DNA of 64,000 nt from Octopus vulgaris. Taxonomy: Eukaryota. The notes below the pieces were generated by a model. That model had not been told where the DNA came from, did no database searches, and worked only from the letters and a program-made list of their open reading frames with translations. Location: contig OX597819.1 of NCBI GenBank assembly GCA_951406725.2, positions 69,378,001 through 69,442,000 of the forward strand. The letters run 5' to 3'. The position numbers and the translations under genes were made by a program. This document shows positions 1-64,000 of the stretch, piece by piece (positions within the stretch are counted from its first letter, which is position 1; each line of letters begins with the position of its first letter).

Positions 1-45
1 CAGTCAAATGACTGAAACAAGTATAAGAGTTTAAGAGTAAGAGTC
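1..45 (+). mobile_element. 3' tail of tRNA-derived SINE (family B), cut by window edge
   Basis: cagtcaaatgactgaaacaagta(aagag)n is the reverse complement of the tail of the family B copy at 38725-38770 (tttactcttttacttgtttcagtcatttgactg). Confidence 0.75.
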
Positions 46-138
46 TATATTTGCTTATGTGAATATATATGTATGAGGGGGGTGAATAGATATGTATATA
101 TAAATATAAATGTATGGATCTATAAATATATATATATA

Positions 139-460
139 GTGACAGTGGTTACTGTGAAAAACATTATATATTACTTGCGAGGGGACTCCTTAATCGAAGA
201 CCGATGCTTACCATGCGTTGACGAGAGGCAATTACCTTGAAACTATAGTCCGTATGTAGTACTCGGGTCTTCGAGGGAGGATGACCTCCCTTTGCAAGTA
301 ACACAAGGACACTGATAGTGTCTAAAGTCCTTCTGGTGTCATTGATCGCCTGGGCCTAAAAGCCTCAGTAACACCCCCCCCCCCCCCCCAGTGGCTAGCC
401 ACATTCAGATGGCTGATACCCCTTACGTTGTCGAGCGGTTACTGTTTATATCTCGTTCAG
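139..460 (+). mobile_element. Short hammerhead-bearing non-autonomous element (Penelope pLTR/retrozyme-like), copy 1
   Basis: Homologous to 3490-3772 (shared ggatgacctccctttgcaa, cagtaacacc, gatggc). Contains a hammerhead motif and is flanked by TA runs. Confidence 0.7.
212..256 (+). ncRNA. Minimal type I hammerhead ribozyme (C3U variant)
   Basis: catgcg-TTGACGA-gaggc aatt acctt-GAAA-ctatag-TC-cgtatg. Stem I is catgcg/cgtatg, stem III is the palindrome ACTATAGT, cleavage triplet GUC. Confidence 0.7.
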
Positions 461-748
461 AGATTTATTATTGTTATATATATATATATATAGATATATA
501 TATATAATTTCTGCAGTTATTATCAGTGTAATTTGGGGGTTTAAATAAGAGTTTTGACTGTTATTTCGAGGAGGTAGACATACCTAGTATATCTTTTGAT
601 TAATTTTTATCCTTCAGCTATTCAATGCTTTTAAGGGCTTGCAATCGCCTATATTATTGATTCTGTAATTGTCATTTTAAAATTGTTACACTAGATAATA
701 GCATAGGCAATGATATCTTAATTATTTTTCTCGTGAATTATTTGCTCC

Positions 749-785
<37 letters not shown>

Positions 786-1026
786 TGTCTTTATCCATCG
801 CCATAATGATATTTAAAAAATATTTCTAATGTAGATAGGTTTGTGTGTGTTTGTGTCTTATGTTCGTATAAAATGTCGTGCTTGCGTGTGTATCCGTGAT
901 ACGTATGGTATTTGTACGCAGCCTTATTTACATTTTGTGGTGATTCAAATTAACTTTGCCGTTCACATGTACGAACATTTATCTCTGATCTTTTATTTGA
1001 ATGCAATTCTATAGAATATTTTACAG

Positions 1027-1307
1027 GCAATCTCTCTGCATCTAATCCAAGAGCAGCTGTAATTTCTAATCCCTGTAATAATGAGGCGACACAGTGTGAT
1101 AGAGCCCATATATTTGAAGATTATGAGCGTGTTCCATTCAATTGACGTTAATATAATAACCGTTGTTACGTTTAGAAAATCATCCAAAAATATGGTGAAA
1201 GAAAGTGAAATCTCGATTCCTTTCTTTTATGATTTCTATTCATAATTTGGAGATACGCAACTAAAGAGCAAAGTGTCTCAATGAATTACATTTTGACCAT
1301 TTCTCAG
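1027..1307 (+). pseudogene. Possible decayed exon: EGF-like motif followed by a C-type-lectin-like N-terminus
   Basis: Acceptor ttttacag at 1026, donor cag|gtgaga at 1307. Translation SNPCNNEATQC..FEDYERVPFN*R*YNNRCYV*, with MISIHNLE later. Several stops. Confidence 0.35.
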
Positions 1308-1440
1308 GTGAGAAAATTATTACTTGATCTTCAAATTTACCTGGTGTTCTCTGCACGCCATATGCTCAAATTATGGCGGATTGCATTTTCAACTATACAT
1401 TTCTGTCAAGTATTTGTGTTCCGAAATACAAATTGTTAAA

Positions 1441-1665
1441 GCAGCGAGCTGACAGAAAGATTAGCACGCCTGGCCAAAATGCTCAGCAGTATTTCATCTC
1501 TCATTACGTTCTGAGTTCAAGTTTCGCTGAGGTCGACCTTGCCTTTCATCCTTTCGGGGTCGATAGATTACGTACCAGTCGCATAATGGGATTGATCTAA
1601 TCGACTGACACCCCTCTCGAAAAATTTTGGGCCTGTGGCTAGAGTGGAAAATAAATACCAAATTG
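1441..1665 (+). mobile_element. tRNA-derived SINE (family A, Meta-domain-like core)
   Basis: A-box-like gagctgacagaaagattagc, B-box-like gagttcaagtttcgc, core gcctttcatcctttcggggtcgatagattacgtaccag. Many copies in the window. Confidence 0.85.
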
Positions 1666-1675
1666 TTGTTATAGA

Positions 1676-1905
1676 GAGGCACATAGTGACAAGCTGACAA
1701 AATTGTTACAGCGTCGTACAAAAAATGCCTTGCCGTATTAAGCTTGTCTCTTTGATTTGGGTTCATTTCTCATTGAGGTGATGTATACCTTGCATTAGCG
1801 ATGGGGTCGATAAATTAATGCACTAGTTAAGTACTGAGGTTAATGGTTTTGATTACCTCCTACTCGAGAAATGACTGCTCTTGTACCTAGATCATAAACC
1901 GTTAG
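1676..1905 (+). mobile_element. Degenerate family A SINE, tandem to the previous copy
   Basis: gacaagctgacaaaattgtta...gggttcatttctc...ggggtcgataaattaatgcactag. Confidence 0.65.
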
Positions 1906-2084
1906 AGCAAGGAAAAGGTTGATGAGTGAGTCGCGACACGAAATTATTTCAGAAACTTTAGCTACATTACAAAGCTCTAAATCTCATTAAGTATTTTCTA
2001 AACAGATTAGCATACGTTAAACGAAAAACAAGGTATTTCATTATTATTTACAATTTTCCATACAAATTATACCGTACAAACATA

Positions 2085-2238
2085 GAAGGAAATTGTTATT
2101 CTCAAAGGCAGTATAGTATAGTATGAACATGATAAACTATCCATATTTTGCATAAAATCTGTCGGTCACCAGCCACAAGATTCGAACTCACATCCCTATG
2201 ATTACGCGTCAAGTGTTTTAACATTAAGCTAAACTGCC
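2085..2238 (-). mobile_element. tRNA-headed SINE-like fragment (family D)
   Basis: Minus strand reads ggcagtttagcttaatgttaaaacacttgacgcgtaatcatagggatgtgagttcgaatc (A/B boxes). Homologous to 2379-2518. Confidence 0.65.
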
Positions 2239-2298
2239 CGAACGACAAATTCTTCCGCAAATTTACGATATATAAATCTAGCTTTATAAGACGCTACC

Positions 2299-2661
2299 GT
2301 ATGTTAAATTCAACTTGCGTTGAAAGTCAACAAAGTTCGCTTTAGAAGCGTTGAGATGTATTGAAAGATACAGATAAGGAAATAATTTTATTCTCAAACG
2401 CAGGATAATGCTAATAATATAGCGTGAGCAGGATAAATTATCCATATTTTGCAGAAAAACCTGTCGGCGGCCAGCGATGAGACTCGAACGCACATCCCTG
2501 TGATTATGCGTCAAGTATTTTATCCTATTCGTGCTATATTATTAGCATTATCCTGCGATTGAGAATAAAATTATTTTCTTGTCTGTATCTTTCAATACAT
2601 CTCAACACTTCTAAAGCAAACTAGGTTCGTTGACTTTCAACGTAAGTTGAATTTAACGTAC
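2299..2661. mobile_element. Family D element with ~140-bp inverted arms around a tRNA-like loop
   Basis: 2299-2437 and 2519-2661 are near reverse complements. The loop has a minus-strand B-box gcgttcgagtc. Confidence 0.8.
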
Positions 2662-3244
2662 AAATATATGTTTGTCACTAATACATGCTGTAAGGGGTTT
2701 ATGCAATTAAAACACAATTAAGACAAAATTCCATTGGGGATCTGTAAAAAAATACCTGATTAGAAATAATGTAAAATTAATTCAATTGGATACAAAATGC
2801 AAAAAAGAATATGGAAATTTCATTTTGTTTCCTTGAAACATTGGTTCGTAATATCGGTTCAAGATCAGAAATTTCGTGAGGGTCGGCAAAGTTGATTAAA
2901 TTTAACCCACTGTTTGACTGGTATATTTTTTTCTATCTACCGATGAAATGCTTGTAATTATCGGAGAGGCTAACAATGAATCTGCTATATCACTACCTTC
3001 AACGCAAGACAAAATAGATACTAGTGTATGCAAATAATTCTATGACTGAATCTACACAGGAATCAGGAAGTGGCACATAATGTTGATTCTTGGAGTATTT
3101 TTAAGATGTTTAAATTCTTGTATATTCACCTGGAGAAAACGTTTTTTTTTTTCGCATAATGCAATAACTAAATTCATCAATATCTCGTATCATAACTCGT
3201 ATGAAATAGCTGTAGTAAATGAACCAATCTCCAACTGTTGGTGT

Positions 3245-3285
<41 letters not shown>

Positions 3286-3330
3286 CATAATAAATCTCTG
3301 AACGAGGTATAGACAATAACTGCACAACAA

Positions 3331-3772
3331 TGTGAGGTATATTTGCCATCTCAACATGGCTAACCACTAAGGGTGGGTGTTACTGTAGCTTATAGCCCCA
3401 GGAAAACATCTCCTCCAGCTGGCTTTAGGCACACTTTCTGTGCCCTAAGATATTTGCAAAGGGAGGTCATCCTTCAGTTTTTCGAGATCAGTGACGAAAC
3501 GTTACTGGAAAAATGATATAAGTATTTGCATTGTGATCCCTTTCATCGAAAACCGGTGATTGTCGTACGCTGATGACAGGTCAATACCTAGAAACTGCAG
3601 TCCGTGCGTATCACTTAGGTTGACGAGGGAAGGATGACCTCCCTTTGCAAATACCTTAGGGCACAGAAATGTGCCTAAAGCCAGATGGAGGAAATGTTCT
3701 CCTGGGGCTATAAGCTACAGTAACACCTACCCTTAATGGTTAGCTATATTGAGATGGCAAATATACCTCACA
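3331..3772 (+). mobile_element. Fold-back element with ~145-bp inverted arms and a hammerhead in the loop (copy 2 of the 139-460 family)
   Basis: Arm 3331-3475 (tgtgaggtatatttgccatctc...gggaggtcatccttc) versus arm 3629-3772 (gaaggatgacctccc...gagatggcaaatatacctcaca). A (TA)n run follows. Confidence 0.85.
3564..3608 (+). ncRNA. Minimal type I hammerhead ribozyme
   Basis: cgtacg-CTGATGA-caggt caat accta-GAAA-ctgcag-TC-cgtgcg. Complete core, palindromic stem III ACTGCAGT, GUC site at 3600-3602. Confidence 0.8.
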
Positions 3773-3793
3773 TATATATATATACATATGTAC

Positions 3794-3843
<50 letters not shown>

Positions 3844-3869
3844 GCACATATATATATATATGCGTAATG

Positions 3870-4514
3870 TTCATCGCCACTTAAACATGGCTGTTCTGTA
3901 GGAACCGACATTCCTGCTACTTTTTGCCCCGAGACGGACGCCTACTCCATCCACGTTTACGTGGCAATAACCATTACTTCGTTATAGTTATTGTTTTATC
4001 TCTTACAGAGGTTTTTCTAACAAGCTAATTTGCTTGTGGCAAAACTAGTAGCTGTGTCGCTTGTTTTCTATATATTGCGAACTGGAATGAACTACTGCAA
4101 TCTCTAGCGAGCGAATATCGACCACGATGAGGTACTGTCAAATGATCAACAAGCTGGAGCATCATAGTGCTTCACTCCCCTTGCAATATATGTTGGGTGG
4201 AGGCGGCGAGCTGGCAGAATCGTTAGCACGCCGGGCGAAAAGCTTAGCGATATTTGGTCTGCCGTTACGTTCTAGGTTCAAATTCCGCCAAGGTCGACTT
4301 TGCCTTCCATTCTTTTGTGGTCGATTAAAGAAGTACCAGTTACTCACTGAGGTCGATGTAATCGAATTAATCCCTTTCTCTGTCCGTGTTTGTCCCCTCT
4401 ATGTTCAGCCCCTAGTAGACAATAAACAAATAAATATATATCGGGTAGAATTTGCACCGAATATACCACATGGAAGAGGTTCCTATGGAACAGCCATGTT
4501 TGAGTGGCGATAAA
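3870..4514. mobile_element. MITE-like element with ~37-bp TIRs and a nested SINE
   Basis: ttcatcgccacttaaacatggctgttctgtaggaacc (3870-3906) versus ggttcctatggaacagccatgtttgagtggcgataaa (4478-4514). Confidence 0.75.
4199..4440 (+). mobile_element. Family A SINE
   Basis: ggcggcgagctggcagaatcgttagcacgccggg...ggttcaaattccgccaaggtcgactttgccttcc...aataaacaaataaatata tail. Confidence 0.9.
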
Positions 4515-4584
4515 AATGATTTCTCAGTACAATTATTGCTTTCATCTCTTATAAAGATTTTCTTAACTAGTTAAATTTGCTTGT

Positions 4585-4910
4585 TTATATATATATATAT
4601 ATACATATATGCACATATATATATATACATATATATGCACATGTATGTGTATATATATACATATATACATACATACATACATACATACATACAAAAATAC
4701 AATGTTATTGATGTTGAAATTCTAAAAAGGCACCTTGGATCTAGATTAGAAGCCGCTTCTTTCTCTATTGGCAAGAAATATTGAATTAAAACTGCACAAT
4801 GATATATATACATACATACATACATACATACATACATACATACATACATACATACATACATACATACATGCAGAAATGCATTCATACATACATATACATG
4901 TGTATATACT
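4585..4910. repeat. (TA)n/(TACA)n microsatellites
   Basis: Directly visible. Confidence 0.95.
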
Positions 4911-5067
4911 TGAGTCGCATTTGTAACTTTACTGACATAACGAAACCGGACACACATGCACGCACAAGTGCGAATTCAAATTACTTGGGTTTCTGTGAAA
5001 AGCACATGTACTACCGTACAAACACATCGATCAGAAAAACACATACTAGTATTCCTTTCCTTATTTT

Positions 5068-5930
5068 AAGTGGTATGATCAATAAGTATCCGGAGTGTTG
5101 CTATAGTAACGAAGCTAAAGCATGATAAGTGAAGCCGCTTCACTTGAAATCTGTTGTGCATGTGTTTACTTCCACTGTTTTAGCAATGCTCGGAAGGAAG
5201 GGGTTTAGCGTGTGATCGTCGCATTGGCCATGACAGAGTAAGTTGAGCAGATAATCTGCATCACGCTTCGCCAAAAGCTTGGCAATACCTGCTGAAAGGC
5301 CTACACAAAGTTTTCACAAAGTTTTCATCGTGTCCGACACAATCAAGGATACCTTATGTCACTGAAACCCTAATGTCATTTTGGTCAACTGAAAGCAGTT
5401 TTGGCACAAACTTGGCAGACACGCGTCTCATAAAAAAATCTTCAGTGATAATGGACTGAACTGAACTGTAACTAATCTGTACATCCTCTGATATCTCACG
5501 GATGGTGAGTCGACGGTTTCCCCTCACAGCTGCACGTACATCTGCGATGTTTTTCTCAGTGCCACTGGTTGCAGATCTCTAAGAACGTTCATCAATATCG
5601 AAATTTTTTCCGCCATCTTGGAAACGTCTGTACCACTGGTACACTTGTGTGCAGTTCATAGACTCTACTCCATACACTTTCTGCAACTTTGCGTAGGCCT
5701 CCGAACAAGTATCGCCATGACAACTTTCTCTGTCATGGTAACTGAGATGATCACAGTTTACACACCTTCATTCAAAGCACTGCTATAAACAGCGGAATTG
5801 ACCTAGACGGCCAAATCTTTTGTGCGCATGCAGAGCAGAGATCACGGTCACGTTGCTAAGCGATTTCAGATCCAGTCCTTTAACTTCGTTACTATGACGA
5901 CTGTCCTGATACTTATTGATCAGATCTCTT
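5068..5930. mobile_element. Mariner derivative made of two inverted 5' ends
   Basis: TIR-like ends ggtatgatcaataagtatccgg and cctgatacttattgatcagatctc. Minus-strand transposase N-terminus GDTCSEAYAKLQKVYG...VYQWYRRFQDG...RRLTIREIS...MRRVSAKFVPKLL. Plus strand EQIICITLRQKLGNTC. Confidence 0.85.
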
Positions 5931-5964
5931 ATGCAAAGAGCAAAAGATTTGATTAAAATGAAGT

Positions 5965-6262
5965 AGCTACTCCGTCGGTTACAACAACGAAATATCCCAG
6001 TTGATCCGATTAACGGAACAGCCTGCTCATGAAATTAAGCGTAACTGGTTGAGCATTCCACAAACACGAATATCTTTAACGTGATACAGCGTGACACAGA
6101 ATGTGATAAATCTGACCTTTTGAAACACAGATTCTACTTTGAGTGGACAGCGGCAGCCGGAAATAAAGTATCTTGCTCGAGAGACACAGCGCACACGACC
6201 GGGAATCGAAATCAAGAGGGTGAGCTGAATGCCCTAACCACTGAGCTACGCGCCTCCACTGT
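5965..6262 (-). mobile_element. tRNA-derived SINE (family C)
   Basis: Minus head ggaggcgcgtagctcagtggttagggcattc...gatttcgattcccggtc. Body ctccgtcggttac...gttgatccgat..acggaacagcc is shared with 55760-56135. Confidence 0.85.
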
Positions 6263-7199
6263 GGAAAGTAAATTATAGTTACTATGATGAAGAGATTATA
6301 TTCAAAACCAGATCTATGCATGGGAGTAATTATTTTGAGTAATTATTTAAAAGAACAGCTTTAATATATCTGACTTTGATTGGAAGATTAAGATTCGACT
6401 ACTGTCTATATGGCATTCATCCCAGTTTGACGGAAAAAAAATTCACGAGCCTGAAGACAGTAGCAAACAAATTGTGTTTCAATGGTTATCATGAAATCGG
6501 CCAAATATACACTTATACAAGTTATGGCAGTTAGTTCCATGTTGTTTGTCATATTTTCTAATTTTCATCCATGATAATCAAATTATACTATCAAGTTTCT
6601 TCGTCACATATCCATACATAGAGGTACTTTTATCGAAGTGGCTCATGCTAAATCATTTTAATTCTTTGATATCATACGTGTTCAGAAAAAGGTTAGTTAG
6701 TCACACTTCAATATAATGGGCAATTAGGTCTTTTTGCGTACAAGTAGAGCATTTGTCAGTCGAAACCGTCGCCAGACACTTTGTCATTTAATAAAGGAAA
6801 TGTTAGACTTGTTTACCTCTTGAATTTCCCTGGAATCGCTACGATTTTATTCCAATGGAAATCCGTTTACGATATTCCATGGCGTGTTTTCTTCCCTCCT
6901 CCTTCTCCTCCTGTTATCGTTGGCTCCTTCCTTTGGAGAATTTATCCAAATGAAGTTAACATTTAGAAATTAATGAATTATTCTTGTTGTATTCGTCAAT
7001 GTGGATTACGACATTTTTGTTGTAGCTGTTGTTGTTGTTGTTAGTGTTGTTGAGAAGAAAGAATAATAAAAGCAATTAATAAAAATGAAAGGAATGGAGA
7101 GAGATGTTTAAAATAATACAAGAGGTGGGTGGCGGAAAAGACTGGAACGGAACAGAAAATATTGGAAATTGTAAAGATTTTGAAGATATCTCGTTTGAC

Positions 7200-7240
7200 A
7201 ACATGGAAAAGGGAAGGGAAGACGGAGAGAAAGAGTCAGC

Positions 7241-7305
<65 letters not shown>

Positions 7306-7640
7306 AAGGGGAGAGAGAAGGGAGAAAGAGAGAGAAAACTGATGGTGAGTGAAAGAGAGACAGAGAGAAACAAAGGCAAAGACAGACAAGGGGAAAGAGA
7401 AGTAAGATCATAGAAGCTGAGAGAGACAAAGACAGACAGATAGAAACAAAAAGCCAGGCTGAGTGATGCAGAGAGTGAGAGAGAAACTGAGAAAGGGACG
7501 GCTAGAAAAAGAGAGACAGATAAATAATAACAAACTGAAAGAAAGACAGAGTAACAGAGATACGAGGGGGAGAGGGTGAAAGAGAGAGAAATGAGAGGGA
7601 GAGAGAAATGGAGAGGAAGGGAAGAGAGAAAAGAGATTAG
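7200..7640. repeat. Purine-rich tract including (GATA)n
   Basis: About 440 bp that is mostly G/A on the + strand, with (GATA)n at 7241-7304. Confidence 0.9.
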
Positions 7641-7983
7641 ATGTGAATGATAATGGAAATGTCAAGTAACAAACTTCTACAAGTAATGAAAAATTACTAA
7701 CGAAATCTGAAAACAAAATTGAAAACAGTGAAATAGGGGTAATGAAGCAATTTACACTCTAAAATAAGTGAAATGTTTTGTAAAGAAAAGAAAATAAACA
7801 TGAAAAACTCTATATTAAAATGGCATGAACTTGTCAAGTACTTGACAAAGTATGAAGGAGAAAAACATTAACTGCTTGAGTATATGTATTACACACTGCC
7901 GAAGCATTAATCAGCGGATAACGCATAACTTCGTAAACATAACTTTGTTTGTTACACTCACTTTTTACTTTTTCGTCTTCCTA

Positions 7984-7984
<1 letters not shown>

Positions 7985-8060
<76 letters not shown>
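7985..8060. repeat. (ATT)n microsatellite
   Basis: Directly visible. Confidence 0.98.
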
Positions 8061-8529
8061 GCTATATTTTCCTTTTCGTGAATGAATGTTCGCAATAATA
8101 ATAAGTTCATGACATTACAATTTTTACAGTACTTGCTCGTTGCTAACATATTTCTTCAACGGATGACTATTTGGTTTTGAGTGAAGGCATGATCGTTATT
8201 GGTACTTAGACTATAGAAAGAAAAGGAAAGAAAAAAAAAACGAAACAATATGTTGTATAATGCAGAGAAATTTTTATTATCCAAATCTGATAGAGTTATC
8301 AAAAGTCGCACATGCATTTAGATGGTTGCAGTTGTGGTTTGTGTTTCAAGCTAGATTTGATCCAGAAAACTTATGTCCAGCAAACAACATAGGCTGTTTC
8401 CTTTCCAGGAACAGTATTACGTTGTCTAGGGTGTCGTTCCCTTTTTTTGCGAGGGTTTAAGGGAATATCGTTTTTGTATTAATTATGCAAGACTCTTGAT
8501 GCGACGAGTATGTTCAAAATAGATATTGC

Positions 8530-8866
8530 TGTATTCTGAGGATCATTGCACCAATAATAAACATATGCACTGGTTTTATTGCACTTCTTTATTATTTGTC
8601 AATTGGTAAAATATTTAACCAATTAAATAATCGATTGCTTCAATTATCATCCGATCAATCAGTCAATCAATCAGTTGTGAATGGCCAGAAGCTAGCCTGG
8701 AGGGCGTATCATTGAAGAGGCAATGTATAGTGATTGATTGATTGATTGATTGTCTATCGACTTCTTATTTGCTTAAATAGTTAATCAATTGACAAATAAT
8801 GAAGAAGTGAAGAAAATTGAACCGATGTGTGTGGTTAATATGGGCAGAATGACTCTGCCGAAATAC
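8530..8866. mobile_element. Old fold-back/MITE-like element
   Basis: cacttctttattatttgtcaattg (8582) versus caattgacaaataatgaagaagtg (ends 8809). Inner (tcaa)n/(ttga)n are complementary, with looser pairing further out. Confidence 0.7.
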
Positions 8867-9359
8867 CACAAAATTTTTAACGGTTTTTGGCAGCTATTTC
8901 TAGCTGCTTGAGCGAGTGCATAGCCCTTTCATATTAACCTCCTTTCACAATAAAGCAACTGCTGAAAGCGCTACCTTGTGTTTTGTTCTTATCAAATACT
9001 CCCACTTAATCTTCCGACATTTCTCCGACATCATCTAGGAAGCATAGATTTTGAGTTGGTTTCCGAATTCTACAAAAATACCGAATTTAGCTTTGCATAG
9101 GCCTACTCGCAATCAATATAATCTGGCTCTGTGGTGGGTATGTCACTCGAAAAGGCTTGAGATTTTACTCTTTCCTCCATGTATCTGAGGAAGGTTCTTC
9201 CATGTCAAACTTTCCACAACCGTCACTTAAACCGACAATCCTCCGAAAATTGTGTGTCAGTCACATATATGTATACATTATTGTTTTAGACAATAATAAA
9301 TGGGACACCGACTACATTTATTCAGTGCTTTTTACTTTCGTTTGTGCATATATATATAT

Positions 9360-9640
9360 GAGCTCGAATCCCGGACCGGGCTGCGTGTTGTGTTCTTGTG
9401 CAAGGCACTTTATTTCACGTTGCTTCAGTTCACTCAGATGTAGAAATGAGTTCCGACGTCACTGGTGCCAAGCTGTATCGACCTTTGTCTTTCCCTTGGA
9501 TAACACTGGTGGCGTGGAGAGGGGAGGCTGGTATACATGGGCGACTGCTGGACTTCCATAAACAACCTTGCCCGGACTTGTGTCTAGGAGGGTAACTTTC
9601 TAGGTGCAATCCCATGGTCATTCATGACCGAAGGGGGTCT
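9360..9640 (+). mobile_element. 5'-truncated tRNA-derived SINE with CORE-like segment
   Basis: B-box gctcgaatcccgg followed by gtgttcttgtgcaaggcactttatttcac...ttcactcagatgtagaaatgag. Confidence 0.7.
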
Positions 9641-9702
9641 TTATATATATATATATATATATATTTATTTATTTATATATATAGAATATATATATTTATA
9701 TA

Positions 9703-9751
<49 letters not shown>

Positions 9752-9772
9752 TTATTTATTTATATATATAGA

Positions 9773-9806
<34 letters not shown>

Positions 9807-9809
9807 CGA

Positions 9810-10297
9810 AGCCCAATATACCCATCATGACTACCCGTCTGATAAGGGTACACTAGGCACATGCACCACAACCATATGTGCGCGACATAGCGTTCTGATA
9901 TCAAGATAAAGAGCGCATGACCTTGCAGGTGGGGCCCAGTTAGAATTTTCGTCTGGTCAAGTAACCCATCCCGCTCAAAAGGTACCTTAATAAGGATTCT
10001 TTAAGGATGTTGAACGAAACACCAATGTTTCCAGAGGTGAATTATTCAAACCCCAAAGAATCCTTCTCAACACATGGCTATGATGCTCCCCCACAATCAC
10101 AGATGCACATATCGTCAGCCACTAAGTGACATGCTCAACTGGTTAAGTTCAAACAACTGACAAGCAAATCCGTGGCATTGAGCAGAATATTTGCTGTAAC
10201 CCATCTCTTGTACCAAGATAAAACACTGCACATGATAACACTTCCAACCCGTTAAGATCAGAAGCCACAAGAGCCACTGCATGGTACTGCATCAGGA
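9810..10297 (-). mobile_element. Unclassified repeat-like block next to the (TAA)n tail of the Dong element
   Basis: GC-richer block between (TA)n and (ATT)n. It may be a retroelement 5' UTR or a non-autonomous partner; this cannot be verified here. Confidence 0.4.
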
Positions 10298-12098
10298 TTA
10301 TTATTATTATTATTCTATGTTTGACTTTTGCTTTATATTTGTACAAGTTGGCTCCAAGTCTCACCCAGAGACCTCAAGAGGCAACAGGTTGGAAGTTCGT
10401 ATTGTTGTTATGCCTAGTGTGCCATATATTTGGTTTTGTATTTAGTGTTGTACTAGTGAATGCCTAAAAAAAACCGAAACTTATGCTTGTTTTAAAATTT
10501 GAGGTTACATAGAAAGTATTTTGCGTAGGATATGAGCAGTTCCCTTGAGCACTATCTTTTGAATTTCTGTCATTTTGGGGTTTCCTGGTATCTGAGTTAG
10601 GTAGCTATCAGCCCCTTTTGCTATCATTCCCAGGGCACCTATGACAACAGGTATTGTTTTAGTCTTCATTTCCACATTTTGCTGATTTCTATTTCAAGAT
10701 CTTTATATTTGCTCAGTTTTGGTAGGTCTTGACAGATATGTTTATATCGATTGGGACAGTCATATCAATGAGGAGGCATGTTCTTTGTTTGAAGTCTTTC
10801 AATGTGATGTCTGGCCTATTTGCATCTATCTTTCTGTCAGTTTGAATGGGGGAGTTCCAGAGGAGTGAGATGTGGTCATTTTCAAGCACTGGAAGTGATT
10901 TGTGTTCCCACCAGTTTTTTCATGGGGCAAATCCAGGTTTTTGCAGATTACCCAGTGAATATATTGTGCAGCTCTATCATGCCTGTTGAGATACTCTGTA
11001 GGCGCAAGAAGTCTGCAGTTGGAGACAACATGATCAATGGTTTCATTTTGTTGTTGACATACACGACATGTTAGGCTACTGCCGTTCTTTAATATGTTAG
11101 CCTGGTAGTTCCTTGTTGGTAGGCATTGATCTTGAGCTGCTATGATAAACCCTTCTGTTTCAGATTTTAAACTAGAGGCCATTAGCCATTGATGTGTCAG
11201 GGCTTTGTCAACATCTGCATTATTCGCTCTCTTTAAGTATTTGCCATAGAGAGGTTTTTCTTGCTATTTATCATTCAGAATATCTAAGGCAGCAGTTTTA
11301 GCACGGGTTTTCATGCGTTTAGCTTTTTCTGTGCTTGTTTCTTGTATGTCTAATTCCGAAATTTGTTGTATTCGGAATTCACTTAGATATTCCTTTGCCT
11401 GTTTTGTTACTGAGTATGATGCTTTCTTGTTTTCATGTTTTGAGACAAGTTTTAACATCCAGTCCTCAGAGTTTTTCAGGTAGGTGTCTAGGCCAATTGT
11501 AGTAATCTTCATTGTTATTGCCAGTTGGAAAAGTTCACGGCCCCCCTCTTTCCTTGGCAGATAAAGTCGTTCTATATCTGCCTTAGGGTGGTGCATTCTA
11601 TGCATTGTCAACAGTTTTCGTATTTTTCTGTCAAGATTACATATTTCAGTAATTGACCAGTTAACGATGTTGAAACTGTAAGTCACGACTGGTATGGCTA
11701 AAGGATTGATCGCTTCGATCCTGTTTCTCGCATTTAGCTCTGTCTTGAGTATTGCTCTTACTCTGCGATAACATTCTCTCCTGATCCTTTCCTTCATCAC
11801 TGAATGCCTAATTCCGTCCCCTTCAATTACCCCTAGGTACTTGTAGCTCTCTGCTGGGTCTAATTCTTTTATGACATTCTGCTGGTCAAGGTAAACGTTA
11901 GATGTTTCTGTCATTATTCCTTTGATAAAGGTAGGTAGCTTTTGCACATTTATCGAGGCCGAATTGCATTCTGATGTCATCGCTGAATTGTTTAACAATC
12001 GTTAGTAAGCCCTTGAGTTGATGGTCATTTTTTGCAAAGAGTTTTAAATCATCCATGTAAATGAGATGATTTATATATTTATCAAACATTTTATATCC

Positions 12099-12100
<2 letters not shown>
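10298..12100 (-). mobile_element. R4/Dong-clade non-LTR retrotransposon A, 5'-truncated and frameshifted
   Basis: RT HLIYMDDLKLFAK..MQFGLDKCA, YKYLG, CCHC knuckle CRVCQQQNETIDHVVSNC, RHD motif, restriction-like endonuclease RPDITLKD..LIDMTVP. Flanked by (TAA)n on both sides. Confidence 0.93.
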
Positions 12101-12171
<71 letters not shown>

Positions 12172-12195
12172 CATCATCATAATTATTATTATTTA
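12101..12195. repeat. (ATT)n tract between Dong elements
   Basis: Directly visible. Confidence 0.98.
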
Positions 12196-12704
12196 TTGTG
12201 TTTGCACAACTTCGAACGCTGGAGATGTACTACGGTGCCAGCTGTTCACTACCAGTGAACTAAGGTAGCAACACTTATTTTCCAGCACCATCCCCAGTAT
12301 TCGAGCAGTTCCAAGCAGTGCTGTTTTCTGCAAGTCCTCCGCCCTTATTGCAGCACCTATTTGTTCTATGTACTCCTCAAGATTTTTATTCGTAGTATTG
12401 GTACTACTACGACCTTTTTCAGCGAGCACAACTGCTTAACCTCCCAAGCTAACCTGTCATATCTATCGACTCTTCTTTCTCCTTTATCGCATACCTTATT
12501 ATCAGCAGGGCATGCTCTATCGATGTTTGCTTTCTTTCTCAATTACCACCATGTCTGGTTTCCTATTTTCAATTTCATAGTCGCACTGAATCATAAAATC
12601 CCATAGGATCTTTGCATTATCATTTTCGTCGATGCCTTCGAGTTCATGTTCGTACAATTTTTTGTTTTGTCAAGTCCATACTTGTTGCAAAGTGTCCAAT
12701 GGAT
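12196..12704 (-). mobile_element. R4/Dong element B, 3' portion
   Basis: IHWTLCNKYGL, endonuclease remnants and the C-terminal LQKTALLGTARIL. The 3' end runs into (TAA)n. Confidence 0.88.
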
Positions 12705-12930
12705 GGTGAGGCATCTTGACAGTAGTAGTAAAGCAGAATTCACTCTATATATCCACAGAAAGCAGCAGCAACCACCTAAAAATCCATTTTTAGCAATAAC
12801 ATAAATCTATTTTTGGTTGAAATTTTCGGTGAACAATTACGGAAAATTTTTGGTGAAAATTTTCGAAAAATTTTTGGGGAAAATTTTCGGCAAATGCTTT
12901 TTGAAAATTTTTGTCGAAAAATTTCCCAAA

Positions 12931-13050
12931 AAAGTATGGAAGGCCAGCAGTGCCAAAATCACAAAGTATGGAAGGGCAGCGGCACCAAAATCACAAAGTA
13001 GGGAAGACCAACGGTGCCAAAATCACAAAGTATGCAAAGCCATTATTGGG
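12931..13050 (+). repeat. 32-bp tandem subrepeat (aaagtatggaaggccagcggtgccaaaatcac); further arrays at 13546-13665, 15088-15303, 17563-17682, 19115-19330
   Basis: Unit starts at 12931, 12963, 12995 and 13027. Every array ends in aaagccattattgggtaaa. Confidence 0.92.
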
Positions 13051-14763
13051 TAAAATTTTCGGAAAATTTTTGGTAAAAAGTTTCGACAAATTATTGGGTA
13101 AGATTTTCGGTGAAAATTTTCGAAAAATTTTTTATGAAAATTTTTAGGTAAAAGTTTTGGGTAAAACTTTCAGTGAAAATTCTCGATAAATTTTTGGATA
13201 AAATTTTCAGTGAAAATTTTAGAAAAATTTTGGTGAAAATTTTCGCCAAAAATTTTCAAAACAATTTTCAAAAAAACCATATAATGAATATGCTCTATAT
13301 GCTGAAGTCTATTAATGTCGACATCGTCATAGTTGTTAAGTGTAAATCAGAATCTGGTGTATCGTGGATGGTGAAGCATCTTGACAGTAGTAGTGAAGCA
13401 GAATTCACACTATATATATACAGAAAGCAGCAGCAGCCACCTAAAGATCTATTTTTAGCAATAGCATAAATCTATTTTTGGTTGAAATTTTCGGTGAACA
13501 ATTTCGGAAAATTTTTAGTGAAAATTTTCGAAAAATTTTCCCCAAAAAGTATGGAAAGGCCAGCCGTGCCAAAATCACAAAGTATGGAAGGCCAGCGGCG
13601 CCAAAATCACAAAGTATGGAAGGCCAGTGGTGCTCAAATCCCAAAGTATGGAAAGCCATTATTGGGTAAAATTTTCGGTCAAAATTTTCAAAAAATTTTT
13701 GAGGGAAATTTTTGGGTAAAAGTTTTGGTGATAATTTTCGAAAAACCATATAACGAATATGCTCCATATGCTGTAGTCTATAAACTTCGACATCGTTTTC
13801 GGTTAAAATGCTCGGAAAAATTTGGAGAAAATTTTCGTCTAAATTTTCTGAAAATTTTTTTTGTGAATATTTTCGAAAAATTTTTGGGTGAAATTTTCGG
13901 TGAATATTTTCAAAAATTTTGGGTAAAATTTTCAGTGAAAATTTTCGAAAGAAATTTGGGTAAAATTTTAGGTAATATTTTGGATAAATTTTTTGGTAAA
14001 ATTTTCGGTAAAATTTTCAAAAATTTTTTCGGCAAAATTTTCAGTGAAAATTTTCGAAAAATTTTTGGGTAAAATTTTAGGTAAAATTTTTAAAACATTT
14101 TTGGGTAACACTTTCGGGGAAAATTTTCGAAAAAAACCATATAACGAATATGCTTTATATGCTGAAGTCAATAAACGTCGACATCGTCATAGTTGTTAAG
14201 TGTATCGTGGATGGTAAGGCATCTTGACAGTAGTAGTAGAGCAGAATTCACTCTATATATACACAGAAATCAGCAGCAGCCACCTAAAAATCTATTTTTA
14301 GCAATAACATAAACCTATTTTTCGTTAAAATTTTCGGTGAACAATTTCGGAAAATATTTGGGTAAAATTTTTGGTGAAAATTTTCCAAAAATTTTTTATG
14401 AAAATTTTCGGCAAAAATTTTGAAAAAATTTTGGGTAAAATTTTCGATGAAAATTTTCGAATAATTTTGGGAGAAACTTTTCGAAAAACAATATAACGAA
14501 TATGCTCCATATGCTGAAGTCTATAAACGTCGACATTGTTTTCGCTGAAAACTTTCGGCGGAAAATTTTCGGGAAATATTTGAAGAATTTTCGAAATATA
14601 TTTGGGTAAAATTTATGGAAAATTTTTGGTGAAAATTTTCGAAACAATTTGGGTAAAACTTTCAGTGTAAATTCTCGATAAATTTTTGGATAAAATTTTC
14701 AGTGAAAATTTTAGAAAAATTTTGGTGAAAATTTTCGCCAAAAATTTTCAAAACAATTTTCAA

Positions 14764-14871
14764 AAAAACCATATAATGAATATGCTCTATATGCTGAAGT
14801 CTATTAATGTCGACATCGTCATAGTTGTTAAGTGTAAAGCAGAATCTGGTGTATCGTGGATGGTGAAGCAT
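14764..14871 (-). pseudogene. rep: Truncated CRESS-DNA/circovirus-like Rep N-terminus, the only uninterrupted copy
   Basis: MLHHPRYTRFCFTLNNYDDVDINRLQHIEHIHYMVF. CFTLNNY is rolling-circle motif I, followed after 15 aa by the Y-hydrophobic strand YMVF. Motif II (HLQG) is absent. Confidence 0.75.
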
Positions 14872-14902
14872 CTTGACAGTAGTAGTAAAGCAGAATTCAC
14901 TC

Positions 14903-14909
14903 TATATAT
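14903..14909 (-). promoter_or_regulatory. TATA box ~30-37 nt upstream of the Rep-like ATG, repeated in most modules
   Basis: Minus strand reads aTATATAGagtgaattctgctttactactactgtcaagATG. Confidence 0.5.
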
Positions 14910-17900
14910 TCACAGCCACCTAAAAATCTATTTCTAGATATAACATAAATCTAGTTTTCGTTAAAATTTTCGTTGAATAAATTCGGAAAATTTCTGTGTA
15001 AAATTTTTGATGAAAATTTTCAAAAAATTTTTTAGGAAAATTTTCGGCAAAAATCTTTTGAAAATTTTTGCCGAAAATTTTCCCAAACAAGTATGGAAGG
15101 CCAGTGGTGCAAAAATCAAAAATTCTGGAAGGCCAGCGGTGCCAAAATCACAAAGTATTGAAGGCCAACGGTGCCAAAATCACAAAGTATGGAAAGGAAG
15201 CGGGGTTAAAATCTCAAAGTATGGAAGGCCAACGGTGCCGAAATCACAAAGTATGGAAGGCGAACGTTGCCAAAATCCCAAAGTATGGAAAGCCATTATT
15301 GGGTAAAATTTTCGGAAAATTTTTGGTGAAAGTTTTCGACAAATTATTGGGTAAAATTTTCACTGAAAATTTTCGAAAAGTTTTTGGGTAAAATTTTCAG
15401 TGAAAATTTTCGAAAGAATTTTGGGTAAAATGTTAGGTAAAATTTTGGATAAATTTTTGGGGAAGATTTTCGAAAAACCATATAACGAATATGGTTCATA
15501 TGCTTTAGTCTATAAACGTCGACATCATTTTCGGTTAAAATGTTCGGACAAATTTGGATTCGTCTAAATTTTCGGAAAATTCTTCGTGAAAATTTTCGAA
15601 AAATTTTTCGGTAAAATTTTCGTTGAAAATTTCCGAAAAATTTTTGGGTAAAATATTTAGTGAAAATTTTCAAAAAAATTTTGGGTAAAATTTTAGGTAA
15701 AACTTTGGATAAATTTTTGGGGAAAATTTTCAGTAAAATTTTCAAACAATTTTTCGGCAAAACTTTTGGTGAAAATTTTCAAAAACTATATAACGAATAT
15801 ATATGCTCCATCTGCTGAAGTCTATAAACATCGATATCGTCTAGTTGTTAAGTGTAAAGCAGAATCTAGCGTATCGTGGATGGTGAGGCATCTTAACTGT
15901 AGTAGTACACCAGAATTCACTCTATTTACTTTCCAGGGAAAATTTTCACCAAAAATTTACAAAAAATTTTAGGTAAAATTTCCTGTGAAAATTTTCGAAA
16001 AATAATATAACGAATATGCTCCATATGCTGAAGTCTATTAACGTTGACATTGTTTTCGTTGAAAATGTTCGGGGAAAAATTTTCGGGAAATATTTAGTGA
16101 AAATTTTCCAAAAATATTTGGGTAAAATTTTCGGAAAATTTTTGTTGAAAATTTTCAAAAAAATTTGTGTAAAATTTTCGATAAATTTTTGGATAAAATT
16201 TTCGGTTCAAATTTTCAAAAAATTGTGGGGAAAATTTTCGAAAAATTGTTTGGAAAATTTTGGGCAAAAGTTTTCAAAAATTTTGAGCAAAATTTTCGGT
16301 GAAAATTTTCGAAAAATTTTGGGTAAAATTTTAGGTAAAATTTTGGATAAATTTTTTGTGAAAATTTTCGAAAAATATTTTGGGAAAATTTTCGAAAGAA
16401 TTTTGGGTAAAATTTTATGTAAAATTTTGGATAAAAGTTTGGGGAAAATTTTCGGTAAAATTTTCAAAAATTTTTCGGCAAAATTTTTGGTGAAAATTTT
16501 CGTAAAACTATATAACGAGTATGCTCCATATGCTGTAGTCTATGAACGTCGATATCGTTTTCGGTTAAAATTTTCGGCTAAATTTTCGGAAAATTTTTCG
16601 CCAAAATTTTTCGGCTAAAGTTTTCGGCAAAAGTTTTCAAAAAATTTTGGGTAAAATTTTCGGTGAAAATTTTGGAAAGAATTTTGGGTAAAATTTTAGG
16701 TAAAATTTTGGATAAATCTTTGGGGAAAATTTTCGAAAAACCATATAACGAATATGCTCCATATGCTGTAGTCTATGAACGTCGATATCGTTTTCGGTTA
16801 AAATTTTCGGCTAAATTTTAGGAAAATTTTTCGCCAAAATTTTTCGGCTAAAGTTTTCGGCAAAAGTTTTCAAAAAATTTTGGGTAAAATTTTCGGTGAA
16901 AATTTTGGAAAGAATTTTGGGTAAAATTTTAGGTAAAATTTTGGATAAATCTTTGGGGAAAATTTTCGAAAAACCATATAACGAATATGCTCCATATGCT
17001 GTAGTCTATGAACGTCGATATCGTTTTCGGTTAAAATTTTTCGGCTAAAGTTTTCGGCAAAAGTTTTCAAAAAATTTTGGGTAAAATTTTCGGTGAAAAT
17101 TTTGGAAAGAATTTTGGGTAAAACTTTAGGTAAAATTTTGGATAAATCTTTGGGAAAATTTTCGAAAAACCATATAACGAATATGCTCCATATGCTGTAG
17201 TCTATATACTTCGACATCGTTTTCGGTTAAAATGTTCGGAAAAATTTGGAGAAAATTTTCGTCTAAATTTTCAAAACAATTTTCAAAAAAACCATATAAT
17301 GAATATGCTCTATATGCTGAAGTCTATTAATGTCGACATCGTCATAGTTGTTAAGTGTAAATCAGAATCTGGTGTATCGTGGATGGTGAAGCATCTTGAC
17401 AGTAGTAGTGAAGCAGAATTCACACTATATATATACAGAAAGCAGCAGCAGCCACCTAAAGATCTATTTTTTTAGCAATAGCATAAATCTATTTTTGGTT
17501 GAAATTTTCGGTGAACAATTTCGGAAAATTTTTAGTGAAAATTTTCGAAAAATTTTCCCCAAAAAGTATGGAAGGCCAGCCGTGCCAAAATCACAAAGTA
17601 TGGAAGGCCAGCGGCGCCAAAATCACAAAGTATGGAAGGCCAGTGGTGCTCAAATCCCAAAGTATGGAAAGCCATTATTGGGTAAAATTTTCGGTCAAAA
17701 TTTTCAAAAAATTTTTGAGGGAAATTTTTGGGTAAAAGTTTTGGTGATAATTTTCGAAAAACCATATAACGAATATGCTCCATATGCTGTAGTCTATAAA
17801 CTTCGACATCGTTTTCGGTTAAAATGCTCGGAAAAATTTGGAGAAAATTTTCGTCTAAATTTTCTGAAAATTTTTTTGTGAATATTTTCGAAAAATTTTT

Positions 17901-20900
17901 GGTGAAATTTTCGGTGAATATTTTCAAAAATTTTGGGTAAAATTTTCAGTGAAAATTTTCGAAAGAAATTTGGGTAAAAGTTTAGGTAATATTTTGGATA
18001 AATATTTTGGTAAAATTTTCGGTAAAATTTTCAAAAATATTTTCGGCAAAATTTTCAGTGAAAATTTTGCCGAAAAATTTTTGGGTAAAATTTTAGGTAA
18101 AATTTTTAAAACATTTTTGGGTAACACTTTCGGGGAAAATTTTCGAAAAAACCATATAACGAATATGCTTTATATGCTGAAGTCAATAAACGTCGACATC
18201 GTCATAGTTGTTAAGTGTATCGTGGATGGTAAGGCATCTTGACAGTAGTAGTAGAGCAGAATTCACTCTATATATACACAGAAATCAGCAGCAGCCACCT
18301 AAAAATCTATTTTTAGCAATAACATAAACCTATTTTTCGTTAAAATTTTCGGTGAACAATTTCGGAAAATATTTGGGTAAAATTTTTGGTGAAAATTTTC
18401 CAAAAATTTTTTATGAAAATTTTCGGCAAAAATTTTGAAAAATTTTGGGTAAAATTTTCGATGAAAATTTTCGAATAATTTTGGGAGAAACTTTTCGAAA
18501 AACAATATAACGAATATGCTCCATATGCTGAAGTCTATAAACGTCGACATTGTTTTCGCTGAAAACTTTCGGCGGAAAATTTTCGGGAAATATTTGAAGA
18601 ATTTTCGAAATATATTTGGGTAAAATTTATGGAAAATTTTTGGTGAAAATTTTCGAAACAATTTGGGTAAAACTTTCAGTGTAAATTCTCGATAAATTTT
18701 TGGATAAAATTTTCAGTGAAAATTTTAGAAAAATTTTGGTGAAAATTTTCGCCAAAAATTTTCAAAACAATTTTCAAAAAAACCATATAATGAATATGCT
18801 CTATATGCTGAAGTCTATTAATGTCGACATCGTCATAGTTGTTAAGTGTAAATCAGAATCTGGTGTATCGTGGATGGTGAAGCATCTTGACAGTAGTAGT
18901 AAAGCAGAATTCACTCTATATATTCACAGAAAGCAGCAGCAGCCACCTAAAAATCTATTTCTAGATATAACATAAATCTAGTTTTCGTTAAAATTTTCGT
19001 TGAATAAATTCGGAAAATTTCTGGGTAAAAATTTTGATGAAAATTTTCAAAAAATTTTTTAGGAAAATTTTCGGCAAAAATCTTTTGAAAATTTTTGCCG
19101 AAAATTTTCCCAAACAAGTATGGAAGGCCAGTGGTGCAAAAATCACAAATTCTGGAAGGCCAGCGGTGCCAAAATCACAAAGTATTGAAGGCCAACGGTG
19201 CCAAAATCACAAAGTATGGAAAGGAAGCGGGGTTAAAATCTCAAAGTATGGAAGGCCAACGGTGCCGAAATCACAAAGTATGGAAGGCGAACGTTGCCAA
19301 AATCCCAAAGTATGGAAAGCCATTATTGGGTAAAATTTTCGGAAAATTTTTGGTGAAAGTTTTCGACAAATTATTGGGTAAAATTTTCACTGAAAATTTT
19401 CGAAAAGTTTTTGGGTAAAATTTTCAGTGAAAATTTTCGAAAGAATTTTGGGTAAAATTTTAGGTAAAATTTTGGATAAATTTTTGGGGAAGATTTTCGA
19501 AAAACCATATAACGAATATGGTTCATATGCTTTAGTCTATAAACGTCGACATCATTTTCGGTTAAAATGTTCGGACAAATTTGGATTCGTCTAAATTTTC
19601 GGAAAATTCTTCGTGAAAATTTTCGAAAAATTTTTCGGTAAAATTTTCGTTGAAAATTTCCGAAAAATTTTTGGGTAAAATATTTAGTGAAAATTTTCAA
19701 AAAAATTTTGGGTAAAATTTTAGGTAAAACTTTGGATAAATTTTTGGGGAAAATTTTCAGTAAAATTTTCAAACAATTTTTCGGCAAAATTTTTGGTGAA
19801 AATTTTCAAAAACTATATAACGAATATGCTCCATATGCTGAAGTCTATAAACATCGATATCGTCTAGTTGTTAAGTGTAAAGCAGAATCTAGCGTATCGT
19901 GGATGGTGAGGCATCTTAACTCTATTTAAATTCCAGGGAAAATTTTCACCAAAAATTTACAAAAAATTTAGGTAAAATTTCCTATGAAAATTTTCGAAAA
20001 ATAATATAACGAATATGCTCCATATGCTGAAGTCTATTAACGTTGACATTGTTTTCGTTGAAAATGTTCGGGGAAAAATTTTCGGGAAATATTTAGTGAA
20101 AATTTTCCAAAAATATTTGGGTAAAATTTTCGGAAAATTTTTGTTGAAAATTTTCAAAAAAATTTGTGTAAAATTTTCGATAAATTTTTGGATAAAATTT
20201 TCGCTTCAAATTTTCGAAAAATTGTGGGGAAAATTTTCGAAAAATTGTTTGGAAAATTTTGGGCAAAAGTTTTCAAAAAATTTTGAGTAAAATTTTCGGT
20301 GAAAATTTTCGAAAGAATTTTGGGTAAAATTTTAGGTAAAATTTTGGATAAATTTTTTGTGAAAATTTTCGAAAAATATTTTGGGAAAATTTTCGAAAGA
20401 ATTTTGGGTAAAATTTTATGTAAAATTTTGGATAAAAGTTTGGGGAAAATTTTCGGTAAAATTTTCAAAAAATTTTTCGGCAAAATTTTTGGTGAAAATT
20501 TTCGTAAAACTATATAACGAGTATGCTCCATATGCTGTAGTCTATGAACGTCGATATCGTTTTCGGTTAAAATTTTCGGCTAAATTTTCGGAAAATTTTT
20601 CGCCAAAATTTTTCGGCTAAAGTTTTCGGCAAAAGTTTTCAAAAAATTTTGGGTAAAATTTTCGGTGAAAATTTTGGAAAGAATTTTGGGTAAAATTTTA
20701 GGTAAAATTTTGGATAAATTTTTGGGGAAAATTTTCGAAAAACCATATAACGAATATGCTCCATATGCTGTAGTCTATATACTTCGACATCGTTTTCGGT
20801 TAAAATGTTCGGAAAAATTTGGAGAAAATTTTCGTCTAAATTTTCGGAATATTTTTTGGGAAAATTTTCGAAAACTTTTTGGGTAAAATTTTCGGTGAAA

Positions 20901-20917
20901 ATTTTCGAAACATTTCG

Positions 20918-22842
20918 GTGACGACTCTTACATTCTTTCTGGGCTACTGGTGTACTTTGACTGGTAATATGTCATACGGTTTCACCATTTTGTCCACAAA
21001 TTCTGCGCTTATCACTTTCGGAATTGTTGTCTATTCTGTATTTGATGTAATTTGTTCTTCTGGTTTTAAATCACTTTTAATCATCCATGACCATCTTTTT
21101 TCTCTGTCTGTCTGTCTTATTTTTAACACCCCTACGAAATTGTCCATGCATTCTTTTCCTTATCCACCTATTTTCAGTTTCATTCAATCTCAAGTGCTTG
21201 TACAGTGCGTTATCTTTAGAGCCTTCCATCCTACACAGCCCTGACCTTATTACTTCCAATAATAGTGGTTCTGTGGCATTTTTGATAAACCATTCTATGT
21301 TGTTTTCTTCTGATCTAATGCTGTGTTCACATTGCATCAGTCCTCTTTCCCCTCTTTTTCTTGGTACATACAGTCTGTCTTTGCCACTTTTTTGTTAGAG
21401 TAACCCATATCTAGTCAGTAACTTCTTTGTCTTTCTGTCTAAGCTGTTTAGTTTGTCTATTGTCCATGTAATCGCATGGACAGTAGACTCTATATGTAAG
21501 GAGTGAAACCGCCCAGGTTTCGATAGCTTTAATCTTATTCCGTCTCGTTTAATTTCAAATTAAGGAACAGTCTCAGTCTGCGCAAGTACTCCACTTTAAT
21601 TTTTCTGTCATTTCTTTCTCAATCAATTTATCCATCTCAAATATCCCCAAATACTTATAGACCGTTTCCTCTATCTGCTTCATAACCTCCCCCGACGGTA
21701 TCGTTAGCCCGTCTATACATTTGACTTTGCCTCTCTTCAAGAATAACACACCACACTTTTTCAGTCCGAACTCCATTCTGATATCAGCACTGAAAGTATG
21801 CACCTTATCCATGAGGGAACTGACTTGGAATTCATCTTTACCGTAAATTTGAGGTCATTCATGAATAACAAGTAGTTGACATTTTGTTGGCGGCTTTTGA
21901 ATACACATCCAGTCTTTGTTTTCCTCAGAATCAGTACAAAGATCAGTGGGGTCAGGCAGTCCCCTTGGAAAATGCTTCTCCTGATTTCGATTGTCCCTAA
22001 ACTTCTTCCTGTCAGTTCCGACCTCCATTTGCCATACTATTTCCAAACAATCGCTCAGCTTTTGATACAATACCAAATGGGTTCATACATTCCTTAATCC
22101 AAGAATGTGGGATCGTGTCGTACGCCTTGCGATAATTGATCCATGATATTGCTAAGTTAGTTTATCTCCTCTTGCAGTCTCTAAGTACAGTTTTGTCTAC
22201 CAGGAGTTGATGCTTGTTACCTCTGCACTTACGCTTGCATCCATTCTGCTCATGTGGAAGGACTCCATTGACTATGTGACTATTGCAATCAATAATTTCT
22301 ATATAAATAGCAAGCTGGATATCGGCCTATAATTGTTTACCGTATCGCTTTCTTCGATGTTTTTCAAGCACAGCACTGTCTTACCCATTGTCAACCACTT
22401 TGGTGTTACTTGGTCGGCATATAACAAAGCGTTGGGTTATGCAGCTATTTGTGCATGACATTCTCTAAACCTTTTGTTCCAGTAGTATTGAACTCCCTCT
22501 GCTCCCGGGAACTTCCAGCTACCCATTTTTTTGCTTAGACTTTCAATTCCATTTGGTATCAACTTTTCATCTATACACTCTCCATTTATTTCTTTATAGA
22601 ATCTCTTCTGATCTATTCAGAATAACCTATTCTGCCGGTATCCCTTCATTCTTTAGCCGTATCTTACCATCTTTGCAACGAGGCGTTATTTCAGTTCATC
22701 CATTACTACTTTCAGGCCCTTTCTTTCAATATCATACTTCCTGTTCAGTGCCCTGTATCTGTCTTCGCTTTTAAGCTCCCCCTTCTCTTTTCGGTCTAAC
22801 ACAGAAATGTCCATCGAGAGCATATGTAACCCCACCTGTACG
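20918..22842 (-). mobile_element. R4/Dong element B, 5' portion (RT and zinc knuckle), degraded
   Basis: IFQGDCLTP, VNYLLFMNDLKF, MEFGLKKCG, YKYLG, then RICGQNGETV*HITS..AQKECKSRH running into the satellite. The 5' end abuts (TAA)n. Confidence 0.9.
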
Positions 22843-23105
<263 letters not shown>

Positions 23106-23400
23106 TGCCTTCGCACAACTTCTAACGCTAGAGACATACTACAGTGTCAGCTGTTTACTACCAGTGAAATAAGGTAATACCTGTTTTCTGCAAGCCCTCC
23201 ACCCTTATTCCAGCCCATATTTGTTCCATGTACTTCTGAAGATTTTTTCTCATTGTTCCCAGTGCTCCGAATACCACTTTTTTTCGTCGACCACAACTGC
23301 TTAACTGCCCAAGCTAACCTTTCGTATTTATTGACTTTTCTCTCTTCCTTATAGCATACTTTGTTGTCAGCTAGGCATGCTATATCTATGATCCAGCATT
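23106..23400 (-). mobile_element. R4/Dong 3' fragment C (same family as B)
   Basis: Similar to 12200-12530 (gcacaacttc..acgct.gaga...ccagtgaa.taaggta...cacaactgcttaac...ccaagctaacct). Flanked by ATT repeats. Confidence 0.85.
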
Positions 23401-23558
23401 ATTATTATTATTGATACTATCATTGTTTTCGCAGTGGGGAGTGCTAAAGTGACATAAGTTCCGAGAGTAATGTGAATGGCACTCAAGTTTCTTCAGGGTA
23501 TTTTTGCTCTACATGTATTGAGTTCTGATTATCGTGACTTTCCTAACTAACATGCTTT

Positions 23559-23559
<1 letters not shown>

Positions 23560-23610
<51 letters not shown>

Positions 23611-23815
23611 TATATATATATACATATATAAATATATGTATATATATATTGCATATATATATACATATATAAATATATGTATATAACAAACATGCTTTTA
23701 TATATAAATATATATATATATATGTGCATATATATATACATATATATATATATGCATATATATATATATGTATGTATATATATATACATACATATATATA
23801 TGTATATATATATAC

Positions 23816-23892
<77 letters not shown>

Positions 23893-23893
23893 C

Positions 23894-23939
<46 letters not shown>

Positions 23940-24036
23940 TATATATAAACATACATATATATATATATAAATATATATATATATATGTACACACACACTC
24001 ACATACACACATGCACACACGCAAGTAAAAACACAT

Positions 24037-24080
<44 letters not shown>

Positions 24081-24100
24081 TCTACGGTTTATATATATAC
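23560..24100. repeat. (TA)n/(CA)n compound microsatellite
   Basis: Directly visible. Confidence 0.97.
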
Positions 24101-24717
24101 ACAGACATACATGCATACACACAGGCATGCTTACGTGCATACATACATGCAAAGATACGCGCATAGATTCATGAATGCACAAACACACAAATACTTATAT
24201 CCATATATATATAGATACAAATACAAACAAACACACATATATACAGTAACACATAAATACATTATAAAATACATACATACATACATAGCCGCATACATGT
24301 ATTACATTAGCACACACTACTCACAGAATTTCAGAGCATTCTACACAACAGATGAAGTGTGTTTGCTAAATAATCTTCTGCGCATGCTCAATTGTACATA
24401 CTTTGTTCAATTGTCAAGATAATGCTGAAGAAAATGTTAAAGTAACCTGCATTGATATTTTGATATTTACAAAAGGTCATCCCTATTATAAACTATAGGA
24501 AACCAGCAAAAGGCATGATAGAAACACACAAAAAATATCCTGAATATGACAAAACGTACATGTATACAATTGCAGAGTTGTTATATAAATTGTAATGAAA
24601 CAAGCTCATACAATGCTTACAGAATATATGGACGTATGATTGTACGAAAAACAAAAAGCATGTGCTAGAAGGATATATCATATTTTATTAAATGCTGTAT
24701 CTTGCAGATGTTTTTTG

Positions 24718-24756
<39 letters not shown>

Positions 24757-24914
24757 GTCTCTCTCTTTGTCTCTCATTCTGTCTCTGACTCTATCTGTCT
24801 GTCTCTTATTTTCTCTCTCTCAAACAGACGCACATAAACACATGCTATTTAATGCCACGTGAGTAATAATCATATAACCTGTATTTCAAAGCTTCTTTTC
24901 GGTCATCGGCTACC

Positions 24915-25370
24915 ATATGCTTTCATGCAGCGTCGATATAGCTCGTAGGATGAGCTCCTGGATCCTAAGAACCTTCTGGTTCAGAGAACAAGGTGTCATC
25001 ATTCCACTATTTTCCTCCTTTGTACGGCCACACCTCGAATGCTGCTGCCTCTGTGGTCTCCCCATACAAAACAAAACATCTCGAAAATTGAATCACCCCA
25101 GAGGGCATTCACTAAGCGAATTAAGGGGATGACTGATCTCTATTACTTAAAGCATTGAAACTCTACTCTCTCCAGCGCCACTGCGAGTGATATATCATTT
25201 GCTCGATGTGAAGAATATACCACCAGCATTGCCCAAACGACCTCAACTCTAGCTTCAAAGCTCATCCATGGTTAAGATCACAGGCCATACGTTCCCTACC
25301 CAATTCAGGATCACAACACATAAATGCACTGCAACAGAATTTCTTTTCCCCAACATGTCCAAATCTGGGA
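24915..25370 (+). mobile_element. CR1/L2-group LINE ORF2 C-terminal remnant
   Basis: ARRMSSWILRTF..IIPLFSSFVRPHLECC, then frameshifted WSP, KIESPQRAFTKRI and LKLYSLQR. Confidence 0.8.
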
Positions 25371-26584
25371 GGTTTTTCAGTTCTCAAATGAATATGGACA
25401 GGCATATGAACTTTCTATCGCTCGAAATAAATGTTCGTATATTTTAGCTGTTTGCCATACTTAAAACGTTTTCATGTAATTGTTGAATAACTCCTGTCGA
25501 TACCAGAGCGATAGTTGTGATTCCTCAACGCATCCCCGCTTCAATCCGACATAATTGCAATAATGTGCCAGTTTGAAGGATGGTTGCATTTATAATTTCT
25601 TTGCAGGAGAAGATGTTTGGTTTACAAATTCCGGTTATGCTGTGCGGTTAACAAGCTTAAATAGTTAGGAAAGATGTTACATAAACGTTAACACAAAACA
25701 TACTTGGCGATTGCGAAATAGAGTGCTTGGTACAATTTTACACCCGTTTCAAAAATTCATAGGCTAGTTGATTCAATAAAGTGTTTGTTGCCTAGGGGTG
25801 TTCATATAGATGTGTTATTACGCGTAAAAAGGAAGAACTTTTTATATATACATAAGCTTATTAGTAAGTTGTTAAGGAAAGACAGAACGAAAGAAGGAGA
25901 ACGGATACATGGGCAGCAAATAAGGGAAAGACAAGCAGAGAAATAGTAAAACTCAAAGAAACTCATATTACAGACGTTATTATATATACAGGTACAACGA
26001 TTTTTGTTAGATTCGTATACACAGCGACATGGAGAATCCTCTTGCTGCAGAACCGTTGTGTGACTTTTATGAAGTCTAACTTGGTCGTGGTTTGTGCTCA
26101 TCAATAAGTGTAGTTTAACCCGTTCTTATAGGGTTGTGAAACGCTGATTCGGAATTCAGATGCAATAAAGCATTACAGCTCAAAAACGTATATATTCGAC
26201 GATTCGAATAATTCATTCATTGCCTAATGTATGTTCACAAATTCTGTCTATCAGTAGAATGTCACCCCGCGACTATTTCCCAGGTAAAAGAGCTTCCCAC
26301 ATCCGAGTGTGCACGAAAGGTGGTGAATAATATTGTATAAGCATATATTTCATTCGACGATGCTTTGTGCGACTAGAGTTAATAGCAGATTCGATAAATT
26401 TTTGAAAAGAAGCGGAAGCCTGAACTAGTAAAGTAGATCTATATATATAGTTATAGTAGCATTAATATCTGTATAATATCATATAATACAACTCAATCTC
26501 TTTGGCGGCAATAGGTCGAGAGCAACATTACAGACCAATACGCGTACATTTATAAATTTCATAAATATATGTGTACATAAGCGC

Positions 26585-26608
26585 ATGTGTGTGTATACAT
26601 ACATATAT

Positions 26609-26658
<50 letters not shown>

Positions 26659-26675
26659 GTATATATATATATATG

Positions 26676-26707
<32 letters not shown>

Positions 26708-26825
26708 TATATGCAAACATACACGAACGCATACGTTTGTACATATGTCTGTGTGTGTGCGCGTGTGTGTGTATCTGTGTGTCTGTCTGTATATATGTAT
26801 GTATATATATACATATGCATATATG

Positions 26826-26896
<71 letters not shown>

Positions 26897-26930
26897 ATAT
26901 TTGTATGTACGTATGCATATGTATGTTATT
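26585..26930. repeat. (TA)n/(TG)n compound microsatellite
   Basis: Directly visible. Confidence 0.97.
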
Positions 26931-27796
26931 GAAAAACTTTCATGATACTAATCACCAGGCCTGCACACACCGGAGCGTCGGCATCTCTCAGTAATTTTCA
27001 ACGTGATTCTAACCTTCCAGTCGACATGTGACAGATATGATTTTCTGATGATATCAAACGCTACCAGACAAGGTAATTAATATTAGCAACGGAGTAATTC
27101 AATTGCAAGTGAGCAATGATATATGAACGTGTTTGAGAACATTTTGATTCTTGTCCGGGATACACGATACAAGTGAACTTTGACATGTCGGTGGATATCT
27201 GCAGTTAATAGTTCAACGATATTTTGACAGACGGCAAAATTGTTGCTATTTGTTTGGGATATTGATGTAAATGCCAAAGTTCCGAGATTGTTCGCTGTAG
27301 TAAGAGACTAAACTCCATTCTTGAATATTTCACTGTTCCGCAAAAGGCTAAAGTGTTCTATCGGGTTACAAGAATCAGTAAACATATTTGCTTAACTATA
27401 CATATCTTTCTATCGAAATATCAATATGGTTATTCACGTACTTATCTGCCACATTGATTCCAATATCACTTTATCTTTATTTATTCACATAATTCTGCTG
27501 TATATTGTGCTTTTTCTTTTTCCTTTCCCCGTCTATCTATTTTCTCACATCCGAGATATGAGCACGTATTTCCGTGAGTCGGAGCGCGTGCACGACCGCG
27601 TATGTGTTTGATTGTGTGCGTGTGTGTGTATGTGAAAATAATTCTATCTTTGTAGATGTAGTCTGATCGTCCATAAGAGGGTATAAATTGAAAATCTACT
27701 GAATGTAAGTATTTTACCGTTTTGGAGACACACACACTTCCTTGATAGGCATATAGATACACACTTAAACACACACACACACACACACACGCAAAG

Positions 27797-27834
<38 letters not shown>

Positions 27835-27894
27835 ATGTATGTATGTATATATATATGTATGTATGTATGTATGTGTATATATGTATATATATAT

Positions 27895-28990
27895 TGCCAA
27901 GCGTGTCGTTCCACTGGGGTGTTTACCGACCTCGCGGTTAGCCTCTTGTCAGCCGGCGCTGTCAGAATTGACATTGCAGATTAGTTCAACACTGCGCCGG
28001 ATAATATTATCGAAATCACTGACGCAGTTTCTGAGAGGGTGACATGTCGAACTGCGTAACGAGAAAAGTAACTTAGGCAGAGCAAAGCAATTCTTCAACA
28101 GGAAGAGAACCAGGTGGACATCAGTGGGGCGAAATATCTCGATCATCCTGGACAAGTTCGAAAGTTTGGCTCGAGGCCCTGCGTTATGGTTTTCGAAAGA
28201 ATTGGGGAGCCAAGAATGCAGGCAGCATCCCTCGGTGTCCACCGAACTCCCGTCAAGACGGATTAGATGCTGAGGATGGCGTCCGGAAATTCGGCCTTAC
28301 CACAACTTACATTTATCAACTCCGATTTGGGTAGGTTCATCTCCATCCCGAGAAGATTTAGGGCTGGGATATCATGCTGAGATTCAACATTAGATGCAAC
28401 CGTACCACCTAAAGTCGTGTCATCCAAGTGCTAAACATTGAAGGCTGAGTGGGCTGATCAGGCAGCATGGTCGACAGCCAATGCAAGAAAGAGCAGACGA
28501 AGTGGGTCACTTTGCTGGATACCTGTGGAAGAAGAGATCATGTTGTCAGAAGCCATGAGCTTGGCGTACCATAGAAGAGAGGTACGTGAGTGGGTGTCCG
28601 AGACAAGTCTCCAAGATGTTGTCGCATTTATACATATACATTCAGCAGGAGGCAAGGTGACAACGACAATCTGTGCTGCATGAAGCGTCTAGCAGCGTGG
28701 GGAGCCACTTCACATCCACAGTTGCCCCCATTCCCCTCTGGACGGGGTTTAGTACTTCACTCATGCCATCCCTGATTGACTTAACGTGACCACAAATCGT
28801 CGAAAGACGTTATCCATCGCTATCGGACACATTTTTCTGCCCTTCTTTTTCAGCGCAATCAGATTGGTTAAGAAGACACCACAGGCACGACGAGGAGGTT
28901 CCAATAAGTCTGTCTATCAGAGCATTGATGGATCGGAGCAAGGGCACTCCTACCTCGTGTAGCTTATCTCTCGTGAGTAATACTTTCGGT
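27895..28990 (-). mobile_element. CRE-clade-like non-LTR RT remnant
   Basis: PIAMDNVFRR, ISSSTGIQQSDPLRLLFLALAVD, HLDDTTLGG and LFLLKNCFALPKLLFSLRSS match CRE-type RT motifs (GVQQGDPLGP, YLDD). Confidence 0.7.
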
Positions 28991-29394
28991 GACGTCTTAG
29001 TTTAAATTGCATATTATTAAATCCCCTTCGAAGGAGTAAAAGCTGTAGCTACCTTTTGAATGCGATTCCCGTATCAACTGCAAGCTAACTTAACTGGTCC
29101 ATGTCCCACAAGTAGCCGTTTTGCCATACAAGTCTTTTAAAAAATAATTATAATATAATGAAATATTGTTTCTTACTGACTGAACATTCAAGATACGGCA
29201 TGTATAGAAAGCAAGGAGACTTATTTACATATATATGGATGTTTGAATTGTTACATTCTAAATGCAAAGACAGTTTTATATTCTATCTACATTTCGATTA
29301 TATTCATTGAACGTACGTTCACAATGGGTTTTTAGTAAGGCACGGCTGGCATGTTTAATTTAATGTACATTTTGTTGATAAAACTTTGCATTAA

Positions 29395-29545
<151 letters not shown>

Positions 29546-29681
29546 ACTTAAATTTATGAAGCATTCGTATCGTTACTGTTTCTATTTATATTCTGTTCCG
29601 TTTAATAATAGTTGAAACTTGCTAAATAATTTGAATGTTCTTATACTGCACAAATATTCACCATTTTCTTTAATGTCACAG

Positions 29682-29935
29682 TGATAATGCGCTGTATCAT
29701 TTTCAATAGCACTTATCATTCATCGGCGCCGGCCACTTTACCCATTACAGGCGCTACGGAGTGATACATCGCAGGACATTATTCATGCAATCTTCTTTGC
29801 TTTACAATGTGGCAATGTTTTGATTAAATTCATATGTGAAATAAAAGTCTGAGATAGCTGATCATCTGCCAATTGATATGCGTTAGACAGAACATAATGG
29901 TGATACATTCAAATGGTGCTTCATTGCACCAATGG
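29682..29935 (+). pseudogene. Possible decayed C-type-lectin exon
   Basis: From 29805: QCGNVLIKFICEIKV*DS*SSAN*YALDRT*. This is a CTL-terminal FICE, with stops where the next CTL would have C and W. Upstream acceptor tgtcacag. Confidence 0.35.
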
Positions 29936-30544
29936 GTTACGGGCTTCTATTATTGATTTTCCTTTACAATTATTCACAGATGCAGGCCGTGAATATGGCT
30001 TTGTCACCGGCTGAATATCGCACAAGGGTTTAGAAGCATGTATTGATAATTCATATAAAGAAATTCTGAGAAACGCAAGAAGTTAATAACTAGGTTAAAC
30101 AACCCACAGGCTGCTCTGAGTTCTCCAGCTTCCTTGATATGATAATCCTTCGTGGGAATATTGTACAGACAAAACCGCAACTCAAAAGCCGTGCCTTCAC
30201 CTCAGGCTTGGAAACTGTTGAAATTATGAACAGCTATTGAGAATATATAAGTTTCAAGAATAATATACACAATATTACTTGAAATATTTGGAATGTAACA
30301 ACTTTTACACACGTGTCCAAGACAGCCACATATTGAAAAGCATCAGCAAAACAAATACTTCACTCATAATTATGCTGCAACTTTTAGAACACACGGTACT
30401 TACGATGTTTCTATGTTTAGCTCAACAGTTCCTCGTCAGAATAAACAAGATGAATGAAAGAATTATTCTCACAGCATATCGTCCCTACTTTCCACTACAA
30501 CTGAAGACTAGATGAAACATGACAAGAAGGATTAGAATTAATAA

Positions 30545-30740
30545 TAGTTTCGAATGTTGGCACAAAACCAGGAATTTGAAGAGATGTAGTAAATTGATTA
30601 CATTTATCCCAGTACTCAAATGGTATTGATTTTATGAATCCCGAAATTATGAAAGACAAAGGCGACCTCGGCGGAATTTGAACTCAGAAGGTAACCACGA
30701 ACGTTTCACCCGATGTGCTAACGACTCTACAAGCTTACTA
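30545..30740 (-). mobile_element. Family A SINE
   Basis: ggcgacctcggcggaatttgaactcagaa...gctaacgactct is the reverse complement of the family A head and core. Confidence 0.8.
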
Positions 30741-31140
30741 CCCTAGATTTTGTATTAAAAAATACTCACGTTTCATATGATTATCTCAGAGAAATAATCG
30801 ACTTATACCTACTTCCACCAAATCGGAATCATTCGCGTTCGAGTCCCTGTAGAGGTCATGCAGGTTATGGCTATCCTTAGACTAACATGTGGAAGGAAAA
30901 CTTGTCTGCATATAATTAGAGTGTATTTTTCAGAGAATGCAATACAGAAGGAGAGAGTCTCTTACACTACTGTGACTAGAAACGTCAGTTCTCTCGCAGA
31001 TATTTCGTTAATTATAGAAATCATGACGATTAGTCATGATCTGGGTTTTCAATCATTTATAAATATTTAAATTTGCGTGACCAATTGGAAAATATATAAA
31101 CAACCGATCTTTATTACTGTTATTGATCTTATTTTCATGA

Positions 31141-31273
31141 TTATGATGATGATGATGATGACGACGACCACGACCACGACAATCATGATGATGATGATGA
31201 TTACTAACAGCAACAGCATCGTCGTCTTCACCACCAACATCAAAAGCTTAATCATCATCATCGTCGTCGTCAA

Positions 31274-31328
<55 letters not shown>

Positions 31329-31390
31329 TCCATCATTATCATCATTATCATTATTTTTATCATTCTTAATACTACTACTAATAATAATAA
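31141..31390. repeat. (ATG)n/(ACG)n...(ATC)n trinucleotide tract
   Basis: Directly visible; the two halves are partly complementary. Confidence 0.9.
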
Positions 31391-31944
31391 TTTCATTGAG
31401 TCGTGCATGTGTTAACTTTGCCTATCATTTGTTTTGTCTGTTTTTTTTTTCTAGTGGTCGTTGAAATAAGTTCCCCTGAAGTCTTATGCTCGGTTTCATT
31501 TACAGTGTTATCCCTATATTGTTTTCCTAAACCAATATCTTCACAAATTATCTGAAAATAATAGCTGTGTATACAAACAAGAGTCAGTTTAGTGTAAAAC
31601 ACATTACCTATAATATACGAAATCACAAAAAGAATCACGTACCCTTGTGAAAATATCAGATTCGTTTTCCTTTCAATTGTTCACCAAGCAAATTCGATTG
31701 CTCGCTTTTTATTTGAGTAAACCTACTTTGAAGGTGGTTATCTCTATCTACTGTGACGTGGTAGGCTGCTTTCTGTAGAGCTAAGACAACGGAAATCTAA
31801 ACGTATTTTTCATTATACCACAAAGTTCTATCGACCAAGACTATTCATTTCTAAGTTCATTCCCACGTGGTTTATTTTTCGAATCTATAAATATATGGAA
31901 GCTTTCTTTGCATATTATATCTGTGTCGATATCTTCTTGTTTTA

Positions 31945-32506
31945 TTGGGTTGTCCGGAAAGTTCGTACCGATTTATAGTGGCTTACATTTCGACTTATTT
32001 TAGAATATGGTCGAGTCCATATAATAGGATTTGCCTACACCTCCATTTAGAGCACAGTTTAAGCTATCTTTTCGTGGAAGAAGGTTTATGATCCTATAAG
32101 CTGTGTTAATTCTGTAACCCTTTGAAATGGAAGATAAGAAATTTCATTTTCGGCACTCAATGCTTTGAGAATCAGATAAAAATTGCTGCAGGTCGGCTGG
32201 GATGTGTTACCCCATCCTCCATATTCTCCAGATGTTGCTCCTTCGGATTTCCACTTACTCAGGTCTCTGCAGAATAGTCATAATGGTAACAATTTCAATT
32301 GGATGGCATAAAAAGATACTTTGATAAATTCTTTGCCATGAAATCACCTCATTTCTGGGAAGAGGGTATCTTCAAGTTAAAGGAAAGATGGAGACGCATT
32401 GTGCAACAAAATGGTTCATATTTGGTTGATTAAAAATGTAATGGCCAGTATTTATTGACCTTTTTCTTTCCTTTAAAAATCGGCGCGAACTTTCCGGACA
32501 ACCCAA
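31945..32506 (+). mobile_element. Internally deleted mariner with TA target-site duplication
   Basis: TA-ttgggttgtccggaaagttcg ... cgaactttccggacaacccaa-TA. Transposase remnant GWDVLPHPPYSPDVAPSDFHLLRSLQN (YSPDLAP motif). Confidence 0.93.
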
Positions 32507-33229
32507 TATTATTTCCAACTCTCTACTATTCTAATCATGGTTCCTCTTTTACTTAAACAATCGCTTGTTTCACCCAAAGACTCATACTGGGACATCATTG
32601 TTTCTTTGATTGCTAGCTTATTCCATTTTACTTCTAGTGCCATTGTTTCCTCTTCGATTGTGGTCAATGAGTGACAATCACAAAGCTACACGTACTTACG
32701 TTGCTTGACCCTGATGTGGGTTTAACTGGGATCTAAAATTAAGAAAAGGAACATTCTCAGTTTTCTTTGAATACATCCAAAACTATGTTGAGATTTTTTA
32801 TTCTTGCTCTTACTTATACTGTCTTCAGTTGCTGTGAATAAAGTTTCTTGATGGAATTTGTTTCTTTAGTAATTAATAATTGTTGAGTATTTAGTTCACA
32901 ACTACATAGACAAATGGAGTTGAAAGCCGCCATTGATATTGACGAGATCCAACATGGTGGACTTCAACTTGTAACTTAAGTAGCAGTTGAGAAGTGGCGT
33001 CGATTTAATCGACCGGCGTTCTCCCCTACAATATCAGGCTGTTTGCATATAGAAGAAAGGATTGTATAGAACAAAGCGCATTCAGAAATTTTGCTCTGTC
33101 TTAAGGTGTATCAAAAATAGGGAAATTCTGAGAAAAACGAGGTCACGAACTCTGCAAGTGAACCAGAACGCTGATTCCGCCTAACAGACCTCATTCTGTC
33201 AACCCAATCAACGGTACTTACATAAATAA

Positions 33230-33402
33230 ATACCACATTACTTCGGACTTAAATAGGGACAGTTCAATGACCACTTGGCGTCGGATATCCCAAGAGGACT
33301 TGAAGTTAGGAGAGGACTACATGAAATATACTTGCAGTAGTCGACCGAACCTCGTAGTGGGACCTGCCGCTGAATGCGATGAGCAGCACGGGAGGAACTA
33401 AA
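33230..33402 (+). mobile_element. RTE-like LINE 3' end remnant
   Basis: TTWRRISQEDL-like motif and the ending gagcagcacgggaggaactaa. Confidence 0.5.
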
Positions 33403-33784
33403 AGTATTTTTAAATGTATACTAAGGATTCATGTATTCGCTCCTTTTTGAATAGAAGCTATACTTACATTATCTTTCTACACTACCTGATGAAATATCTA
33501 CGAGCTCATACGCGTACAGGATCTCAGTTATATCCTACTATCTCCCATAAGCACAATTACGCAAAAGTATTAATCACCAATAAACCAGGGATCATAAACA
33601 CCTTAAAGTAACACCTACCAAGCCTATATCTTATTTTTGCTTACAGGCAGCAGGAAACAATTCCGAAGATTTTAAATACAAATGTATATCAATCACGAAA
33701 CTATAAAGGTAAACACCAGTCAAATTAGTTGGAAATAACATTCAACGCCTCTACAGCACTTACAGCGACCTCTACTAGTGTCAA

Positions 33785-34180
33785 CCACAGGACTGCGGCC
33801 ATGCTGCAGTAATGCCTTGCATGGTTTAGTCAAACAAATCGACCCCTGTACATATTTTTCTGAGATTTGTTTTCTTTTCTGGTTACTTTTATTTTCTAAG
33901 TCTACCAGTTATACTATTGTCCCTTGCCGTACGACTAAATTACAGGGACGCAAACAAACCAATACTAGCGAAGCTGCGGTGTATGTGGGACGCTGGAAAT
34001 GTAAATCCGAACAGAAAGGCCTATACTCATATATATACAATAGTCTTCCTGTTTCCGTCGACCATATTCGGTCTGCCTGGTGACAATGCAGAAGACGTCC
34101 CCTAGATGTCGAACAGCGGGACTGAAACCAAAACCACATGGTTGCAAAGCAAGTGTCTTAACCACAGAGCCATGCCTACC
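33785..34180 (-). mobile_element. Family B SINE, degenerate
   Basis: gactgcggccatgctg...aaatcgacccc tail and gggactgaaacc...accacatggttg...accacagagccatgcct head, as at 38725-39120. Confidence 0.75.
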
Positions 34181-34464
34181 TCTCGGAACTGAATATTAAT
34201 ACTGGTCTCTTTTAGAAAATCATTATTATCGATTTAGAAGGAAACAAAACAAAACGAGAGATGGTTTATGAATATTTTATAAACAATCTCACATACGTTA
34301 TCAGATACCATCTTATGTAAGTTAGCAGGTTTATAAGATATTTATTGAAACTATCTTACGTATGTTCCAGAAACATAAGATGATTATTAGTTGCATAATA
34401 CAAGTTACATTATCAGCATTTGTTAAATTATCAACTGGTTTTAGTATTAACATTAATTTTCCTT

Positions 34465-35150
34465 AATGCGGCGCGCTGGTAGAATTATTAGCGCGCTGGA
34501 CGAAATATTTTACGGTATTTCGCCCGTCGCTACATTCTGAATTTAAATTCCGCCGAGGTTGACTTCACCTTTCATCCTTTCGGGGTTGATAACATACGTA
34601 CCACTTGAACACTGAGGTCGATGTAATCGATTCATCCCCTCCCCTCAAAAAACTGCTGCCCTTGTGGCAAAATTTGAAACCATTAATTTTCGTTAGTGCG
34701 GCGAGCTGGCAGAATTGTTAGCACGCCGGTAAAAATGTTTTGCGTTATTTTCTCCGTCTCTACATCCTGAGTTTAAATTCTACCGAGGTAGACTGCCTTT
34801 CATACATTTTGGGGTCCATAGAATAAGTACCAGTTGAACGCTGGCGGGGGGGAGGTCTTAAGCCTCCTTCGAACTTGCTAGCCTAGTGCCCAAATATAAA
34901 ACCAATGCCAATTCTTTCTTAAGGCGCTGACCCAGCAGAATCGTTGGCCTGCCGGAAAGAAAATGCTTAACCACATTGCGTCTGCGTCTAGGTTCCGAGT
35001 TCAAATTCGTCCTCCGACGTAGACTTCGCCTTTCAATTATTTCGGGGCCAATAAAAAATAGAGTGCCTGTTGAACGTTGGGTTTCAGGTCATAGTTTTAC
35101 ATCTTTCCCCGAAATTTCTGGACTCATGCCAAATTTCCAAACTAATATGA
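34465..35150 (+). mobile_element. Three tandem family A SINEs (starting about 34465, 34697, 34920)
   Basis: Heads gcggcgcgctggtagaattattagc, gcggcgagctggcagaattgttagc and ggcgctgacccagcagaatcgttgg, each followed by the core. Confidence 0.85.
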
Positions 35151-35879
35151 ATTTCCCTTAGTAATAGCTTTAGAAATAGAATTGAATGGTTGCGTGGTGC
35201 CATTTATTTGAATCTCAATCGCTTTGTGAATATTGTTGCTCTTCTAGTTGTTGCTGTTGTTTATATTACACTCGATGATTTTGCTGCCGAGGTTGTTGCT
35301 CTTGAAGGTGACATCCTACTGAAATGATCAATTTTAATAAACTATTATGAAAGGAGCTAGAATTGTTAATAGCTATTAGGTTGTCAAAGATTGTGAAACT
35401 ACTGTGTTGAAGATGTCATTTGAGGAAAAACATACATATTAAAAGGATACCACCACCATCATCATCATCGTCGTCATCATCAACCTCATCATCGTCATCA
35501 TTTTTGTCATATCGTCGACATCGTTATCTTCGTCCTCCTCCTCATCCTTATCATCATCATTCTCATCAACATCACTCTCATCATCACGGCCATAATTATC
35601 AACATCAACAATGCTACCAACATGTTCATCGTCCTCTTTTACTATTCAACCTAGGTGATATATGGTCGTCTTCCATGCTAGAAATAATAGCGAAATATCC
35701 TTTATATATTTCCCGAGGATAGAAGCTTCAAAGGGGGTCGAGAACGTTATTCGGAGCAACAATTTTGTCATTGATGGAAAAGTAACAAAACCTGTTAGCA
35801 CAACCATTACTCAAGTCTCAAGAAACGAATAAAAACGTAGATTTACATTTTCACACACTAGTACACAAACACATACACA

Positions 35880-36161
35880 CATATATGTATGCATGTATGT
35901 ATGTATGTATGTAAGTATGTGCACATATATATGCATGCATCCATGTATGCATGTATGCATGTGTGTATGTGTGTATGTGTATGTATGTACGTACGTATGT
36001 ATGTACATATGTACGTACGTGTGTATGCATGCATGTATGCGTGCATGCGTGTGTGTATGTATGTAGGTATACATGTATGCATGTATGCATGTGTGCGTAT
36101 ATATATGTATGGCTATATATTTATGTATGTGTGCGTGTATGCAGGTATGCATGTGTGTATG

Positions 36162-36192
<31 letters not shown>

Positions 36193-36280
36193 GTAGGTAT
36201 GCATGTATGTTTGTATATCAGTATGCATGTAAGTATGTATGTATGTATGTATATATGTATGCATGTATGTGTCTATGTGT
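35880..36280. repeat. (TATG)n-like degenerate microsatellite
   Basis: Directly visible. Confidence 0.9.
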
Positions 36281-36526
36281 AGGTGAGGCGTGTGTCTAAG
36301 GGATTTCGGCGTTGCAGTCATCATTGTAAGATTCTGCTTTCGACTACACAACTCGGTGGTGTACTTGAAAAAAATACTTATTTCACATTGTTCCAATCCA
36401 CTCAGATGACAAAAGGATTAATCCTACGCTCAATATATCAAGGCGAGGGAGATATACTCTACAGATTCTTGGAAACTGGATTTATGAGTCTATGGCTCCT
36501 GAAGAACTTACAATACATTTGGTTTT

Positions 36527-37130
<604 letters not shown>

Positions 37131-37133
<3 letters not shown>

Positions 37134-37260
37134 CACGGGCCTCTTTCAGTTTCTGTCTGCGAAATCGACTCCCATCGCTTTGGTCGACCCGCAGTGGGAT
37201 TGAACCTGGAACTATGTGGTTGGTAAGCAAGCTCCTTACCACGCACCCACTCCTGCGCCT
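37131..37260 (-). mobile_element. Family B SINE 5' part
   Basis: gggattgaacctggaactatgtggttggtaagcaagctccttaccacgcacccactcctgcgcct. Confidence 0.85.
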
Positions 37261-37979
37261 ACTTTGTGTGTATACACATATATATGTATATACGTATGTG
37301 TACGTGTATGTATATATGTGTGTCTGTGTCTGTGTCTGTATTTATATATATATATATACACACATATATACTTACACACCCACACAGTATATATATATAT
37401 ATATATGCACTCACACCTCACACACCCACACAATGTTCGCATTGAATATGTTATAGAAATATAGGTGTTTGAAACTGTTCGAATAGACAGCATTGAAAGG
37501 GAATAGAAGAGGTCAAAACTTTAATATTTGTTTTCTCTAAATGACAAATCAAGCTAGTGAAATCTTGACTTCCGTTGACCTTTCACCTCGCCTGACCCAA
37601 CCTTTGAAAGTTTGACTCCTTTGACCTCATGAGTTATGTCGTTCTTACATTCAGTCTTTGTAGCCTTTCGCTGTGTGTATTATTTCAGCGGCCATGTTGA
37701 TTAATCTAACATTGCTTCATGAATCATTGTAATTATATTCCTGAGTTTCTATGTGTAATTTGTACGTTTGTAGTTTAGTTTTGTTTGCAAGTTATGTAAC
37801 TAGGCACTCTGTATGCATATGTAATTGTGTTTGTGTCTATGTTCGCGCGAATCTATGTGCGTTTGCGGTTATGTAAGACGGTGTCTTCGTATATGTATTT
37901 ATTATTTCGATGAACCAGATTATGTGTGGTAATACACTTCTTAGACTCTCCGTATCAGTATTGATACACGACGAATGTA

Positions 37980-38397
37980 CAATGATCCCTTGACTATCGC
38001 GGCCGTTATGTTCCAAAAACACCTGCGATGTTCCAAAAACATCCGCGGAGTAGAATGTGTTGTACTGTATATATTTCTTTATTATTTTTATAAGTTGTAT
38101 ATATTATATGTAATTCTTTGTTTACTCAAGTATGATACACTACGTATTTTCTGTATATTTTAATTAATGTGTTCTACAGTGCAGTACTGTACTGTATTTT
38201 TATTAATTAATCTATCAATTTTTAGGCGCGTAAATGCTTATTTTACCACGGAAATAATTAAAATCTAAAATCATAAAATACCATCGGCCTCAGAAACCCG
38301 CGACAGAAGTGCCGGCAATATAAGTTCACATATATTAGCCAGAAAAATCCGCGACAAGTGTGTGATAGGTGAACCGTGATATGTCAAGTAGCTACTG
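37980..38397. mobile_element. Tigger/pogo-like MITE
   Basis: TA-caatgatcccttgactatcgcgg ... ccgtgatatgtcaagtagctactg-TA, degenerate TIRs. Confidence 0.65.
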
Positions 38398-38509
38398 TAG
38401 TTCCTTGGGTTTTTTCGTAAGTTAATATTTTATGAATAGTTGTAAATGAACACGTTTTCTACGTTTGCTTTGGCGTAGTTTTGCGTCTTTGCTAATATAT
38501 TGGTTTTAC

Positions 38510-38702
38510 AGTTCTGTATTTAAGAGATGAGGAATTATGCATATTATTCACATCATTTACATTTGACGGATATTTGTCCTCATCTTGATAAATTTCCCCC
38601 AAGACACCTGATGAAGGCTGGAGGGTATATCCGCCGAAATGTTGTGTTAGCAACAAACAAGATGAGGACAAATATCTGTCAAATGTAAATAATGTAAATA
38701 AT
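38510..38702 (+). mobile_element. Hammerhead-bearing family E 3' part preceded by an inverted copy of its own tail
   Basis: atttacatttgacggatatttgtcctcatcttg (38555-38587) is inverted relative to caagatgaggacaaatatctgtcaaatgtaaat (38658-38690). Homologous to 47840-47945. Confidence 0.85.
38603..38648 (+). ncRNA. Minimal hammerhead motif (Penelope-type)
   Basis: gacac-CTGATGA-a-ggctg gagggtatat ccgcc-GAAA-tgtt-gtgtt. Stem I is gacac/gtgtt. Confidence 0.65.
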
Positions 38703-38724
38703 GGATATTGGTCTTGTTACACTT

Positions 38725-38919
38725 TTACTCATTTACTCTTTTACTTGTTTCAGTCATTTGACTGCGGCCATGCTGGAGCACCGCCTTTTGTCGAGCAAAT
38801 CGACCCTAGAACTTATTCTTGGTAAGCCTAGTACTTATTCTATAGGTCTCTTTTGCCGAATCGCTAAGTTACTGGGACGTAAACATACCAGCATCGGTTG
38901 TCAAGCGTTGTTGAGGGGA

Positions 38920-38977
<58 letters not shown>

Positions 38978-39120
38978 GATATATACATACGAGGGGCTTC
39001 TTTCAGTTTCTGTCTACCAACTCCACTCACAAGGCTTTGGTCGGCCCGAGGCTATATTTGAAGACACTTGACCATGTGGTTGGTAAGGAAGCTATTTACC
39101 ACACAGCCACTCCTGCGCCT
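38725..39120 (-). mobile_element. Family B SINE, near full length, with internal (CA)n
   Basis: Minus head aggcgcaggagtggctgtgtggtaaatagcttcc, CORE-like caagtgtcttc..atagcctcggg, tail ccgcagtcaaatgactgaaacaagtaaaagag. Confidence 0.9.
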
Positions 39121-39174
39121 GTTGTTAAATTTTGGAACACATCACGTATATGTAATGTTACTAATCTTTTTACC

Positions 39175-39397
39175 TTTTATCTTTTTCTTGTTTGAATTAT
39201 CAGACTGCGGCCATGCTTGGGCACCGCCTTCAAGAATTACTCTAGTCCAACGTATCAACCTTGGTACTTATATTTCGGGCACTGTATCGGTTTTTTCTAT
39301 TTTTCTGGCCGAGCGGTTAAGTTACAGGGAAGTAGACGCGCCAACACCAGTTCTCAAGCGTTAGCCTAGGACAAACATAGACGCAAACACAGACTCA

Positions 39398-39400
<3 letters not shown>
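39175..39400 (-). mobile_element. Family B SINE 3' half
   Basis: gactgcggccatgcttgggcaccgcc...gccgagcggttaagttacaggg, followed by (CA)n at 39400-39508. Confidence 0.75.
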
Positions 39401-39480
<80 letters not shown>

Positions 39481-39865
39481 ACACACACATACACACACAC
39501 ACACACACTTTAAGTGTCTTTGACACAGAAAGCGAAATCAATTGATATTGGGATATCTACTTTCCTATTTCTAGTTTTACAAATGGGAACGACTAACTCC
39601 TTTCGTGGTATATTTGCTACATTCTTAGTGCCTGTTTACATATAGTGAGAGACGCGTGGCTTTGGAGGGTTTTAACTCTCCATATTAGCAAACAGGTCCA
39701 TATTTTACCCTGACGTTTAATATATATTTAGCATAATTTGCATATTCGGTCGTTTGCTAGCCACTTAATCATTATTTTTTTAAAATACTGATAACTTACT
39801 CGAATTTTGAATATATATAAATATATATATGTATGTATATACATCTGTGTGTCTGTGTGTGTGTA

Positions 39866-39867
39866 TG

Positions 39868-39942
<75 letters not shown>
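39866..39942. repeat. (GATA)n microsatellite
   Basis: Directly visible. Confidence 0.98.
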
Positions 39943-40199
39943 TTATACATGTTATGTAGGTAGCTCGCATTGCATGTATTTATGTGAGTGGCCATCTGAA
40001 CTGAGTTTTTCTTGTGATATGTTTAACTCTGTATGCTTAAATCTGAATTAGTATGTTGTAATCCAAATATGACACAATGACGCATAAATTTCACACTCTA
40101 GTTGATAGAATAATTATCTCCACTGCTGTTTCATTGACATAAAAGAGCATATGTTATATAACTAATTCAAATACATAATTAATTTAAAAGGAAAGGGCA

Positions 40200-40720
40200 A
40201 GATCAACTCCTAATGGTGGTTTAGAGAAAGTTATCCGAAAGGATTACTGGGGTAGTGATAAACAGGAAGAAAGTCTGAGAACTAATTACACCAAGTACCA
40301 AGTAGATATGAACAGTGAATCGCCTCTTTGTAGGATGTACGGCAGCGAAATCGAAATGATTTCACATGTTGTGCGTGTAGGAAACTGGCCCAAACCCGAC
40401 AAATGGAGGCACGTTAACGTGGCTAAGTTTGTTCAGTGGAGATTGTGTGAGAAGTAGAGTTTGGGCACAGTACGGAAATGGTACGAACATGAACCAGAGT
40501 GTGTCACTGAGAACAGTGAATAGAAGATCTTGTGGGATTTCACATTCAAGTGTGATTCCCTAATCAATGCTCAAAGACCAGACACTGTTGCTGTAGATAA
40601 AGGAAAAAAAAAAGTTCCTAAATATTGCCGTACCTTGGGATACAAGCGTAGGTGAAAAAAAGCCGTAAAAGATGTACAAAGACGTAATTGCAAAAATGGG
40701 GGCAATAAAAAAGTAATTTT
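40200..40720 (+). mobile_element. Old R4/Dong 3' remnant
   Basis: LCRMYGSEIEMISHVV, KWRHVNVAKFVQWRLCEK, WYEHEPECVTEN, KILWDF, RPDTVAVDK, IAVPWD. Confidence 0.8.
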
Positions 40721-41929
40721 GACACATTGGATTGTAATGTAGCAAAATTATTCTCCACTTATACCTATGTAAATACACATTGTTTTAGGCTGTGAATGAG
40801 GCTATTAGATCGTACTTCGCATGCATTTCTGCGTCCTTCCACTTCGTCAGCTGCAAACACTAAACCAGTCGCACCCAGCTCAGTAAGAACATAGTTGAAC
40901 TTACGAGAAATCTCAATGTAAAATATTTTGGTAGAGTGGGTTTGTGTACCACTCCTTAATACGGTTTTTAATATAAATATGCTAACATACTTTTTCACTA
41001 CTTATTTTTCTGCACATGAGTAAAAGTGCATAGAATCTGTACTGGTTTGAATTATCTTATCCCCAAACCATAAGGTAGATTAAGTTAAATATTCATTATG
41101 CAGCTAATCATATTAGTGGTCATAATCATCTCAGTTATTTCAGTGTAACTACACAAATGCACAAATTTTACAGGTGTGCTTAATTATTTAAAACCAATAC
41201 GTGAGATGCAAGGTAATTTGAGAATAATGTTATTAAGAATGAATTATAGGCTAGAATATTTAATACTCAATCTTAAAGAGGTAAAATAATACTCTACAAA
41301 GTATTGTTACGTGGGGTGATTTTACATGTAACAAGAGGTCGATAATTTCGAAATGGAAAAAAAAAATCGTTGTAGCGATCGGAAATCAATAACATGATTT
41401 CGATAATGGTAAGAGGTATGGAAATAAGGTAAGAGTATAAAGCAAAATTATTGCATGATAAGTGTTGAATAATGATTAAATAGAATGTCTTATTCAAAAT
41501 ACGACGCAAACGTGTTTCTTGTGGGTGCGTTACTCAGGAATTTCAGCTATACTCTAAATCTTGTCGTAATGATATGTTCAACACATGTTTCATAGCTGCA
41601 GGTTAAAGTAGTAACTTTGGTTCGATGATAAAATAATAAAAATAATTCATTTGAATTTAATGTTTTCTCATTAATTATGTTAAGTGTTCTTTCCGTTAAA
41701 CGTCTATCAGAAATTCCAGTGCCAAAAATGTTTGAGAAATGTAATGGTGGTATTGGAATAGCTTTATATGTAGAAATGATTGACTATTATAATCATTGTT
41801 TTGACAGTCATAGGTACACATACACACACATTCACACACACCCTCGCGTACACGCACATAATTGAACACACACACATACCCACATACACATATCTAAGGT
41901 TTATTGAATGATAAATAGCTTAATTGTAG

Positions 41930-43170
41930 TGTATTTGACTGTCGTAAATTTTCAAATCGAAACGATTTGACGTAGAGGGTAGAGAGGTTGATAACAAGAG
42001 ATCAAAGAACAGTAGAGAGAAAGATGAGAAGAGACAAACACAGATATTTTGAAGATAAAGCTGATGATTTTCAAAACCAATTAAACCATAATGACACAAG
42101 AAAGGCACACAACTTTGTCGAAGCCCTCAAAGAAAGGATTCCAACCAAAGCAGGGAAACATCAAAGATTCAGAGGCTAAAGTGCTAGTTGAGCTACGAAA
42201 TATTCTCAAATGATAGAAATAATACGAAGGAAGTTTATATCAAGACTATGACTCCTCGAAATCGGAAGAAGCTTATTGCGATGAGCTATTGGTCTTCATA
42301 GCAAAATTATACGAGTTCATATTTGAAAACTTTCAAAAAGAAAAAAACAAAACAGTACTATTGGAATTGATAATCTAATTGCAGAACTATTAAAAATAAC
42401 CAATCCGATGTTCTGTAAAGTATACATAAACCCTCAAGAGGTAACGAATTCACCAGTCATCAACCCTTGGGAAAATATTACTGTACAGAGTAAAAGAAGC
42501 ACATTGAGTGGAGACCAACTGGACGTCAATACAAGGAAGTCAAACGTCATGGCAACGACAAAAACACCCGAGTAACTCAATATCATATACTAAAGAGTTA
42601 CCTTAGAAAACGTCTCCAAATTCAGTTATCTGGGTGTTATCAAAGAACAACCAGGAGACCAAGATCGCAGACGTTGGGCAGCGAAATCAATACAATCTGA
42701 AAATACAGAGCTCTTAACAAAGACAACAAATTACAGTTCAGTAATTTGGTGTACTAATTTGGCTTGTACGGTGCGGATGTGACAACTGGACACCAAGAGG
42801 AAACAAGATTGCCCAGCTTAAATATTCTGAAACAACGTTCAATGGACTGGGCATTGAAAAAATGAATTAGTAAGTGAGGAAGTGGGGGCAGAAAGGGAAT
42901 TTTTAGCCAATGCCAGGGATATAAAACTGCAGTGATTTGGGCATGTCCTCAGGGCCCACAACCTCAGCACCCACATCTTAGAGGGACGAGTAAATGGGAA
43001 TGGAAGAGGCGTGTGGTCAAAAAGGTAGTGGTCATATAGCATCAAAGAATGGTCGGACAGAGAATGCTTGGTTGAATGCACAACTACGGCGACAGGAATG
43101 AATCAATGGAAAGAGATGGTGCTTCAGTCCATCGTCCCTCAACTCTGTGCAAAAAGAATGAGAATAGGCA
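41930..43170 (+). mobile_element. Degraded RTE-clade LINE
   Basis: KMRRDKHRYFEDKADD, LENVSKFSYLG, KLQ*FGHVLRA..THILEGRVNG..R..KR*WSYSIKEWS. Confidence 0.75.
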
Positions 43171-45329
43171 AGACAAGAAGGTCAGCACTTTCTCGTGTAG
43201 ATTATGTATGGACAACTGTAAAATTCTGTGAAATTCTGAGAGGGAAGGGTCAATTAGCAAAATATATTTTAGTAGAATTGTTTCGATGTTGACAAAGTGA
43301 GGCTGTTTCTTTCGAATTAGGACGGCGGAAGTTGCTGTTAATCTTGTTTGTCAGACACAATCGGTAAAGTTGGTTTGTAGAAATATTTTGAAATAAATTA
43401 TGCTAAAGGAACACATGATTCCACTTTATTAAATATCTTATAAAATGTATCTTTTATGCTATTGTGGAATATAATGGAGTTCATTTTAATTTAGTTTGAA
43501 ATAATTTAGTATGGCTACAACTGAGAGGGATCAGCGTGGCGCATACATTGTTAGTTCAGGAGACTGGAGACAATTCCAATACTGAGAGTAATATGGAAAC
43601 CAAAAGCTACGGGCTGTAGGTTATCAGTGGGTTCGTGTTAAACAATGTATATGACGTATGTGGGTCCAGATCCCACGAAAGTCAACTTTAGCATTCATCC
43701 TTTCGATGTCGATAAATAAATACCAGTTCTGTACTTGGTCGATTCTTGCCTTTCTCTACCGTTCGCTATTCTGGAAGAAATCGATAGTAGCAAAATACTA
43801 GAGAAGGATTTTCTAAAATCCAGTATGTCACGATGTCACCCAGCAAGAAATTTATGTCAATTGCTTGCCTTGACATAGATGTAAATTGAACGTCTGTCGC
43901 TTTTCCTACCAAGTAAACCAACTGTTCGGTTACGGAACTACAAACTCATTATATTATAATCGAAGTGGTTGAGTATTCCACGGTACCTTCTTCTCTACAA
44001 TCTATTCCCATGAAGAATCTGTGTCACCCAATGTGTAGCAAAGTGGGCCTTCTCTATTATACGTACTGTACATTCTGTTGACCTCCACGTGCTCACCGTA
44101 ACCATGTTTAATACACACAGCTTCGATCGCTCTTTGTATGGAGTGAATGAAACAGAATGTAATTCTTCACACTGAATCTATACACTTTGATCAACCTTAG
44201 CACCTCATGAACGCAAATCGAACTCCTTAATAACATGCCAAGCTTGACTACATATGCGTCCACATATATTGACTTTTATCTTTATCCTATATAATTTTAT
44301 GCCTAAAAATATTTAGTGCAAATATAAATGTATTTGTAAGACAGTGTATAGTTCCAAACTTTCTTGCCAGCACATGGACTTGGCTTCTTTTACATTAGAG
44401 TTAGGTATATATTGTATATTTTTTTGCTTCTTCCATTTAGTTAGAAAAAAAGTTACTAGAAATAAAACTGTTGCGTGGTCTGTCAGCCTTACAACAATAA
44501 TAAAAACCAAATAAAAAAAAACAAAAACATATCAGTCATTTTAGAAGTAATGTTAGGAAAAGAGGTCCTAAAAAGCAAATTGTTAGGAAATGTTGCTAAA
44601 ATGCTTTTATAAAATGAATTATGTATCTATGATAAATATGAAAAACAAGAACCAAAAACACACCAATGCGTCCATGTTAGTTATATTTGTTTAGATTTAA
44701 CGCAACATTCTTACTTTTTTCCTAAAGTCCATCCAATCTTCTATTTTTATTTACAATATATGAGTCTGTGTATGTGTGTTTGTATATATAATATATAACT
44801 ACAACATATATATACAGTATAATATATAATATTTATGTATTACATGTATATATTATAATATATATTATATATACTTATATATAGTAGAAATATATATGTG
44901 TAAATATACAATAAACATATATAATATGAATATATATATTGTATATATGTATATATAATACAAATATATATTATATATATGTATGTAGATGTAAACATAT
45001 ATATGTATATATATATATATATATTATATTATATTATATTTTTGGTTTTATATAGAGATAGATTGATAGATACATAGACAGATAGATGGATGCACACATG
45101 TTTGTATACATGTGTTCGTGCATATTTGTGTATCTGCATTCCTTTCTAAAATATGTGGTAAGAAAGACACGAAGCTGTTATGGTTTATACTACACTAAGA
45201 TACTACCAACGCTTGGCAAGAGTGACGACGCTATCTTTTGGACGTCAAAGTCAGTTTTTTTTGCAAGAGGTATTTCATTTTCTTATATACGAATCTATAA
45301 CAGAATATCAATACGCGTATAATGACGTG

Positions 45330-45411
<82 letters not shown>

Positions 45412-45413
45412 CA

Positions 45414-45503
<90 letters not shown>
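45330..45503. repeat. (TATC)n + (TA)n
   Basis: Directly visible. Confidence 0.98.
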
Positions 45504-45507
<4 letters not shown>

Positions 45508-45930
45508 AGCAACTTATCTATGTCCTAACCTACTCAGGTTGTGGTTACAATTATGTGGCCCAAAAAACCCTTACTTTGAGATGCGGAGTCACGCTGCATA
45601 AAGAACAGATTCGTTTCCCTCAATACAGGCAGATAGCACTGAACAATCATATCGACAGATGCGCAAGTAATAAAACGCCGAATTTTCCTTTCTTCCCATT
45701 ATACCATTGCAAAGATTCAACCTCAATACAAGGACGTCTAAACAAGGTGCAGACCACACCTCAATATACAAATTTGACCATTAAAAAACAAAATTATACT
45801 AAGGAGCCAGTTGTCCCGGCTGCCACTTGTTACTTCTCTTGTTTCATTCTCTAGACTCTTTTCTACTACTTCAAACATCCAAAATGACGAAAGCCCTTTG
45901 TCACGGGAACTGCTTACTGTACAATATCCC
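45504..45930 (+). mobile_element. Penelope-like element 3' remnant (GIY-YIG endonuclease and 3' UTR)
   Basis: [42 protein letters not shown] (LIY..CxxC..YIG pattern). Decayed hammerhead-like tgacgaaagccc..gggaac at 45884-45912. Confidence 0.75.
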
Positions 45931-46529
45931 CTGAAAAGATAATTTAAATAGCGAAAACCGGTTGGATTTCACGACATCCGTATAATATGTATATATTTAT
46001 AAAAAGATATTAAACTATGTGAAACGAAGGCATTTCTCTTCCACTTCTTTAATATATTTTTGCTACATATGTCCAACCAATATATATATATACACACATT
46101 CATGAAGCAAAATGGATTTTCATAAACTATATTATTAAAAGTATCTTTAAAAAGGCACGCTAACAAAATCTTGAGAAAAATATTTTTATTTATGCGCTTC
46201 CCATAATTTTCTGCTCCTCAGACCCACGTATTAAATGTTAATCCGTATACAAGCATTGTTTTATGCCCGAGCCGTTGCAGAGTGAGATTTCCTAACAGCT
46301 TTATTTTAATTAGTTAGAAAAATATCATGAAAAGAATGTTTCTTTCCCTTTCTTTCAAATATATGGTGGATTTCATAGAAACGAGAATGTTATTTGCCAT
46401 TCTGTTACTCTGCATTTTAAAATATTATGTTTTTTTTTGCAATTCATTATTTTCAATTAAAGAATATCTCTTGTCAAATGATATACCACTAAGACCTTTT
46501 TCTAAAACCTTTCTTAAATATGTGTGTAT

Positions 46530-46623
46530 ACATACATACATACAGACAGACAGACAGGCAGATAGACAGATACACAGACAGACAGACAGACAGACAGTTA
46601 GACAGTTAGACAGACAGAGAGAC

Positions 46624-46707
<84 letters not shown>

Positions 46708-46720
46708 TGATAGATAGATA
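46530..46720. repeat. (GACA)n/(GATA)n
   Basis: Directly visible. Confidence 0.97.
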
Positions 46721-47839
46721 AACACTAATATTTGTAAGAAGTCGTCTGTTCAAGCGTTGGTAAATATAATTATAATAGATTGAGTTACGTCCCTTTGATT
46801 GCTACAGATAGCCTGTTAATTCCGTCAAGCTTTTCCAGTCAGGAGGTGTACTAAAAACCAAACCAGAAGGAAAGTAAACTTTTCATATGGCAGAGGAATT
46901 GAAGAATAGCGAGGAGGACTCTCAAAAGTATTCTATTGGGATGGATATCTGGTTCTTCTTAGATTATGTATCATACGCAAGGATAAATATGGAGCACTGT
47001 CCGTATTGAGGGTAAACCTTCTAAAACAAATACGGCTACCCCATACGTTAATCTGGAGAAGCAAAATTCCGTGAAAAAAAAGTATGTTGTATCAGCCACC
47101 ATTTCTAAGACAGTCTCCGACAGAATAACTTCAGTAAGAGTCTGGCAACTGAAAGAAGTAAGAATTTAAAGTGAAATATTTGCTGCTAAGATTCAAATGT
47201 GAAAAACGAAGACGGTTGTAGTGCGGAATATACTTTACTAACCCTACTGCGATTGTTACTTCTCTTGAAAAGTGATTTATGAACCTTAGACGCATGGGGT
47301 GGGCGTTGTATTTGTGTCGTCGGTAAATTTGTGGGTTGTATCGTTGAAATATCCCAACTTCCTCAGATGCTTGGCAGTGTGTAACAGACAGTAACTGCAT
47401 AATCCGTTGCTTCACACAATTATTTCTGTCATCAGATGATACAAAATTAAAAGCTAGCCCATATACGGTTACCAGTGGCTTTGCAACGGATGAAGAGTTG
47501 GTCATCACCAAATTTGATGATCAACCACAAGCATATAAATTTATTATCCAATTATCACACAAGGCTAGTAATCTTTAAGTTAGATAAGAGTTATTAGATT
47601 TTAACGATCGCAGTGTTTAACTGGTATTTATTTTATTGGTCCAAAAATCGGTGGATTTGCACTCAGAAGGTAAAAGAGCCGAAAGACATGCCACCAAGTA
47701 TTCATTCTATCGATTCGCTAACGAGTCCGCCATTTCGCCGCCTTCAAATTATTTACAGCAGAATCTACTACATAGATTTATACATGTCACCTGGGTTGTT
47801 ACCACTGGTTTTTAGCAATAATAGGCCTATCTTCAATAT

Positions 47840-47980
47840 TTACATTATTTATATTTGACGATATTTGTCCTCATCTTGTCTATTGTTAACACAACGTTTT
47901 GGCTGATATACACTCCAGCCTTCATCAGGTGGCTTGGGGAAATTTCCACCCAGGGTTCTCATTCCTAAGGTATTTTTCGA

Positions 47981-48031
<51 letters not shown>

Positions 48032-48118
48032 TTTTATTATTATATTTATTATTCGAGTCACTGCCTGGAATTGAACTCGAAATCTATGGGTTAATAGCCA
48101 GCGCTCTTAACCACTAGG
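47840..48118 (-). mobile_element. Family E: tRNA-headed SINE with internal (AAT)n and a 3' hammerhead motif
   Basis: Minus strand: tagtggttaagagcgctggct...gagttcaattccaggc (A/B boxes), then (aat)n, then cacCTGATGAaggctggagtgtatatcagccAAAAcgttgtgtt (47888-47933, G12 mutated), then a tail shared with 38650-38700. Confidence 0.85.
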
Positions 48119-48469
48119 GTCTATCATTGAAATAAAAATACCTTCATGGTCAATAATTGTTTGTTTAATTTATTATGTTGAACAAATTATTGTATTGTTT
48201 AAATGAATATAGATATTGAATTTAACCATAAACACTAGGTTCAAAGTTGTTCTCTTTGTTTAATCGGAGAACAACACGTACCTATCAGCTTTAGTATGAA
48301 GCATGAGCATCATCAACTATGTTTTGTTGTCCAGATTTCCTTCCTTCTCGATGGAGTATCCAGTCTACACGATTCAATATGTTTTCCTTCCTTTGTAAGA
48401 CACTGGGGTGTGATTGGAATGTAATTTCGCTGTAATTGTTGCAGATTAAACAAACAGTGGCTCCCTAGT

Positions 48470-48735
48470 GTTAGTCCGATCTTGTCATCATCATCATAAG
48501 TCCCTAGACGTTGCCCTTTCAATCTTAGGACTCATAAGTTTGCATGGTGTATAATTGACCAAGATCAAAATACACCCCAGCCGGTCTGGACACTATCCGT
48601 CCGTTGTATAGTGGTTAATTTACATCGTAGTGGACTGGGCTAACGTGAAATGAAGTGTTTTATTCCAGAACACAATGCACCCAAGTCTGGAAATCGAACC
48701 CATGATCATGCGATTGTGAGTTTCACACCCCCATA
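48470..48735 (-). mobile_element. Degenerate tRNA-derived SINE (family C-like head)
   Basis: gaaatgaagtgttttattccagaacacaatgcac...ggaaatcgaaccc. Confidence 0.55.
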
Positions 48736-51054
48736 AACTAGACCACGGACCCTTAACTCGACACTGGGTAATATTGAAAGCAGCTCCCCCACCCCGACCC
48801 CGATCTACCGATCCTACGCCTCACTCACCAGATCTAAGATATTAAAATACATCATTGCGTATTACAATTTCTCATTTGTGACTAAACCAGATGTTGACAC
48901 AGATGTAAGTGACCGACAACAGGATTTGAACACCCAAGCTTTTATTTCGCTAAAATGTTGCTACATCGAGACCACGGTCAATGTTCTCATGAAACGGCGA
49001 AAACACGCGACAGATACAAACTTCACAAGTTTTTCAACAATATTTCTGTAATGTATAGAATATGATTTATCAGAAGCCTGCAAAAACCTGCAATGGTAAT
49101 GAAATGTTAATTAATAGCAAGAAAAGAATATTTACTTTGTTTTTTGATCATTTTTTCCTGCTTTCTTTTTTATTCATATATTTATAGTTGAGGGTACTAT
49201 CAAACACATTTTTTTGTCGTAACGCATAAAAATTGGAATTTTAAAAATCGGAATCATGTTTGAGAGTAACTCATCCATCTGCGTGTTTTCATGTTTCTGA
49301 AAGCATGATGAAACGAAGAGGAAAATTTTGGAAAATGTCAGCAAAAGAATTTGTATTATGTTGTTCAGTCTTTTGAAAAGAAAAAAATGTTTAATGAGTT
49401 TTCTTCTTTTGTACGCATGTGCATATTTGTGTGTCTGTACAAGTGTGTGTGTGTGTGTGTGCATGTATGTGTGTATGTATGTGCGCGCGCACTTCAATTT
49501 CTTTTTAAACTAGGAAATTTTTGTAGGTGATTTTGCATCCATTTATTTTTTTCTCAGCTTTTTTCTTAATTCAAGCATCGCCTCCTATAATTTTCCATTT
49601 GCACTCGATATTAAAAAAAGAAAGTATTTTGTTAAAAGAGTCTACGATCATAACTTCGATATCTAATAGAAGGTCGATGCCAAAAACAGCAACGTAGAGT
49701 CCAGTATATAGATTTTCTTACATACATTAGAATGAAGAAACGAAAAAATGGGATTTGAAACAAGACTTTCCGCTCTTCCAGTAATTCTGAAAATCCTACG
49801 TTCTCTGTTATACCATAATTTCTGATGAGCGTTCTATTAAACCTACACCAAAACGTTTCAAACATGAATTTTTAATTTTATTTTGTGGTTGATAAGAATC
49901 GAAACGGTGGCTTGTATATTTCGTCTTATATTCCGGCTGATTCCCTGCTGTGATTCTTCACGGGAGAACAACTTTTTTGTGACTAATGTATGTTCATAAG
50001 ACACTCGATTCATTAGTGAAATATGTTCGAAGATGCTGGAATGTATTACGAATAAATACACAAGTCAGAATTTTATAGCTATGTCACTTCATTTGATCTG
50101 TAATTACATGCGTAGCAATACAGATATGCCTCAGTCCGTCTAAACTCCCTGGATATCTCAATTGCGCTGATTACTTGAGATTCTTTCGATACTTGGAAAT
50201 CTATTTCTCTAAACTGTACATGTGATTTACTGCATGCAAATCATATAAGATCGGTTGATTTCTACCCTCCAAAATTTGGACGATCTTATCCTACCACAAG
50301 CTTTATATTTTTTTCATTAATTGCATTACTATTAAAGATGCCTCTTTAAATATGAACTGCTGATAGATCAATTCAGATACAGGATGATTTAAATTCAGTT
50401 TGTAAAAGAAAAGGTTAGAGCAAAATAAATTACCAAGTTCACCAGGAGAACGAGTATTTTTATGTGTTTGCCAGAACATCGTACCAGAGCCCGAATTACT
50501 CTGGCGTTGTAGCGAAAACATTATGTGTCTTGCTCGAGCCTATAACCGAATGTTGTCACACTTAATCTCTATTTTCAAGGCGTTTTGGCTGCGAGTATAA
50601 CACGCCTCCTTCATTGAGGATGCAAGTCTATCAAAGGGTTAACTCCCTACCCCATCGTGCCAGATGCCATTTGGGCAGAATGCATTGGAGCAACTTGAAA
50701 GTGGTCTAAATACGAATGGAATACCGTACTTTAAACTTTCTTAAGCGGAAACGCAGCGAAATCGCTGAGTAAAATCTTATTATTATTCTAAAATTTAAGC
50801 TAATTATATTTTAAACGAACATTTTTTAATACGTGAACTTTTTCTTGTACGAAAAGTATAAAACATACCTTGTGAAAACACACTATTTATACCTTAAAAC
50901 TGTTACATGAAAACATTTGTTATGTGAAAAGAGTTTGTGCCTTTATTTTCATATAAACAGTAACGTAATTATTTTCAGTGACAGCTGTTGCATTACAATA
51001 TGATTTATTATCATTATTTTAATTTATATATCATCTTCACCGGTTATGTTTTAA

Positions 51055-51245
51055 GATGGCAGCTGGCTAAATTCTTAGAAAGCTGGACAGACTTTACTTT
51101 TTAAATTCAAATTCCTCCGAAGAATTTGCTTTTTATCCCTTTCGAGGTCGGTAAAATAAGTAGCAGTTGAGTCCTGAGATCCATGTTATTGACTAGACTC
51201 TCTCTCAAATTTCAGGGCTTGTGCCTAGCGAAAAATGGATTATTT
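51055..51245 (+). mobile_element. Degenerate family A SINE
   Basis: gcagctggctaaattcttag...ttcaaattcc...ccctttcgaggtcggtaaaataagtagcagttgag. Confidence 0.7.
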
Positions 51246-52172
51246 TACTATAAGAGTCTTTGAAAAAACAAGCTGACAAAATCTTGATGAAAGGTGTTTT
51301 ATTTATGTACTTTCCAGAATTTTCTGATTCTCAAACCCACGTGTTAAATGTTATTCCGTATATAAGTTTTGTTTTTTTCATCCATGTTACTCACTTACCA
51401 CTCCCTCAAATTCCAGGTCTTGTGCCTATAAAATAAAGGATTAATTTAGTATATATAGATGCATAATTGAAATATTTACCTCCTATGACTGTACTTGTCC
51501 TGTCGTTACTTTCCGCCACTGAAAATTCAAAAATTAACGTACCACGATTTGAACTTGATGCGTAAATATAATAACCTTCAAACTGAAAGGCATTTTGTTA
51601 ACGTCTCTACTGCTACTAAATCCACCATCTTAATATCGAGTGACAATATTAAAACTATTTGCAACACAGTATTGTATAATTCCATCATTGTTACAAGTAC
51701 AATACCAACATATCAGATACACATGAAGACATGTTATGAAGATTAAGAATTGGCTTCAGGGAATATCTTCTCTGTTTTATCATTTCGTAACTTGCATAAC
51801 AATTAAATTAACTGCAGTGCAAAAGAAAATTTTAATAAATGAGATTCAACTTTCGCATGCAAAGTTGTAAACACTTCACTCGCTGAAGTTTTATGTAGCG
51901 TCAATATAACAATAGTTTATTTTATAATTTTCTTTTATTTCTTACATAATCACCGCAATTCCCCGGCAGATATGATCTTATTACGTTTTTGCTTGTTTTA
52001 ATCATTCGAGTGATGCCATTCTGGAGCACAGCCTTGAAGTCGGACAAATCGATCAAATCAACCATAGTACTGTCTCTTTTCCCCGAGTCACTAAATTATG
52101 GGGACACAAAAATTCAACACTCTTCAAAACTTGTACTAAGAATAAGGACAAGGTAAATTTTCTGCCTGATTT

Positions 52173-52345
52173 TATAGCAAATTGATGCAGGTAGATTATA
52201 CCGTCCTCCTCCGACTTTTAATCCATGCAAATGAAAAACCCGCATTATTTATGGGATGATCAAATACCTGTAGTATAACTATCTTTACAACGGATATGAA
52301 ATGCCTCTTCTAACCATCTACGATGCTATATGCAAGAAAGAATTT
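52173..52345 (+). pseudogene. Possible decayed C-type-lectin exon (C-terminal half)
   Basis: After the acceptor ttttatag: GRLYR...IILWDDQIPVV*, and later YDAICKK (W-x-D and terminal ICKK pattern). Confidence 0.25.
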
Positions 52346-52921
52346 CCTCACGACCAAGCAATAGGCATATGAGAATCAGAAATTATTTACACTTTTAAAA
52401 ATGAGGAATACTTCAAAACATTCCAACAAAAAAAATCAGCCCCATATATGCACAACATGCTATGTGTATAGTTATATACCATAGAGAACAAAAGTTGGGT
52501 AGCGTTGCAAGTATAAATTATTCCGCGAAAGTGAGTGTCTCTTGGAAAATTTGCGAAAGAGAAAATCTATGGAGGAATTACAACTCTTATATTGAGGTTA
52601 TAAAAGTTTATTTCTTCCTCTTATCATAGATAAACTTAGTGACGTAAAAACTGATTTGCATAGAAATCTAGAAATCCTTGTGTTTTCAGAAAAAGAATAG
52701 AGTGAACTGTTTCCAATTCTCCAAATTCAATCGGTCAAAGAAACAGTGAGAATTTTAAAGCATTTCAGGGATTAACCATTTCAGGTTATTGAGTGGGCGT
52801 GTGCACACAGAATCCTAGACATATGGAATAAATATGAACGGCGAAATATAGATACTAATGAAATAAGCAGTCAGATGTATTCTATCGTGATATGCACACT
52901 GCGAGTAGAATTTCACACACA

Positions 52922-52976
<55 letters not shown>

Positions 52977-53108
52977 GCGCACGAAGCCAATATATACACA
53001 TACACCCTTACATCAACCAATACAGATAACTACAGGTACTAAGAGTAACCTTGATTTCAACAAGGGAATCTTGCAATTTGTTAGGGACCGACTTGAATAC
53101 TGATATGA

Positions 53109-53139
<31 letters not shown>

Positions 53140-53145
<6 letters not shown>

Positions 53146-53355
53146 TCTTTATTGCCCACAAGGGGCTAAACATAGAAGGGACAAACAAAGACAGACAAAG
53201 GACAGTCAATTACATCGATCCCAGTGCGAAACTGGTACTTTATTTATCGACCCCGGAAGGATGAAAGGCAAAGTCGACCTCGGCGGAATTTGAACTTAGA
53301 ACGTAACGACAGACGAAACACTGCTAAGCATTCCACCCGGCGCGCTAACGTTTCT
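53140..53355 (-). mobile_element. Family A SINE missing its first ~10 nt
   Basis: ctggtactttatttatcgaccccggaaggatgaaaggcaaagtcgacctcggcggaatttgaac...cgcgctaacgtttctg. Confidence 0.9.
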
Positions 53356-53544
53356 GAAACAAATTCAGCCTGGTTTTTATCTGCTCCATTCTCTCATTTG
53401 GGATATTTAATCACATACCCAGCAACCCCAACAGCTAACCGTAGCTAAATATATATATATATAGCTGTTGGGGTTGCTGGGTATGTGATTAAATATCCCA
53501 AATGAGAGAATGGAGCAGATAAAAACCAGGCTGAATTTGTTTCA
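53355..53544. repeat. Perfect 83-bp inverted repeat with a 24-nt spacer
   Basis: 53355-53437 is the exact reverse complement of 53462-53544. Confidence 0.95.
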
Positions 53545-53709
53545 TACTTAACAGAACCTTGGAACTAGTAACTCTTCTAAACGAGAGGTAATCTGCTAGC
53601 TACCTGATGGACCATGTATATACGCTGATCTGCCTTTGCGTCTGTGTTTCTAAATTAGTAATTTTGTATAAATTCTAAGACTCGCACTGCCAAGCCTCTG
53701 TAAAGCAAT

Positions 53710-53890
53710 GAAAATCCGGTGTTGGGGTGTTTGTGTCCCTGTAACCTAGCGGTTCGGACTTATTGACCTATAGAATAAGCACCAGGTTTTAAAAGAATAA
53801 GTACTGGGTCCGATTCATTCGAATGAAAATTCTTCACGGTGGTCCCCAAGCATGGCCGCTGTATAATGATTGAAACAAACGTAGAATTGT
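53710..53890 (+). mobile_element. Family B SINE 3' half
   Basis: gtccctgtaacctagcggttcgg...ccccaagcatggccgc...gattgaaacaa. Confidence 0.7.
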
Positions 53891-54369
53891 ATTTTAATAC
53901 ATATTAACACAAATACATTTATCCATAGAGGCAGACGTACATACATGTGAATAAACATGTATGTAGATATACATGATGCATATGCATGCATGCATACATG
54001 TAGGCATGATTGCATATGCAGGCACATGTATGAATGTATTCAAACTAGAATAAATGTATATAAAAATTCATACAAAAATACATATAAAAATTCATACAAT
54101 CATATTGCCACTAACAGGAAACTAATTTGAAAGGACTTTTTATGACACATTTTGTTTAAATCGTATAAAAGAATTTGTACAATATCTCAACTAGTTTTAT
54201 TTACTAAATTTCTGTCAAGCAGTTCTTCACTTCTAAGATTTTATTTCACTAATTCTAATACACTACTTTGCTTAATTAAATTCGTCGTCTCCAGAGTCTG
54301 GAGAAAGATTCCGAAATTTTATTGAATTCTCTGTTAACACCTTCATTTATTTGCATTTTATTGGCGATA

Positions 54370-54382
54370 GACATATATGTGA

Positions 54383-54437
<55 letters not shown>

Positions 54438-54440
54438 GAC

Positions 54441-54479
<39 letters not shown>

Positions 54480-54480
54480 C

Positions 54481-54520
<40 letters not shown>

Positions 54521-54523
54521 GTC

Positions 54524-54559
<36 letters not shown>

Positions 54560-54660
54560 CCACAGACAGATATATATATATATATATATGTATACATACA
54601 CACACATATGTATGTATATATATATAGATATATATGTATATATACACACACAGATGTATG

Positions 54661-54717
<57 letters not shown>

Positions 54718-54782
54718 ACATATATGCATACATACATACATACATACATACATACACACAGACAGTGTGTGTGTGTGTGTGT
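54370..54782. repeat. Compound microsatellite with repeated (TA)n-cacagacaga units
   Basis: Directly visible. Confidence 0.95.
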
Positions 54783-55759
54783 TGTTTTCATACAGTAAGT
54801 TATTGTTTTCTTGTTTTTCTAGGTTATTATTTTATTATCTTAAGAATAGACATTTTTACGATTGTGCCCTTCCCAGGTCTTTTACACTTAACAATTACCC
54901 CCAATAAAGAAGTATAGAAAAGAAAATGTTTTAACAAGAATGCACCAAAAACATGATGGAACGATAAACAAGATTTTTCAATTTGTGTTTTCTTATGGTT
55001 TTTTATTATCGTTTGTGAAGATTGACAAAATATCTGTCCGTTAATTTCATAATACTGTCTTCTGTTGACATTATTTTCTGTTGTGAAACAATAATTCTAT
55101 GCATTCTTCGACAAAACTGCCCTATTTTACAGCGGCTTAATTGATTTTTATAACAATTATTTCTGTTAAGCTAGTTTTACTCTATTCATCCGTTGAGAGA
55201 CGTTTTCATTTCCTTATGACACTAATTCTAAGGAAAACCCACGCGCACAGACACACACTCGCACATACACACGCACACATACAAAAACACCTTCATGTGC
55301 ACACGCACTGTGTGTGTATGCATATGTATGTGTGGATGCGTGGTTCTTCGGGTGTATGCGTGTGATTGTTTCTTCATCATACTATTTATATAGATATACA
55401 AACAATTTAAGGTGGTGTTGAAGAAATGCTCAAAACGTTTTGGTAGAGTACGTGTTTATTAACCATTTATGAGTGCTTTGACGGTGACTTCGAAGTTTTG
55501 GCTTATGCATGTATGTACTTACATGTATATGCTTGTATATACGTGTATAAGTGTGTGTGTCTGTGTATGAGTGTGTGTACATATATTCATTTTTACCCGA
55601 TAATGGAATGTCTTTTAGCGACTGGTTCAGCTTTGGTTTTCGATTCCAAGGATTTCCACACCGTTAGTGCTTACAAGTGAAGGAACTAAATAATAACAGT
55701 TCAGTACTGTCCAAAAAACCCTGTGTAGGAAACTAGTAAGTCCCAAGTATATACAAAGC

Positions 55760-56135
55760 AACTATGCGTGGCACTCCGTCGGTTACGATGACGAGGGTTC
55801 CAGTTGATCCGATCAACGGAACAGCCCGATCGTGAAATTAACGTGCAAGTGGCTGAGCACTCCACAGAGACGTGTACACATAACGTAGTTCTCGGGAAGA
55901 TTCAGCGTGACACGGAGTGTGAACAGGCTGGCCCTTTGAGATACAGGAAGAAAGAGTGAGAGAAAGTTGTGGTAAAAGAATATTACAGGGTTCACTAACA
56001 CGCCCTGTCGGAGTTCGTGGAGCTTTAGGTGTTTTCGCTCAATAAACACTCACAAGGCCCGGTTTGGGAATCGAAACCGGAATCCTCCGATCGCGAGTAC
56101 GCTGCCCTAATCACTAGGCCATTGTGCCTCCACAC
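55760..56135 (-). mobile_element. Family C SINE, near full length
   Basis: Minus head ggaggcacaatggcctagtgattagggcagc...ggtttcgattccc. Body shared with 5965-6262. Confidence 0.88.
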
Positions 56136-56439
56136 AGCATGTATACAATATAACGTATAAGTATATGTATATCAATATACGAGAAAAAGGGTTTCTTCAA
56201 TTTCACATTAAGAGTTTCTTAATGATCCTATTGTAATCCTTAGAAACTTCGATTATTTGTTAGTCACCATGCAACTCACCTGAGTTCTGGCCATAAGAAT
56301 TGGAATTTTTTTTATTAATCATAAAAGTAGAACAGAGAGGAGACAGCACAATGTGTCGGGGTGTATTCGCCAACGAATGATAAACGTTATTTATACAAAT
56401 TTATGAAAGAATTATATTATGTAATGATGATGATGATGA

Positions 56440-57000
56440 AATGATGAACGGGTGCCACCCTACAAGCCATGTTTCGCCACTGGACCTTTTCAGAAAGTTT
56501 ATGTCATCCCTTATGTAGGCGCTTTCACTCTCAACGTGCAAGTCACTTCTATAAAGATTGTTCTTATATGTAAATTCAAACTTTTCCTGAGAAGGACCGC
56601 AACACCCCGTTCTTGCCTATAAGAGAGGGTATGGAAAAGAGATTCAAAATCTGGCAGTCCAAGAAGAAGGCAGAGGCCGTAGAAAGCCTCTTTATTCGTG
56701 GAAGCACTATAGCATACTTGGTTCTCGGAAAAGGTTACGGAGATTATCAGATTAATTGTAATGAAAGCATTGAGAATAGTGACTGCGCTGAGCAATAGCA
56801 GATATACATTGTGCATTGAAACAAAGCAGAGAGGGAGGCCTTATTCTAAAATTTGCGACTAGGAATAAATGTCTCAATGTCAATCTGTACCTTTGCTGCG
56901 AATTCCTATGCAGCAGCTGAGGCAGCTTTCCTAAAGCCAGAGTTCAAAGGAACCGTTGGAAGAAAAGAACGAAAACTGACCCGGTCAGCCTTTTTCAGGT
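56440..57000 (-). mobile_element. CR1/Crack-like LINE ORF2 remnant, internally deleted
   Basis: [15 protein letters not shown]...IETFIPSRKF..FNAQCISAIAQRSHY (endonuclease-RT linker), then AYIRDDINF/EKVQWR (resembles PY..DI..LEKVQRR), then a (CAT)n tail. Confidence 0.6.
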
Positions 57001-57432
57001 TGAATATCTTGGCAGTGCTTCGCAAACCGCTCAGGCAAGCGGAGTCCCATTTTACCGATGTACGGAGGAGGACAGAAAGAGCAGATGATGCAGTAAATGA
57101 TAGTGCTAGAAATGCAGGTAAAGGAGTCAGGAATATGATATGGACAATGATGGGTGCCTGTGAGGATGGTGGTGTTGGAGAAGTAGGGAGAAATGCGGCA
57201 GCCTCTGCGGGAGCAGGGGAACGAACCAGGCTGTGAGGTTGGGTTAGGGATGAAACTATGGACCAGGAGATCACGTAGGTTGTGGGCTCGTTTGAAGGAG
57301 AGGGATAGGTTGGGGAAGATTGTGAAGTGGAGGGGTCGGACTGGAATCGCTGGAAAGCTCGGAAATGGTGCGTTGGAGGGGTGGTAGGTGAGGGGAAACT
57401 TGAGACGAGCAACGACAGGGCGGTTGCGAGGA
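57000..57432 (-). mobile_element. Penelope-like element fragment (RT thumb-linker and GIY-YIG)
   Basis: [61 protein letters not shown]. Confidence 0.9.
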
Positions 57433-57434
57433 GA

Positions 57435-57469
57435 GAGATAGATAGATAGGTAGATAGAGATAGAGATAA

Positions 57470-57506
<37 letters not shown>

Positions 57507-57519
57507 TAGACAGACAGAC

Positions 57520-57616
<97 letters not shown>
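57435..57616. repeat. (GATA)n/(GACA)n
   Basis: Directly visible. Confidence 0.98.
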
Positions 57617-57639
57617 CCTTTCCCTGTATCATATTTAGA

Positions 57640-58880
57640 TGAGCTTTTATGCTTATCTTACTAAAGTGGACTCATTTTTGAGGTATCTTTTAAAAAGTTC
57701 AGAAGAACAGGAAGAAAGGAAGGAGAAATTTGGTGCAGTTCGAGTCCCAATCATCTAGATATCGTGTGCCTGTAGAAGAAGCCCCACTTGGCCAGCAGAA
57801 ACGGAATGCCACTCTAGGAGCAGATTGTTCGTCGGTACCAGTTTCTCGGGAAATCAATTAAGGGAGAGAGTGGCAGAATTATCAAGAGAGGTGACTCTAC
57901 CGTAGAGAGATAAACTGAATTGTCCAATCGTTTCCAAGCCAGCATTACGGTCCATGTTCAAAAAGACCTTCGTTTGTATGTCAAATGCACCAAGAAAGGT
58001 CAATTTGAGGCATTAAAAGACCTGTTCGATATCACCAAAGTCCACTGTAAAATGTCTCCTAGCTGATGACAAAAAACTATGCCCCATCCAACTCCAAAGC
58101 AAGCGAGAAATGGGCTATTCGACAGGCAAAAATGCAAGCAAACACATTATCCACTCTTCCAAGAGAAGATGCTCTGACACTGAAGCCTCTCGTATTTTTT
58201 GAAACCCAACACTGGATACTGACAGTGACTCTGAAAAAGAAGAGCTTGAAGAGTACAGTTATGGTGAAGATGACTGAGTTGCTCAAAATGATAGAGATAG
58301 TGATGGCACTTATTCCTTCACAATAAAGGAACAACAAATTTGCAATTGATACGAGACTTGTAAGTGGAACAGACGTCTCTACTAAAAATCCAAGCTCTGA
58401 GTCACCAAGGCATTTCCAAGCCACTCTTCAAGAAAGATGGTGAAATGTAGAAACACTTGATCCATACGCTGCGCAATCAGCAATGGAGCCTGCATACCGA
58501 TGGTAAACATATTGACGGAAATGAATATCAAGAATGAAACCAGTGAAATGAAGCCGACTTCTTTCAAGCCGTATGATGGCAACGCTGAGACCATTGCAAA
58601 AGGATTGAAAAGCGCCTTGGACGAATTTCGCTTGTGGGGTGCAATGTCAATGATTATTTCTGATACGATGAGTGTGAATACAAGACGAAAGAGTTGGGTA
58701 GTGGTTAGACTGCAGAGAACTTTCTTGAGCAAAGGCTATGATGAGCCACAGTTAGTGAGACTAAATGTCTAGAGCTGAACGTTATGCAGAGCTATTGCAA
58801 GAGTTACTACCCTACAAGATTGCTTTGAAATACTTGACAAATCACTGAAAGCGAGAGCAATGGCGTACAAAGTTTTATGA
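57640..58880 (+). mobile_element. Degraded DDE transposase remnant, probably hAT/hATm-like
   Basis: DGNAETIAKGLKSALDEFRLWGAMSMIISDTMSVNTRRKSWVVVRLQ resembles the DTTxxNTG block. Many frameshifts. Confidence 0.55.
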
Positions 58881-59261
58881 TATCTGGACTTGTATTTATT
58901 AATGAAAACGATTAAAAGCAATTTTAATTTGTCATTTCTCGACGCAAAAAAAGGAACATGGCTTCCGTGACGTCAACACATATACAGAATACACACACAT
59001 ATAATGAATGTCATGGCATGTCAATCAACACAAACACACCTCCGCTATCTTTGACGTACACAAACATAGTCTTCGCGCGCTCTAAGTAAAAAAAAAAAAA
59101 ACTTTGACTTTTTGATGTAAACCATATTTTAATCATTTAGAAACATTTTTAATTGAATGCGATTTCAAAAATTTAAGTTGTCTGTACAGTGACTATTTAT
59201 ATTTTAGCTTTCTTTAAACAGACAATATTTTAAGTTTTTTTAAAATTATTTTCAAGTGAAT

Positions 59262-59737
59262 GGTGATCTTTCGCTTGTCATCCGGAGTGCGTTAATTTCC
59301 GTAATTTTTTTTATTTGTTTACATTTGCTTTAAAGTGAAAGAGAGGAGAAAGCGAAAGATGTATGTACGTGTATATGAAATGGACGTGTGTGTGAAAGAG
59401 AGAGTGAGGGGGATAGAGAGAGTGAGTGAAGGGATGTGTTGTCATGTATACGTACATACATCAATACATATGCGTACACCTTTAATGTATGTACGTGTGT
59501 GTGTGTGTGTGTGTGCAAGAGAGAGAATAAGTGAGTTAACGTGTGTGTTCTTATGTGTGTAAGTCTCTCTTTCTCTCTCTCACTCACACACACACACACG
59601 TCCATTTCATACATCTTTCACTTTCTCCTCGCCTTCACTTTAAAACGAAGGTAAATAAATAAAAAATTTTACAGAAATTAACGAAAAGAAACAGCTGATC
59701 TGAATAACAGTTCTGAGAGTCAAAGCGAAAGATCGCC
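59262..59737. mobile_element. Fold-back MITE-like element with long imperfect arms
   Basis: Ends ggtgatctttcgctt and aagcgaaagatcgcc. Inner arms aaagtgaa..gaggagaaag..aagatgtatg..gaaatggacgtgtgtg versus cacacgtccatttcatacatctttcactttctcctc..ttcacttt. Confidence 0.8.
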
Positions 59738-59798
59738 CCAAGGGAATACCATTACAAAACATTTTTTCAAGTGCACTCAACGTCTCCCAGCTCCAAAG

Positions 59799-59909
59799 AT
59801 TTGGCTGCTATTTCTAGCACGCCTTGCTACCATGTAACAGCTATTTGCGATAAAGGACCCGAAATACCTGTTACGTGGTAGCAGAGTGTGCAAGTAATAG
59901 CAGCCAAAT
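59799..59909. repeat. Short palindromic element (~48-bp arms)
   Basis: atttggctgctatttctagcac..tgctaccatgtaacagctattt versus aaatacctgttacgtggtagca..gtaatagcagccaaat. Confidence 0.85.
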
Positions 59910-60874
59910 TTTTCCGTTAATGGGGAAATGAGCTATTTACGCTACGCGTGATTTCGATGTTATATTCATTGAAAGCATGCGAAATAACTTGGAAAAGATT
60001 AAAAAATCACGAAACAAAATTCCGTTGCTGGGAAACTCAGACTTTCCAGGTGACCCAATGGGTCACGGGTAGTCTAGTCAAAACTAAACATCAGCAGGAA
60101 CAATCAGTGCTGAGAGCGAGGAATTATGGCCATGCAAGAACTGTACGCCACATACAAGAACAAAGTCAACCTGCCATTGCGTTTCATTCTCTCTAATGAC
60201 TTGCCACATCTTGACTATTGACTAATTTGACTTTATATGACATAAACTTCTTTTCATTGTTCTGGAATGCAGTATACAGTTCTTTTGACAGTTATAGATT
60301 GAACTATTTGGATCCCCCCTTTTAACATTCAATTAGGGTTCTAGTTTTTGGAGATCCACCTAAATACAATGAGTATAATGATTTAAAGTTTAGTCATGGG
60401 TGAACTTTTTTGATCAGCTACGAAAAAAAACTTTGATTTTCAGTGTTTTCTAGCAAAAGCTCCTCACAATACAATACAGAACAATGGAGTTGCAAAAAAG
60501 TTGTACATACATCCGGACGTCTCTTATCTTCTTTCTATCAACACCTCAAAATTAAGATTTCTTCCCTGAAGACGGAAGCTTGTATAATCCGAAGTTGGAA
60601 TCAACTTACAATCATTATTTTGGACCACCGAACCCCCAGAAATAGCGGTTTGGTTTGTAATAGTCTACTTCAGAACCTTTAATTCTTGATATCATTTCTA
60701 TTCGATGTAAATCGAACCGTTTTTCTGTGTAAACATATGTCCTTTTTTTAATATATAATGTATTTAATATTGTTTGAATATTACCTTGCTTATCTTTACA
60801 TTTACTCCTCCACCTGCTCAAGTTTAAACATCTTGAGCACTATGAAGTGAATTTTATACGGAGAATATCTACAA

Positions 60875-61500
60875 ACATACATACATGCACGCATATATAC
60901 ATACATACATATATACAGACATGCATACATACATATATACACATACGTACATACATGGTTACATACATACATGCATACATACATATATACACATACATGC
61001 ATATATATATACACGCATTCATACATACATACATATATACACATACATGCATACATACATACATACATGCATACATATATACACGCATTCATATATACAT
61101 ACATATATACACATACATGCATACATACATACAAACAAGCATATATACATACATATATTCATACGTAATACATACATATATACATACATAATACATACAT
61201 AAAAAATACATACATATATACATACATGCATGCATGTATACATACATATAGACATACATACATGCATACATGTATACATACATATATACACACATATATT
61301 CAAACATACATACATACGTACGTACGTACATACATACCTATAAACATACATACATATATACATATATTCATACATACATACGTACGTACATACATACATA
61401 CATACGTACGTTCATACATACATACATATATACATACATACGGACACAGACAAAAATAGATACATTCATCCATACATGCACAAGAAAAATCTATATACAT
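60875..61500. repeat. (TACA)n-like degenerate microsatellite
   Basis: Directly visible. Confidence 0.92.
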
Positions 61501-62389
61501 GTATAGACAGAAAGATCTGTCAAACTGATACGTAAATATGGTTTCACTTGAAAATTACTTGCGGCTATTTTCAGTGGAATGAATGATCGATCGGTCGAAC
61601 AAGAACTCAATTGTTATCATTAGATCACTTTTAACACTGATATAAATCAAGCCGGTCGTTGCCCTTATATCGTTAGCATGGTCTTACAAAGTTTCCTTGC
61701 TCAGGGGCAATGTTAAATTTCGAAATCGGATGCCTTTCTCCGCATTGATTTTCCGCTGCAAAACAACTGTCAAAGATATTGCCAGAAATTTTACTCTGCT
61801 TATTTATAATGGATTTGCATTTAGAGCTGTTAATATCAAGTTTTCTCCTGTTGTTGTTGTTGTTTTTTTATATTCTGCAATCCTTCAGAAACTACGTGTC
61901 ATAGCTAACTTCGTATTCTATCATAGCTCCGAGGCTGTTGTTACTACGTTTTACTGTACGTTAGTTTCTGTGTGTCGTTGTTTCGAACAAATGATTCCTG
62001 AGTTTTTCTGACTGCTTAAACAAATATTTACTGATTCTAAACGCTCCTCTCCAAAACTAGTATATTGAAAGGTTGCTTTTTTTTTGTCAGGCACCACATA
62101 CACACACTAAACACATGCATGCGTCTACATATGCATACATAATATATATATATATATATATATACAAAATCACAGACACACATGTATTTGCATTCATGGT
62201 GTGTACGTGTTTAGCAGATTCTACATATGTCCGTCGAAGCATAAATGCCTATGTATGGTACATATCAAAGTGTATGAGTAATTATATATATATATATATA
62301 TACGTACAGATTTACATATACGTGTATTCACTATATATACATACATATATATTTATATACATATTTATACATACATACATATATCTATA

Positions 62390-62393
62390 TTTA

Positions 62394-62468
<75 letters not shown>

Positions 62469-62478
62469 ATATATATAT

Positions 62479-62519
<41 letters not shown>

Positions 62520-62560
62520 GTGATAGATTGATTGATGGATAGATAGATTGATAGCTAGAT
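62390..62560. repeat. (TATC)n-(TA)n-(GATA)n self-complementary microsatellite
   Basis: (TATC)n at 62395-62466 is complementary to (GATA)n at 62481-62518. Confidence 0.95.
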
Positions 62561-63089
62561 GCATACATGGGAATATACATACATAAATATAATCGCGTGC
62601 GCACTTGTTGTCAGTCTGTGTGTATGTGAAAATGAACGTGCATGCGTTTGTGTTTGTGTGCGCGCATGCATGTCTGTCTGTTCATGTATGTGTGTGTGTT
62701 GATCTATTGCATAATTTTTCGTACACGATACATCACTTCCTTGCAGAAGGATAAACAAAAGACAAAAACAAAACGAGGAAGAAGAAAAAAAGGAAAACAA
62801 ACGGAATCAAGAAGTGAAAAGGTATCAGTGAATGCAGTGTGTATGCCGAAAGGAAATCGAATAAACGAGCATCTGTTGGCATAGATCATTATCGGAGTCC
62901 CTTTCTAGAATTCTCTGTCCTTGCTTCATGCCGTCACCCGTTGACAGTTATGGACAAGATTTATTCCTTTGGTTGCATCATAATACACATGCATACATAC
63001 ATATATAAATGAATATATAGACACACACAAACACACACACAAACATACACACACAAATTATTATATATTTATTTGTGTATATGATATTA

Positions 63090-63485
<396 letters not shown>

Positions 63486-64000
63486 ATCTATCTATTCATC
63501 TACTTCTCTCTATATATATGTATGCGTACGTTGACATAACGGTCACTTCAGTGTTGAGATTTCACTCATATATAATAGAAAAAAATGATCCTCTTGTTTC
63601 AAGCTCATGTCGTTTCCCTTATCTGCTGCACTTACATTCACTCTTCCTTTTACTTCCAAGAAACCGTCCACCATATTTGTTTATATTTTCCTTGTTCTTC
63701 TGCCCTATCGTCCTTCTCATTTTTTTGTTCTTTATTTTTTTAAATATTTATTTCCTCCGTTATATGTAATATTTGATTTCCTTCTTATTTCTTCTTATTT
63801 TTTTATATGGTTGATTTTGATTTTGTATGTGGTTGTGACGGTTATTTTATTTTGGTTATCTCGACATGGGTTTTTTTTCAACAAGCTTTCATGATATACT
63901 TACTTGCCCTCGCTTCTATTTTACCGTGTTCGTTGCACTGGAATTGCTGTACTTCTGTGTATGTGTGCATGCATTTATATTATTGTTGTTATTCTTCTTC

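Follow-up and report, generated by a model that had tools for sequence, protein, structure and literature searches.

The closest described systems are the non-LTR retrozymes of animals, which include mussel repeats of about 350-390 bp and the axolotl elements Rtz331 and Rtz353 (Cervera and de la Pena 2020, PMC7229834). As characterized there, these are non-coding units of 150-450 bp with a GC content under 50% and one type I hammerhead per unit; they form tandem copies and predicted self-paired circles, are flanked by duplications of more than 4 bp and coexist with coding Penelope-like elements. The repeat family of Octopus vulgaris described here has all of these features (GC 42-45%) and, like retrozymes, lacks LTRs. 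The enzymes that move animal retrozymes are still argued from co-occurrence and from similarity to pLTRs (PMC7229834; bioRxiv 10.64898/2026.07.22.740005), and of 9 retrozyme dimers predicted in a related study, only one cleaved in vitro (bioRxiv 10.64898/2026.07.22.740005). It is highly probable that the octopus family, of about 355 nt per unit, is a non-LTR retrozyme whose tandem transcripts likely self-cleave and circularize and are likely reverse transcribed in trans, by a Penelope-like reverse transcriptase with a GIY-YIG endonuclease, into AT-rich or TA-repeat DNA.

Several features set the family apart from known retrozymes. Most of its copies are dispersed, ranging from single monomers to short tandems, and they have inverted 5' arms and a one-sided tail of about 43 nt; within this one family, moreover, the 3-8 core pair takes three states. 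The word 'inverted' has 0 occurrences in the main text of PMC7229834, where neither inverted arms nor a one-sided tail are described for retrozymes; cephalopod families may be listed in the supplements of the cited papers. The inverted arms and the one-sided tail are shared with canonical endonuclease-positive Penelope-like elements that have a zinc-finger-like RT-EN linker (Neptune/Nematis type), for which partial tandems, inverted 5'-truncated copies, a one-sided tail of 30-40 bp, microsatellite targeting and, close to the 3' end, a type I hammerhead are described (PMC8557442). Unlike coding Penelope-like elements, the octopus family lacks an ORF, and it is not homologous to the terminal repeats of the coding families sampled.

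The window, a 64 kb stretch of the octopus genome, was scanned on both strands for type I hammerheads, with matches at 212-256 and 3564-3608 only. In 100 block-shuffled windows loose matches averaged 0.13 and strict matches 0. The strings noted in an earlier sequence-only reading stand exactly at these positions, its predicted cuts after 250 and after 3602 are correctly placed, and the two elements are homologous, as it held, with 72-77% identity. Its structural description needs revision: helix II, given as 5 bp with a 4-nt loop, has 4 bp and a 6-nt loop, and the label 'minimal' is wrong for what is a canonical type I hammerhead, with helix I continued past an internal loop and with loop contacts. 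The compensatory changes proposed between the copies are borne out at the central pair of stem III and, in stem I, at a single pair (A-U to G-C); two further stem I pairs are altered on one side only. Unflagged in that reading, core position 3 of copy 1 is U instead of C with G8 retained, a variant of the CUGANGA consensus still able to pair as a wobble. At the first position of helix II (10.1-11.1), copy 1 has a G-U pair and copy 2 a C/A mismatch. The type I core CUGANGA...GAAA...UH with three helices is present in copy 2 and in subfamily F. Neither window ribozyme is fully canonical, given U3-G8 in copy 1 and the mismatch at the helix II base in copy 2.

The 83-nt pieces that include the extension of helix I fold with z scores of -3.7 (copy 1) and -2.7 (copy 2), and the 45-nt cores folded alone reach only about -1.5; the minimum-energy folds mispair part of the core in all four pieces. 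A covariance-model comparison went against the hammerhead assignment, with no hammerhead family in Rfam at either site at E<=10 and none among the 150 listed of 270 matches in the whole window. This miss is probably due to the very short stem III, and an Rfam match is a database score, not a class-defining property.

Each hammerhead lies inside its own insertion of the repeat (Table 1). The copies belong to different subfamilies, A and B, which are about 75% alike; they are independent insertions, not a pair, and neither is a tandem. A heterodimer of the two ribozymes was considered and rejected, as they belong to distinct insertions at a distance of 3.35 kb and a mixed duplex of their stems III has -2.6 kcal/mol, compared with -7.2 and -11.1 for the homoduplexes. 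A joint function is unlikely. With one ribozyme each, the copies are most likely inert passengers and are themselves probably ordinary dead insertions.

Table 1. Features of the two repeat copies in the window
Feature	Position	Strand	Evidence
Copy 1, subfamily A monomer, nearly whole, slightly 5'-truncated, with 3' tail and TA-repeat flanks	138..475	+	94% identity to tandem-derived A monomer positions 25-361
Copy 1 extended type I hammerhead: helix Ib, internal loop 1, helix Ia, core, helices II and III	193..275	+	Fold -28.3 kcal/mol, z -3.7; covariation
Copy 1 hammerhead core: U3-G8 wobble, G10.1-U11.1, palindromic stem III, predicted cut after 250	212..256	+	Motif scan; U3 in family
Copy 2 inverted 5'-truncated arm, monomer positions 165-354, with 3' tail, without ribozyme	3287..3475	-	91% to B monomer; inverted repeat; alignment
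Copy 2 forward monomer, subfamily B positions 11-311, without last ~43 nt, TA-repeat end	3475..3773	+	92% to B monomer
Copy 2 extended type I hammerhead	3545..3627	+	Fold -25.7 kcal/mol, z -2.7
Copy 2 hammerhead core: canonical C3-G8, C10.1/A11.1 mismatch, palindromic stem III, predicted cut after 3602	3564..3608	+	Motif scan; mismatch subfamily-wide

A first look at the genome gave 2273 and 1388 candidates, and 888 intact anchored cores were found (control 0); the very young sister subfamily F has 425 exact cores. The tandem period is 348-358 nt, and two or more consecutive intact hammerheads stand in the tandem copies at loci L046, L056, L057, L244 and L257. In six monomers examined the GC content is 0.42-0.45 and the longest ATG frame 36-73 aa. 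The high copy number and the lack of any ORF over 73 aa (6/6) bear out the earlier proposal of a non-coding retroelement family. Circularized monomers have predicted folds with z of -4.1 to -5.8 in five of six cases; the remaining one, a mixed-subfamily unit, has -1.5. Assembled contigs of sequencing runs that are not recorded as RNA (two checks) attest the presence of family sequence only and carry nothing on strand, ends or circles. That the family is processed by its ribozyme, as was also proposed, fits the evidence and is what we infer.

In the family alignment the helices covary: 90% of cells are paired, and 13 of 30 pairs show double changes, as many as in 0 of 500 shuffles, a count over related sequences that is not a probability. 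Slid controls drop to 27-46% paired. Helix II has 4 bp, helix Ia 6 bp and helix Ib about 15 bp, with a defined internal loop, which differs from the minimal pLTR hammerheads, where helix II is long (7-8 bp), helix I is short (4-5 bp), loop 1 is poorly defined and an extra base follows A9 (PMC4209133). In 100 copies the last base of loop 2 is A in 98 and the last base of the loop 1 bulge a pyrimidine in 97. These terminal bases match the contacts of Schistosoma (PMC2632901). As in the full-length hammerhead described from Schistosoma mansoni, the 3' strand of loop 1 starts with U, its 5' strand ends in a pyrimidine and hexaloop 2 ends in A, the hexaloop being identical in subfamilies C, A2 and Bp (PMC2632901). 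Unlike that hammerhead, the octopus one has a two-base-pair stem III with a palindromic loop, and the window subfamilies A and B carry either U3-G8 or the mismatch at the base of helix II.

Positions 3 and 8 can pair in 13/13 alignment rows and in 97 of 100 copies (C-G 41, U-G 40, U-A 16), which were pre-selected for an intact core in a search that left both positions free. U3 occurs in 99 of the 100 matches listed among 218 exact genomic matches, and the U3-G8 wobble is fixed in subfamily A, that of copy 1. At 10.1-11.1 the pair is G-U in A and G-C in C, D and F, and the C/A mismatch is fixed in B and E; in axolotl HHR_Amex2, too, the base of helix II is mismatched, and this ribozyme is more effective in dimeric form (PMC7229834). 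The U3-A8 variant, known from the Cercyon elements of Schistosoma, is present in the octopus family as well, in subfamilies C and D.

Such departures from consensus, which normally lead to rejection of a match (PMC3088659), raise the possibility that the A and B ribozymes are crippled or dispensable, that these retrozymes spread through recognition of the 3' tail by the reverse transcriptase and that the fold was kept for RNA stability or protein binding. The fully canonical core of F, the youngest subfamily, and the proliferation of Naiad elements without hammerheads (PMC8557442) are in line with this. Against it, 3-8 pairing is kept in nearly all copies, the subfamilies in which the two variants became fixed each grew to hundreds of copies, and a stem III palindrome that is not fully pairable in one hairpin survives in four versions; we regard crippled or dispensable ribozymes as very improbable. 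The palindrome is found in 81 of 100 copies in three versions, with the fourth in subfamily F. Its retention had been noted for the two window copies, and together with the covariation across subfamilies it upholds the view that the structure was under selection. A palindrome kept in four versions also favors cleavage as a dimer. In computed folds the arm-swapped dimer is favored by 5-13 kcal/mol in eight of nine tandem pairs and tied in the remaining pair, in which the palindrome is broken; for a monomer, the active fold is 5-8 kcal/mol less favorable than the free one.

The 3-8 pair is likely to have changed in the order C-G, U-A, U-G wobble, as judged from tree topology. The direction rests on rooting because divergence from consensus (3.6-6.7% in the older subfamilies, from small groups) gives no age order. 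A first tree of units with flanks was dropped as too noisy, and trees on the sequence downstream of the ribozyme were used instead. A 361-nt hammerhead repeat, G, was rejected as outgroup because it does not significantly resemble A, B or F. Under the retrozyme reading, selection would have operated on the source copies from which one subfamily after another arose. The unusual inherited changes of the ribozyme core, with three 3-8 states, are what is new here; the element class itself is known. The U3-G8 core may already be described among the dimer-cleaving hammerhead variants of Penelope-like elements.

The insertions comprise partial tandems and inverted 5'-truncated arms with the one-sided tail, often in TA repeats, and matching footprints have been described for Penelope-like elements (PMC8557442). 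Of 100 copies, 43 begin immediately after their own 3' tail (a circular permutation), and 45 have an inverted copy upstream. A TA repeat borders one or both ends in 21/21 F, 15/27 A and 9/30 B insertions, against a background of 6%. Candidate target duplications of 8-14 bp were found at 13 of 57 A and B insertions and are indiscernible in TA targets. The 190-nt inverted arms of copy 2, flanked by TA, and the short tandem arrays could also suggest a DNA-level repeat, either a satellite or a MITE-like foldback with those arms as terminal inverted repeats, in which the hammerhead is a relic. This is largely refuted by inversion points that differ at every locus; many copies have no inversion, the RNA structure covaries, and the copies, scattered across many contigs, share a fixed 3' end and are truncated to varying extents at the 5' end, as target-primed reverse transcription predicts. 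A DNA-level origin is thus extremely improbable.

Coding elements with reverse transcriptase and GIY-YIG domains are abundant and young in the genome. They end in TA repeats with or without a tail of about 33 nt and leave a footprint of the retrozyme type. This identity of footprints, and the derivation of Xenopus retrozymes from pLTRs (bioRxiv 10.64898/2026.07.22.740005), would be expected if each repeat were a 5'-truncated 3' end (pLTR) of some coding Penelope-like element, with copying in cis, a hammerhead that is the element's pLTR ribozyme and no independent circular RNA. Only about 150 of 6136 GIY-YIG candidates were scored and 72 loci inspected. Within this sample the coding families carry different hammerheads of their own and no homologous terminal repeat, the retrozyme forms the terminal repeat at 0 of 72 coding-element loci, and retrozyme pieces near coding elements (L107, L109/L111, L125, L132) fall outside the element ends. 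At the loci examined, the unit start is preceded by the tail of the unit itself, by an inverted copy or by unique flank, and never by a shared longer parent; 27 testable unique 5' flanks share sequence only in segmental duplicates and in two short matches (21 and 38 nt). A non-exhaustive search of family copies found no contiguous ORF for reverse transcriptase or GIY-YIG. The family-like piece at L109 was rejected as a pLTR, since it lies ~600 bp past the TA-flanked end of the coding element and is a separate insertion. Widely spaced A copies (L061-L067) were likewise rejected as pLTR pairs: they enclose no Penelope-type ORF, and several are segmental duplications. An origin as pLTRs is therefore unlikely, and the data support a stand-alone retrozyme that is not the pLTR of any coding element sampled.

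For this retrozyme the family, tandem period, covarying structure, insertion footprints and coding Penelope-like elements with like footprints were computed directly, and the life cycle is predicted from them. Tandem transcripts would likely cleave themselves into monomers, with neighboring hammerheads pairing their palindromic stems III and swapping helix I arms in a double hammerhead that would excise unit-length RNA. By analogy with known retrozymes, a host ligase would close the monomer to a self-paired circle, which would be reverse transcribed over more than one unit. The reverse transcriptase and GIY-YIG endonuclease of a Penelope-like element would then be likely to insert the product in trans.

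The octopus retrozyme has the full Penelope footprint without a terminal sequence common to the sampled coding families. The subfamily ladder forms a natural mutagenesis series, with C-G, U-A and U-G at 3-8 and G-C, G-U and C/A at 10.1-11.1. Very young F copies coexist with very young coding elements, so trans-mobilization is directly testable. Tentatively, and at somewhat less than even confidence, the family may record the walk of a ribozyme core from C3-G8 through U3-A8 to a mobile U3-G8 wobble. If this is true, the 'disabled' U3-G8 core would be a working ribozyme in nature, tuned and dependent on the dimer, and the still-active sister F with the near-identical coding Penelope-like elements would be a pair in which the trans-mobilization of an unrelated circular ribozyme RNA could be shown.

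A scan of both strands of the 64-kb window for type I hammerheads returned exactly two matches, the same two strings that the sequence-only reading had placed at 212-256 and 3564-3608; 100 block-shuffled windows gave a mean of 0.13 loose hits and 0 strict hits. Rfam contained no hammerhead family match at either site. On their own the 45-nt cores outdid shuffles in folding only slightly (z about -1.5); the 83-nt extended versions did so more strongly (z -3.7 for copy 1, -2.7 for copy 2) because helix I runs on beyond the internal loop. Helix II consists of 4 bp and a hexaloop in both; copy 1 opens it with a G-U pair, copy 2 with a C/A mismatch. Core position 3 is U in copy 1.

Each motif sits within a repeat unit; the two elements are homologous, as proposed from the sequence. 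The host genome (2.8 Gb, 227 contigs) was searched for this family, giving 2273 and 1388 first-look candidates, of which 40 each were scored. A pattern in which nothing but an upstream anchor and some of the core was fixed matched 888 genomic places (control 0). Tandem copies have a period of 348-358 nt and a GC content of 0.42-0.45, and the tandem-derived monomers contain no ATG frame longer than 73 aa; the high copy number and short frames agree with the non-coding retroelement family suggested earlier. Five of six circular monomers were predicted to fold at z -4.1 to -5.8, into a long rod that the ribozyme closes off. Coordinates are listed in the table, together with other repeats of the window; the foldback repeat there looks like another tandem/inverted retroelement insertion, and the SINE-like repeat is presumably a common cephalopod SINE.

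Hammerhead-bearing repeats and other features in the window and at loci elsewhere in the genome (L numbers, with positions within the locus after the colon)
Feature	Position	Strand	Description
Copy 1	window 138-475		monomer, slightly truncated at its 5' end, with TA repeats on both sides
Copy 2, inverted arm	window 3287-3475		190 nt; bears the ~43-nt end missing from the forward monomer
Copy 2, forward monomer	window 3475-3773		joined to inverted arm; without last ~43 nt
Foldback repeat	window 2113-2627		112-nt inverted arms 2329-2440 and 2516-2627 (89%); also direct repeat ~301 nt apart with tRNA-like box
SINE-like repeat	window 1441-1613, 4203-4374		two copies, 72-82% alike
Inverted repeat	window 53360-53539		near-perfect, 180 nt, around short TA stretch; Rfam miRNA match under gathering score
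Minisatellite-like duplicated stretches	window 13444-14069, 15989-16615		long repetitive open frames
Repeated stretch	window 15030-15089, 19057-19116		
Mixed retrozyme tandem	L175:700-1130		head-to-tail units of different subfamilies, C then D
Subfamily F	L232:720-910	-	also L233-L257; nearly always within TA repeats
Repeat G	L231:739-1290		second, unrelated 361-nt hammerhead family; U3-A8 core, helix I extended; TA-flanked, also in partial tandems; 2744 candidates at first look, the best copies being 94-97% alike
First coding Penelope-like family	L099-L106		many intact 781-aa RT + GIY-YIG frames; 479-aa frame upstream in two loci; AT-rich U3-A8 hammerhead near 3' end
Second coding Penelope-like family	L109:2582-4980, L111-L140		near-identical copies, tandem period 4271 nt; 3' hammerhead-like motif in which C replaces U at core position 4, without exception in the 30 loci read

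Selection on the structure, also claimed from the sequence alone, is supported by covariation: among 13 representatives 90% of cells were paired and 13 of 30 pairs carried double changes, a level reached by 0 of 500 shuffles (the rows are related, so this count is no probability), and slid controls were 27-46% paired. Of 100 copies, 98 have A as the last base of loop 2 and 97 a pyrimidine as the last base of the loop 1 bulge, both positions having been free in the search. These contact positions are those described between loops 1 and 2 of the Schistosoma hammerhead (PMC2632901); the ribozymes are therefore of canonical type I and not, as first read, of the minimal form (PMC4209133). Stem III, noted earlier as palindromic in the two window motifs, is so in 81/100 copies with three versions, and a fourth occurs in subfamily F. 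The palindrome favours a double hammerhead, since the central bases of stem III cannot pair inside one hairpin. Under constrained folding the swapped dimer was predicted to be better by 5-13 kcal/mol in eight of nine tandem pairs; the remaining pair, with a broken palindrome, gave a predicted tie.

Insertion footprints were read at 90 loci from the chromosome 1-2 part of the 888 places. The 100 distinct intact cores at these loci include a few segmental duplicates. The unit's own tail lies directly upstream of its start in 43 copies, and an inverted copy lies upstream in 45. After 41 copies were dropped by a strict end criterion, the 27 unique 5' flanks passing the filter shared duplicates and two short matches, nothing more. 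TA repeats border one or both ends of 21/21 F, 15/27 A and 9/30 B insertions (random window positions, 6%). There were also 13 candidate duplications, each 8-14 bp long. Penelope-like elements are described as leaving footprints of this kind: partial tandems, a copy that is inverted and truncated at its 5' end, a tail of 30-40 bp on one side, and a bias towards microsatellites (PMC8557442).

GIY-YIG matches were found at 148 of 150 scored places, out of 6136 candidates, many within 781-aa frames. In one of these proteins RT and GIY-YIG domains were identified, along with a cysteine linker of the Neptune/Nematis kind as defined in PMC8557442. In the second coding family, 40/40 scored copies were essentially identical across 501 nt. 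Both coding families end in TA repeats, with or without a ~33-nt tail, and carry hammerheads of their own, unlike those of the retrozyme. The retrozyme served as terminal repeat in none of 72 coding-element loci, and its pieces at L107, L109/L111, L125 and L132 lie outside the coding-element ends; as the 72 loci are a small sample against 6136 candidates, a coding parent element may still exist, though this is unlikely. Reverse transcription of the retrozyme is likely performed by Penelope-like proteins in trans.

Core positions 3-8 are C-G in 41, U-G in 40, U-A in 16 and other in 3 of 100 copies; within subfamily A, U3 occurs in 99 of the 100 matches listed out of 218 exact ones. Trees of sequence downstream of the core, in which the groups (some small) had been defined by ribozyme positions outside 3 and 8, formed a ladder E, B2, B, Bp/C, D, A3, A2/A1; most nodes had support of 85-100, those near Bp and C 47-62. 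Downstream-only clustering agreed broadly with the ribozyme-letter groups. F, which is 23-36% distant and fully canonical in its core, joins at the C-G end; C-G is therefore likely ancestral, followed by U-A and then U-G. This order is tempered by the small size of some groups, by the way they were defined, and by the mixed tandem, which suggests recombination; its units point to template switching or to one unit having inserted into another already in place. As a natural covariant, U3-A8 has been described before (PMC3088659, PMC4209133); no account of family-wide U3-G8 was found in the accessible literature searched. All 41 full-length F hits showed 100% identity across 191 nt. The exact 37-nt core occurs 425 times, often at a spacing of 353 nt, with tandems reaching at least five units. 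By its sequence, F is a very young sister subfamily and probably active now.

Tandem transcripts would be cut by double hammerheads, a host ligase would close the monomer into a circle, and reverse transcription would then run past unit length, the latter two steps as in known retrozymes (PMC7229834). The family, tandem period, covariation, footprints and coexisting coding elements are observed. Against the mechanism, neither core in the window is perfect, folding the monomer into its active form has a predicted cost of 5-8 kcal/mol, and 8/9 predicted Xenopus retrozyme dimers were reported uncleaved (bioRxiv 10.64898/2026.07.22.740005). With one ribozyme each, neither window copy could release a monomer alone.

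Non-LTR retrozymes have been described before, among them some of ~350-390 bp in a mollusc, and a Penelope link has been proposed; PMC6765202 and PMC7151607 add background. Octopus or cephalopod hammerheads received only passing mentions in the available texts searched, including PMC8557442, and hammerhead, retrozyme and ribozyme are absent from the accessible main text of a 2026 octopus repeat annotation (PMC13282606). What rises above the routine here is the core-variant ladder, together with the pairing of a probably active F with its likely helper.

Follow-up and report, generated by a model that had tools for sequence, protein, structure and literature searches.

A captured fragment of a CRESS-virus rep gene as one subunit of a dispersed minisatellite in the Octopus vulgaris genome

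The window analyzed in this study, a stretch of 64,000 nucleotides of Octopus vulgaris DNA, harbors a composite minisatellite array lying inside a LINE (Table 1). The array contained 231 cores of 12-13-bp AAAATTTT units, 24 units of 32 bp and a set of Rep modules, and most of it consisted of the non-viral 12-13-bp and 32-bp units, which also build Rep-free arrays elsewhere. The two copies of the 4,016-bp dimer differed by 43 mismatches in 3,730 columns, and the ninth ATG module ended after codon 5, with the junction at about 12700-12714. Across satellite leaders bearing a TATA box, the distance from TATA to ATG was 39 nt in 73 of 88. The preliminary description of this DNA had recognized the array limits (12700-20921), the open copy at 14764-14871, the codon-11 stops in the copies ending at 13379, 17394 and 18885 and the 1-nt deletions in those ending at 15891 and 19914, all of which were confirmed, and the short deletions that it noted in the copies ending at 14222 and 18237 measured 17 nt. 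Its count of about 22 second halves was raised to 24 (8 within ATG-bearing modules and 16 alone), and the TATATAG box that it placed before every ATG module was present in seven of nine, having been lost in the copies ending at 15891 and 19914. The array was not a run of one unit but a patchwork of three unit types, duplicated as the 4,016-bp dimer.

Table 1. Features of the array and of the interrupted retrotransposon (window coordinates).
Feature	Position	Strand	Remarks
Interrupted retrotransposon, presumably non-LTR, upstream part (RT and zinc-knuckle region)	20922..22800	-	
Same retrotransposon, downstream part (endonuclease-like end)	12210..12699	-	19 bp lost, no target-site duplication
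Composite minisatellite array, complete (12-13-bp AAAATTTT units, 32-bp units, Rep-derived modules), inside LINE	12700..20921	-	
Open copy, rep codons 1-36 of CRESS virus (motif I)	14764..14871	-	without HUH motif, without catalytic Tyr
Viral rep promoter: 5' leader and TATA box (14902-14908)	14872..14908	-	leader resembles the C14 and C15 fossil leaders
Rep module, codon 11 = stop	13272..13379	-	
Rep module, codon 11 = stop	17287..17394	-	
Rep module, codon 11 = stop	18778..18885	-	
Rep module, 17-nt deletion	14132..14222	-	partner module 18147-18237
Rep module, 1-nt deletion, without TATA	15781..15891	-	partner module 19808-19914
Ninth Rep module, truncated: leader and 5 codons; array/LINE junction	12700..12846	-	4-bp microhomology with LINE
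Higher-order repeat copy 1, period 4,016 bp	13204..16911	.	
Higher-order repeat copy 2	17220..20910	.	97.2% identity to copy 1
32-bp sub-array, non-viral	15089..15295	-	unit present in Rep-free arrays too
Further 32-bp sub-arrays	12931-13042, 13546-13658, 17563-17674, 19116-19322		

The LINE fragments on either side of the array, whose motifs suggest a non-LTR retrotransposon, gave no match in a Pfam search. The array replaced 19 bp of the LINE, with junction microhomologies of 3 and 4 bp; the empty site was read from a single further copy of the LINE and from loose ends of contigs rather than from an orthologous empty allele. Among the matches listed, no contig spanned the LINE-array junction, so that the insertion in the window rests on the assembly. 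Inversions were found within 28 of 70 blocks. A repeat of at least 7 bp stood at both ends of 7 of the 63 blocks with both ends visible; six of these were flanked by simple, AT-only or satellite DNA, and one showed a credible target-site duplication. Shared array ends or conserved termini were absent among the blocks listed, as judged by eye and by BLAST of the flanks, with ends that are fuzzy; the array ends fell anywhere in any subunit and adjoined unrelated DNA.

It is well supported that the module derives from a CRESS-virus rep, of which it carries the promoter, the leader and the 5' end. When searched against 24,736 Pfam models, the 36-aa peptide matched Viral_Rep only (profile positions 2-28, E 0.012, 16.3 bits), so that the profile match suggested as a check in the preliminary description was obtained, at a score that for the peptide alone lies below the curated cut-off of 26 bits. 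In a BLASTP comparison the peptide shared 21 of 35 residues (60%; pairwise E 2e-15) with the in-genome Rep domain, a complete HUH domain located elsewhere in the O. vulgaris genome that itself scored 81.6 bits against Viral_Rep. The sole Pfam match and this identity bear out the earlier claim that the module comes from the start of a CRESS Rep gene. Furthermore, the satellite copy differed from the C14 Rep at 11, 3 and 17 first, second and third codon positions (p 0.008), and this avoidance of second positions is a sign of past selection at the protein level. An exact 19-mer occurred 62 times in the genome and its reversed control not once. Of 288 proteins compared, the three nearest were the in-genome Rep domain plus two look-alikes without a name; among the viral contigs chosen as Rep relatives, 72 of 83 matched as well, and the PDB sequences yielded 0 matches to the peptide; the query for a search of 5.8 billion proteins was the 104-aa in-genome Rep domain in place of the peptide. 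The remaining features of a functional Rep gene (HUH motif II, the catalytic Tyr of motif III and the helicase) were absent from the copies, which stop at codon 36.

The Rep module belongs, as one of several subunits, to a modular minisatellite that extends across the genome. It matched at least 141 times, at about 35 sites on at least 13 contigs, and was also present in public sequencing runs under three species labels, which supports the view that it is now host satellite DNA and no contaminant. One run presumed to be RNA covers the module but was rejected as evidence of expression, since its coverage extends to the LINE and DNA may be present in it. Among the matches listed, the likeness to Rep was lost at residue 36-38, and the few longer matches in the fetched loci continued into repeat translation and not into rep. 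All 81 copies continued into AAAATTTT-type units after a shared break past codon 36, and on this evidence all copies descend from one junction, as expected of a single capture. The 81 copies differed at 170, 161 and 166 first, second and third codon positions (p 0.88), and stops were present in 27 of 104 ungapped copies against 22.6 (15-31) expected; the satellite copies diverge neutrally, with no purifying selection among them. Of 18 arrays picked by their 32-bp unit, 17 lacked the Rep module, all 19 further Rep sites sat within the same repeats, and the best reading is that the Rep piece is a passenger of the minisatellite. The between-site divergence of the 32-bp units was 0.118 in Rep-free arrays, which had been chosen for their likeness to the window, versus 0.18 in Rep-bearing arrays; because the former are less diverged, the founder may already have carried the Rep piece.

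Copies diverged by 10.3% within arrays and by 10.6% between arrays overall, and the copy tree was star-like. In this tree 39 of 78 copies had their nearest neighbor within their own array, site labels changed 33 times compared with 63.4 after shuffling, and one variant was common to three C5 sites; local clustering of the copies is real. The best colinear matches of the window array to other arrays reached only about 400-960 bp at 75-87%, so these arrays are not pieces broken from a single visible master. A direct source copy, in which rep continues past codon 36, was absent from 143 matches and 19 further loci, and the closest of the fetched fossils came no nearer to the satellite than about 72% DNA identity. 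The 12-13-bp and 32-bp units were also sought among 12 fossil loci and 83 contigs of viral origin, where the matches listed (the first 10 for the viral contigs) fell in the Rep part. A single weak 35-bp match lay outside it. Other captured genes were also sought between the repeat units of 20 arrays, which held 25 short segments only and, as judged by clustering, no shared viral-looking sequence.

Further CRESS-virus fossils were found at a minimum of nine sites in the O. vulgaris genome, one of which is almost complete, while another shares 88% identity with a protein of O. bimaculoides; the satellite copies were about 28-33% diverged from these other fossils. The C15 fossil, from the same lineage, has an ambisense layout and a TAGTATTAC stem-loop, and its two origins lie about 2.1 kb apart. 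The related in-genome Reps are viral, with an SF3-type helicase and a capsid-like gene. The helicase half of this lineage clustered with unclassified environmental Reps, its top named matches being Crucivirus-224 and an uncultured marine virus, and for this reason no virus family was assigned; the Rep tree held no classified circovirus reference. For the capsid-like ORF, Circo_capsid was no more than a lead (score 0.90, with the family present on 29-31% of the members), while a Pfam search of this ORF and of the C15 helicase half gave no match and an Atlas look-up of P0035 gave no result. These data point to an octopus-associated lineage of CRESS viruses that left several germline fossils. In the open full texts of the literature, no octopus CRESS fossil was found; the supplementary tables of endogenous-virus screens may list Octopus.

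A truncated rep 5' end with its promoter was present in repeated copies, as in a defective replicon. However, the preliminary view of the array as a tandemly amplified defective replicon was not upheld, because the origin stem-loop is absent, the array is mostly made of non-viral units and the copies come from one junction. A stem-loop origin with its nonanucleotide was found in no module. The folding energy of the C15 fossil origin was -13.3 kcal/mol versus -0.2 to -1.8 for satellite leaders, and TAGTATTAC occurred once across all fetched arrays, without a stem. The core site of the leader exists as TACTACTAC and TAATATTAC types; the TAATATTAC subfamily comprised 10 of 147 leaders at 6 sites, and its folded copies gave -0.2 to -1.1 kcal/mol. 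A (CAG)n stretch in the leader was considered as PCV hexamers and rejected, being a trinucleotide repeat on the opposite strand.

Several other explanations were weighed. A likeness to Rep produced by chance, contamination or an assembly artefact, which the shortness of the peptide, its Pfam score under the cut-off and the empty PDB search might suggest, is largely refuted and barely conceivable given the 60% identity and codon-position bias against a full Rep domain, the occurrence on 13 contigs and in runs bearing three species labels, and the 43 sites at which the two 4-kb copies differ. The arrays might instead be tandem repeats from the interior of a rolling-circle transposon, non-autonomous and of the Helitron, Helentron or Replitron type, that had captured the viral piece. 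Satellites within Helentrons are common in bivalves, which counts for this reading. The absence of a target-site duplication also fits HUH transposons, as described in the available part of PMC10288648, and GRD3 has been likened to Helitrons in that of PMC5014472. Nevertheless, we hold such a transposon to be very unlikely, since array ends lie anywhere in any subunit beside unrelated DNA, the window insertion shows target deletion and microhomology, and the related in-genome Reps are viral in both helicase and capsid-like gene. An equally doubtful role is that of a co-opted antiviral template, with modules kept or spread as sources of piRNA or siRNA against the 5' end of viral rep. The TATA box and leader are retained, inverted copies could yield double-stranded RNA, and geminivirus repeats in yam produce siRNA according to the available text of PMC5014472; against this stand the neutral divergence and the distance of about 28-33% from other fossils, the second-half-only modules without a promoter, and the Rep-free arrays built alike.

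Mobilization by a helper virus would assume as founder a hybrid circle, composed of a viral control region and AT-rich host DNA, that was amplified by the viral Rep in trans in germline cells and repeatedly inserted, with the leader as nick site. Plant geminivirus readily forms virus-host hybrids in the part of PMC6293997 available, PCV cleavage requires the core and not the stem in that of PMC2690592, and in the octopus an AxTAxTAC core was present in 100 of 147 leaders, with canonical TAATATTAC in a subfamily. Moreover, the star-like tree fits a burst, the arrays are concatemeric and inverted, and virus got into the germline repeatedly. However, the core lacks a surrounding stem and lies between TATA and ATG, whereas the real origin of the lineage lies about 80 nt upstream of ATG; it is a (TAC)3 repeat, conserved no better than adjacent leader bases; and the array ends are not at the core. 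The TAATATTAC copies are also farther from the outgroup (37.7 versus 34.8 differences of 108) and therefore look derived, and Rep-free arrays are equally dispersed and inverted. On balance, this origin seems rather unlikely. We likewise regard as unlikely the bolder form, a virus-mobilized satellite in which a CRESS control region was joined to AT-rich octopus DNA and Rep, nicking the leader during germline infections, drove copying and re-insertion throughout the genome. If true, the TAATATTAC subfamily (10 copies, 6 sites) would be a selfish improvement, and the repeat would be an animal satellite DNA that a passing ssDNA virus had dispersed in trans.

The history that we favor as probable is one capture, after which the piece spread as a passenger by break repair and by duplication in place. 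A stretch of about 200 bp from one such virus (TATA box, leader and rep codons 1-36) would have become linked once to a modular, AT-rich minisatellite. The link was probably made where rep codons 35-38 bear a short likeness to the AAAATTTT unit, and the captured piece would thereafter have been a subunit without coding function. The short units may then have recombined with one another, so that modules were shuffled, truncated and inverted, while blocks of 0.2-14 kb would have reached new sites although they lack transposon ends; most likely they served as templates for patching double-strand breaks, or extrachromosomal pieces were inserted again. Later changes would include short-range moves within a chromosome as well as tandem duplication, of which the 4-kb dimer of the window is an example.

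In conclusion, the octopus array shows cleanly and traceably how part of a viral gene became a subunit of an animal satellite, and the captured piece is a fossil of an octopus-associated virus lineage. Since the Rep piece is a sequence tag by which a featureless AT-rich repeat can be followed site by site, dispersal without transposon ends becomes testable. A Rep-derived animal satellite was found in none of the open full texts (without supplements) of the literature, and rep-plus-promoter repeats are already known in tobacco and yam. Like Circoviridae and Cressdnaviricota Reps (PF02407, Viral_Rep), the satellite has motif I at the N-terminus; unlike them, it is without a catalytic motif. Like Replitrons and Helitrons, it places sequence related to HUH proteins in eukaryotic repeats of many copies that mostly lack a target-site duplication, but it has no transposase, terminal direct repeats, hairpin or fixed ends, as these are characterized in the available part of PMC10288648. 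In the BCTIV minicircles, a viral control region is likewise fused to AT-rich host DNA; judging from the accessible portion of PMC6293997, however, they retain a stem-loop origin and exist outside the chromosomes in somatic tissue, whereas the octopus element is chromosomal, inherited and without a stem-loop. The closest precedent is provided by the Nicotiana GRD repeats. In the available text of PMC5014472, Nicotiana GRD2/3/5/53 and yam EGV1 are neutral direct repeats of a truncated, degenerate rep 5' part with control DNA, and the octopus satellite similarly combines a truncated rep 5' part and control DNA in many neutral copies. GRD, as portrayed there, keeps an origin-like sequence and is clustered on one or two plant chromosomes; the octopus satellite has no origin and only 36 codons, is scattered in an animal genome over 13 contigs or more and, unlike GRD, has its Rep piece interleaved with non-viral minisatellite units.

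In the 2.8-Gb assembly the window spans C6:69.378-69.442 Mb, and its array was found to be a patchwork of three kinds of subunit (see table), most of which is taken up by a 4,016-bp dimer whose copies are 97.2% identical. Eight of the Rep-like modules (TATA box, leader and the first 36 codons of a CRESS-virus rep) contain the ATG and both halves; one is open, three have a stop at codon 11, two have a 1-nt deletion and two a 17-nt deletion. Moreover, 16 modules consist of the second half alone, a ninth ATG module, at a junction, is truncated after its fifth codon, and TATATAG precedes 7 of the 9 ATG modules. Apart from these small corrections of module counts, ninth module and TATATAG, the preliminary description of the array was correct.

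The 36-aa peptide encoded by the open copy at 14764-14871 (-) gave a single match among 24,736 Pfam models, to positions 2-28 of Viral_Rep (E 0.012, with a score below the cut-off); the proposed profile check named the expected family. On sequence comparison, stronger evidence for a viral module is the complete HUH domain that a family search revealed on contig C14 (E 1.3e-19; Pfam 81.6 bits), which sits within a Merlin-like transposase (its ISXO2 match is weak) and is identical to the peptide at 21 of 35 residues. Differences between a real satellite copy and the C14 gene numbered 11/3/17 at codon positions 1/2/3 (p 0.008), which marks the two as relatives of viral origin, separated under protein selection in the time before the capture. 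The relatives of the C14 domain among 1.84 billion representatives (8,588 with an E no higher than 0.001) were CRESS Reps, one of which carries that name from its source, and the closest to the peptide among 288 proteins were the C14 domain and two unnamed look-alikes. The claimed origin from a viral Rep was thus borne out by the profile match, the C14 identity and the codon bias.

A search with a close relative reached a second fossil of this lineage on contig C15, in which the rep is broken by an internal deletion and a frameshift, a helicase half is also present, and two TAGTATTAC stem-loops are separated by 2,144 bp. Its leader and first codons are similar to those of the satellite, and its arginine-rich capsid-like frame lies on the opposite strand, the Circo_capsid match being a lead only. 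The C15 helicase half gave 10 matches at 8 sites in the genome; in a 45-row tree with no classified circovirus among its rows, a clade (support 100/99) united three helicases bearing octopus names with one protein that has no name. The C11 helicase copy shares 88% identity with a protein of O. bimaculoides and is possibly an orthologous, perhaps maintained insertion. Decayed helicase fragments (L137-L144; contigs C3, C30, C1, C17 and C15) are 33-70% identical to the C15 copy. Three unnamed Logan proteins (P0007, P0157 and P0035) are frameshifted or partial Reps highly similar to the octopus fossils, up to 79% identical over 52 aa, and are probably fossils from related hosts.

Subunits of the window array, viral fossils and accompanying elements
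Feature	Location	Details
12-13-bp units around AAAATTTT	window array 12700-20921	231 cores
32-bp units	window array 12700-20921	n=24
Rep-like modules	window array 12700-20921	third subunit kind
Open 104-aa HUH nuclease domain with own TATA box	L001:1385-1795, C14:64.34 Mb	single copy; inside Merlin/IS1595-like transposase
More-than-unit-length endogenous CRESS virus	L133:4805-7060, C15:38.11 Mb	two TAGTATTAC stem-loops, rep, helicase half, capsid-like frame
Helicase-half fossil	L136, C11:25.61 Mb	299-aa open frame; capsid-like match on opposite strand
Second, different LINE reverse-transcriptase fragment	window 11264-12001 (-)	245-aa open frame; directly after (TAA)n tail of interrupted LINE
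Frame adjoining (AGAT)n repeat	window 56985-57671 (-)	putative Penelope-like GIY-YIG-type end
Short pure 32-bp array	L152:4898-5140, C11:20.44 Mb	flanks carry what looks like a 14-bp target-site duplication; no other credible case among the blocks

With the C14 Rep as query, at least 143 genomic matches were obtained (150 scored of 173 candidates), two of which are the C14 and C15 fossils; the remaining satellite matches, at least 141, form about 35 clusters on 13 contigs as counted from the listing. Their Rep likeness fades at residue 36-38, and the same repeats surround the modules at all 19 further sites fetched. Among 81 ungapped copies (those with indels were excluded from codon-position and stop counts), differences were spread 170/161/166 across codon positions (p 0.88), with saturation about equal for synonymous, non-synonymous and stop changes; stops occurred in 27 of 104 ungapped copies, against 22.6 (15-31) from neutral simulation. 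This single junction and neutral decay indicate one capture followed by non-coding amplification. Copies at different sites diverge by about 10.6%, and a tree of 82 copies, with rough bootstrap, had a star-like shape and local clusters (label changes numbered 33, versus 63.4 when shuffled), one variant being common to three C5 sites. The Rep part is covered in public runs under three species labels (coded, and possibly of close kin), so it is not a contaminant. Five Rep-bearing arrays (L170-L173 and L182, C14:57-71 Mb) lie around the C14 fossil, each with at least one nonanucleotide-like leader; this clustering probably reflects local hopping and coincidence.

The array had also been proposed to be an amplified defective replicon; a bolder reading is that the viral Rep acted in trans to spread the satellite. 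The (TAC)3 run of the leader matches AxTAxTAC, the core of the PCV origin according to PMC2690592, in 100 of 147 copies, and TAATATTAC leaders occur in 10 copies at 6 sites. The 32-bp units diverge by 0.118 in Rep-free versus 0.18 in Rep-bearing arrays, a comparison biased by array choice; it counts against a passenger module in giving no support to the Rep-free arrays being older, and the founder may already have contained the Rep piece. On the other side, the fetched arrays together contain a single TAGTATTAC, and it has no stem; those satellite leaders that were folded gave -0.2 to -1.8 kcal/mol versus -13.3 for the C15 origin; and the (TAC)3 run, the conservation of which is nothing special, lies between TATA and ATG, the real origin being about 80 nt upstream of the ATG. 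The TAATATTAC copies are more distant from the outgroup, and the module is absent from 17 of 18 arrays chosen by the 32-bp unit. Lacking a stem-loop origin, and with Rep-free arrays of the same repeats, the defective replicon was not upheld, and spread by the viral Rep itself appears improbable. The window satellite is real and viral in origin, and we consider it likely to be a neutral passenger within a dispersed modular minisatellite.

Array blocks range from about 0.2 to 14 kb, start or end in any subunit and adjoin unrelated DNA; 28 of 70 contain inversions, and 1 of 63 with both ends visible has a credible target-site duplication, some blocks in both counts being local duplicates of each other. 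The window array interrupts an element which, from its RT, zinc-knuckle and endonuclease motifs, we take to be a non-LTR retrotransposon (LINE), a Pfam search of which gave no match. Relative to another copy of this LINE, the insertion site lacks 19 bp, and array and LINE share 3 bp and 4 bp at the two ends; a short deletion with end microhomology is a signature of templated insertion in microhomology-mediated break repair. None of the contigs listed bridged the LINE-array junction. Repeat DNA, chromosomal or extrachromosomal, was probably patched into breaks with template switches, after which it would have hopped locally and duplicated in tandem. Arrays at L024:5345-5700, L015:3400-3550 and L027 adjoin other minisatellites (GATCAAAGA-type and CATCAAACATTTT-type repeats), as if several repeat families had been patched in together.

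Searches of open full texts turned up neither this repeat nor any CRESS fossils of octopuses, and the term 'virus' is absent from the main text of an octopus horizontal-transfer paper (PMC6011040). As portrayed in PMC10288648, Replitrons and Helitrons resemble the octopus arrays in having no target-site duplications, but differ in their defined ends. The virus-host minicircles of BCTIV, according to PMC6293997, offer a possible route to a virus-host chimera, although, unlike the satellite, they retain the origin. The nearest known case is the GRD of Nicotiana (PMC5014472), in which a truncated rep and origin-like DNA form direct repeats that evolve neutrally.
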